Source: Octopus vulgaris (taxonomy: Eukaryota). From it: 64,000 bases of DNA. Shown here in pieces: positions 1-64,000 of the stretch. The stretch lies in NCBI GenBank assembly GCA_951406725.2, contig OX597826.1, forward strand, positions 59,768,001-59,832,000, in the 5' to 3' direction. A program made the position numbers and the translations under genes. Numbering within the stretch: position 1 is the stretch's first letter; the number at the start of each line of letters is the position of its first letter. The notes under the pieces were generated by a model. The model saw only the letters and a program-made list of their open reading frames with translations, had not been told where the DNA came from and searched no databases.

Positions 1-66
<66 letters not shown>
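1..66. repeat. (TAT)n microsatellite
   Basis: Perfect trinucleotide run. Confidence 0.98.
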
Positions 67-70
<4 letters not shown>

Positions 71-747
71 ATATGATGTTGCTCGTAACCGATGCTGGAA
101 CTTAGTGATTGTGGATTTGATGTTGGCTCTTTTTGTGTAGTTGGTAATGGCCGTGATTTTAGTTGTGTTGGTGATATTCGCAGTGTTATTACTGGTGTTA
201 TCTTCTTTGGAACGATGCTGTTCAAAATTATGAGTAACAGGGTTGATGTGATTGACAACGTTGGGGATAATGACATTTATTATTATAGCGAGGTCAATGT
301 GAACGATAGCAATGTTAATTACAAGGTCGAAAAAATGCGGAGAAAGCCAAGTGTAATGATGTTCGTGAGATAGATGTTAACGCAGGGTAAAGTGAAAAAT
401 ATAAATATGATGGAATGATAACCAACAGTTGGTAAAACTTAAGAATTACGAATTTTGTATTTAAATATGTTTTGTTCGGTGAGCTGCAAACTGGGTGCAT
501 CATTATTATTTTATTCTTGTATTATTTTATTTGTTTCAGTCATTTGACTGCGGCCATGCTGGAGCACCGCCTTTAGTCGAGCAAATCGATCCCAGGACTT
601 CTTCTTTGTAAGCCTAGTACTTATTCTATCGGTCTTTCTTGCCGAACCGCTATGTTACGGGGACGTAAACACACCAGCCAGCATCGGTTGTCAAGCGATG
701 CTGGGGTACAAACACAGGCACAGAAACATATATATATATATATATAT

Positions 748-1249
748 TTCACAATCAAGGAACGGCCATAATAGGCCATTCACCCACTAGAAATAACAGC
801 CAAAGCTTTAACCGCAAAATAACATTAATTCCGTAAACCAGGAGAAAATTAAAAAAACATTTACCCTGTAATTTCTTATACGATGCACCGTTTCATCTAC
901 TGTTTAATGGTAAACTAACCTGATTAAATTAAATCAAGCCAATCTTCCATAGGCCCTTAGATTCCTCAGTAAGAAATAGCCAGAACGGAACAGATATTTT
1001 CACGAGGCATTTCCGTCCCTGCCTCGGCAATATCTGACCTAAAATTTTCAAATCATCGCACTCGCGCCAAATTTATCGGCAGCAAATAAATATAAGCCGC
1101 CGATTCCATTACGGAATCAACCAGAAAATTCATAATTAATCAATATAGGGTGGCAAAAAAAAATTTTGTAGAATTTTTTTGCCACCAGCGGCCTAGTGGG
1201 AAAAAATTAAATAGTCATAGACCATTTATAAGTTCAACTTCACAATCAA
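748..1249 (-). mobile_element. Retrozyme-like element subfamily A, ~1.02 units (491-bp unit)
   Basis: TTCACAATC at 748 recurs at 1239 (period 491); near-perfect reverse complement of 1248-1788; hammerhead at 871-977; no ORF. Confidence 0.8.
871..977 (-). ncRNA. Type I hammerhead ribozyme (GUA cleavage)
   Basis: Reverse complement of 1448-1554: CTGAGGA at 969-963, GAAA at 894-891. Confidence 0.85.
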
Positions 1250-1784
1250 AATTCTACAAAAATTTTTTTTGCCACCCTATATTGATTAATTATGAATTTT
1301 CTGGTTGATTCCGTAATGGAATCGGCGGCTTATATTTATTTGCTGCCGATAAATTTGGCGCGAGTGCGATGATTTGAAAATTTTAGGTCAGATATTGCCG
1401 AGGCAGGGACGGAAATGCCTCGTTAAAATATCTGTTCCGTTCTGGCTATTTCTTACTGAGGAATCTAAGGGCCTATGGAAGATTGGCTTGATTTAATTTA
1501 ATCAGGTTAGTTTACCATTAAACAGTAGATGAAACGGTGCATCGTATAAGAAATTACAGGGTAAATGTTTTTTTAATTTTCTCCTGGTTTACGGAATTAA
1601 TGTTATTTTGCGGTTAAAGCTTTGGCTGTTATTTCTAGTGGGTGAATGGCCTATTATGGCCGTTCCTTGATTGTGAAGTTGAACTTATAAATGGTCTATG
1701 ACTATTTAATTTTTTCCCACTAGGCCGCTGGTGGCAAAAAAATTCTACAAAATTTTTTTTTTGCCACCCTATATTGATTAATTA

Positions 1785-1788
<4 letters not shown>
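1248..1788 (+). mobile_element. Retrozyme-like element subfamily A, ~1.1 units
   Basis: TTCTACAAAA at 1252 recurs at 1743 (period 491); runs directly into (TA)n; chain of hairpins. Confidence 0.8.
1448..1554 (+). ncRNA. Type I hammerhead ribozyme with 68-nt stem II
   Basis: Stem I ATTTCTTA(1448-55)/TAAGAAAT(1547-54); CTGAGGA 1456-62; stem II ATCTA/TAGAT; GAAA 1531-34; stem III ACGGT-GC-ATCGT; cleavage after GTA (1546). Confidence 0.87.
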
Positions 1789-1824
<36 letters not shown>

Positions 1825-3041
1825 TGTCTGTCTCTGTGTGTGTGTGTGTATTCATACGACGGGTTTCTTTCAGTTTCCCTCTACTAAATTCACTCACAAG
1901 TCTTTGGTCGGCCCGTGGTTATAGTAGAAGACACTTGCCTAAGGTGACACGCAGTGAGACTGAACCTGGAACCATGTGGTTGGTAAGCAAGCTGCTTACC
2001 ACACAGCCACTCCTGAGACTTTTTTTATGTAGACAAATAAATATTTGTTATTCCTACCTACCAATTAATATTATTCTAACTTAGAAAACTTCATCGACAA
2101 ATTTAAGCGGTATGGTAAGACGTCGGTGGGTGTAAACCGTGAGTAAATTTTAAATATCGTTTTGAACTCGCAACACTTTACATTATTCTGATGGTATTTT
2201 TAACAAGTACTAAAACCTCACATACACCAACGTCACATCTATGTATTTATATTTTACTTGAATGCGAGCAATTTTACACCTTTCAAGATAAAATGAATAA
2301 ATCCTTAGAGACAAACTACAAAAAATAAATGGCTCATACGTTTAATATCCTATAGTCAGTTGAAACCAATTCCTTTTATTCTCACAGAAAATAGTAGGAA
2401 TGCCACATCTCTTGTGTATACGAATTTATATAGGAATTTCAGTTTATTGTATGTGATTTTAACAGATATTTAACATGACTGACACGGATCATTTAGAACA
2501 AGATGAGTGAGAAAGGACACTTTATGCATGAGCTCTTGTGCGTTTCTGGCCTTTGTTAGGATTATTTTAGGATTATTTTATTCCGTTATCTCTCTAAACG
2601 TTGTTACCTTTAAGCATATATGTATCTGCGCAGAGAGAAACAGCAGCTTTTCTCTGATGGTCGGTCATGTGCTTTCCAGATCATATTCTAGAAATTAAAA
2701 CAATGACCTAGCAGTACTCCTCATGCAGCCATGTGCCCCACGGTGACTAGTCAGAGTCCACTTTCTCCAGGCATTGGTTTCATTTAAACTACACGAAAAT
2801 TTACCTAGATAAGAAATTAAGTTGTGAGATTGAACTTGAGATCATGATGGCAAAGCGAAAGTCTTGTCCTACAGAGTCATGCATGCGCATATAATATATT
2901 ATAATGTAATATGATATAATATAATATGATATAATATAATATAATATAATATAATATAATGTAATATGATATAATATAATACACTAGAGCATAATATAAT
3001 GTAATATAATATTTATATATATATACACGCATACATACAGG

Positions 3042-3088
<47 letters not shown>

Positions 3089-3236
3089 TTACATATACAT
3101 ATATATTTACATATGCATATATATATATATATATATATTTACATATACATATGCGTGTATATTCTATATATATTTATGCATATGCATAAATATATAAACA
3201 TATGCACATATACATGTATATGCATACATATACACA

Positions 3237-3303
<67 letters not shown>

Positions 3304-4269
3304 TTATATGATATATGTTTGTGCATGTATGTATATATATGATACATGTGAATGTATGTATGTATGTATGTGTCTGTATATTAACAAAAAAATGGATAAA
3401 CAACTAATAAGTCCTCCTTATCGCATGAAAATCGACTTTATATGAAAAACTTTATTCAACGTTTCATAATGTACAATTTGAAATTCTCACTTGAAACCAC
3501 TTATCAGATATAACATTCAGCCTTGCTTGATATCTGCAAGATTGTTAGTTTATTTTTTCTCTCTCGCTTTATTCGTTGTAAAACGAAATAAAATAAATAT
3601 ATATTGAGTAGATTTCCTTCACAATCATTGAAGCTGTTTTCATATATAATTCATATTGCTGTGTAAGAACATCTTTATATTTGTCCTGTTGGATTTATTA
3701 AACCTAATATCAATTCTCATCTCTATTCTATCCGTATCGTATTATCTAAAAGTATATGTATACTAAATTTCCTTTATCTTGCTTAACTCTGAAATTGTGT
3801 CTCAAATTTTCACTGTCGAACAGTTTATAATGTACAGCTTCTAAAGAACCTTAAAACACAACTAGCATATAACGAATATGTTTAATGTGAATATTTCGTT
3901 CATGCTGATTTTTAAAAACTTTGCCATCGATTTTTGACTAATCACTGGAAACTATGGTGCCATATTTTTATCTTATATCCTTTACGTGCTTTAGTCATTG
4001 GACAGCAGCCATGCTGAGAAGCCGTCTTGGAATGTTTTGGTAAGCAATTTGGTTGCATTATCTAATATTTTAAGTCTGTTGCTTAACACATAAGTATTTT
4101 TTGCCGACCTGATAAACTACGTACATGTAAACAAACCAAAATCAGTTATCAAACACAAGCACAAAAACGCACACACACATACACATAAGTACATACATGC
4201 ACAGGTACGTATATAAGCATAAATACGTACGTGCATACACCTTTGAATGTCGTAACATATCCCTTCATC

Positions 4270-5330
4270 TTTTAACCAGCAAGTGTCGAAGTGCATCCCT
4301 TGACCAAGTATGCTTACGTGAGACTGATAAAATCATAAGAATTGGAACGCAGCTCCTTGAGCAACGTTCTTCGTCTGATAACCTAGAATACATGTCCAAA
4401 GAAGTTGCACTACTCTACTGCAACTTTTCATCAGAAGAAAGGATGAGTGGAAGACTATGCAAGGGTATGGTAGTAGAAAGCTTCGAGATTTTAGTAACAT
4501 TGATCATCCAAGCATTTTATCATGGACCAATAGCCGGATATTCACTACGAAGGGCATGCATCTGCAATCCTGGAACAGGAAATATCAATGAAATACCTGA
4601 TGCACAAAAGGGATAGAGATGCAGGAAAAGCATTAATGCAGACTTTAACATGCATTAACATTAATGTCAACATTAATGCAGACTTTGTGGAGTTAACACC
4701 GAAGATATCATTCACATCAGAAGCAGTCGTTTTAAAATGACAAGTTGTTGTATCTAGGACACTGTATAAGGAAATCTGCGGAAAAGGATAATCCCGAAGA
4801 CAAAGAAATAAGAACCCACAGAATTGTAGAAGCCATAGCCACTCATAATAAAAAGGAGTACTGGTAGAATGTCTTAGCGAAGATCTCACTAAAATGTAAG
4901 CACAACAGACCTGATATAACGATTTGGGATAAGGAAAAGAAACTTTGTACAGTTGTGGAAATTAGCTGTCTAGTGGATGTTAACATGAAGCAGAAGATCA
5001 GCGAAAAAGAGAATTCCTATGCTGAACTATTGCGAAATCTGAAGTTACTCTATCCTAGATAAGAAGTTCAGGTTTATACCTGTAATTATTGGGGCGCTGA
5101 GATATGTAGCATACTGCCTAAATACCAATCTTGAGAAATTAGACTTCTCAAAACCAGAAAGGAGAAAGCTAATTCGAAGACCACAAATCCAATCCATCAC
5201 GGGAACTGTAAAAATCTGTAAAACTTTCCAAAAGTTCATCATTTAAATACATATGAGCATGTCTAGATATGCAGCTATATGCATAGAAATAAACGTATAA
5301 AGCAAAACATACAAATATGCACATATGCAT
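4270..5330 (+). mobile_element. Decayed 3' part of an RLE-type non-LTR retrotransposon (R4/Dong/NeSL-like)
   Basis: Hand translation gives CRLCGVNTEDIIHI (CCHC knuckle, 4677) and HNRPDITIWDKEKKLCTVVEISC...IPVIIGAL (restriction-like endonuclease, 4901 onward); stop 5244-46; frameshifts present. Confidence 0.8.
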
Positions 5331-5906
5331 ACCTACAAACAAAACTACCCTGTTGCAATTCCAATGAAGGAGTCTTGGATCTAGGTCACAAACTTGATCT
5401 AGTTTACAATGGCGTGTATACATACGTTTACGACTACGAAATCCACGCACTGCATTGGTCCGCTTGGGACATATAATAAAAGAGACTTGCCCAAAGTGCC
5501 ACGCAATAGATCTGAACCCCCAAAACCTGTGACTGTAAGACCCCCATCACAGTCTAAATTAATTAATTCCATTTGATTCATTAGTCTTTAAACATAGGAA
5601 GGAAGATAAGTAATATATGTTCTTGAAGTGGTTGTTTAACGTCAATTTTTTTTTCTGGTGTTGAGGATATTCTGTGGCATGTCTAACAAAGATGGTGACC
5701 ATCATGAATATTATTGCGGATTGACTGAATAGTTTGAGCGCTAATACACCTTGCGACATTTGATCAGTCTCTTCATGTCATGAGTTCAAATCTAGCCGAA
5801 GTTAACCTTGCCTTTTCATCTTTTCAGGACGATAAAATAAATTACTAATTAAGTGATTGTATCGACTAGTCCGTCTCAACTCAAAACTTGCTAGCCTTGT
5901 GTCTAA

Positions 5907-5910
5907 ATGG

Positions 5911-5971
<61 letters not shown>

Positions 5972-5993
5972 AATCATCATCATCATCATCATA

Positions 5994-6070
<77 letters not shown>

Positions 6071-6075
6071 CATCA

Positions 6076-6172
<97 letters not shown>
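5907..6172. repeat. Compound (ATC)/(ATT) microsatellite
   Basis: Direct inspection. Confidence 0.97.
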
Positions 6173-6175
6173 TTA

Positions 6176-6358
6176 AAGCGGTGAGCTGACAGAATCATTA
6201 GCACGCCGGCAAAAATGATTAGCTGCATTTCGTCCGTCCTTTCGTTCTGAGTTCAAATTCCGACGAGGTCGACTTTGCCTTTCATTCTTTCGAGGCCAAT
6301 AAAATAAGTTCCAGTCGAGCACTGGGGTCGATGTAATCGACTAGTCTCTTCCCCCCAA
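6176..6358 (+). mobile_element. SINE family B copy
   Basis: GAGCTGACAGAATC...GAGTTCAAATTCC (B-box-like)...GGTCGACTTTGCCTTTCAT; multi-copy in window. Confidence 0.85.
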
Positions 6359-6359
6359 A

Positions 6360-6360
<1 letters not shown>

Positions 6361-6401
<41 letters not shown>

Positions 6402-6503
6402 GTTGTTGTTGTTGTTTTTGTTGTTGTTGTCTGTTGTTGTTGTTGTTGTTGTTCTTCTTCTTCTTCTTCTTCTTATTATTATTTTGTTGTTGTTGTTGTT
6501 GTT

Positions 6504-6534
<31 letters not shown>

Positions 6535-6598
6535 TTATTATTATTATTATTGTTGTTGTTTTTGTTGTTTTTGTTGTTGTTGTGTTGTTGTTGTTGTT

Positions 6599-6629
<31 letters not shown>

Positions 6630-6644
6630 TTATTATTATTATTA

Positions 6645-6676
<32 letters not shown>

Positions 6677-6953
6677 GTTGTTGTTGTTGTTGTCGTTGTC
6701 GTCGTTGTTGTTGTTGTTGTTGTTCTTGTTCTTCTTCTTCTTATTATTATTATTATTGTCATGCGTTATACTCTCTAGTTTGCGAAACCTGCAATGTCTG
6801 ATTTAATTCACTATTGTTGTTGTTGTTGTTGTTGTTCTTCTTCTTCTTCTTCTTTTCTTCTTCTTATTATTATTATTATTGTTGTTGTTTTTGTTGTTTT
6901 TGTTGTTGTTGTTGTTGTTGTTCTTCTTCTTCTTCTTCTTCTTCTTATTATTT

Positions 6954-7003
<50 letters not shown>

Positions 7004-7072
7004 GTTGTTGTTGTTGTTGTCGTTGTCGTTGTTGTTGTTGTTGTTCTTCTTCTTCTTCTTCTTCTTCTTCTT

Positions 7073-7103
<31 letters not shown>

Positions 7104-7186
7104 TTATTATTATTATTATTATTATTATTGTCATGCGTTATACTCTCTAGTTTGCGAAACCTGCAATGTCTGATTTAATTCACTAT
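6361..7186. repeat. Compound TTA/TTG/TTC tract with a duplicated 57-bp unique spacer (period 372)
   Basis: GTCATGCGTTATACTCTCTAG...TTCACTA at 6758 and 7130. Confidence 0.93.
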
Positions 7187-7799
7187 AATTCTGTTTCTGA
7201 ATCAAGCTAGCGTGGTACAAATGTTCTCAGTATTCCCCTTTCTAAAGTTAATTTGGTGCGTTTTCGTAATCCGAGTTCGTACACTATTCGCATTAATGGT
7301 TCTAGTTGCTTATCATTTGCAACAAATAATTTGGGTCTAATCCAAAATACTGAAAATAGTTGATTGCCCTGGTATGGGTTTTATTAAAAGAAAAGGAGAG
7401 CTGAAGCATATGGCATTTAAAAAAAATATTTTTAATCTTTCGTATTTATAATTTCTTCGTTCATTGGGAGTATGATTGGGACAAAAAAGGTGAGAGAGAA
7501 AGAGCGGAATAATGAAAGGTAGAGCGCTTTGAACAGTAAAGTAACCAGCGGTAATACAAACAGATCAAATTTACTTTTGTTCAAGTTATTTTACCTGTTG
7601 GTGTTCTGGGAATTGCGGAGGATATCACCACATCTTTCTACACTTCTGGGGCAGATGATCGGAATGCCTCTACTCCCTCGACAGCACTCATTCTTTTGTT
7701 AGAATGCGAAGCAAATGAAGGACAGATAACGAAAAAAACAATATAACTGCAGAGGATAGAGGAAAAATAGAAAAAAAAAAAAAGAGTAGAAAGAAGAGA

Positions 7800-8300
7800 A
7801 TGACCATGAGAGAAAGCAAAGTTGTGTGTAAAACAAGCGAAGAACATTCCACCTGAATTCATCAGTTATGAGAAGAGCAACATATCTCTCAGATCGGAAA
7901 TGTCGGTTTAAAGTCGATTAATATCAAGTTGCACAGTTTCATTAGAAACTGTTAAAGCCAATATATAAAAGACACGCACAATGGATGTTTGTGGTGCACA
8001 GAACGGTAATGTACTTTAGCATGCAATGAAAACAGCGAGGTGTTGTTTCACGTTGGCGCTTACGACCAATCAGTAAAAAGACAGTAGGCGCATAGACATG
8101 CACCAAGATTCAAGATGAGCAATGTTTTGCTGGTCAAGATAAGGCAAGCAAAATATGTGATATCAAGCTTTCATTGAGATCTGCACTTCTTCGCGCTAGA
8201 AACTTCTGAAGGGAGACTAAAGGATCCACAAGAGAAATTTTGAGACACCTATTGTTCTTATTGGGGTTTGCATTAGGCTCTTGAATAAGCGGAATTTCGA
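7800..8300 (+). mobile_element. Possible heavily decayed Helitron Rep-region fragment
   Basis: Broken translation (HR.AP...VLLV...CDI.L..R...DP...LLF..G) resembles the Helitron RxNAP...RDI...YDxLxYPLLF segment; many stops. Confidence 0.3.
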
Positions 8301-8503
8301 CTCCGGTACACATTTTAAGATCTACTTCTTACAAACGCAAATGCCCAAACATATATATATATATGTACATACATTCATACATACATAAATGTGTGCGTGT
8401 ATATATACACACACACATACACTCAAAACACACACAGATGCATACATACATATATATATATATACATATATCTATACATACATACATACATATACACACA
8501 CAC

Positions 8504-8541
<38 letters not shown>

Positions 8542-9217
8542 ACACACATATTGACATGACAGGCTCCATTCTGTTTTCTTCATCTAAAATGACTCCCTTT
8601 GGTTGTCCCAGGGCCATGGTACAGGACACTTTGTCTAGGATGTCTCGCAATGGAACTGCATGCAAGACGACACGGTTGAGAAAGGAGTATCTCAACTACA
8701 CAACCACATCGGCACCTATAAGCCACGACTGCGCCTATAAGCCACGCCTATACTTGATTTTATACAGTATTGTTTTTGATAGAAAACATGTATCAGACAT
8801 AGTGATATATTTACTGCGTAACGTCTTGCTCCATGTGTTGCATATATAATTCTTTTCAAGGCGTCCAAGCTTTAGGGTTTAATTCAATTGCTGGTAATAT
8901 TGTTTTCAGCAATGAGTGACGTGATTGTTTTCCTCATTTTTCAGAGAATAAAGTGTTATGTCATACAATGTTCGTTGTTATTTTACTTAGGACGGTCTAC
9001 TCCATACAAGCAGAATTTCTGATTCGTAATCTATGTGTATTACATAGCAGGATGATTTGTTTTGTCGGTGATATAATTCAATTTACTCCAAGCACTGCCA
9101 AGATCGATTAGAGCTACGATAAAAGATTTTCTTCCTATAACCAAATATTGTTATGCTTACCATGCATTAAATTATACAATGTTTCGTTAATCTATCAGCT
9201 GGAATTGAATATATATA

Positions 9218-9795
9218 TATAAGGCGCAATGGGTAAATTGTCGCCATTTTATAGTTTTAATTTCGCGCATGCGTATTGTTTGGTTGTACACCATGACGCA
9301 ATTCACTCTGCGATAAATTTAGAAACGACATACTGTACTACTCGGCATTCGCGCCGGAAGCTCCAATACGAACATTTCGGAGTGTTTGGGTGTCAATCTA
9401 AGGATAGTGTAATTTGAGGACGTGTACCGAGAATGATTAAGATCAAATATCCATTAAACATCATATTGTTTGGAGCGATCACTAGTGATGGCGACGTTAT
9501 GCCTCCCATCATCTTCCCACTCGGCTTCAGACTCAACACGGAGCCCGACATCAAGTGTCTGGTGGAGGTAGTACTGACCTGGGTCAAGAAGGTGGCTGGT
9601 GGACTCTACATCATATTACGCAAGCAGGAGAACCCAGCCATGACTATTAGACAATTTCTTTGACCACATCACTCCTAACATATGGCCACCTATCTCCCCA
9701 GACTCCTGCACTTCTGAATATTAAGTGTGGGGCACAGCTGAGGTAGAGACCAACAAAATTCCTTATAACATCAAAGATTAACTGAAGGCACAGAT
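9218..9795 (+). mobile_element. Internally deleted Tc1/mariner (maT/DD37D-like) transposon relic
   Basis: ORF 9433 KYPLNIILFGAITSDGDVMPPIIFPLGFRLN and downstream WPPISPD...VWG motif; starts at TA followed by TIR-like GGGTAAATTGTCGCC. Confidence 0.75.
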
Positions 9796-9799
9796 TAAT

Positions 9800-10075
9800 A
9801 ATTATCAATTATTAATTGTTAATAATTTTACCGAGTAGTTCCGGCATATTAAAAGAACCATTATCGGTAAACTTAAACACCAATTTTTTTTTTATAATTA
9901 TGAGTATAATTATAATTAGGATTCAGCAAAAAAATTGCTTCACCATATACCGAAAATTTAGAAATAGCAGTCAAACACCTAGATATTTCTCTACCATACG
10001 AGAGTCTCCCAGATAACATATACTCAAAAACAATCCACGTTGGTAAAGAGAAAAAGCAATGAAATTCCGCCGGTT
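9800..10075. mobile_element. Short structured repeat, family C
   Basis: Homologous to 23655-23850 (GGTAAACTTAA, GGTTCAGCAAA, ATACCGAA, AGAAATAG...TATTTCT); long hairpin 9986-10053. Confidence 0.6.
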
Positions 10076-10138
10076 ACGTAAACACACCAGCATCGGTTGT
10101 CAAGCGATGTTGGGGGGAAAACACAGACACAAAAATAT

Positions 10139-10189
<51 letters not shown>

Positions 10190-10347
10190 CATATATACGA
10201 CGGGCTTCTTTCAGTTTCCGTCTAGTAAATCCACTCACAAGGCTTTGGTCGACCCGAGGCTATAGTAGAAGACACTTGCCCAGGTTTCCACGCAGTGGGA
10301 CTGAACCCGGAACTATGTGGCTGGTAAACAAGCTACTTACGACATGC
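10075..10347 (-). mobile_element. SINE family A, 3'-truncated
   Basis: Matches family A head and central part. Confidence 0.88.
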
Positions 10348-10953
10348 ATATACATATATATATATATATATAATATTTATCATATTATGTGTTTGTAGGC
10401 GTCCATGATATAAAGTATCAGGCCATAGCCATCTGTTCAGGCTGAAAAGCAATACCCTATGAATATAGATGTAGGAAATATTCCTCTCTAATCCAGCCTT
10501 GAGATTACTACGAAAGTCAACGTGATTAACTTTCGATTCTGACCAAATCGCTTGGTAGTTATATTGACTATTTTCAGAACATAATAATATTTCAGGAGTC
10601 AACTGTTATGGAAGATGGTTGAGACATTTAGTATACTATTCAGAAAAGAAAACAAATAAAAAGGCAACAAAAAAAATTGGCACTTGCCATTGGTTTGGTA
10701 ATCACGCCATACTAGAATTGGTCATGTCCATATGATTGCTTTATATAACTCAGGAAAATATTAGATTTTAATTATGATATATAGGTAGCATCATCACAAT
10801 CACTGCAGCCCTGTACATATACAGAATAAACATCGGTTTCAGATCCACAAGCGAACACACGTACATAGATTCGAAAAATCAGTATACATACATGCATAAA
10901 CACATACATATGTGCGTATACACGCACACAGAAATGTGTATTTACGCACGTAC

Positions 10954-10995
<42 letters not shown>

Positions 10996-11061
10996 GCACA
11001 CATATATGTATATACATATATATATATATATATATATAAATGTGTGTGCGCTTGTGCACTA

Positions 11062-11102
<41 letters not shown>

Positions 11103-11110
11103 AGTGTGAC

Positions 11111-11156
<46 letters not shown>

Positions 11157-11421
11157 TACACACACACACATATATATATACATATATATATATATACACA
11201 TATAGACATACACACATACAAACAAACATATGTATATATACATATACGTATCTACATAGAGATATTTATGCAAACGAATTGTGCGGATTTGCGTTGTTGC
11301 GAATAACAATATAAAAATGTTCATGGTTTTACACACATAAATTCATATATGTATGCATGCGTGTATACACACCAGGCATGTGTGTATGCGTGTATGCGTC
11401 TGTGTACATATATATCCATAC

Positions 11422-11481
<60 letters not shown>

Positions 11482-11523
11482 AATATATACATCTATATAT
11501 ATATGTATATATATGCATATATA

Positions 11524-11554
<31 letters not shown>

Positions 11555-12263
11555 TTATATATTTATATATATATACATATGCAATTATTATTATGATTGA
11601 CTTTATACTTGTGTACTGTGTGAGTTTATAGGCACGTGGGATCACGAACTTCACATTGGCGGATTTATTTATATTACCATTGTTGTTTTTTTTTTCCTAT
11701 CTTCATTTTTCTATTAAAAGAGAATATGTTAACTGTTATTTTAGTTCGTGTACAGACATACACAATAGACAGGTCCATTTGATTTGTTATTTCCTTGTCT
11801 TATTTTCTCCTAAATTTACTCACTTCTCTTTCAAACCTATGTCAAAACATACGCACAACCGTGTATGCGCTTGCGTCTATATACATAGAAATATGTATAT
11901 GACAGCGTTTCAATATACTTATATGTATATACATAAATTTGAATGTGTGTGTGTACGTATCCTCACACTTACACACACATAGAAACACACACACACACAC
12001 TCACAGATATATAAGTATATGCATGTATACGTATACATATATATATATATATGTATATATATATAGTTGTATATCAATGTAGGTGTGTGTCTATGTGTGT
12101 ATACAGTCGCATTTGCATTTATGATATATCCATGTATGAACACGTATTACTATAATCATATGAACATATACACATATTCACACTAATATGAATAATATAT
12201 ATATACATACATAAATATATATATATAGTTATGTATGCGCGTGCATATTGGCATATATATATA

Positions 12264-12367
<104 letters not shown>

Positions 12368-12459
12368 ATATGTATGTACATTGAACTTTTAAGCGACGTG
12401 CACAATCCAGCAGAATGCTGCCGCAGTGTTTAACAGCAATGAATAAAATTAGAACAGGA

Positions 12460-12515
<56 letters not shown>

Positions 12516-13208
12516 GTAGGTCGCATATAAATATATATGTATGTATGTAAATATATATTTGTATATACGTATAAGTGTGTATACATGAAATAAATAATGA
12601 ATAAATAAAGCAGAAAATAGCTAGAATTATTCTCTCTGAGCAATTTATATTTTTGATGGAAATCGTTTATTTGTCTGTCTATCTTATGACTCATGACTCA
12701 GGGTTTCCAAGATTTCTCAGAAAAGAATGCAATTTTCGTTATTTGTAATTTTTGCTGCTGTTTGCCTTGTTACTATAAAACGACACATCACGCGTGTGTT
12801 ACTGTTGAATGTAATTAACTGCCAAAAACGAATGCGTAGTTCTGGATGAAAATGTTTTCCGCCGTTCTGTTTAACACTCAAATCGTCATATTGAAAATAC
12901 TGCGTATACCCACTTGAATTTTTAGATGCTAATACACATGCTCGACTTTCTAGAGCTAGTAGTCAAATATCGCTCTAATCACTTCTGAGTGTTACAGAAG
13001 AGGAAGTATACACTTGTTAACGTACTTGCATATATTCGCCTGTTGGATATATTTATTCGGTTTTTATCCTCTATTTTAATACTTTCCAATGTTATATGAA
13101 ATAACACGAAAATTGACACAGAATCTTTTACATTTTATGCAAATCTATTCTTCCTATACAACTTTTGTATTTTCAATATATATCTTTTGAAATATTAATA
13201 TATATCTT

Positions 13209-13440
13209 TATTTCTTTTCTACCCACAAGGGGCTAAACACAGAGAAGACAAACAAAGACAGACAAAGGGACTAAGTCGATTACATCGACCCTAGTGCGTA
13301 ACTGGTTCTTATTTAATCGACCCCGAAAGGATGAAAGGCAAAGTCGACCTCGGCGGAATTTGAACTCAGAACGTAGCGACGGACGAAATACCACTAAGCA
13401 TTTCGCCTGGCGTGCTAACGATTCTGCTAGCTTGCCACCT
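13209..13440 (-). mobile_element. SINE family B, full length
   Basis: Reverse complement of family B sequence. Confidence 0.9.
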
Positions 13441-14924
13441 TTAAATGTCAATATATATCTTACCTCTTTCCACACATTCTATGGTGTAATGAAAAGTAGG
13501 GAAAAGCGAACGAACTTATCAGACAACCGAATACATTGGTAGAAAAACAGATCCATTCTGCGGTCGTAATTATGGATTTGGGGAGATAGCTGTTTAAGTG
13601 AAATTGTTAGTAACATATTCAAGATACAGTATGTTAGAAATAAAATTTGAAATGCTTTCGTACATAGATGTACTCTATGATGGATAGCCGTTACCTAAAC
13701 AATATTTACATTAGCTTTGAGTTTCATCACCGTGAAAACGTGTGAAACAGTTGACAAGTAAGTATTACCATTAGAGTGTGATAGAAAAGATGATCCATAA
13801 TCTTAAGTAATAGATTGTTGGAGTGGATGATATTTTAACAGTTATTCATCAATCATAAATCTTACTAGCTTTGTGGAGCTTCATACTTTCTCGGCTTACT
13901 TTTGTTTATATAACTTTTTCTTCTTCTGGGATTTTAAGAATGGGCACTGTTCAATGTTTCATTAAGATCTCCAGGGCTGAGGAAATTCATGGCCTTGTTG
14001 AATTTTAATTCAACACCGCTGGAAGATGTGAACAAGAAGGAAGTTTCAGAAGACAAGAATTTTGGGAAGACATGTTGTAGCGGTTAGTGTGAACACAAAT
14101 GATGATTGGGTTCAAAACCATTGAACAGAAGTGGCAAGCGACAACTCTCGTGAACAGGGGGCGTTATAGGTAAAGACAACGATCAAAAAGCAGAGAGATG
14201 AGGAAGTACACTATGGGAAAAAACCAAGGTATGCTGGTTAACCTTTCATTGGGCTAAAGTGTATTTTATGCAGCAGCTAAATAGACGCATATGAAAGCAA
14301 TGCATTTTTATATACCTTATCTGAATGTTGTAGAGTAACATTATTCACGACTGCCATATATCGATAATAAAATATTAAATTAATTACTTAGTCACTCCAG
14401 GAGTTGATTCTACCCTACGAAGATCTAGCGGTTTCATTCTATCAACAAGAGGCATTTGAATAATACATGTTTCGTTTGGCAAATCATGAGAGCTGTAAGA
14501 GCTTCTCGGTCTAATTCATATTATAATACGTCATCCAAATATCACAAAACCATCACCCAAACTGTAAGAGAAACAGCTGATAAAAAAATAACAAATAAGG
14601 TTCTTACGCCTTGAGACTGAAGACAAGATGTTCTGATGGTCACTCTTGAATCGCTTTATATTTGACGTTTGTTTATTGCTTCGGTACCAAAATTCAATTG
14701 GTCATTACAGATGCGCTAATCTCTTTCTTACACTTACTCTTCTGTATGATATTTTACTCTTCGATAGACACACCCACTAGATTTACCAGCATGACACCTA
14801 GATTCTTCATGGCACAAGAACTTCTATCTTTCAAGTGTGTAGATAACATCGAGGTTGGGTTGAGTGCTATAACGGAAACACTCCCTATATATATATATAT
14901 ATAAGCAGGTATTAGCAAAACGAC

Positions 14925-15812
14925 TTCAAATACTTTTCCAGAGTTTCCTTGCAAGTAGTATGCTTCCTAAAAAGCTGAAACAACTTATTATATGCCCTAT
15001 CCACAAAGGTGGGAGCAGAGCAGAAGCAAAAAACTACAAGCCAATACCTCTGACTTCGCTTATCAGTAAAGTCATGGAACGAATCATCATAAAGAAGTTG
15101 ATAATGTTCCTAGAAGAAAATAACCTACTGAACATTACTCAGCATGGCTGCCGCCCAGGAAGTAGCTGTCTGACACAGCTCATTCAGCACTATGACTGGG
15201 TTTTGAAACAGCTGCTTGACTATTCAGATAACAGTATGATATACCTGGACTTTGCAAAGGTATTTGATAAGGTTGATCATTGTATAATAAGTCATAAGCT
15301 ACGAGACCTCAGCATTGCTGGTAAACTGGGAGAATGGCTGCATGACTTCTTTAAAAACAGAAGTCTGGTGGTTGCAGCCAATGGCACCCTTTCTGAGGAA
15401 ACTGAAATCGTAAGTGGTGTCCCCTAGGGAACTGCTCTGGGGCCATTACTGTTCATAAAAGACCTCTTAGACATGCCCACAGTCACTCGGACAGCCACTA
15501 TCACTAGCTATGCCGATGACAAAATTATCACAGGCAGTAAAAAAACAAGAGGATATTACAAGCTTACAGCAGAAGTAGAACTCAGTATACAAGTGGGCCG
15601 AAATAAACAACATGCTGTTTAATACTGGAAAATTTCAAACATTGCATTATAAACTCAGTACAAACACGAATACAGTACATTTACAGGACCCGAAGACACT
15701 ACAATCCCAGAGTTACAGGCGGTGAAAGACTTGGGGATCAGTATGTGCAATGATGCATCATTTCATATGCACACAAGTAAGATGGCAACAAAATGCAGAC
15801 AACTGGCAGGAT
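14925..15812 (+). mobile_element. Non-LTR retrotransposon reverse transcriptase fragment (CR1/L2/Jockey group), pseudogenised
   Basis: ORF 14960-15427 has PIHKGG..NYKPIPLTS..KVMERI..QHG.RPG.SC..IYLDFAKVFDKVDH..SGVP*G; YADD at ~15509; in-frame stop. Confidence 0.92.
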
Positions 15813-15814
15813 GG

Positions 15815-15870
15815 AACTGACAAAAGCGTTGTGCGTGAATTTGGTAGATGGAAACTTAAAGAAGCCCGTC

Positions 15871-15934
<64 letters not shown>

Positions 15935-16134
15935 CTATATGTGTGTGTCTGTGTTTGTCCTCACATCACCATTTGACAACCAATGTTAGTGCGTTTACGA
16001 CCCCGTGAACTAGCGGTTCGACAAAAGAGACGTTAGAATAGGTACCACTAGGGTCGATTCATTCTACTAAAAATTGCCAGCGGTGCCGCAGTCTAATGAC
16101 GGAAACCGGTAAACGATAGAGTAAAAGATACCTA

Positions 16135-16190
<56 letters not shown>

Positions 16191-16510
16191 CCTATGTGTG
16201 TACGTGTATCTGTATGTCTCTGTGTATGTATGTGTGAGTTTATTATAGAGCAGTAGTGTGTGTGTGTTTGTGTGTGTAAACTTTATGCTGTAAACCTTGA
16301 GGAATATGAACAGGCTTGACAAGCGACGGTGACGTGTTTACGTCCCCGTAAGTTAGCGGTTCGCCAAAAGAGATCGATAGAATAAGTGCTAGGCTTCCAA
16401 AGAATGAGTCCTGGGGGGTCGATTTGTTCGGCTAAAGGCGGTGCTCCAGAATGGCCGCGGTCAAATGACTGAAACCGGTAAAAGAAGAGTAAAGGAGTAA
16501 AGAGTAAAGA
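15815..16510 (+). mobile_element. SINE family A fragments (15815-16130 and 16315-16510)
   Basis: GAATTTGGTAGATGGAAAC..AAGAAGCCCGTCG and tail GGTGCTCCAG..GTCAAATGACTGAAAC. Confidence 0.82.
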
Positions 16511-16619
16511 GGCTATGGAGGATCATACAGGAGACAGATACTGGAAAAAAGACCCAGCGTTATCTTATCTATTAAACTCTGGTTGTAGTATCTCAGATGC
16601 CGACAACTTCAGAGACAAG

Positions 16620-17299
16620 ACGAAGAGTAATATGGATGACAATGATGCAATGATGACGATTTGGGGTTGACGACTGGCGATTATGATGACTATCATGATG
16701 AGGAAGGAGAGGAAAAGAAGAACGATATAAAGTGGAGGAAGAGAAGGAAGAGGAAGGGGAGAAGGAGAAGAAGAAGGAGAAGCAGGAGCAGAAGGAAGAG
16801 CAGGCGGAGCAGGTGGAGCAGGAGGAAGCGCTTCTGGTTTTGATATGAGGATGGCATGAATGGGTGTGATGAAAGTTCCAACGACAACAACGACGGCGAC
16901 AATGAAAATGATGACGATGTCGATATCGGATGTGACGTCTTCAGCGACAATTTGGATCGCAATGATTGTGACGACGAGGTGAGTGGAGAAGGAATGAAAG
17001 GTGAAGTAAGGGTATTATAAAAGGAAATGATATTTCTGGTTATCATAAGGAGGATGTGGTGAGAAGTGTGACGACCATGACGACGACGGTGAAGAATATG
17101 ATGATAATGATGATGATGATGATGATGATGACGATGACGATGACGGAGGTGATTATGATGTCGATGACAACTAAGATTCTGCTGTTATTAATGATGGTTG
17201 TGGTTATGTCGGTGTTGGCGGTGGTGGCAGTAATAGTAGTAGAAGTAGGAGGAGGAGGATGAGGAAGCGGATGGGGAGAAGGAGGAAGAGCGGGTAGTT

Positions 17300-17370
<71 letters not shown>

Positions 17371-17400
17371 CGTAGGAGGAGGAGGAGGAAAAGGAGAAGT
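16620..17400. repeat. Purine-rich degenerate trinucleotide low-complexity tract (GAT/GAG/TAG)
   Basis: Direct inspection; perfect (TAG)n at 17300-17370. Confidence 0.85.
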
Positions 17401-17659
17401 GAGAGAACATACGGAAATATAAATGTAGGAAAATGGAGATTTTTAGAAAATGATAAATGAAAAGATGAAAAGGGATGAGATTATCTTCAGCATCAGTACC
17501 GACACCACCAGCACCAGTACCCCATTCCTGCCCTATCACCACCACCACTACCACTAATATCATCATCAGCAACAACATCAGCCACAATAATATATATGCA
17601 TAGTTATCTATATATATACACAACTGTCTATCTAACAATCTGTCTATCTATCTGTCTAT

Positions 17660-17759
<100 letters not shown>

Positions 17760-17885
17760 ACCTATCTATCCATCTATCTATTTATCTATCTATGTGTCTG
17801 TCTGTTATCTATCTCTCAGCCTGTCTGCCTATCAATCTATCTAGCTATCCATTTATCTATCTACCTACTTACCCACATATATATA

Positions 17886-17950
<65 letters not shown>

Positions 17951-18382
17951 CATGTATGTATGTATGTATACTATATATGTCAACAAAGACAGCAATAACA
18001 ATACGAGCATGTATTTGTGTAATTTTCGTCTGTCGTGTACAGTCGAGTCAGCGGTATTTGTTTATAAGGTGACAACTTCTTTTCTTTTACTGTCTGCAGC
18101 TGTAGTAAGAAAGAATCCCTCCCAGTGGAACATGGTCAAGGTATGAAAACGTTGTCTATTGCAAGAGTGGAATGTCTTGTTCAGGTGACAAGTTCTGAAT
18201 TCTGAGGTGAATGGGTGGTTTATGTTGCATTCATAGCCAACTTGGGAGCTTCTCTGTATTGGAGCTATCATTTACTGACAAAAGAGGTGACAAAATCGTT
18301 TGCGAACGTTTAGTTGTGTGTGCATATGAATGCTACATAACTTTCTTTTGTTCTTTTTGTTATTATTAATATTATTGTTGTA

Positions 18383-18555
18383 AAGGCGGCGAGCTAGCCG
18401 AACCGTTGCTACGTCGGAGTAAACACTTAACGGATTTTTATTTGGCCTTTTATGTTCTGAGTTCAAATTTACCCAAGGTCAAATTTGGGTTTTTTTTTCG
18501 TTCAGGACTTATAAAAGAACGAAACTGTCAAGGACATGGAGCTGGTGTAATGGAC
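18383..18555 (+). mobile_element. SINE family B, decayed
   Basis: GGCGGCGAGCTAGCCGAA...GTTCTGAGTTCAAAT. Confidence 0.7.
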
Positions 18556-21501
18556 TTTCTCTTCACCCGACTAATCCATGTAAAGCGGTTCACTAACCTG
18601 GCCACAGTGCAATGACTGATACAAGTAAAGGATTGAAGGAAATGAATAAACGGATAATCTATATATCGAATATTTTCTAATTCGAGATAGAAAAGATTCT
18701 AGAAACAAACAAAATTTCGAAGTAAAGTACAAGAAATCCAGATTATCGACGATTGAGCACAGATTAAGATTTAAGTTTCTGGAATTCCATACAGATATTT
18801 ACAAATAGTTCATTATTGTTCAAATCCATTCTAACTTACATCAACCGGATCTACAATCAAAGACATCCCATTTGTCACCATCTGTTATTCATAAACTTTA
18901 AGGTTGCTTGGGCTCCTTCTACAGAGGCTTATCGATCACGTACAAGCTGAGTCATCTAATCTTTAGTAGTTATTATCACAGACGATTAAAAGTGAAATAA
19001 TTGAGAATGTTTGTTAGAAGGCGACAATAATATTACTGTGTATCGTACTCAATGCATACACACAATTTAAAGACATAATGCTCTAGGATTGTTTCAGATA
19101 AAAACTTTGAATACACTTGTGTTAAAAATATAGTATATACCGGAGCGAGACGTTCATCGTCTCACAATTGAGTAACAGGAGAGACAGACTCGCTTTGCCT
19201 TCCTTAACGCTTGCCGAGACCGTGTAATCGTTTGAATGTGGCTTCAATGATACTCGTGCTGCGATATATAGGAAACAGTGAATAAAATATTGCGAATGAA
19301 ATTCTTGGTTGCTGAAAAATTTAGTCTAAGCAATTGAAACAGCATTCAGTTACAATTGCCATCTACGGATCATACTACATGTATGTTAAAATGCATAATA
19401 CTTTCTAATTTTCTGATATGATATTGGAGCTTTACGAACATCTTCATGACAGGGCCTCACGAGATTAAGTCTATCAAGAAATATCATCACAGATAATTCT
19501 ACAGCGCTATATCTTTGAAAGATGTGCATATATTTAGTAAGTTGCACTCATGGAGATTTTAGTTTAAGGCTGTTTCAATTGCGTTTACCTTTTATTTCAC
19601 GAGTAGAAAATAGTTCCTTATTTCAGTTACATGTCTGTGCACTGTCACGTAAAAGAAAGCACATATTTTCATACGTTTGTTCAAAATATTTGATACCATA
19701 GTGAATATTGACAATAATAGAATTATGTTTAATGCCAGGGCGTGTCTTCTACATGTGAAACGTTGATGTTCTCATCTACTCAGTGTTCACTCTTTGCCAT
19801 TATATTTTCTTCTTGATTTCCGTTGTATGGTTATTGGCCCTTGACAGATGTAGCTTTTGTAACCTCTTGCATTTATTTGATTTCATGACGAGTTGACTGA
19901 GTATTCCGGACATTTATGCTATAGATATTATGCTAATACATTACGTGTTATTATCTAGGAAGATTTGCCCAATACCCTGTAAAAACTCTCTGACCACAGC
20001 GTATATAAATGAATATCGATTCTGTTGCCAATGTGTAAAACCAAATTTTGAAAGCGCGACAGGGAAAGATACATAGACACTGAAAGCAGGACAGGCTGCC
20101 TATACTTAGTCGTCGGCCTTTAAGAATGAAACTCCAGACCTTCTTCACATCACACTTACACTATGCCGTCTTAAAAGAGAGGGACGGCACATTATGTTAA
20201 ATAGTAATGTATATTCAAGAAGTCACTTTGACCAAGACTGCAAGGTTTTTCTTCAAAAATATACTTGTGTTTAAACAACATGTGGTTATTTCACTGACGG
20301 TTAGTGAAGAAATACTAAAACACTCGTTTGTGTATGTTCAATTCTTACATATCAAAAGAGACGTTCTTCCATTCTCTCTTTGAAATCTGATGTCAAGTTT
20401 GCACAGACTTTTATGGGAGTCGTTGTCTCCATTTTTACCAAAACATTATAATCCTCCTCAGTTGTACAACAATGCGACTAATTGTACCTTAGCGGTCAGC
20501 GTGAATCAGTTCGTCTTCTCTTTGGCTATTCCTCGCAGATGTCAGTTAATACACTTCATTGCCTGGTGTGTCTTCAATGTTGGCTTGCTCTCCTGTAAAA
20601 TGCGTTGTCCGTTGTTATTCTCAGGGGTTGTATCTACAAAAAAGCGTATATTCATCTGTGGATGTTGGACATGCTACAACCCTCCTTCGGCAAGAAGTTA
20701 TTGGCCTGAAATAAAAACAGAAAGAAGAGTTGCTATACCGGAAATGTTACTCTGCCAACATATACAATTTGAAAGACCTACAGTATTAGCTTCAATGTTT
20801 AGGTGTATATATATATGCATACACACATACACACATAGACACATATATGTAGGTAAATCCATCCTAAATTATATGGAACGAATTTTGGGAAGACACACTC
20901 TCAGAAGTCTGAATGTAGTCAAAGAATGTTTGAAACAAGTTCATAAAGATATGAAAATTTATGTCAGCGAGTGAAACCAACAAAGGTAAGTATTGATTGA
21001 ATGTCCAGCCTGTATAATTGAAACGACAGAATTCATAAAACGTAGCTGCACATCCATTATTAATTGTTACGTTAAGACGTGATTCTCTACATCATTTATT
21101 TGTGATTCATCCACTTATAAAATCACTAAAGCACGAATTAGTCCACCATGTTGTCCTTCATAATTGAAACGGGATTTATCAAAATAGAAGCTAAGTATAA
21201 TTAATCAATTAGATAGACAAGCAACTTACTTGAAATCTTTCCCTGCATGCTAACTTTATGCAGCGAGTTTCATGATTGAAATATCATGATACAGGTGTTC
21301 AACAGGTTTCGGATTGACATGCATCTGCAATAGCAACGTGTTTGAGATCTGTAATATTGATTTTTTTTTCTCTGTAGGGAAGGAGTCAATGTTTTTTCCT
21401 TTTCACACACGATTTAGAGATTATATATTCAGCCAGCTTAAGTTATTTTTCTAAGAAGCATTTACAAACACACACAAATGTTTAAATATTTAGTACCCAA
21501 A

Positions 21502-21841
21502 ATAAAAGCGACGAAATTATTTTGGCAACTCAAATTTAAATGCCGAAGTGAATCTAACGGTTTTTGTGTTTTAAAATGGCTTATAAACAACATTCCACGC
21601 TGCACACGTTCTCAGATCAGGTCACTTGCTATTCAAGTACATCTCCGTAATATATATATGTGTGTGTGCGTGCGTGTGTGTGTGTGTATGTACATACATA
21701 CATTCATATAAATATATGTATTTAGAATCTATATATATATATAGATAGATGAAACACTCTCATACCATTTATCTCTCACTACATGTAAACATGCACGGAG
21801 AATGTAGCAAATACATTTAGAAAAACGGTTCATCCAGTTTA
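21502..21841 (+). repeat. ~340-bp segment duplicated at 23090-23437
   Basis: ATAAAAGCGACGAAATTATTTTGGCA...CGGTTCATCCAGTTTA present twice with few differences. Confidence 0.9.
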
Positions 21842-21896
21842 CATGTTGCATAGAAGGACGATGCTCAAATGTCTTTTTTTTATTTAATTAACAAAA

Positions 21897-22370
21897 GCAA
21901 TGAGCTGGCAGAATCGTTAACACGCAAGGTGAAATGCTTAGCGGTATTTCGTCCGCCGTTACGTTCTGAGTTCAATTTCCGCCGAGGTCCACTTTACCTT
22001 TCATCCTTTCGGGGTCGATAAATTAAGTATCAGTAACACACTGGGGTCGATGTAATCGACTTAATCCGTTTGTCTGTCCTTGTTTGTCCTCTCTCTGTTT
22101 AGACTCTTGTGGGTTGTAAAGAAATAGGTATTTCGTCTGCCGCTACGTTCTGAGTTGAAATTCCGCCGAGGTCGACTTTACCTTTCATCCTTTCGGGGTC
22201 GATACATTAATTACCAGTTTTTCACTGGAGTCGATGTAATCGACTTAATCCCTTTGTCTGTCCTTGTTTGTTCCCTCTATGTTTAGCCCCTTGTAGGCAA
22301 TAAAGAAATAAGAATCTTTAGCATACCGGACAAAATCTTTAGAAACATTTTCTGTCATTTGGTTCAAATT
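21897..22370 (+). mobile_element. SINE family B with internal 184-bp tandem duplication
   Basis: GGTATTTCGTC at 21943 and 22127. Confidence 0.88.
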
Positions 22371-22849
22371 CACCCAGTAGCCTCCAAATCCTTGTTCCCT
22401 ATCCTACGGCGACATATATTATCCCTAAATTATTTGAATCACCTTAGTAACACTAGAATTCATTTACCTTATACGAATTCTTTTATATATGTTTATAGTG
22501 AAGTTATATCGGTTTTTGGACAACTTCCATAACCAATTTCAATTTTGAACATAAATACTTTTCACTGACACGTTTAAATTACTTCCCTTTGATAGTTTCA
22601 CTTCTAAAACCCATTTTCGTTGAACTAATTGTTTCATCCATCATTGTGATTTATCAGCCTATCAGTATTGTTGCTGTCTTGTAAATTAGTCTATGCAAAA
22701 TCTATATAGACATATAGGTCAGCCAATGAAATGGGGCCGAATATTATTGTCTTCATAGTACTGAAGCCGTTTAACAAACAGGACTTGGAAAAGGCGAGTG
22801 GTGAAGTAGTCGATGAGCCGAATATATTGATAGATAGAAGAGTATTCAT

Positions 22850-23016
22850 TTATTTGTTTCAGTCAATTGACTGCGGCCATGCTGGTGCACTACTTTTGAT
22901 CGGGCAAACCTACCCCAGGACTTATTCTTTGTAAGCCTAGTACTTATTCTACCGGTCTCTTTTGCCGAACCGCTAATTTAGGGGGATCAGCATCGGTTGT
23001 CAACTGATAAACACAC

Positions 23017-23045
<29 letters not shown>
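22850..23045 (-). mobile_element. SINE family A tail
   Basis: TTTCAGTCAATTGACTGCGGCCATGCTGG... Confidence 0.82.
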
Positions 23046-23089
<44 letters not shown>

Positions 23090-23095
<6 letters not shown>

Positions 23096-23437
23096 CGACG
23101 AAATTATTTTGGCAAATTAAATTTAAATGCTGAGGTGAATCTAACGGTTTTTGTGTTTTAAAATGGCTTATAAACACCTTCCACGCTGCACACGTTCTCA
23201 GATCAGGTCACTTGCTATGCAAGTACATCTCCGTAACATATATATATGTGTGTGTGTGCGTGCGTGTGTGTGTGTGTGTGTGTGTGTATGTACATACATA
23301 CATATAAATATATGTATTTAGAATTTCTCTATATATATATATAGATGAAATACTCCCATACCATTTATCTCTCACTACATGTAAACACGCACGGAGAATG
23401 TAGCAAATACATTTAGAAAAACGGTTCATCCAGTTTA
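23090..23437 (+). repeat. Second copy of the 340-bp duplication
   Basis: Matches 21502-21841; begins at a (TA)n. Confidence 0.9.
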
Positions 23438-23654
23438 TAAATCTACAAACAGGAGGGTAGATACACTAGTCTCAATTGATTTCGCTTTCTGTGTCGAATT
23501 AAAACTTAAAGCTCGTCAGTAAGCCATACTACGTAAACTATTTAAAAAAATATATTTACCCTTCTGTGCTCGTTTATTCAGTTGAAGTCGTAGGGCCTTA
23601 TGCTTGTATATATATCAATCGAATCATAGGTGAATTATATATCTATATATATAA

Positions 23655-23850
23655 TAATAACAAAGGGTAAAACTTATTAATTGAGAAGTAATCAATAATT
23701 TCACCAAGTAGAATTCGGCATGAAAAAAAGGATCATTTCACGGTAAACTTAAGTAATACTTAATAATGAAGGTTCAGCAAAGATTTGCTTTACTACATAC
23801 CGAAGTTTAGAAATAGAAGCCAAAAACCTTAGCTATTTCTTCTAATTTAA
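23655..23850. mobile_element. Short structured repeat, family C
   Basis: Homologous to 9800-10000; flanked by TA-rich sequence. Confidence 0.6.
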
Positions 23851-23886
23851 AATATGTAAACATATTTATATATATATATGTAAACA

Positions 23887-23928
<42 letters not shown>

Positions 23929-24000
23929 AATGTATATGTATTTATATATATATAATTATTTGTGTATCTATATTTATATGTATACATATCTATATATCTA

Positions 24001-24152
<152 letters not shown>

Positions 24153-24936
24153 TAGATATATAGATATATATACATATAAATATAGATACACAAATAATTT
24201 TATATATATAAATACATATACATATATATATATATATATAAATATGTTTACATATATGTATATATATATATGTATATATGTGTGTCTGTGTGTGCATGTG
24301 AGTGGGTGTGTATGCGTTTGTGTGTGTACGTGTATATGTGCGTATGCGAGTGTGTGCGTATGTGTGTGCGTATGTGTGTATGTGATGTTTATATGTGTGA
24401 TATTCTGTGAGTGCATATTCAGGTGTGGTTGTAATCTAATGCGTGAGCTGCAAGTGGATGTTCTTGTGTCCCCATTATTGAGTTTGCTTTTGTGTATTTG
24501 TGTGTGTGTACGTGTGTGCGTGTGTCTGAGTGTTCATGTCTGTGTGTGAGTAAGCGCGTGTCTGAGTAAATATGCGTGAACCTTTTTCGTCTAAATATCG
24601 CACGCCTTTAGTTAACGTTTTCTCGAAGCTAATCCAAATTAAGTCTTTTCGGAAATACACCTATCGCATTTTCGAAATATTTTATAAAATCCAAAGGCAA
24701 ATGAAATATTAATCCAATTTAAGTCTTATGATTTTGACGAAGCATACATTGTTATAATACTTGGAATTTTTCAGGTAACCCAAGTATTAGCACCGAGAAT
24801 TTATTTGGTAAGATTCGTAGAATGTACAACACAATCCACTGATTATTGTCCTCTCATTAGCCTTCTTATAATTCTCGGTATTTACATTCATACCATTTTG
24901 TTATATGACTATGTTTATACATATGTATATATATAT

Positions 24937-25224
24937 CAGCATGACCGACCAGGCTATCAGATATTGCTAAACGTCGCTGGTCACAATGCGCTTCGCATTG
25001 TTTTAGCCTTCAAATGACGCCACACCGCTGGCTAAACGAGCAGGCCAACAGGAGAAAGTTGTGGCGAAAGAGTACAGCAGGGATCGCCACCATCCCCTGC
25101 CGGAGCCCTGTGGAGGTTCAGGTGTTTTCGCTCAATAAACACTCACAACGCCCGGTCTGAGAATCGAAACCACGATCCTACAACCGTGAGTCCACTGCCC
25201 TAACCACTAGGCCATTGCGCCTCC
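24937..25224 (-). mobile_element. tRNA-derived SINE (family E)
   Basis: Minus-strand head GGAGGCGCAATGGCCTAGTGGTTAGGGCAGTGGAC (A box)...GGTTTCGATTC (B box), followed by a non-tRNA body; flanked by (TA)n. Confidence 0.82.
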
Positions 25225-25226
25225 AT

Positions 25227-25287
<61 letters not shown>

Positions 25288-25313
25288 TGTGAATGTGTGT
25301 GTGAGTGTGAGTA

Positions 25314-25380
<67 letters not shown>

Positions 25381-25607
25381 CACGTACATGTGTGTATGTG
25401 GTGAATATGTACGCATACATATATATGCATATATATGTACAAAACATATAGATATATGTGCATGTATGTATAAATATATACAGTAGTACTTCGGTTTTCG
25501 AACACCTCTTATCTCTCTCTCTCTCTCTCTCTCCCTCTCTCACACATACATATAAATGCACACGTACGCGTGCACATGTACATGTATGTATGTATATATA
25601 TGAATAA

Positions 25608-25760
25608 ACGACGGGCTTCTCTCAGTTTCCGTCTACCAAATACTCCCACAAAGCTTTGGTCGACCCGAAATTATAGTAACACAAGGTACCACGCGGTGAG
25701 ACTGAACCGGAACCACGTTGTTGGGAAGCAAGCTTCTTACCATAAAGCCACCCCTGCGCA
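25608..25760 (-). mobile_element. SINE family A head, decayed
   Basis: ACGACGGGCTTCTCTCAGTTTCCGTCTACCAAAT...GACTGAACCGGAACC. Confidence 0.78.
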
Positions 25761-27262
25761 TATATGTGAACACATATATAAAGATGTCATAATTTGAGTG
25801 AAACGAAATAGTGATAATTTGAAATTGAAAACGGACGTTTCAGATCTGCACTCACACATACTCACACATGATAAACAGATATATAGATATCAATATGTAT
25901 ATAAAGGAAGAGAGATAGAAAGACAGAAAGACAGAGAGACAGACAGAAAGACAGAGAGACAGACAGATAGACAGAGAGACAGACAGAAAAACAGATCCTA
26001 TGTAAGACTTTTCGGTATTCTCTGTAAACGCATACAAACCGTTTTAAGGGCTACACACTTTGTAGAGTTGTTATTGGATTAGCGAAACGATTATGAGAAC
26101 GGAACCAAGGGATAAGTCCAGCTTTTCCAGGAATTACCGGGTACGTCAGCTAGTGTTGCATATAGCTATTCTCTTTGTCATTCAGCGAATGTAAATGTTC
26201 GGGTATTAGGATTTCATGTTTTATAATTGCTCCGAGTTACATGGCTACTCAGAGATAGTCTTCGAAATAAAGTGTAACTGTCTGTCTGTTTATCTCATGT
26301 ATGTATGTGTGTGAGAGGATGACGGGACTCCACTCAGTTCCTATCTATCAAAACCACTCACTAGGGCTTGGTTCTATTGTAGAAGATGCTCGCCCAAGAT
26401 GTTGTGCAAAGAGACTGAACTCAAATCAACGTGGTTGAAAATGTAGCCATTCCTATTCGTCTTCGAATTTTCGCATTGTTATTCCTTCGTATAGGATAGA
26501 TCTACATTCTATGATATACTTTCTAGCACACTCTTTAAAATTTTACATAATTATTTTGTCGCACAGAAAATGACTATCAAAAGATCTTTTTCGCCCAGTG
26601 CACTCTAAAATATTTTCTTATTCATTATATCACAATAATGCAGAATATTGTTATCATGTGCGATGTTATGTTGCACGTGGAAATTAAAAATACAACTACG
26701 TGAATATGAACATTAAATTAAAATTATCCGTGAATTATTATTATTTTTTTTTTACATTTCAGTTCGGATTTTGTCAACGTAGCTATGATCGGTATAGGTT
26801 ACGCTGTTGTTTCGATAGATAACGCTATCAAAACGTTATGATTTCTGTAAAAATTCCAAGTTCAATATTGCACTAAATTTGCTTCTAAACACATACGGAC
26901 AAACATATATATGAGTGTATTTGTATACATACATACACGCACCCATACGTGCATACATGCGTACATATATATACTTACATGCAGACCTCATATTTTCTTG
27001 TTGTTTTCTGTTCATGTTCGCCTAACATATCCGTTCTCTTATACGCTAGCAATTTATGTCGCTGATACAGCAAAATTGAATGATGTTGTTTGAATGTCTC
27101 GAAATCATGATGAGAGTTCTCTGACTAGCAATGGAAAATGGCGCAACAATTGTGGGTGCCATTTACCTTTTGTTCTACGTGTTCCTTTTGCCGTCACCCT
27201 CTGCTACATTTTCACTACATAGAAGTTCATCCGGGTGTTTGAATGAAAATAAATATAAAAAT

Positions 27263-27880
27263 TAGGCACAGGCGTGGCTGTGTGGTAAGAAGCTTGCTTC
27301 CACATCCGATTGCGTTACTGCTGTTATTACACCGCAGACGTGGCCACGCTGGTGTGCATTGGCGAAATATTGATTGAAAAAGAAGCTCAGCTCTAAAGTG
27401 AGACTTTCGTTTTTTGGGTCAAGTAGGGTTTTTTTGTTTGCTGTATTATTTTTTTGTACAAACAAGAAATCCTCACTGGGTTCTGGATTCTAGTCTGACT
27501 ACAGTTGGGCAAAATTGTTCACTTTTATGTGAATTGTTTTGGTGGGCGGATCCCCTGCCGCCATAAAGTTTAGTATTTATTTGCCGCTGCGAAAAAATTT
27601 CTACGTTTCGTAATTACCATTTAATGGTAAAATATTTTTTGTTCCTGCTACTGTGTTCCCAACTCAACTGGAGTACATTTTTGGAGTATGCATATGTGTC
27701 TTTGTGTCTGTGTTTGTCCCCTCCATCACCGCATGACAACCAGTGTTATTGTGTTTATGTCCCCATAAATTAGTGGTTTGGGAAATGGGACGGGTGGAAT
27801 AATCCCTGAGCTTAAAAATTAAATCTTGTAGTCAATTTCTTCGACTAAAAATCCCTTAATGAGGTGCTCCAGCATGGCTA
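27263..27880 (+). mobile_element. SINE family A head (27263-27305) and tail (27695-27880) separated by a ~345-bp hairpin-rich insert
   Basis: GGCGTGGCTGTGTGGTAAGAAGCTTGCTTCC head; TGTGTTTGTCCC..GGTGCTCCAGCATGGC tail. Confidence 0.7.
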
Positions 27881-28080
27881 CATACATACATACATACAAA
27901 CATATATTATGGCTGCCCCCTCGTTATCGAGTATGGCTATTGCACGAAGCTTAACTGTTACTGGTGCTGTGATCGAATGTGACTTTTTAGCCCAGCTAAA
28001 GATCTACAATGTCTTGTACAAAATTGGCAACTAAAACCTTTACTGGTAATAGCCGGCTGTAGTTGTAACTGGGCTTCATG
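27880..28080 (-). mobile_element. 5'-truncated RTE-clade LINE 3' end within (TACA)n
   Basis: C-terminal [25 protein letters not shown] (RTE-type terminal zinc finger), short 3'UTR, tetranucleotide tail. Confidence 0.7.
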
Positions 28081-28156
28081 TACATACATACAAACATACA
28101 TACATACATACATACATACATACATACATACATACATACATACATACATACATACA

Positions 28157-28189
<33 letters not shown>

Positions 28190-28915
28190 GTTGCAGCGAG
28201 TTAGTACCACTTTTGAAAAACGATTTTTAATTTCAGTTTCTAATAGATGTCCGCGTTTTGATCGGTTTACAAAATAATAACGAAAAAGACTTTCTCTGTG
28301 ACAAAAACTTATCACATTCTTGAATAATTGCAGCCACTTGAGACAGAACTAGAGTTAATCTGTGGGCCACACAATGAACAAAAACAAAAAGGATGCTCCC
28401 TAATTTGAAAACCTATAAAATGTTAGTTGAATAAAGGCAGAAATCTATGCCCGTATTATATTTTCAGTTTTCTTGATGGAAGCATGATGTCAACTTGCTT
28501 CCCTTTTCCTATTTAAGTGTTACATAACAACATAAGACTATACATATCATAGGTATTGCGAATTGACAGAAACTTAATCAAACCATATAAGTAATTATTA
28601 ACATCTAAAACAATTCATTATCAGCTCTTACGAGAAAAAATTGTCTTTGTGGCATTTTTATCGGAAAAAAAATGTTAAAGTATTACAGCGAAAGGCCTGC
28701 AACAGCTCGTGTTGCTTCCCTTGCACGGATTTTTTTGTCGTCTGCCACTGCTTGTCTCTCATGCTAATTCCGACAATAAAAGTCTGAAGCCTATGATGTC
28801 ATGTAGTTTACATTCATTTTACAGAAGGTTAGAAGAATGATCTTATGAAAAATAAATATTTATTCACACACACATACATACACATGCACACACACATATG
28901 CACACGCACACACAT

Positions 28916-29089
28916 AGGCGTAGTAGTGGCTGCGCGGTAAGTGTGGTAAGTAGCTTGCTAACCAGCCACATGGTTCCGAGTTCAGTCCCACTGCGTTACA
29001 CCTTGGGCAAGTGTCTTCTACTATAGCCTCGGGCCGACCAGTGCCTTTTGAGTGGATTTGGTAGACAGACTCTGAAAGAACCCGTCGTA

Positions 29090-29120
<31 letters not shown>

Positions 29121-29347
29121 GCCTTCAAAATGTGACCTCGTGTGTACCGTTGGCTATTTTTTTCCCTCTGTCTTCCATTCTCTGGATCTTTCCTTCTCCT
29201 ATGTTTCTGACGAAGCGCTCCGATCGAAACGATAAACCCTCCTTCTTTCCTTCTTTCCTGAGCGTCCAATAATACTCTATTTGTTCCACGTCCTCGCGTT
29301 GTTGTGTTTTTTTGTGCTTTCTTGTTTGGATTAACTTTATATACGTG

Positions 29348-29396
<49 letters not shown>

Positions 29397-29670
29397 GCGT
29401 GTGTGTGTGTGTGTCTGTGTGTGTGTGTGTCTGTGTGTGTCTGTGTGTATATGTTAGTGTGTCTGTGTTTGTCCCCCCCCCCCAACATCGCTTGACAACC
29501 GATGCTGGTGTGTTTACGTGCCCGTAACTTAGGGGTTCGGCAAAAGAAACCCGATAGTATAAGTACTAGGCTTACAAAGAATAAGTCCTGGGATCGATTT
29601 GCTCGACTAAAAGGTGGTGCTCTAGCATGGTCACAGTCAAATGACTGAAAAAAGTAAAAGAGTAAAATGA
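28916..29670 (+). mobile_element. SINE family A, full length, with PLE-like insert in its (TA)n
   Basis: Head 28916-29090 and tail 29455-29670. Confidence 0.9.
29121..29340 (+). mobile_element. Penelope-like pLTR fragment with degenerate minimal hammerhead
   Basis: GTTT-CTGACGA(29207)-A-GCGCTCCGATC-GAAACG-AT-AAAC; homologous to 31060-31270. Confidence 0.65.
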
Positions 29671-29689
29671 GTGATATAGTTTCAATTTA

Positions 29690-31270
29690 GATTCTATAAT
29701 TTTTCTCTGTAATTGCTTCCCTTGCCTCCATGGACGCGCGCCTAACACACGCACACATACAGGCACACACACACACACATACGCACGCACATACAAGCAA
29801 TAAAATGCACACATTCCTCGATACACATCTCCACGTTCACACACACATATACACACGAACGCATACACATATATACACACGGACACGCATACACACACAC
29901 GCACATACACATATACACACATATACACACATATACACACATGCACTTATACGCACACATACCTCCTCCACGCACAACACACACTCATGCAGACACGCAC
30001 ACAATTACACATGCATGGGCAAAGAAACACACGCAAGCAGGCACACACAGACACACACACACAGGAACGCACACATAGTCCACAGACAAAACCCCACATT
30101 CAACTCCACGCACATATACACACACACAAACACACGCATACACACATACACATACATACAACCACACATACCCACACATCATATACATACACGCTCACAC
30201 ATACATACATACATACATACATACACACTCACACACTTACAAACCCAAACATACACTCACATGCGTACACACACGCACGCGCATACGCACAGGGATATAC
30301 ACACACCTAACACACACAACCCCACGCACACACATACACACGCCTACATAACACACACGCACATATAAATACACGTAAACACAACTACACGCACATATAC
30401 GAACACACACGCACACATACACACGCATGCGCATACATGCACAGAAAGCACATATAACTCCATAAAACCACTCGTTCACACACATATAGACACGTGAACG
30501 CACACATACACACGTATACGCACATGCACATAGACATATGCACACGCACACACATGTACACACGCACATACACTCACACGCATATACACTCACACGCACA
30601 CTCGCGCACTCACATATATACACACGCACACACGTGCAGACAGATATACACACGAACACATATACACACACACGCATACGCATATGAACTCAAACATACC
30701 TCCCCTACATCACACACTCATACATACACGCACACAAATCTACATACATGGACATGCATATACACGCACACACACACACTCGCACACACATACAGAGGAA
30801 CGCACATCAACTCCTCAGTCACAACCACACACACACAACTCCACTCACACTCCCATACACGCACATACTTACACACACATGCACACAGACAGACGCAGGC
30901 ATACACTACACACAAATCACACACACAGTACATATACATACACACACGTACATACACACGTGCTATTACACATACACAGATCCTCGCGCGCGCACATACT
31001 CACACATACCTCCTTCTCTTACACCCTCCTGTTTTAGAAATAAGTTTTTTGTTCACCAATTTTCTTCCGGTCATTTCAAAATGTAACCACATGTGAAGAG
31101 TTGGCAATTTTCTTCCTCCGTCCGCCTTTCTATAGGTCTTCCTCTAGTTCCGAAGAAGAGCGTCTGCTCGAAACGTTAAAACATCTTTCTTACCATTCCT
31201 AAGCGTCTGCTAATACATTACATGTACCACGTCATCGCGTTGTTTTTTTTTTTTGCGTTTGTTCTTTTTG
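29690..31270 (+). mobile_element. Penelope-like 3' region: ~1.3-kb degenerate CA-rich tract followed by pLTR with minimal hammerhead
   Basis: CCGAAGA(31150)-A-GAGC-GTCT-GCTC-GAAA-CG-TT; shares CAAAATGT, AGCGTC, CCACGTC.TCGCGTTG with 29121-29340. Confidence 0.55.
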
Positions 31271-31302
31271 TGTGTGTGTATGCATATATATATATATATA
31301 TA

Positions 31303-31600
31303 ATACAAATTGGGACAAGAACGTAAAACATCCGGATAGCTAGGTGATACAAAAGGGGGACAACAAAACATCCTGAAAGATGATTCCAGGAAAACAAGGA
31401 CGCGTCATTCGAAGTTTTCTCTCCTCAGTCAAGCACCAGATAACCCTCGTAATTTTGGCTGATTATTCTTGTTATTACTCCAATCTGGCTAGCCTCAAAG
31501 AAAAACTAAGCTAAGAGCATTAGATTTCTTAGAAGGAAGCAGCGAATGTATACAAAAAGAAGGAGGGAAAAAAACAGACAAAGTTACACAAATATAAATA
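31303..31600 (-). mobile_element. Unclassified repeat in (TA)n with hammerhead-like core
   Basis: Minus strand CTGAGGA-GAG-AAAA-CTTC-GAAT (31428-31407). Confidence 0.35.
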
Positions 31601-32394
31601 CAGTAAAAATGATAATAGGACATAATGTGTGTGTGCTTGTGCGTGTGTGTATATATGTATGTAAGTTTATGTATTTACGTATATATATATATATACACCC
31701 ACTCACACACATACACACATATATGTATATATGGGCATGTGCGTGTGTGTGTGCTTGCTACCACTTGGCATCTAGCGTTCGTTTCTTTACGTTCCTACAG
31801 GGTACCCTTTGACCAAAGGAAAACTGATAAAAATAATTATCTAATTTAATTTATTCGGTTGAAAATTTCAAGGTGGTGCTCCAGCATAGGCGATGTCCAG
31901 TAATTGAAAAACGTGAAAGATAGAAGATAATCTCACTTTTCCGTCATATTACGTGCTTGAACGCAACAAGAAATACAGTTGAATGAGCTGATATCCTATT
32001 GCTTTCTACAGGTCGATATTCAGAGATTATTTCACAGCGACGTTAGACAGATTTTCTCATTCTAAATTAATTAATTCATTCGCATACGCTATGGTGTGAT
32101 AAGTAATTAACAGTGAAAGTGTGTAAATTTAAAAAAAAAACAACATATTTTGCATGTAAATGCGTAGATAGCAAATTGATGGTAAAAAAAAAACGCGGAT
32201 CAATTAACTGCTGCACATACAATTAATATATATATTCGCTATACATTCCTGGGATATTAACTGTTAATGCAGCAGTAATTGGGTGAATGACATGATTACG
32301 TTGGCAAATTCAACATTGTACATACACATACATGCATACATACGGGTGTACATCTAAGTATAATATGTGTGTGTACTCATGGAAGATTCATATG

Positions 32395-32436
<42 letters not shown>

Positions 32437-32805
32437 AATATATACATACACATATATATATGAATACATATACGTATACGTACATATATACATACGTGCA
32501 ATTATACATATATACATATCCACATATACATGCATATTTTCATGTACTGTTCTATACAACGTGTATGTCGATAAAGAAACCAAAATCTAGATCCATCCTT
32601 CCATCAGTCCTATTAAGGATTCATGTTTACTCTCTAAAACTCACGCACATGCAGATGTATGTATGTATGCATGTACATATGTATGTATATATGTAGCGCG
32701 AATCATATATAGTTAAAGCGATAGATACATAGGTGAATATATTTATCTACCCTTCGATATGTCACTCACTGCTTATCTGTCTGTATTGCTTTCTCTCTCT
32801 GTCTG

Positions 32806-32883
<78 letters not shown>

Positions 32884-32949
32884 AATTTAACTATATGTGT
32901 GTGTATATATATACATACTAACACACACAAATATATATACATATATATT

Positions 32950-33135
32950 CTTTTATTGTTTTATTTTTTCAGTCATTTGAAACTTGCAGGAGCACCGCCT
33001 TTAGTTTCCTGGACTTATTCTTTATAAGCCTAGTACTTATTCTATCGGAGTATTTTTGCAGAACCGCTAAGTTACGGGGACATAAACACACCAACATCGG
33101 TTGTCAAACGATGGTAGCGTCCCAAACACAGACAT
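32950..33135 (-). mobile_element. SINE family A tail
   Basis: GAGCACCGCCTTTAG...AGCCTAGTACTTATTCTATCGG... Confidence 0.8.
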
Positions 33136-33142
33136 ACACTTA

Positions 33143-33193
<51 letters not shown>

Positions 33194-33195
33194 TT

Positions 33196-33251
<56 letters not shown>

Positions 33252-33253
33252 TT

Positions 33254-33297
<44 letters not shown>

Positions 33298-33446
33298 ACA
33301 CACACATACACATACATACACACACACACATATATACATATACATATACACATACATATGTGCATAATCAATAATCATGTCTGGGCGATAGTCCCGTGGA
33401 TCCCACGTAGTCTTGGTGGCAGCCCTACCATTTTATGACATAAATT

Positions 33447-34050
33447 ATGTTTTCAGAGGCACAAGTAAAATTATCACTCAGACGTAGATGCACACTGCAT
33501 CGACAACAGATTGCATTCCCAGAATACAGAATGATACCTTTTAGTGAGCACATTGAGAAATGCGCAAAGCAACTACTACCACAATTTTTAATCTTTCCAT
33601 TTTACCAATGTGCTATCGGATCATCAACACAAACTAGACTAAACAAGGAAACATTCTTCATTGAAAAGTACAAGCCCAGACTTAACCATTCCAACATAAT
33701 TATACAGAGAAATTCACCCCAAAGGAAAGGAAAAAAATGTTAAGCGATTATCTCCCTTACACCGGTAGAAATCACTTATTACATCCCCTTATTTAGAACT
33801 CTTTTCAACATAAACATAACTTAACTCGTTAACATAAACATAACGACGTAAGAAATTTGAAAAGCTAAACGTGAAACCGGTCTTTCTTCTAAACTATGTA
33901 ATTGTAAGAAAAACATTTATAATATTCTTCAGACATATTGACTTATAAATATATATTCTTTAACCTTTTAAAACAAGCCTTCTGTAGTTTTTTCACTTTT
34001 TACTATTTTCTATATATTCAACCACGTGCTTTCACAAACCAACTTCCTTA
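33447..34050 (+). mobile_element. Penelope-like element 3' end: GIY-YIG endonuclease C-terminus, 3'UTR and decayed minimal hammerhead
   Basis: ORF 33447: LRRRCTLHRQQI..HIEKC..IFPFY..TRLNKETFFIEKYKPRLN (GIY-YIG R, H, E, PxLN motifs); AAGAAA..TTGAAAA..GAAACCGGTC-TTTCTT at 33850-33888; ends in (TA)n. Confidence 0.8.
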
Positions 34051-34093
<43 letters not shown>

Positions 34094-34213
34094 AACTACG
34101 CGCACACTCACACTCAAGTACGCGCTAGCCCTGACACTCTTTCATATATTCACAGACGAGTAAATATATATATATATGTATATGTATTTATAAATATGTA
34201 TATATACATTTAT

Positions 34214-34260
<47 letters not shown>

Positions 34261-34630
34261 TGTGTATATATGTATATGTGTGTATGTATATGTCTACATA
34301 CATATATATATATATATATATATACATACTTACATACATAGTGCATACACACATATACATACATACATACAAACATACATACATACACACATACACACAC
34401 ACAGACGTGTCTTTCTATCTGTATTAATATGGGTGTTGCTATCTATTATTACCAGCAAACATTTACTGGACAAAGAAATCATAAGGTGATGTGGAGCAAA
34501 CTTCATTTACACACCCATGTATTGACTTGCACACGAAGATACATACACACACTCTCACATATTCATGATATCAACACACACACACACACATACACACAGA
34601 CATGTACACGCACAAACACACGTGTATATA

Positions 34631-34685
<55 letters not shown>

Positions 34686-35022
34686 AAGCTTAAATTCTGT
34701 ATATATATGTAGATATACATATACAGATACACAAACACACACACACGCTTTTACTAACATATTCTCATATACTTTACTAATATATATCAATAAATAGATA
34801 TTTTTAGAGAGAGACAGAGAGCGAAAGACTAAGAGAGAGAGAGACAGAAACCTATGTATTATAAATACAGACATACGCGCATATACATATACATGCATAT
34901 ATAATATATACACTCATATATAATATATACACTCACATATAAATATATACACGCATACATAAATATATACACTCAAACGCATATATAAATATGAACACGC
35001 ATATATAAATATGCATATATAT

Positions 35023-35092
<70 letters not shown>

Positions 35093-35672
35093 CATATATA
35101 TATATATTACTTATACATAGGCCTAAGTGTAAGTAATAATTTAATATAAACTTTTGATTTTATTTCTATATTCATGTAATTTTTATATCTTCTTTTCTAT
35201 TCTCATTTTGCCATTCTTGTTTCTATTGTATCTTTTATTTGGGCTGTTGTTGTTGTAGTTCTTCTTCATCTTCTTGTTGATGATGATATTGTGTTCTTCT
35301 TGCATGCTATTGTTTATAATTGTACATTAATTCAACTTGATATTTTCCTATCTTTATCTCTTGATTTGCTTCAATCTATGCGTCTATAATGACACGTCAT
35401 TGCCTAAAAATCGTTCTAAATTTAATTATACGACTATAAACATTTCAGCGCCATAACACACACACACACATGCACACACACACACACACGCACACACACA
35501 CACACACACACCAGCAGAAACACACGGACAGCCTCACACACAAATTTATCTTCTCTCTTTACATACATACCTAACATACATACATTCATACATATGTATA
35601 ACCATGTGTAAATTTACAATGGTATATATATATGTGTATATATAAATAAATAAATATATAATATATATATGA

Positions 35673-35844
<172 letters not shown>

Positions 35845-36126
35845 TCATATGTGCGTACGTATATATATAACTCTTCTCTTCGGTGGTGTTTTACGGCAAT
35901 ATATAACATAATGAAAAATGATTGATAATAATGATAATCATGATAATAGAAGCATAAAGAAGACTACAATAAAATAGTAATGATGAAATCAATAACTGCA
36001 ATAATGACAACAATAACAAAAATGATAACAACTTAATAATAATCTCTTCAATAATATAATAATAAGGAAAATAATAAAATAATTTTTCATGAAACCATAT
36101 TTCTGTAAAATCTACAATCTGTATCT

Positions 36127-36309
<183 letters not shown>

Positions 36310-37123
36310 GTGTGTGTGTGCGTGCGTTTCGTTTTTCTAATGTGTGTGTTTGCGTAGATACATGTATACATGTGTAAAATACACATTGTGTACATAAGTG
36401 CTTTGAATGTGAACCGCTGTGTTTAGAAATGTGTGTGTGTGTATGTGTATGTGTGTGTATGTGTGTCTGGGTGTGTGTCTCGGAGCGTTTGGCATACATT
36501 CATCAGAACTTATAATTAAGCAAATACGCACGGCCTACAAAATACACACGCGCGCACACACAAATACATACACGCACACACAAATACACACATACACACA
36601 CGCTTGCACAATCTCATGCATACACACGCGTATACTAATATGCAGTTAACTTCATGAAGTGTATATAAGAATCACAAGTGAAACACCGATATTTCTCAGA
36701 TGTTTTAAAATTTTATTTTGTGTAACTTATAAATTTATACACACTTATGTGTATTGCAGCTATAAAGCGAAAGACATTTCTCGATATAAGTACATAAACG
36801 TTCCCAAAGTCGTACAAAATACTTCTAACACATAAGGACATAAACGCATGTAAAAAACGCACACACGCGGTAACATACGCATACGTACATATACACAAAC
36901 ACACATTTTTATATACATACATATGGACATTTTCGTTGACATATATTTACAGTGCATGACGTCTTGATTCGGCTTTTGCGGGGTTTTTTTATGGCCCGCA
37001 AATTTCCTCTATTACATTGTAATCATGAGACGGCTTTCGATTCCATTACCTGCATATGAACGCATTTAAGAACAAACATGGATAAGCATGCACACATGCG
37101 CACGAACAGCACACAAACACACA

Positions 37124-37170
<47 letters not shown>

Positions 37171-37245
37171 TTATATATAAAAACATATAAATACATATAT
37201 AAAGATAGATATGCAGATAGATCGATAGATAGACAGACAGATAAA

Positions 37246-37472
37246 AGTAGCGAGCAGGCAGAAATGTTAGCACGCCGGGCGAAATGCTTAGCGGTATTTC
37301 GTCTGCCGTTACGTTCTGAGTTCACACTCCGCCGGGGTCGACTTTGCCGTTCATCCTTCCGGGGGTCGATAGTTTAATTACTAGTTACACACTGGGGTCG
37401 ATGTATTCGACTTATTCCCTTTGTCTGTCTTTGTTTGTCTCCTCTATTTTTACCCGCTTGTAGGCAATAAAT
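37246..37472 (+). mobile_element. SINE family B
   Basis: Matches family B. Confidence 0.88.
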
Positions 37473-37539
37473 AAATAAGCTAGACAGACAGACGAACAGG
37501 TGGGCGGATTGACAGATAGATAGATAGATAGATAGATAC

Positions 37540-37610
<71 letters not shown>

Positions 37611-37738
37611 TGCCACGTGTAGGGTCTCTTATACTGATGGGGAAAGAATTGTTTCCTATACTTATAGGATTGTGGTGTCTAGCAGAGTTATAGAAAGCAG
37701 TCTAACCTGCAATGGATACTGGACGGTCGTTTTATCTA

Positions 37739-37962
37739 TTGGGTTGTCCGGAAAGTTCGTGCCTATTTTTAAAGGAAAGAAAAAGTTCAATAAATACTTG
37801 CCATTATATTTTTAATCAACCAAATATGAACCATTTTGCTGCACAATGCGTCTCCATCTTTCCTTTAACTTGAAAATGCCCTCTTCCCAGAATTGAGGTT
37901 CTTGGGAGGGTCAGTCGAAAGGAAGCTACTATAAATCGGCACGAACTTTCCGGACAACCCAA
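37739..37962 (-). mobile_element. Mariner-derived MITE (224 bp)
   Basis: Perfect TIRs TTGGGTTGTCCGGAAAGTTCGTGCC / GGCACGAACTTTCCGGACAACCCAA, TA target duplication; minus strand retains transposase C-terminus FWEEGIFKLKERWRRIVQQNGSYLVD*. Confidence 0.93.
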
Positions 37963-38025
37963 TACTATAATATTTCAAGGCTGATGGAGTTGTATATTGT
38001 GATATATATATATATATATATATAA

Positions 38026-38363
38026 GGCGCATGGCTCAGTGGTTAGAGCATCGAGCTTACGATCGTGAGGTTGTGAGCTCGAATCCCGGACCGGGCTGCG
38101 TGTTGTGTTCTTGAGCAAAACACTTTATTTCACGTTGCTCCAGTTCACTCAGCTGTAGAAATGAGTTGCGACGTCACTGGTTCCAAGCTGTATCGACCTT
38201 TGTCTTTCCCTTGGATAACACTGGTGGCGTGGAGAGGGGAGGCCGGTATGCATGGGCGACTGCTGGTCTTCCATAAACAACCTTGCCCGGACTTGTGTCT
38301 AGGAGGGTAACTTTCTAGGTGCAATCCCATGGTCATTCATGACCGAAGGGGGTCTTTACCCTT
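38026..38363 (+). mobile_element. tRNA-derived SINE (family C), full length
   Basis: A box TGGCTCAGTGG, B-box-like GCTCGAATCCC, central TTGTGTTCTTGAGCAAAACACTT domain; inserted in (TA)n. Confidence 0.85.
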
Positions 38364-38403
38364 TATATATATATATATATATAAAAATATACTGTTGTAT
38401 ACT

Positions 38404-38450
<47 letters not shown>

Positions 38451-39199
38451 TGCAAGCAGCAAAATCACTCTAAATTGTACAACAAACTTCGGAGAATATA
38501 GCTTAATTTTGGTGTTTTAGGAATTGTTTAAACGTATACATATACTTTAGCATAAGTGTTTCTTTACTGCGGGATCCCTCTACTTGTTGTCTATGCAAAA
38601 TAATTTTCCTTTCCATACTGGAGACATTTAATTTTTTAAAATTACTGTTGCCATTTATATCTTACCTTGCCATATTATGTCGTAGATATTCCGCCTGTAG
38701 TGCATATAAAAATCGCAAAAATTCTTGGTAACACTGTATCAAGGAGTCCACGCTCCTGCCCCATATAAAGGTATGTTTAATATATATTATATTTGTATAC
38801 ACGTCAGTTTTTGCTTGATGTGAGATCGAAGATCCGTCAAAGAGACCAGCAGTGGAAAAGACCGTCTAACAATCAGCGGCCACAGTTGTTCGCTTTCGTG
38901 GAATTGAAATCAAATGGAGCACCCAGCATACGGAAGGCGTTCCATCTAAAGAAAGCAAAAGAAGTACGCGTCCCAGTCCGGTCAGACGTAAAGTGTGGCA
39001 AGGCACCACCATAAGGGGCACACGGTAATATATGATGGAGGCAACAATTTATTTGCGTGTCTATGTACCTTTCTCTCTATCCTCCCTCTTCGCTATGTAT
39101 CGTTCTTTCTTTCTTTCTTTTTGTCTATGTATCTAGCTATATATATATATATACATGTGTGTGTATGTGTGTGTGTGTGTGTGTGTGTAGGCGGCTATT

Positions 39200-39720
39200 G
39201 TTGTTGTTAAGCAACAAGACGGGTACGGGTGATTAGGTGATGGTCTAGGGCTTAGGGGCGGGAGACCCAAGACCTTGGAAAATAAAAACTTTGGCCAATT
39301 TGTTGTAGTCGAGGGTTCTTCGTTGACGCCCGACACCACTGGGAGGTGACCCTCGAAGTCGCTGGAAATGGAGATCTCCAGATCCAAATTCTTGAACCGC
39401 GGCGGGTGTTGTAGAGAAGAGATTGATATATGCTGATGTGTCGTTTGGTGTTTCGATTCAATTTACGTTTGATCAAGCAAGCGTACAATGATATTCCATC
39501 TGCTTTCTTCCCGTATTTTACGGCTATAAGTATGTATATATATTATACCATCGGTTCTTTGAGCATTAGGTAGGTTGTGGTTTAGGGATTTTGGCTGCTG
39601 TCTGCTTAAGTTCCAGTTGCTAAGTAGGACCTTCAGCATTGTCACAAGAGCATTTGTCATTTATGTACCAATATTTTGTAAGATGTTTCTCAATAACTGA
39701 ATGGTTAAAATGACGCATTC
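39200..39720 (-). mobile_element. Possible decayed LINE coding fragment
   Basis: GC-richer island with overlapping minus-strand ORFs (KLNRNTKRHI..YQSLL) resembling a post-RT region. Confidence 0.3.
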
Positions 39721-39924
39721 AATTTCCCACTAATTTAAAATTTGTAACTTTTTAGAACATAAAGACATCGATAGTGTACCTAAACAGAATCCATCAAATC
39801 TAAAATTATACACATACATACAAATATACAAATATTCGTATGTGTGTGTGTATACATATACATATACATATATGTATGTATGTATATATATATATGTATA
39901 TATATATATGTATATATATATATG

Positions 39925-40013
<89 letters not shown>

Positions 40014-40387
40014 ATGTATAGTTTCTTCTACAGAATTCTAAACTTACTGTTGGAAAGGTCAATTCTTTGTTTTCGCTGTCGAACCTATTTTTCCAAAGAA
40101 TATGGTTTCTCATTAATATTATACATCTTTTACGTAGTTTAGTACATTTGAAAAACGAAACACTTTGGGGAATATTTCTTTTATCGAAGAAAACACCATA
40201 ATGCATTCTTCCGCATTCATGCCTATTTGCCAGGGTCAGAGGTCAAACATTAGGCCGGTCCACAGGTGCATCAGAAACAGCTATAGAAATAAATTTAATA
40301 TTTTATGACTTCAGAGAATTCCTCTCAACGCTGCTGAACTTTTGCGTTATCACTTTTGAATGTTTACAACATACATACATACATACA

Positions 40388-40449
<62 letters not shown>

Positions 40450-41159
40450 CACACACACATATATATATGCACATACACATTACCTATTTCTTCTTTTTCA
40501 TAATTTTCTTTTTCTTCATCTTTGACTTCATCTTTGTTATCATTATCATCATCATCATCATCATTAATACGATCACCTACATTACATAGCTGTTTCTTTA
40601 CCTTCCATCCCAATATTTTTCACTGGTTAATTTTCTGTTTTCCACTCTCTGTACCGCCCCCCCCCCCCACACACACAAATTCATACACACAAACACACAT
40701 ATACATATATATTTATGATTTAGGTATGTATATATGTGTGGTTCTGTATGTATATATCGATGTATCTAGCTATGCATGTATATAAATGCATGCGTGTATA
40801 TACATATATGTGTGTGTGTAGGTATATATCGGTATGTATATATATATATACCTGTATATGTGTGATGTGTATTAACTTTTCTTTTATATCGATATATCTC
40901 TCGCTTACGGTTTTTCGCTTCCTACTCACATTCCCTTCTCAATTTCATTTTTACCGAAACTTCCTTCACTTTCTCTGAAGATCAGATAACATTTTGCTCC
41001 CTTTCTCTTTCTACCACTTGTAAGACTGACAGATTCATAATCGTTGTCACTTATCCTATGATATTAATATTGTTCTCTTAAATACAACTGTACACACAAT
41101 CACACATCAGTTCAATAATGACTGCTTACATACATGATAGCATGCGTACGTACGTATCC

Positions 41160-41321
41160 ATAGATATGGCTGTATGGTAAGTAGCTTGCTAACCAACCAC
41201 ATGGTTCCGGGTTCAGTCCCACTGCGTGGCATCTTGGGCAAGTGTCTTCTGCTATGGCCCCGGGCCGACCAATGCCTTGTGAGTGGATTTGGTCGACGGA
41301 AACTGAAAGAAGACTGTCGTA

Positions 41322-41358
<37 letters not shown>

Positions 41359-41575
41359 TTGTGTGTGTGTGTTTGTCCCCCTAGCATTGCTTGACAACCG
41401 ATGCTGGTGTGTTTACGTCCCCGTCACTTAGCGGTTCGGCAAAGAGACTGATAGAATAAGTACTGGGCTTACAAAGAATAAGTCCCGGGGTCGATTTGCT
41501 CGAATAAAGGCGGTGCTCCAGCATGGCCGCAGTCAAAATGACTGAAACAAGTAAAAGAGTAAAAGAGTAAAGAGA
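41160..41575 (+). mobile_element. SINE family A, full length
   Basis: tRNA-like head (TGGTAAG; GGTTCAGTCCC), internal (TA)/(TG), tail ending in AAAAGAGT repeats. Confidence 0.93.
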
Positions 41576-41962
41576 GAAATGGATATACAAACACACACAA
41601 ACACACGCACACACACATACAAAGAGAAACACACACCCATCTCTTCTCTCTCTATTCTTATTTTGCTATATTTCCCTCTGTTTGTGTCTCTGTACACAGG
41701 CACGCACTCAAAACTCATATATAGACATAAACTAGCACGTGCATACACTACATATACGTAAATTTGTACGCACACACTAACAGTTGAGGCACAACTGTTT
41801 GTGCCCTGTGTGGTGACTATCAAAATGTTGTACCAGTGAGCGAAGCTTCTTCCTTTTGCATAAATGTTTAAAGTTCGTATGCGGCTGCTTACACTATATA
41901 GTCACTTTACCCTGTCCTTCCCATTGAATTCAAGAATCAGACTTCCTCAGCCGAGTTCGATG

Positions 41963-42016
<54 letters not shown>

Positions 42017-42996
42017 TTTGCAAATACAGATAGATTACTGATACTGTGTCTTTAGCCAACTGAAGCAGATGCCTTCTTGGGACTATAAACTACAGTAGCA
42101 TCGTCCTTTATGGGTCAGTCATATTTAGGTGGCAAAAATACCGTACGATGTCCTGCTGCTACTGTTTATATCTCGCCTGGAAATATATTATTGCTTGTAT
42201 ATATATATACATGTATGTATGTATTATGTGTGTATATATGAATGTGTGTATGTATATATGTATGTATTTACGTATGTTTGTTTGTGGCATGTTTGTTTGC
42301 CTTCAACTGGGATGTTCAAGCTAATTGTTGTCTAAGAAAAGAAACAAGGTAATATGCAAAAGGAAGGAGGAAACCGTATAATATAAAGTGGGTATATTCT
42401 TGAGAAAACGCTCGCTAATACATAAGGGAACAATTAAAAATTATATAACAACCAAAATGATATTAGAATATAGATTGCAAACAAATGCGACATAATTTGT
42501 CGAAAATGGTTGAAAAAAAAATTAAGAAAAACTCTTTTCCGTAGTGAAACTGTTTGCTTAGAACTATTAGTCTGAGAAAATGTCACTTAACAAAGATGTA
42601 GAATTACGATGTATAGAAATATTTTTTATGTCCTTATGCATGAATATTTGCTTATTTATTTAACTATCATTGTTAACCTGAAGAGTGACTATAATTTCAA
42701 ATTGAATTGATTTTCGATGAAATTTAAATTTAATTGTAATTCGAATTTAATTACAGCCATGAAACGTAGGTAGTGATTTTTACTTATTATATATTGATTA
42801 TTCATTTTTATACTTTTTGTGATCTAGTTATATGTTTTATAAAAATATATTGTATTTTTTATTTGATTTGGTCTATGTCTATCATTGTTGAATTGCATAA
42901 AAGTGGTTTTTTTCTCTAATTTATATACATATATATATATATACATACACACGCACACACACACACATATATATATATTATATATATATATATATA

Positions 42997-43330
42997 TGAC
43001 TGTGTGGTAAGTAGCTGCTTACCAACCATATGGTTACGGGTTCAGTCCCACTGCGTGGCCTCAAAGCTTTGCTAATTGATTTGGTAGAGGGAAACTGAAA
43101 GAAGCCCGTCGAATATATGTGTATGTTTGAATGTCTGTGTTTGTCCGCAACATCGCTTGACAACCGATGCTGGTTTGTTTACGGCCCCGTAACGTAGCGG
43201 TTAAGCAAAAGAGACCGATAAAATAAGTACTAGACTTACAAAGAATAAGTCCCGTTGTCGATTTGTTTCGACTAAAGGCGGTGTTCCAGCATGTCCGCAG
43301 TCAAATGACTGAAACAAATAAAAGAATTAA
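42997..43330 (+). mobile_element. SINE family A with small internal deletion
   Basis: Matches family A. Confidence 0.9.
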
Positions 43331-44176
43331 AAAAAAAACATATATATATATTCTCACATGCTTATATGCTCATATGCACGTACGATGCGGAAGTGAGATA
43401 TAATGTACATGCATGTAATTAGCCAGGCAGTAATTATATAGACAGACAGATACAGAGGGAAAAACAGACATATTTTAGTAGAGAAGCAGCACTGACGTTA
43501 ATTGAACTAAGTAATGTATTATGTACAGCAGTGCAATCTAAGCAGGAGGACGTATATTAAGAATCTATGCGTTGCACCTGATGCCATTCTGCAACGCTAA
43601 CCTTGTATAAATGTCTCTGTTGCACAATATGAAGTTACTATAGTTCAAACTATTTACTATATATATATATGTTTGAGTACTAAGCGTTCAAATATATACA
43701 AAACACATAAGCTATTGTAGGAACTGTATTAAAATTAGTCTATATCTTATCCACGTGTTTAAATAATACAGTATTATTTCGCTAGGGAGTTGTGAAATCG
43801 ATGGAAAATATGTCTGCCATAACAGAATTTGCTCTAAATTCAATATTATAGAGAGAACGAAAAAAAATATGTATATCTAAAGCAAATACTGACTAAAAAT
43901 AGAGTGAATTAAATAATTAAAGAAATATTTATTTTACAGTTCACCCACATCTCGATAAGCCACGGGGGCTTACTATTATTAACAAGAAAAAAATGAATAT
44001 AAATCAAGTCGTGTGCATTATGCATGTGCAAATATATATATGTTTTTACATATGTAATAATATATATGCACCTACTTATATACATATATATATATGCATA
44101 TATATATGTTTATATAAATGTATATGTATATGTTTATATAAATGTATATCTATATTTACATATATATATATGTATA

Positions 44177-44242
<66 letters not shown>

Positions 44243-44385
44243 TGTATGTGAGTAAGTACCTATGTAGCGAAGTTTGTATATTACAGTATATCCATTTACA
44301 ATTATATCATATACAGGCATTTGTGTGCATGTGCGTGAATGTGTGCGTGTATAAATATAAACATATATACACATATGAATATTTA

Positions 44386-44476
<91 letters not shown>

Positions 44477-44551
44477 TTATATAAATATATATACACGCAC
44501 ACACACACACTCACTTACACATACATATATGTATGTAAGTACAAATATAAC

Positions 44552-44605
<54 letters not shown>

Positions 44606-45682
44606 AGTATGTATGTATGCGTTTATATGCTCATATGTGCATAATTTCATATGAATAAGTGTATGTATGTTTTTATATGTACATGTATACTGTGTTATTC
44701 TGTGAAATAATTAATTAGAAAAAAAATCGTCATCGGCGAAAAGCGGAAATAATTATACCTATGAGGAACAAAGTATAATTAGATACTGTAAAACATAAAA
44801 TCATCATGATGAACATCATCACCAACACTACCACCACCACCACCACCACCACCACTACCACTCTTTTAACCACCATCGCCAATACCACTCTTTCAACCAC
44901 CACCACTACCACCATCATCATCGTTATCGAACTAAACACATTTACTATCACAAATCCTAACACCGTTAACATCTTCACCACAAATGATATCACCGTTGAC
45001 ATCAACGTCTTAATATTATGAACTTGCAGCATCATCGTTGTCAAGAACACTCTTAGTCATCATAAACGACATCATCCACTTCCGAGTCAACATCATCACT
45101 AATATCAATATTGTATTCGTGAACATAATATATCCAGTCGTTAAAAAATTTATCGAAACAGATATGTGCAGACGAGACGCTACTATATAAATTCTATATA
45201 AATTCTATAAATCATATATCATTTCTATATATGATAAATATATGAAATGTATCATCAAACCCGTTTCAAGGAAGCCAGTCCAATGTCAGTTGAAAGTAAA
45301 GGAGTGAAAAATATAATAAACCAAAAGCAAGCAGAAATATAAAAATAATATAAGTAGTGGTCTATAACTTTACATTATATTAAATATAAAGTAAGAAGTA
45401 GAAGGGAAATAATGTAAGAGTGCAAAAGGCAGTGTTGCTCTGTTTCTATTGTGACTCTCATTAACTTTTATCTTACTGGTATTTGTAACCAATTAAAGTG
45501 GGAATTAGCTACGATTGAGGATGCGTAATTGAATCTATAGTGCAGAAGTGTCAATCTTGTTTGATGAAAATGCATATTACGTATACAATGATGCTTTTGT
45601 ACGTGAATATCTGGTGAAGTTAAAATGCTTAGTTCTCAAGCAAAAATTCTCAGATGTCCTTGCATTATATAGTTTCATGAGG

Positions 45683-46440
45683 ACGGCGCGCTGGCAGAAT
45701 TGTTAGTGCGCTGGACGAAATGCTTAGCTTCTGAGTTCAAATTCCGCCAATGCCGACTTTGCCTTTCATCCTTTCGGAGTCTATTAAATAAATACCATTT
45801 GCACACTGGGGTCAATGTACTCGACTTGATCCGTTTGTCTGTCCTTGTTTGTCCTCTCTGTGTTTAGCCCCTTGTGGGTAATAAAGAAATAGGTATTTCG
45901 TCCGTCGCTACGTTCTGAGTTCAAATACCACCGAGGTCGACTTTGCCTTTCATCCTTTCGGAGTCTATTAAATAAGTGCCAGTTGCACACTGGGGTCAAT
46001 GTACTCGACTTGATCTGTTTGTCTGTCCTTGTTTGTCCTCTCTGTGTTTAGCCCCTTGTGGGTAGTAAAGAAATAGGTATTTCGTCCGTCGCTACGTTCT
46101 GAGTTCAAATACCACCGAGGTCGACTTTGCCTTTCATCCATTCGGGGTTGATAAATTAAGTATCAGTAAAACACTGGGGTCGATGTAATCGACTAGTCCC
46201 CTCCCCACCAATTTCAGACCTTGTGTCTATATGAGACTTCCTTGTCTCATGAGGACGGCGAGCTGGCAGAATTGTTTGTACGCGAGACAGAATGTTTAGC
46301 AGTATTTCGTCCGTCCCTACATACGGAATTCAATTTCCGCCGAGGTCGACTTTGCCTTTTATCGCTTCCAGATCGAGACAATAAGTACCAGTCAAGTGCT
46401 GGGGTTGATTGATTTCGACTAATACTCCTCCACACACAAA
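45683..46440 (+). mobile_element. SINE family B concatemer (184-bp period) plus a further copy at 46254
   Basis: AAAGAAATA|GGTATTTCGTCCGTCG junctions at 45892 and 46076. Confidence 0.88.
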
Positions 46441-46645
46441 ATGTCTGAAGAAACATCTGGAAACTTTAGAAATACCCTACGATCTAGATGTATTACAAAA
46501 TTCGGTATTACTTTGAACAGCACGCATATTGCGTAAAATACTGTCTCTCTGAGCTCCTTGTGACTTGACAAACAGTGCAAACCCCCGGTAGACACTAAAT
46601 CTTCAATCAACAACATCACGATATTGGATACTGTGCGACGTCTTA

Positions 46646-46719
<74 letters not shown>

Positions 46720-47146
46720 TAATAATAACAACAACAACAACAACGATAAGCAACATCAATGAAATGGGTAACAAGACAAACAACAAGTTTTATCAATAGA
46801 GACAATATCACATTTTGTGAATGTTTGACTTGATATGAAATCGATAATGTAATAAGTGAATTTTATTGACTTCAAAAGTTTATCAAATATTTACATTGCC
46901 GATAGGCACGCAGGAGATGAAAATCAAATCATGGTCATCGTCCTCATCGTCCTCATCGTCTTTATTATCATCATTATCATCTTCGACAGTGTTGTTATCG
47001 AAATAATCATCATGACCGTTGTGGACGTTTTCGACGTCTGTCATGTTTATTGATGTTTGCTTGACAAAACATGATGTGTTACGAATCGCTCCTGCGCTTG
47101 GATGTAGGAATAGTTGATTACATCCAAAGAATTAAAGGACATCTCG

Positions 47147-47985
47147 CGTGTCATATTGCGTTGAAATTTTAAGAAGAGCGGTAAGAGTCTGTTCGAAAAT
47201 ACCCTTCATTTGGATAGAAAGTAAAACATTTCATGTTCGTTGTTTTTGTAATGTATATAGAATCTTTGCTGTATATAGAATTCTTTGTTCTGTATATAGA
47301 ATCCAATATAACAAATGCAACAGTTTCTATGTTGGATGCATAACGACCGATATACATTCGCATCAAAGAACATCTAACCGCGCGAGTTTCTTCCTTCAGA
47401 AAACTTCTAGACAGATGCCAGAACATCGATAAAACACATAACAGTTACAATTGAGACCGATAACAGAAATTAAGGAGGCTATCCTCATATACAGACTAGG
47501 CCCCACATTAACAACATATTGGAAATTAGCAATCCGTATAATATTTAACTATATAGAAACCCTATACGCATGATGGTATTATGCTCATGTAAAAAATGCA
47601 CGTATAATAAAAAAAAATGTGGAAGAAACGCTGCGGATATGCCAACACACAAGAGCTGGGGACATGACCGCCCTCACGCACTTCTCAGGAAGAATTCCAG
47701 AAGGTGCTTCGTGAGACGGCTGCAGAGTCGCTTCCGACAAATTTCAGTAACCGTTGGAAAACCGATTATAACAGTAACTCCATTAATTTGTAGCAATATC
47801 TGAAGAATGAATTTTTATATTCCGAATTATTATATTAGACTATGAATAATTAAATTATTTATAACACTCTGCATTATCGTGTCATTACAGACACGTTGTA
47901 ATTTTAAGAAGAGCGATAAAAGTCTGTTTGAAATTACCCCTCATTTGGATAAAAATAATGACATTTCATGTACTTTGTTTTACTT
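47147..47985 (+). mobile_element. Decayed Penelope-like element with partial tandem (pLTR) repeat
   Basis: VYRIQYNKCNSFYVG (GIY-YIG), KEAILIYRLGPTL; ~100-bp direct repeat 47147-47250 / 47878-47985; CTGAAGA-A-TGAAT..ATTCC-GAAT at 47800-47827. Confidence 0.7.
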
Positions 47986-48599
47986 CAAAATGATTTTAGT
48001 TACTTATAAGCTATAATGCAGTATTTACCTAACAAGAGTTGTAGCAAACACTGTGTGTAATGGTGAAAGCAGAAGCATAAAGAGAAATACGTTCCCTACC
48101 TGCCAAAACAAATTTGTCGTAAATACTACAAGCTGACATTTAACAGAATGTAAAATTGAAAACAAGCAAGAAAAATAACACCAGGCTGATTGGCAAACAT
48201 ACGTGGTAAAAAAACTGATCTGTCACGAAAAACGGTGGAAAAATGGAAACAAACCGTTGTTACGTGGAAGTAGATATCGTCAACAGCAGCAACAACATTC
48301 ACACACATTCCGATGCGAATTCGGTTGTGCGTAAATTAGAGTGGATTTCGGAGCAGCTTTATGATCATGGATTGCAAGGGCGATTGATTGCGTGGTTAAG
48401 AACCTCGTTTTGCAACCACGTAGTTTCAAGTTTAGTCCCACTGGGCGGCATCACGGGTAAGACCCCCAGGCCAAGCTATGCCTTATGGATGAATTTGAAA
48501 GACAAGATTTCTCTGGAAACTCTTTTCTTTTTTTCTCTCTCTCTCTCCCTCTCTCGCTCTCCCTCCCTCTGGTTTTCTCATTTATACTTTTCAAACTTC

Positions 48600-48820
48600 T
48601 TTATTTTTACTTCTTTTAGTCATTTGACTGCGGTCATGCTGAAGCACTACAACAAAATGTATTTTAGTAGAAGAAATCGACTCTAGGATCTATTCCTTGT
48701 GAACCTAGTAATTATTGTATCGGCTTGTTTTCCCGAACCGCTGTGTTACGGAGACGTAAACACGCCAACGTCGGTTGGCAATCGATGGTGGCAGGACAAA
48801 CACAGACACAAAGATACACA
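48600..48820 (-). mobile_element. SINE family A tail
   Basis: AGTCATTTGACTGCGGTCATGCTG...GGACAAACACAGACAC. Confidence 0.8.
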
Positions 48821-48869
48821 TATAAATATAAACATATATCTGCGTGAGTGCGTGTGTATGTGTATATGT

Positions 48870-48922
<53 letters not shown>

Positions 48923-49329
48923 CACTAGCAATGCATCCTGGCGTTGCCCAGGTGTTATGACCTATAAGCACATCGTATTATTCGCTCCTTTCTTATAGGC
49001 AGAATCGGCGCAGCAGATATATAATTAATGGAATAATGGAAGTTATTTTTTTGTCTAAAAGTGAAGGGCGAGGCTACAATTCGCATAGGTTTGAATGAAA
49101 GTGCTTTCTGTTCTTAAGAATAATCAAAAAGCTATGTAATGTTTCATCGAATAATAGAGGATTAATACGATTTGTCTAGAAATCATGATTTTAAAATATT
49201 AATTTCCCCCAATCCCCATTGCAATTTCTTAATTTGTAAATTTTTTCAATTTTTTTTTTCTCTACGTTGAAAAATACATTATATTATAGTTTAATTTTTA
49301 TTAAAGAAACACACAATGCCCCTTCCGCT

Positions 49330-49650
49330 TCGACGGGCTTCTTTCAGTTTCTGCCTACCAAATCTACTCACAAGGCTTTGGTCGGCCCGAGGCTGTAGTA
49401 GAAGACTCTTGCCCAAGGTGCTTCGCAGTGGAACTGAACTCTGAGAGCCTTTGTGTCTACATTTTTCCCTCCCCCACCAATTGAAGACTGATGTTCGTTT
49501 CTCTACTTTAACGCAACTTAGTGATTCAGCAACATCACTTGTTAGCATAAGCGCCAAACTTAAGAATATAGGCACGGGGTGTGTGTGATTTGGTTGACAA
49601 TATCCTGCTAGGTGATGTCCCAGCATGGCCGCCGATCACTGGAACAAGTA
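49330..49650. mobile_element. Rearranged SINE family A fragments (head on -, decayed tail on +)
   Basis: CGACGGGCTTCTTTCAGTTT...GAACTGAAC, then tail-like GTCCAGCATGGCCG. Confidence 0.65.
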
Positions 49651-49811
49651 GAGGAAAAAAGATAAATGATGTCAAATATCCAGTCAGGAAAGTGATCGGT
49701 AGCAAAATAAATTGCATCACAATGCTTGAAGTACTTTTGCAGGACTTGGTATGCAGTACAATGCAGTACAATGACATGCCTTTATCTAGCAAAGTTTAAA
49801 AAAAAAACTAG

Positions 49812-50092
49812 CATTCCGTCGGCTACGACGATGAGTGTTCCAGTGGAGCTGATCAACGGAAGACCCTGCTCTTGATATTAACGTGTAAGCGGCTGAGCAT
49901 TCCACCGACACTTATTCCCTGAACGTAGTTCCTAGAGAGACTCAGCATGACACAGAGTGTGATAAGACTAGCCCTTTGAAATAAATACAGGTACTACTCA
50001 TTTTTGCCAGATAACTAAACTGGAGGAATGTGAAATAAAGTGCTTTTGCTCTGGTACAAAATACGCTGCCGGGAATCAAGCTTCCGACCTTA
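49812..50092 (-). mobile_element. Decayed SINE (family D)
   Basis: Minus strand shares AGC(A)AAAGCACTTTATTTCAC..TCCAGTTTA with the SINE at 38026 but has a different tail. Confidence 0.6.
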
Positions 50093-50132
50093 ACAAAGTT
50101 ATGGCCACTGACAAAGATACTAAAGTTCTGAA

Positions 50133-50537
50133 TATGTAGGAGTGGCTGTGTGGTAAGTAGCTTGCTTACCAACCACATGGTTGCGGATTCAGTCCCACTG
50201 CGTGGCACCTTTGGCAAGTGTCTTCTACTATAGCCTCAGGCCGACCAAAGTCTTGTGAGTGGATATGGTAGACGAAAACTGAAAGAAGCCCGTCGTATAT
50301 ATATGTCTATGTATATATATGTGTGTATGTATGTGTGTCTGTGTTTGTCCCCACCTCCAACATCTCTTCACAACCGATGCCAGTGTGTTTACGTTCCCGT
50401 AACTTAGCGGTTCGGCAAAAGAGACCGATAGAATAAGTACTAGGCTAACAAAGAATAAGTCCTGGGGTCGATTTGCTCGACTAGCGGCAGTGTTCCAGCA
50501 TGGCCGCAATCAAATAACTGAAACAAGTAAAAGAGTA
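50133..50537 (+). mobile_element. SINE family A, full length
   Basis: Matches family A end to end. Confidence 0.93.
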
Positions 50538-50909
50538 TATACTAAACGTGGTAGAAACTGAGTAGTCGGTGTTGTGTATCGGAATGTTTCCCTACATTGT
50601 GTACATATTCTGCGCTTGAAATTATGTGATTTGTTATATATTTTTGTGGATGTTGGTGCTTAAGGGTTTGTCGTATGTGGTGTTCTGTCACACAGAACTT
50701 TTGAACTGTGTCTTATTACGTCTGTCTCGAATATATGCGGTTGTCAATCGTAACATTAAATTAATTCTTGCAGGAATTTTATCTACGTTGAAGTTTCTGA
50801 TGTCGAGTATAATACTTAAGTTTATAACTAAGGTTGCCGTTCCTGACGTCACTGACACTAACATGTGTGACTGTCACCTTTTCTTTGTGTGTGTGTATGT
50901 GTGCGTGTG

Positions 50910-50969
<60 letters not shown>

Positions 50970-51947
50970 GAAGGAGCTTCTAGTATATATATATTTATAT
51001 ATATATATACACACAGAAACACACATGCAGACATATAACAAATGGTATAAATGTTCGTTACTTGGTTGGTAGATTTCTACAGTTACATTGCACGTCGAAG
51101 AGAATGAGAATGAGAGAAATATAATGAGACATAGATAAATAGATATACAGAGTGAGGGAGAGAGAGGCGAGAAAGAGAGAGACGATGAGAGAGAGAATAT
51201 GAGTGGTTCAGGGTCAATACCGACATTAGGCTGGTTGAAAGAGAGAGAAAGAGAGAGAGAGAGAGAGCATAATAAAGAGAGGCATAATTCCAACTTTTTG
51301 CAACATCACTTATATTAATTGTGGTGACTTTCTAAATAATGTAAAGATGTTTCAATGTCATTTTGCAGAAATAGGTTTACAACATATTAGATTGCTAAAA
51401 CTTATAATTATTGCAAATATACTAATGAAAAAATGTATTAATTACATTCTAAACTAGTACATATACTTCTTTAGAGAATTAGTACACATATACGCACAGA
51501 AGCATACACACACAATCACAGAGTATACCATACACACACATATAGGTCTATAGCATAATTTAAGTATGTGTGACAAGTGATTGTTCCTATAACTTCGTTA
51601 TGAGTTTACAGCTGTTTCATAATATTTCCCCTGTAGGATTAATATTTTCAGGAAGCCAATGTATGTATAGAATTATATCTGCATCAATATATATGATCAG
51701 CATTATAAAATACTAATGTACATTTAAAATTAATGCATATAAGAAATGCTAGTCAGCAGATAAGCAGTATGTCATTGTTATTTCTACCATTCGGCTCGAT
51801 TCAACTGGCAGCCGTATCCGAATAAGAAGCTTACTGTTACAGCCATATGATTCACTGAATCCATAATGTCTACTGTTCTCTTATATACATTAATATGTAT
51901 AAAATCTGTGTGTGCGTGTCTGTGTGTGCGTGTTTATATAAAATATG

Positions 51948-52149
<202 letters not shown>

Positions 52150-52341
52150 CTAGAGAGAGTGAGAGAGTGCAAGGAAGAAAATGGAGAAGCACAATATTTG
52201 GTTCATCAACTTTTGGACATTGAAATGTTAACTTATTTATTTATTAAAATGACAATTATAATAATATACATACATTTGGCATATTATTGTATGCATATAA
52301 AATAAGAATATGAATAAGAAATTTATATATATATGTATAGA

Positions 52342-53125
52342 TACGATGTGGTATCAAGAAGTTTCCCAACTAGTTATGTTTAATAATAATAGTGTATTTA
52401 CCGAAGCCGTTACAAATCTTCGAAATAGTGAGCTTGCGCAGTAATACGCCGGTCTTAGGGTTCCTACCACTTTTGGTATCCGAGTTGTAAGTCGTTTTCC
52501 ATTCGCGTGTCAAGGATCTTCTGCGATTCGCTCTTGACCTAGACAACGGTGTTAAAACGGTAACATTTGACCTGCCCCTTTTCTCATGCGGAAGAGATGG
52601 TAATCCACTGGTGCTGAATGTGGCGAATAGGTCAGGTGTGCAAGCGATACCATGTTGTTTTTTGGCGGGACACCCACAAGTGAGGAGATCTCGTAGAGAG
52701 AGTGCATTGTCGATGTAAAGTGTCCAGTTCATTACTCTCCAGAGATGCGGTTGCTTCCACCGAATGTCCTTGCTCAGACGCTAGAAAACATCCTTGATTG
52801 TCCTCCAATGTTGCTCATGCACAAGCGGATGAAGTTTCAAAACAGTTCCAGGGGTAACGCTCCTGGCAGGTCTTTCACATGGTTCATCGTCTTCCAGGGA
52901 CATTCTTTCTCTCTCGATGCTCCCATTGCCATTAGAATCATTGCGTACAAACCATTGCCTCGTTGTAAGCTTGCCGAAGGATGTTAAGCGTCTCAGTAGC
53001 AGACTACCAAAGTTTAATACAAAATTCCGCAAAATTGGCCCTTTGATTCAGCTTCCTTTCCATGAAAAAAATCGCAGTCTACAGCATACATGTGATCCCC
53101 AGAAAACATAAATTTCACAACTTCC
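52342..53125 (-). mobile_element. Decayed mariner transposon
   Basis: Minus-strand SLEDDEPCERP..HWRTI (mariner HTH region); TACG.. end at 52342. Confidence 0.72.
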
Positions 53126-53127
53126 GA

Positions 53128-53188
53128 AGGCGTAGATGTCGCTGTGTGGTAAGTAGTTTGTTTACGAACCACATTGTTCCGGGTTCAG
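53128..53188 (+). mobile_element. SINE family A head only, fused to the downstream element
   Basis: GCTGTGTGGTAAGTAGTTTG..GTTCCGGGTTCAG, then abrupt switch. Confidence 0.8.
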
Positions 53189-53551
53189 GTTTTTGGCTAA
53201 TTTTGAAAGAAATATCGGCAATTTATTTGCTGCCAGAAAGTACCGCACTTGCGCAGGGGATTTGGAAAAATTATATCATATAAACACGAGGCATGTTCTT
53301 TATCGCCTCGTGTCTATATGTGAGCCCTGGCATCCTGCTGACGAAGCAACACCAGTTGTAAATTAAAATTAATTTATTTTATTTACATAAGATTGCAGAA
53401 ACTATGCATAGTCCAGGAAAGATAGGGTAAATGTTTTTAATTTTCATTTCCTTTCAGAATTGCAACTATTAGTGGCTTGGAGTTTTAACTACTCTTTCTA
53501 GTGAGTCAGATGTCCTATTATGGTCATCTCTTATGTGTTTAAATGCACACT

Positions 53552-53558
<7 letters not shown>
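53187..53558 (+). mobile_element. Retrozyme-like element subfamily B, partial unit
   Basis: Highly similar to 56975-57350; ends in (TC)n(TA)n. Confidence 0.8.
53333..53418 (+). ncRNA. Type I hammerhead ribozyme (GUC cleavage)
   Basis: Stem I TCCTG/CAGGA; CTGACGA 53338-44; stem II (A)GCAA...TTGC(A); GAAA 53398-401; palindromic stem III ACTATGCATAGT; cleavage after C53413. Confidence 0.83.
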
Positions 53559-53618
<60 letters not shown>

Positions 53619-53619
<1 letters not shown>

Positions 53620-53740
53620 GAGGGGTATATGAAATGTTTAGATTCTTCAAGGCCTTTGAGCCTTGAAATCTTGTACCTTCATCAGAAGTCTTGTACCATG
53701 TTGTGCTTTTTTGAGGCTCAAGACTTTTCATACACCCCTC

Positions 53741-53741
<1 letters not shown>
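53619..53741. mobile_element. Tiny mariner-type MITE
   Basis: TIRs CGAGGGGTATATGAAA / TTTCATACACCCCTCG within (TA)n. Confidence 0.8.
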
Positions 53742-53791
<50 letters not shown>

Positions 53792-54299
53792 TGAGGGGCA
53801 ATTGTACTCCATGATTTAGATAATTTTTTTGTTCTCTACCAAAAGCTACATGTTGCACCACGATTCTCTGTGGGTCACAGTCTCAATTTTAAAAAAAATG
53901 TAGATAGACACATGAACTTCAACATGATTCTTATTTCCTCTCTCGAACAATTATATAAATTCTGTTATTTATACATTCAGTGCTCAGTTTCATCAGAATC
54001 TTCCGCAAATGTTCGTAATTTCTCCTGGGAAAGTTTTCCCATGAATGACATTGAGTATTTTCATGTCACAATGCGAGAACTACGTTGACACTTTGGGGCT
54101 TCTGCTGACATATTTTGTTCCCTAAAAAGGTAACGAAAGTGATATCTTCGGTTACAACTTGGGACTTTAAATTCTCCACAGCCTTTTTTCGTTCATTAGA
54201 TATTTTCTATCTATCTCATCCTCATGTATTAGAGAAGTGTAACTTTCGGAATGCTATTTGATGTAATTCCCTTGAATTCCAGTGAATATATTCCCCTTA

Positions 54300-54800
54300 A
54301 TATCATCATCGTCTTCAATTTTACGTGGAACCTATGCATCCATAAGGATTCTGTGGTATTCAGTGTTTTTCTTCAAACACGTTGTGGAAATAGATTAGTA
54401 CAGCAAATCTTGCATCGCATGGAAGATCCTTGGGAAATTCAATATTCCTCAGGTGTGTCATATAGGATGTTACTCTTCACTTTTAGGAAATATTTGAAGT
54501 GTTAAATTTTCTCGCCGTCGTCTGGGAAACGTCTTCGTAGTGAAAGATTATGACATTCAAATGTTTATTTTCTGCACATTAGGCTTTTCTTTCCAGGAAG
54601 CTGCTCATATTACCGTTTCTGTAGACGATTGTATTTGATGTCAGAATCTTTTAAGGTTTTAATATATACGATAAGGATTTCTTCGATGAAGCAATCAAGT
54701 ATAACATATGTTGATATCATTGCTGGTAATACAAATATACGGTGAGATAGGATCTTTTATAAAACGATATATGATGGCACATTTTATATCCCTATATACT
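54300..54800 (-). mobile_element. Possible very decayed Penelope-like fragment
   Basis: Broken minus-strand translation NLK.ILTS...SLRRRF...LQIFP resembles the PLE at 33447. Confidence 0.3.
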
Positions 54801-55836
54801 TATCTTTGGGCACTTAATGTTTGCTCACAGCACACTAGATATAATTTCATTAATATCAGAGCATAGGCAAATCTTCGAATTAAGATTAAAAGTACTGACT
54901 TGACAGAAATCTTAGGACTTACTGCTCTTTAAATCACGCTTGTATAAAGTCATGTATACATGTTTGTATATGTATGTATGAATATATGCATGCTGTGCAA
55001 AAACATCATCATTGCATATGTGTAACTGGTTCGATTTTTCCAACTGGACACATGTATTTATTTTAATATCTACCCACACGCACGCACACGAATAGAGTTT
55101 TGAATAGACACATGCATACATATATATATTCATATGTCTGTGAACGTTTGTGTGTGTGTGTGTTAGCAAGGGACTGTATGCGATTATGTCTGTGACTGTA
55201 CCTGTAACTCTCATGCGCCAAACTTCTGCATAGATTTACACATTTTTATATTTCCAATAATAGCTTGTAATTGGAATTTCCTAATGAGCCGGGTCTTGTC
55301 TGGCTTTATAAAACTTTTCTCAAGAGTGTTGCAGAGACAGCAGGTCAAAAACCACGTATCCCAATATTTATAGGTTCAAATCTAAATGTATAGTTCAAGT
55401 GAAGTAACTACTGATTTCTCATTAGTTCTGTAGAAACGTTTACTTTCTCTTTTATCTTTAACATTATAGTAACGTCTACTGAGCACATCATTTCCACTAT
55501 TGTGCATACATTCTTTGGCTGTCTGGCACTGTGCAGCATACATTTATTCTTTCTTTATTTTGCCTACATTTTACACATGTTCTGACAATAACATTCCACC
55601 ACTATTATTTCTAGATATATGCATGCGTGTGTGTGTGTGTGTGTGTGTCTGTGTCTGCGTGTGTCTGTGTATGTGTGAGAGTGTTCATGTGTGTGTATGA
55701 GAGAGATTGAGTGAATGAGAGCAGAGTATATTCGTAAGTATGTCTTATTCTTAGCTTCTTTACATACATATATATGTCTGCATACTGAATAGATAGATAC
55801 ATAGATAGACGGATAGATAGATAGATAGTTAGAAAG

Positions 55837-55896
<60 letters not shown>

Positions 55897-56306
55897 TTAT
55901 ATATAAAGAGAAAGAGATATAGGGAGACAGAGAGACAGAAAGAGAGAAAGAGAATGAAGGTAGTAGGGGTTTTAAAAGTCAGGAAGAGAACAAGAAAAGC
56001 AAAGGACAGAGTGAATAACCAGAAAAAGAAAGAGAAAATATATTGTGTGATTGGGAAAGTGGAAAATGCAAAGATAATAAGGTTGCCCTGAAGAAAGAGA
56101 AACTGCAGTCCATTTAGTTACATAGTAATTTTCACATAGCAACTAGTTGTTTAGTGATGGTAAAGAGGACATGTTGTTAATAAGCGATAAGAAAGCAGTA
56201 CATCAATGAATTCCTATGTGATAACATATACGCTATACTGTGTGAAAGTGTTGATATTATCTCGTGAATGCTTTCACATAGCTACAGGAAGAGTGATGTA
56301 TGTGTA

Positions 56307-56393
<87 letters not shown>

Positions 56394-56880
56394 TGTGTGT
56401 AGGTGTGTACAGAAGGAGACAATAAGATGTGACGCGAGATGCTAGATGTGAGACGTGAGATGTGAGATATATTTTATTTATCAATCAATAAAGGTCTCGT
56501 TTATATTTAGAAATATCAGCGGCGTTGAAGGCAGTAGTGATCGTAGTGGTTATGCCTTCTATGGTTAAGGTGCTTGTTTCGCAAACAAGCCAATCCCTAG
56601 TTTGAACTAGTCACACGTAAATGAAAGACGAAGGGTATTTCTGTCGGTGTTCATAATTTCATGTTAATATATTTGTAATATTATTGAACCTACAAAACAA
56701 AACATGAGATTCGGACTAGTAATAGAAGGTCTCGTTAGCTCCTAACAAATAAATAAAATTTATAAACTAAAAATGCACATTGAAACATTTTAACCTGATT
56801 TTAAATCTAGATGGATATACCAGTATGTGTTTCTCTTTCTCTTTATCCGTATATATAAGAAAAAAAAAAAAGATTCAGTT

Positions 56881-57471
56881 GACTAAATGTTTTCCTTCTC
56901 GCTAGACCACTGGTAGGAAAGAGTTTTTCTATTAATTTTTCCTGCTACCCAAAGATTTTTTAATTAATGATAAAAGGTTTTTTGGCTAATATTGAAAGAA
57001 ATATCGGCAATTTATTTACTGCCGGAAAGTTCCGCACATGGGCGGGGGATTTTGAAAAAAATTATAGCATATAAACACGAGGCATGTTCTTTATCGCCTC
57101 GTGTCTATATGTGAGCCCTAGCATTCTGCCGACGAAGCAACTCCAGTTGTAAATTAAAATTAATTTATTTTTGTTTACATAAGATTGCAGAAACTATGCA
57201 TAGTCCAGGAAATATAGGGTAAATGTTTTTATTTTTCATTCCCTTTCAGAATTGCAACTATTAGTGGCTTGGAGTTTTAACTGCGCTTTCTAGTGATTCA
57301 GATGTCCTATTATGGTCATCTCTTATGTGTTTAAATGTACACTGTATTTTTCTATGAGTAATATATAGTCTATCGACTAAATTTTTTCCTCGCTAGACCA
57401 CTGGTAGCAAAGAATTTTTCTATTAATTTTTTCTGCTACCCTAAGATTTTTTTAATTAATGATAAAAGGTT
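56881..57471 (+). mobile_element. Retrozyme-like element subfamily B, ~1.2 units (491-494-bp unit)
   Basis: GCTAGACCACTGGTAG at 56901 and 57392 (period 491); ~95-bp terminal direct repeat; ends at TATATA. Confidence 0.82.
57124..57210 (+). ncRNA. Type I hammerhead ribozyme, U4C core variant
   Basis: TTCTG-CCGACGA(57129-35)-...-GAAA(57190-93)-CTATGCATAG-TC-CAGGA. Confidence 0.72.
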
Positions 57472-57669
57472 ATATATACATTATCGATAATAACACAGCT
57501 GAACAAGTAGGTTGCTATTTGGCGTGGTGGAGACTACTCCCCCAAAATGTCGGATGTTAGAGAATCTGTGTCATAGATGGGCGAGACATATCACATGGCC
57601 CTTTGCGAGAGCAAGATCCACTACTCCAACGCGTATATCTGATTTTGCAAGTAAGCTCCTCATATATAT

Positions 57670-58197
57670 ATGGGGTTATTCAAAAAGAATGAACCGATTT
57701 CATTACACAATATTTTAATAAGGAAATGTAATAGAAAGCTCCAGCTAAGCCACAAGTATTTACTCACAATCAACTGTTCTTTCCCGTCTTACAAGTGTTC
57801 AACGTCGCCACTACCTGCTGCACGGGCAACATTTTTCCCAGACGCGTATCAGCATATCAAAAAAAATTTCATGGAACTAAAGAATAAATTTGCTTAGGTT
57901 GGGGGGATTCCAGAAGATATTGATAGAGAAGAGAGAGGGTAAAACTTCGATAAAGCTTTCAGTCAGACAGAGAAAAAAGTACTCAGTGGATCGTGATATA
58001 CTAATACGCGTCTGGGGGGAATTCTCTTATTGCATTGATGTTGCCCGTGCTGCAGTTGGTGGCCACATTGAACATTTGTAAGACAGGAAATAAAAGTTGA
58101 TTGTGAGTAAATACTTGTGACTTAGGTGGAGCCTTCTATTGTTTTTCCTTATTAAAATATTGCGAAATGAAATCGATTCATTCTGTTTCAATAACCC

Positions 58198-58200
<3 letters not shown>
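57670..58200. mobile_element. Foldback MITE with ~165-bp imperfect inverted arms derived from a Tc1/mariner-family 3' end
   Basis: 57672-57832 is the reverse complement of 58037-58198; right half encodes VWGEFSYCIDVARAAVGGHIEHL*; TA-flanked. Confidence 0.8.
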
Positions 58201-58257
<57 letters not shown>

Positions 58258-58446
58258 GAGGAGGGTGCATTTATATCAGCATATGTATAACGAAATCACC
58301 TCAGATATTTATCTCCGATAATTACTTATAATTATCTCTCTTTCGAAGACATTCAGAAATATTCTTTTCTTTACTAAAAGCACTTAGAGAAAATCATAGG
58401 AACTTAGTTAACAGGCTAGTGAGAGAATTGTAGAAGACAGAGAAGG

Positions 58447-58478
<32 letters not shown>

Positions 58479-58531
58479 AAATAAAGAAACATATTCTATA
58501 TATACACGTGTATGTCTAATTCGCTCTCTCT

Positions 58532-58593
<62 letters not shown>

Positions 58594-58986
58594 ACGCATA
58601 TACATACATGCATGCATGCATGTAAGAGATCGATGTTGAAGAAATGTAATTTAATGAAGCATTGAACATAGATATTCAACAATTTTCTTTCTGAAAGGGA
58701 ATATTGGAGAAAGGCGAAATGAATTAAATAAAAGAGGTCTTCTATAGAATAGAATTTGCGCGCAGAAAATCACACAAAATCCCTCCCATATATAGATCCT
58801 CACACAAACGTAAAAACTTTCACATATTCGCTCAAACATCACACAGGCACACACACACATACACACACATACTCACGCACACATATACACACATAAACAG
58901 ACACACATGTATACGCGCGTGCTCACACACACACACCATACGCACACACAAACAGACGCACATATATATATATATATATATATATA

Positions 58987-59778
58987 TACGAGGATGTACC
59001 CCAAAGGAATCGGAGTTTTGCAATGTTATTTCGTTCACTTAGTTTTACCTGTTTACACGTTTATTGCTCTCAAAGTATTGTCCATTTGAAGCAATGCATC
59101 GGTCCATATTCGTTTCTCGAAGCAGTCCTGGAAATCTTGCAAAATGATGGCTTTTAATGCCCGCGTCGTTTTTTCTTCAGCTCTTCCATATCGGCAAATT
59201 CCGTAGCACCAGCTTTCCTCCCCAGTGAAAACCTTCGAAAAGAGGCCCGGATCAAATTCCAACTGTTCTTTCACTTCACTGCATTTGACCTTCCGTGAGA
59301 AAGCGAGGCACACATTTTCCTGGAAGTCTTTTCATTGGCAAATACTCGCTTACAAACGCATCAGTCATATGAACAAGTCCGTCAATTGTTTGGTGATGTT
59401 CCTCCAAGATGAGTTTCATGATGTTTTTTTTTTATTCCATCGAGAAGTTGATGGACGCCGTGAACGAGGTTGGTGTTCAAGCGACAAGTCACAAACCCTG
59501 ATGCGTGAACACCACTCGTAAACTAGTGTATTGCTCATGATAGCGTCATTATAAGTTGTTTCAAGCATAACAACTGTTTCTGCCGCTGTTTTACCCAGCA
59601 GAAAACAGAATATCACAGAAAGACGCTGCTCCTTCGCTTGTGACATCACAAAAATCGACAAACAGGGGTGAAGAAATGTAAAACAAGGACTTACCAGTAA
59701 GAGTACAATTAACAATGCCGGTCGGCATGCTGATGCCTAGTGGTTTCAAGCTGCGTTTACTTTTTGGTACCCCCTCTT
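58987..59778 (-). mobile_element. Internally deleted mariner transposon
   Basis: TIR-like ends CGAGGATGTACCCCAAAG / TTTTTGGTACCCCCTC; ORFs EQRLSVIFCFLLGKTAAET..QPRSRRPST and VFTGEESWCYG. Confidence 0.88.
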
Positions 59779-59791
59779 ATATATACATACA

Positions 59792-59852
<61 letters not shown>

Positions 59853-59855
59853 TAT

Positions 59856-59889
<34 letters not shown>

Positions 59890-59907
59890 TTACATAATTA
59901 GGTCATA

Positions 59908-59975
59908 TAGGCGCAGACGTGCTGTGTGGTAAGAATCTTGCTTTCCACCCATATGGGTCCGGGTTCAGTTCCGAG
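59908..59975 (+). mobile_element. SINE family A head fragment
   Basis: AGGCGCAGACGTGCTGTGTGGTAAG..GGGTTCAGTTCC. Confidence 0.75.
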
Positions 59976-59993
59976 TTTGATTCTAGGCAGTGA

Positions 59994-60070
<77 letters not shown>

Positions 60071-60072
<2 letters not shown>

Positions 60073-60436
60073 TGAAAATGTGGCATCTCAAGGCGGTTAC
60101 AATACCAGTGATCGTAGGAGCACTAGGAATGATCAAGAAGGGAACCGAAAATTATATGAGAATGATCCCTGGCTTACCATCCCTGCAAGAAGTGCAAAAG
60201 ATTGTCTTAACTGGTACATCACACGTATTGAGAAGAGCATTGTCGATGTGAGAACTGTTGCTGCTCATGCATTTTAATTTAACTTTAAAAAAAAAAAAAA
60301 AAAAAAAAAAATGATGAACGAACTACTGAGTTTGGTTTAATGGCCTACCAATATACACTATGAGTTTCTTTGCCCTAGGAGTCGGGAAGACACTCGGCAA
60401 GAAATGGAAGAAAATTTGAAAGAAGAAAAAAAAAAG

Positions 60437-60440
<4 letters not shown>
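60071..60440 (+). mobile_element. 5'-truncated R4/Dong-like LINE in (AAT)n, copy 1
   Basis: Open frame 60075-60251 KMWHLKAVTIPVIVGALGMIKKG..LQEVQKIVLTGTSHVLRRALSM*; 3'UTR; (AAT)n on both sides. Confidence 0.85.
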
Positions 60441-60483
<43 letters not shown>

Positions 60484-60484
60484 T

Positions 60485-60876
60485 AATAAATATAAAGATC
60501 TTGAAATAGAAATCAGCAAAATGTGGAAGCTGAAGACTAAAACAATACCTGTTGTCATAGGTGCCCCGGGAATGATAGCGAAAGGGACTCATTGCTACCT
60601 AACTCAGATACCAGGAAACCCCAAAATGGCAGAAATTCAAAAGATAGTGCTCATGGGAACTGCTCATATCCTACGCAAAATACTCTCTATGTAATCCCAA
60701 GGTTTAAAACAAACTTTTTTTTTATGTATTAGACATTCTCTAGTACAACACCAAAAAAAGACAAAAAAAAAACAAAAACAAATATATGGCACAGAACTTC
60801 CAACCTGTTGTCTCTTGAGGTCTCTGGGTGAGACTTGGAGCCAACTTGTACAGACATAAAGCAAAAGTCAAACATA

Positions 60877-60880
<4 letters not shown>
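60485..60880 (+). mobile_element. 5'-truncated R4/Dong-like LINE in (AAT)n, copy 2 (different subfamily)
   Basis: Open frame 60488-60694 KYKDLEIEISKMWKLKTKTIPVVIGAPG..IQKIVLMGTAHILRKILSM*. Confidence 0.85.
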
Positions 60881-60938
<58 letters not shown>

Positions 60939-61032
60939 CCGAAAAATACCTTAGAAATGAGAACCCAGGTTCGAAATTTCCCCAGGACACCGGATGAAGG
61001 CTGGAGGGTATACATACATATATGTATGTATG

Positions 61033-61063
<31 letters not shown>

Positions 61064-61720
61064 ATATATATATATATACGTATATATATGTACATATATA
61101 TGTATATCTATGTATATATATATATATATGCACACGCACACATACACTCACGCACACACAAACGCACACATACACACACATATATATCAAAATAGCGACC
61201 AATGCAGTATGAGTGACGTACCGTACAGACAGACATATAAACATACATATATAGAAGATACCCAAAAAAAATCAATATATAGATTACTACTCTAATACAT
61301 AGGTAGATATATATGTATAGCGAGAGGGCTCAAAACGAATAAAGAAATTGGGAGGATGGGTGAGAGGAGTGTAAGTGTAGTGTGGAGGACTTTCTCTTCT
61401 CCTTAATCATATAAAGATTTTTAAGTTCTCATCCGGTCATCTCGTTAGTGGGTAATCTAGCATTAAATATTTCTGGTAATATAAGTTTTTTGACTTCCAA
61501 TTAGATGAGATATTTTTAAGAGTAACAAATCCGCACGCACACACACACACACACACGCACACGGCCGCACTTACATACACACACACACACGCACACAAGT
61601 ACATATTGACTGAAAAGTATTGAGCAATCAATCAACCCGTCAATATATCAATCTGTCAATATCTATACTGCTATATATATGTGTGTATATATATATGAAA
61701 TATATATATATATATATGAA

Positions 61721-61756
<36 letters not shown>

Positions 61757-61757
61757 A

Positions 61758-61789
<32 letters not shown>

Positions 61790-62574
61790 TGTATGTGTGC
61801 GTGTGCCAATATATATATATATGATCCGTATATATGTATATTTATATGCATTCATTCATTCATGATTTATAAATTAGATATTGTGTGTAGAATATCGGGT
61901 TAAAAAAAGACACAGATGGACATAGCCGAAGATGACCCGTAGGACACGAACTAAGATCTTCGAGGATGGTAGATATTTGACCGTTATACAGTAGGTGAAT
62001 TGAACACATTGCCAAAATATTTTCCGCTGATCCAGGAAGTGGAGCCTCATATGAGTGATGTGGTGGGCTCTATGCACAAGAATGACATTGAGAGGAAGGC
62101 CCTGAAACGACTCGCCTTTTCTCGTGGTGACGTCAAGTGCTTGCTAGCATCCGGTACACGGAGCCTTCAAGTGGTAGCACTTGATACTGAGGTCTTAGTG
62201 GCTTCTGCTTCCTGGATGTCTTGACTTTAATCAAAGACTTACATGGTGACTGTTAGAATATGCACTAATGATAAAACTACGTACAATAATTGAGGTATTC
62301 CCCTAAAATTTCACGCAGGTGCATATAAGCATGGCCAGAGTACCATTATTGAAACATTTCAAACATGTAAGGTAAAGGATACATCGAAGGAGAAATGGAT
62401 GATACTCTGTTGTTACCGCAGAAGAAGGATGAAGTATCTCACGACATAAGCACAAAACCAAGTGAGGCGACTTATGAATAATGCACATCATATCTACTAT
62501 TTTTACTCGACACAGGCTAGGCTTTGCTGACACGAACTAATGTGCTGCGTGGCAGAAAATACCAGATATTTTAT

Positions 62575-62627
<53 letters not shown>

Positions 62628-62656
62628 CATACATGCATACATACATGCATACATAC

Positions 62657-62706
<50 letters not shown>

Positions 62707-62709
62707 TCA

Positions 62710-62924
62710 TAAATGAGGGTAAAAAATTAGATATTAATTTAATAATGCCATCAGTTTAACACCAATTGTTCAGCATTAATTTATCTTTTCGTTGTATTTC
62801 GCTTTCCATACGTTGGAGGTAATGTTATTTCTTTTGTGGAAACAACTTCGGTGGCTATACCAGAATAAGGAGCTATTTCTTGTACTAGAGTTAACCACTT
62901 AACGGTAACTCTCTTATATTTACG

Positions 62925-62925
<1 letters not shown>
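62710..62925. mobile_element. Short structured insert in (TA)n, possibly a distant family C member
   Basis: Shares AGGGTAAAA start, TTCAGCA and GCTATTTCT..TAC..GAGT with family C; hairpin AGAGTTA/TAACTCT. Confidence 0.4.
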
Positions 62926-62965
<40 letters not shown>

Positions 62966-62974
62966 ATGTATAGT

Positions 62975-63319
62975 ACTCTTTTACTATTTTACCTGTTTCA
63001 GTCATTTCACTGTGGCCATGTTGGAGCACCGCTTTTAGTATGCTTTGTAAGCCTAGTACTTATTCTATCGGTCTCTTTTGCTGACGTAAACACACCAGCA
63101 TCAGTTGTCGGGTGATGTTGGGGGGAGGGGACAAACAGAGACACACAAACATATACACACACATACACGTATATAGATATATATATACGACGGACTTCTT
63201 CTACTTTCCGTCTACTAAATCCACTCAGAAGGCTTCGGTCGGCCCGAGGCTATATTAGAAGTCTGAACCCCGAATCATGTGGTTGGTAAGCAAGCTACTT
63301 ACCACACATCCACTCCTAC

Positions 63320-63322
<3 letters not shown>
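62975..63322 (-). mobile_element. SINE family A with internal deletions
   Basis: Tail and head both present on the minus strand. Confidence 0.88.
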
Positions 63323-63362
<40 letters not shown>

Positions 63363-63784
63363 AGGAAATTGGGGATCTACAAACGCTAATCAGATGCAGA
63401 ATTTACTAGGACGGCGTTGTGCAACGTATCATTGTTGTGGCTGCTAGCAGAAATGAGACTAGTGTATAGCTACTTCGATAACAGCAACGTAAATGTTCAT
63501 TGGCGTGTTTAGAGCTGAATAAATTCGTGAGTGATGAGAAAGAAAGAAACGGAAGGGATTAGGATGTCAAAGATTTTGTGGTGAAATAAACGACCATATG
63601 GATTACACTGGGGAACAGGGATTTTGTGGTCTGACGTTGGATACATATTTCCTACTGACTGTGTGGCGCTGCTTTCAAAAATGAAATCAATTTTGCTGTA
63701 TCACGTCACGATTTTTCACAAACTCAGATGTCCATTTTCAAACATTTTTGATATTGTCAGCATTTATAAGGATAGATTTGGCTT

Positions 63785-63938
63785 CATCAAATGCTGAGCC
63801 ATCTAGGGAGCTTGATATAATTTTGAAAATATAGATTTTCAATGTCATTTGAAGTAAATACATCAAATGCGGAGCCATCTATGGAGCTTGATATAATTTT
63901 GAAAATATAGATTTTCAATGTCATTTGAAGTAAATACA
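63785..63938 (+). repeat. 76-bp tandem duplication
   Basis: CATCAAATGC..GAAGTAAATA twice, with two substitutions. Confidence 0.93.
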
Positions 63939-64000
63939 ACTACGAAAGGGAAAACAAACGTCATGATTTAAATAAAAAAGTATCAAGCTTGAGCCACTTA

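Follow-up and report, generated by a model that had tools for sequence, protein, structure and literature searches.

An old hammerhead-bearing tandem repeat in the Octopus vulgaris genome is a non-LTR retrozyme copy, probably mobilised by a Neptune-type Penelope-like element

Hammerhead viroids and viroid-like satellite RNAs are small, self-paired, non-coding RNAs that carry hammerhead ribozymes. Canonical Penelope-like elements (PLEs) have been described as elements with a single ORF. Non-LTR retrozymes, known from mussel, coral and axolotl (Cervera and de la Peña 2020, PMC7229834), are AT-rich tandem repeats that do not code for protein and carry a single type I hammerhead in each unit; they are present as thousands of dispersed copies in several subfamilies per genome, together with PLEs, and their mobilisation by PLEs was proposed in that paper. 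Li, Clavereau and Pollet (2026, bioRxiv 10.64898/2026.07.22.740005) describe retrozymes as non-autonomous PLE derivatives. Among PLEs, a layout of reverse transcriptase (RT) and endonuclease with a Cx4Cx2C motif is that of Neptune and Nematis (Craig 2021, 10.1101/2021.04.23.441226), and the lizard PLE PAc uses two internal start sites with extension of both strands (Frangieh 2024, PMC11167929). The enzyme that moves animal retrozymes, and the origin of PLE tails and inverted arms, are open questions in this literature.

The window analysed here is a 64,000-nucleotide stretch of O. vulgaris contig OX597826.1. Its positions 56881–57471 hold an old, decayed copy of one branch (subfamily B) of a repeat family that belongs to this known class, the non-LTR retrozymes, and that resembles the mussel, coral and axolotl elements in all the traits listed above. 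It differs from them in its longer units (457–499 nt, against ~170–400 nt) and in a stem II of 55–80 nt. The octopus family is known here from genomic copies; retrozyme circRNA belongs to the systems of PMC7229834. The copy and its relatives in the window comprise the following features.

56881–57471, plus strand: subfamily B copy, a 1.2-mer of the type I hammerhead repeat with a period of 491–494
56881–56969, plus: its 5′-truncated partial unit
56970–57462, plus: its one full unit
57004–57026, plus: hairpin H2 (CGGCA/UGCCG), in which subfamilies differ by two-sided changes
57067–57110, plus: hairpin H4/H5 with CGAGGC (57078) and GCCTCG (57096), inner helix conserved, outer helix covarying
57124–57209, plus: predicted type I hammerhead
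57124–57128, plus: 5′ strand of hammerhead stem I
57129–57135, plus: hammerhead core CCGACGA (U4C)
57136–57189, plus: long stem II with an A-A at its base
57190–57193, plus: GAAA of the hammerhead
57194–57203, plus: palindromic stem III CTATGCATAG
after 57205, plus: predicted cleavage position
57206–57209, plus: 3′ strand of stem I, CAGG
57290–57440, plus: 3′ module (H10, H11, H13, H14)
57290/57389, plus: H10
57300–57321, plus: H11
57366–57379, plus: H13
57403/57434, plus: H14
near 57348, plus: upstream fixed end E1
near 57455, plus: downstream fixed end E2
53190–53561, plus: second B copy, 93% identical, 5′-truncated and ending at E1
53338–53344, plus: canonical core CTGACGA of that copy, with GAAA at 53398 and predicted cleavage after 53413
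748–1249, minus: inverted arm of a subfamily A insertion, with an E1 end into (TA)n
1248–1789, plus: direct arm of that insertion, with an E2 end into (TA)n
1456–1462, plus: core CTGAGGA of the direct arm, with GAAA at 1531 and predicted cleavage after 1546

A sequence-only reading had described the repeat as a 1.2-mer with a period of 491–494 bp, diverged from subfamily A but retaining its order of helices. The period was confirmed: 56881–56979 recurs at 57375–57471 with 91% identity over 100 bp, the offset being 494, 491 or 492 across indels. So was the relationship to A, since 322 of 534 columns (60%) were identical in a global alignment whose score of 345 lies far above that of 200 shuffles (152 ± 13), showing the two to be homologues. 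The motifs it listed are all where it had placed them; the helices drawn from them fared less evenly. The pair CTAGTGAG/CTCGCTAG had been assembled from halves belonging to different copies (53498 and 57389), and the copy at 56881–57471 has CTAGTGAT at 57290 in this position, but a G-C pair is kept there in 35 of 38 aligned units. The AGATGTCC/GGTCATCT helix contains a U-U mismatch in B, and columns 391/404 are unpaired in 18 of the 38 units. The CGAGGC/GCCTCG stem is conserved, but without any two-sided change. A and B had been said to end at almost the same point; this copy, however, extends ~10–14 nt beyond E2, the usual B end, and is followed only by ATATATAC. The two departures from the hammerhead consensus that had been pointed out are both real: a basal A-A in stem II runs through the B lineage (17 of 30 motifs), and U4C (CCGACGA, 57129) is private to this copy within B (1 of 30). 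Elsewhere in the window, 21943–22310 and 45729–46194 hold tandem 184-bp units, 87–91% alike, which apparently form one repeat family.

The 2.8-Gb genome gave 2,162 matches to a pattern made of the 3′ half of the ribozyme plus AGGGTAAATG, and none to the reversed pattern. Copies are dispersed over most large contigs; tracing their variants separated them into A, F, C, E, D and B and, later, G, a minimum of seven related subfamilies in all. The tree of subfamilies is ladder-like, with D, E, C, F and A splitting off serially. Most B copies showed 80–93% identity (best 40 of 2,743 candidates) and most A copies, which lie in arrays, 97–100% (best 40 of 1,473). Identity within subfamilies was 0.96 in A, 0.95 in F, 0.93 in E and D, 0.88–0.89 in B and 0.87 in G; these are upper figures, since the copies sampled were top-scoring. 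From its lower internal identity, B is read as an older burst and A as a young one, B being one older rung of the seven-subfamily series. Tandem arrays reach ~7 units per arm in A; B copies mostly have 1–2.5 units. The family thus consists of short tandem repeats, from dimers to multimers, dispersed in the genome, with low GC, no coding frame and no LTR, PBS or PPT (the last two by informal inspection). No frame of at least 120 aa could be traced to the units in the loci L061–L090, and the repeat sequence is AT-rich. A start-codon role for GGTAAATG was rejected, the ATG being replaced by ACG in parts of D and B. Some PLEs retain an intron in the pLTR; an intron candidate here (GTAAAT..TTTCTAG, 73–78 nt; 57221–57293 in this copy) has GT and AG motifs that are both also explained by pairing, and no GT-AG joint was present in four contig sets, where joint-free fragments are uninformative. 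The contigs of these four runs, guessed to be RNA, contained fragments of the family, mostly of the 3′ half and none spanning a unit; they are strandless, and in them circles are indistinguishable from tandem DNA.

The equal length of A and B units had been taken as a sign of selection on size, and this was not supported. Unit length ranges from 457 to 499, with medians of 490 in A, 484 in F, 474 in C, 489 in E, 470 in D and 489 in B, and there was no compensation of length between segments either across six subfamilies (p = 0.25) or between A and B (p = 0.34). Given the shared ancestry, the spread of medians (470–490) and the lack of segment compensation, the equal length of A and B is best read as common descent.

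By eye, each unit contains one type I hammerhead with a conserved core, laid out as stem I, CUGANGA, a 55–80 nt stem II, GAAA, a palindromic stem III, UH and stem I. Rfam reported no hammerhead at gathering score in the whole window, or at E ≤ 10 in 53150–57500, probably because of the long stem II; a large hammerhead family is thus missed by Rfam, which in the squid genome paper gave 235 hammerheads (PMC6962438). A canonical core together with an intact 3′ part was found in 105 of 111 A motifs and 21 of 30 B motifs. U4C is the sole core read in C (4/4) and E (22/28, the other six not being parsed); in G the core reads UUGAUGA and stem III is CCATGG. B2 and F have a mismatch at the base of stem II, as does the axolotl Amex2 family (PMC7229834). 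In all seven subfamilies stem III and its loop together form a fully or almost fully self-complementary sequence, a property also of hammerheads that act as dimers (PMC6765202). Forcing the hammerhead fold is predicted to cost 1.5–5.2 kcal/mol. The genome also contains another type I hammerhead family, unrelated to this one (core CTGAAGA, with a stem II rich in G), in (TA)n-inserted copies with inverted arms (L112:5551–5960; also L056, L193 and L217); in L193 it directly abuts a unit of subfamily F.

Linear units folded with z scores of −3.8 (B) and −6.6 (A). Five units folded as circles gave z from −3.4 to −8.3 (12 shuffles each); both strands were stable, the plus strand folding lower than the minus strand. 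In 38 real full units a 64-pair structure was 94.7% paired, with two-sided changes at 20 pairs, against 35–44% paired in slid controls. RNAalifold missed hammerhead stems I and II owing to gaps, and both were counted from core anchors. As this structure came partly from the same alignment, three further covariation tests were performed. The first compared pairs defined in A only, plus the anchor-defined ribozyme stems, with columns matched for base and variability. The 13 ribozyme pairs had 13 two-sided changes against 8.2 in the null, and without B the figures were 13 against 5.7 (1 of 3000 null draws); here the B2 majority at stem I pair 1 is A-C, through a tie of two paired variants, while the 38-unit count takes this pair per sequence. 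The 76 other A-only pairs showed no significant excess of two-sided changes (12 against 9.7; 520 of 3000 draws) and had fewer breaks (44 against 52; 13 of 3000). The second test compared branch types: of the events that altered a pair, 15 of 59 were two-sided on internal branches, and 4 of 105 on the terminal branches that follow insertion (p = 6 × 10−5 for the named pairs, 0.015 for non-ribozyme pairs and 0.054 for A-only pairs). Change per column was 0.68 in paired and 1.14 in other columns on internal branches, and 0.94 and 1.14 on terminal branches. The third test was out of sample, subfamily G having been fetched once the structure had been fixed. Its 61 pairs showed eight two-sided changes, against 4.6 expected under a strict null (54 of 5000 draws) and 1.7 under a looser one (0 of 5000); the non-ribozyme pairs contributed six, against 3.2 (108 of 5000). 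In this alignment helix H1 was out of register, which counts against the structure, and three stem III pairs were omitted.

Covariation is therefore strong in the hammerhead stems and moderate elsewhere, on the branches between subfamilies. These results support selection on the fold while the element was mobile, with the firmest case for the ribozyme. The sequence-only reading had proposed selection on structure and size as expected for a replicating RNA: structure is upheld by these tests, size is not, and there is no evidence of replication in the viroid sense. An autonomous viroid-like circular RNA, replicating from RNA to RNA by rolling circle under selection on structure and size and occasionally reverse-transcribed into the genome, could also have a fold stable on both strands, a hammerhead, covarying helices and homogeneous arrays, and RNA-RNA replication was raised as a possibility for the mussel retrozymes (PMC7229834). 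We nevertheless consider it very unlikely here: inspection of the aligned units by eye revealed no ribozyme on the minus strand, unit size is not fixed, the family resembles a retrotransposon in its ends, targets and ladder of subfamilies, and, as a weaker point, metagenome contigs gave 0 motif matches. The family also differs from hammerhead viroids in being genome-encoded and in its predicted fold, which is branched rather than rod-like. PLE-driven retrotransposition, to which the insertion anatomy points, also passes through RNA and so selects on the RNA fold; it is the likelier context for this selection than RNA-to-RNA replication.

The ends of the inserted copies support a retrotransposon origin in more detail. 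Copies have two fixed 3′ ends ~105 nt apart, E1 after H11 and E2 after H14, both running into (TA)n: (TA)4 follows E1 in 92 of 104 ends and E2 in 93 of 109 (185 of 213 in total). The 5′ ends show no excess at the cleavage site; 171 of them are evenly spread, with six in its bin against ~8 per bin. In a sample of 145 de-duplicated insertions, biased toward high-scoring copies, 79 were single-armed and 66 carried an inverted second arm. Single-armed insertions ended at E1 (36), at E2 (37) or elsewhere (6). Among the two-armed ones, 55 combined E1 with E2, one had E1 twice and ten had one end that could not be classified, so that 55 of the 56 classifiable insertions have one end of each kind (binomial p = 8 × 10−16); all seven two-armed insertions among 15 G loci do so too. 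In six subfamilies the spacing from E1 to H13 is 10–17 nt. E1 keeps this spacing in B, although an insertion there moves it 17 nt farther from H11 (three B ends, by pattern); its position thus appears to be measured from the downstream structure.

Spread by recombination of a DNA-level satellite or minisatellite, whose hairpins would be due to chance or relevant to DNA, would fit tandem arrays of up to ~7 units per arm. Dispersed copies with fixed 3′ and random 5′ ends, covariation that tolerates G-U, a complete hammerhead core, the lower folding of the plus strand and the reversed-pattern control (0 against 2,162) largely refute such an origin, which is extremely improbable. The same ends match those of PLEs: 5′ truncation, fixed 3′ ends, an optional tail at one end, an inverted 5′ arm and a microsatellite or AT-rich target. 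By analogy, the one-arm-per-end pattern reads as the PLE 'tail' signature. Neptune-type PLEs and PAc (Craig 2021; PMC11167929) also share with the family their partial tandems and the order of hammerhead, first start site and second start site. They differ in that the retrozyme has no ORF, the whole element consisting of pLTR-like units, in the tail, which here is structured and ~105 nt long rather than 30–40 nt, and in stem III, of 3 bp here against the minimal PLE hammerhead. Inverted two-armed insertions with two fixed ends are seen here, and the word 'inverted' has no occurrence in the main text of PMC7229834. A literature search outside subscription papers found no account of this family, or of tails or inverted arms in retrozymes.

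A PF01541 search found many GIY-YIG frames in the genome (best 150 of 6,136 candidates), and these belong to PLEs, with an RT, a Cx4Cx2C motif and a C-terminal endonuclease; on this domain and motif content the autonomous PLEs are labelled Neptune-type. In one young PLE family a 781-aa frame is intact in many copies that are nearly identical to each other. In this PLE (L117:818–4518), a second, upstream frame of ~479 aa overlaps the start of the 781-aa RT-endonuclease frame. Within the window, a fragment of a PLE endonuclease end lies at 33377–33686, where matches on both strands suggest an inverted PLE remnant. Autonomous PLEs end in (TA)n, and a tail of 30–50 nt may or may not be present; inspection of three inverted copies (L103, L118 and L127) showed one tailed and one untailed end in each.

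A possible link is offered by one locus (L026), where the pLTR arm of a PLE, without a tail, and a fragment of PLE ORF are joined to a B arm ending at E2. The junction has an 8-nt microhomology, AAAATTAT, with no (TA)n in between, and the PLE family involved is about as old as B (84–88% against 80–93% identity). This arrangement is consistent with a template switch in one insertion event. It could alternatively be a microhomology deletion between neighbours, as both elements target (TA)n and adjoin elsewhere (L075, L189 and L212). A second, similar fusion (L183) has two tailed ends, against the one-of-each rule.

On this evidence, the copy at 56881–57471 is an old non-LTR retrozyme copy, likely a non-autonomous PLE copied into (TA)n by the RT and GIY-YIG endonuclease of Neptune-type PLEs in the same genome. 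Arrays would be transcribed into multimeric RNA, which the hammerhead, perhaps as a dimer formed through palindromic stem III, would cut to monomers that a host ligase may circularise. The PLE protein would bind the 3′ module (H10–H14), likely the region that its RT reads, and nick both strands of a (TA)n target. cDNA would be primed at two internal starts, at E1 from one strand and at E2 from the other; copying would pass the ribozyme site, for up to ~7 units, on a circular or uncut multimeric template, and the two cDNAs would be joined head to head. As only fold-keeping RNAs would be copied, compensatory changes would accumulate between subfamilies while inserted copies decay. A stricter version, for which the chances seem about even, is that the H10–H14 module, kept through seven subfamilies, gives two RT starts ~105 nt apart, at each of which the PLE always primes one target strand, with copying then going around a circle made by the ribozyme. 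Several observations weigh against PLE mobilisation. No pLTR homologous to the unit was present in 60 PLE loci of four to five families, the tail is longer than that of published PLEs, L183 breaks the one-of-each rule and L026 may be a deletion product. The mosaic arrays considered below are not explained by a single monomeric circle, and two-sided changes outside the hammerhead were not significant for A-only pairs.

The arrays bear on the template. Across 20 young A arrays (117 units), differences amounted to 0.56% within arrays, 0.63% across arms and 2.8% between arrays. In many arrays (L209, L210, L216 and L220) variants are fixed in every unit, or in almost every unit, of the two arms, which suggests that a single unit was re-amplified, as would happen by rolling on a circle. 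Other young arrays are mosaic (L206, L217 and L218), L218 carrying alleles fixed in other arrays; these could reflect mixed templates, or later exchange or assembly error. In L214, L217 and L206 variants recur every second or third unit, which dimeric or trimeric templates might explain, as could assembly error. These data concern a reading that differs from the preferred one in the template step only: a non-autonomous PLE copied from linear, uncut multimers, with the hammerhead kept for another step and circles playing no part in mobility. For PAc, uncut RNA was the main substrate and hammerhead mutants still inserted (PMC11167929); the sharing of variants among some units of mosaic arrays, the L218 alleles and the variation of cores by lineage (U4C in C and E, UUGAUGA in G, the stem II mismatch in B2 and F) also favour uncut templates. 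Variants fixed across both arms, however, need re-amplification from one unit, and the hammerhead stems are the most strongly covarying part, so that copying from uncut multimers is a real but clearly lesser possibility.

The retrozyme class being known already, surprise is limited; what is new is unusually clean genomic evidence of the integration mode. Li, Clavereau and Pollet (10.64898/2026.07.22.740005), whose units of 51–972 bp cover this family, worked mostly on vertebrates and concluded on the same mobilising partner because of pLTR homology and co-occurrence; the present argument comes from insertion anatomy and a fusion, with no pLTR homology. The octopus genome offers a near-perfect one-of-each end rule (55/56, plus 7/7 in G) and a structure-defined candidate binding module. 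It also has a young substrate in subfamily A (97–100% identical copies) and an intact protein from a young PLE, so that the in vitro assay published for PLEs is directly applicable. If true, a rule of one start per strand would account generally for the tails and inverted arms found in PLEs, and Neptune-type PLEs would be the enzyme source for animal circRNA retrozymes, sequence homology being unnecessary.

Hammerhead-like motifs were also noted in or beside several PLEs. The PLE pLTRs of L240, L248 and their relatives contain a minimal hammerhead in which the 3-8 pair is naturally exchanged (G3-C8; core GUGAACA) and stem III is CCGG. A candidate with core UUGAUAA (U3-A8) and a poor stem I lies in the pLTR of the young PLE family (L117:5400–5460, L102 and L112). 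Beside PLEs in L094 and L125, the minus strand carries a hammerhead-like CTGATGA ... GAAA CTCGAG TT. Finally, in another PLE family (L118:4770–4850), a minimal hammerhead can be made out by eye as TGAAC, CCGAAGA (U4C), GAAA, GTAC, TA and GTTCA.
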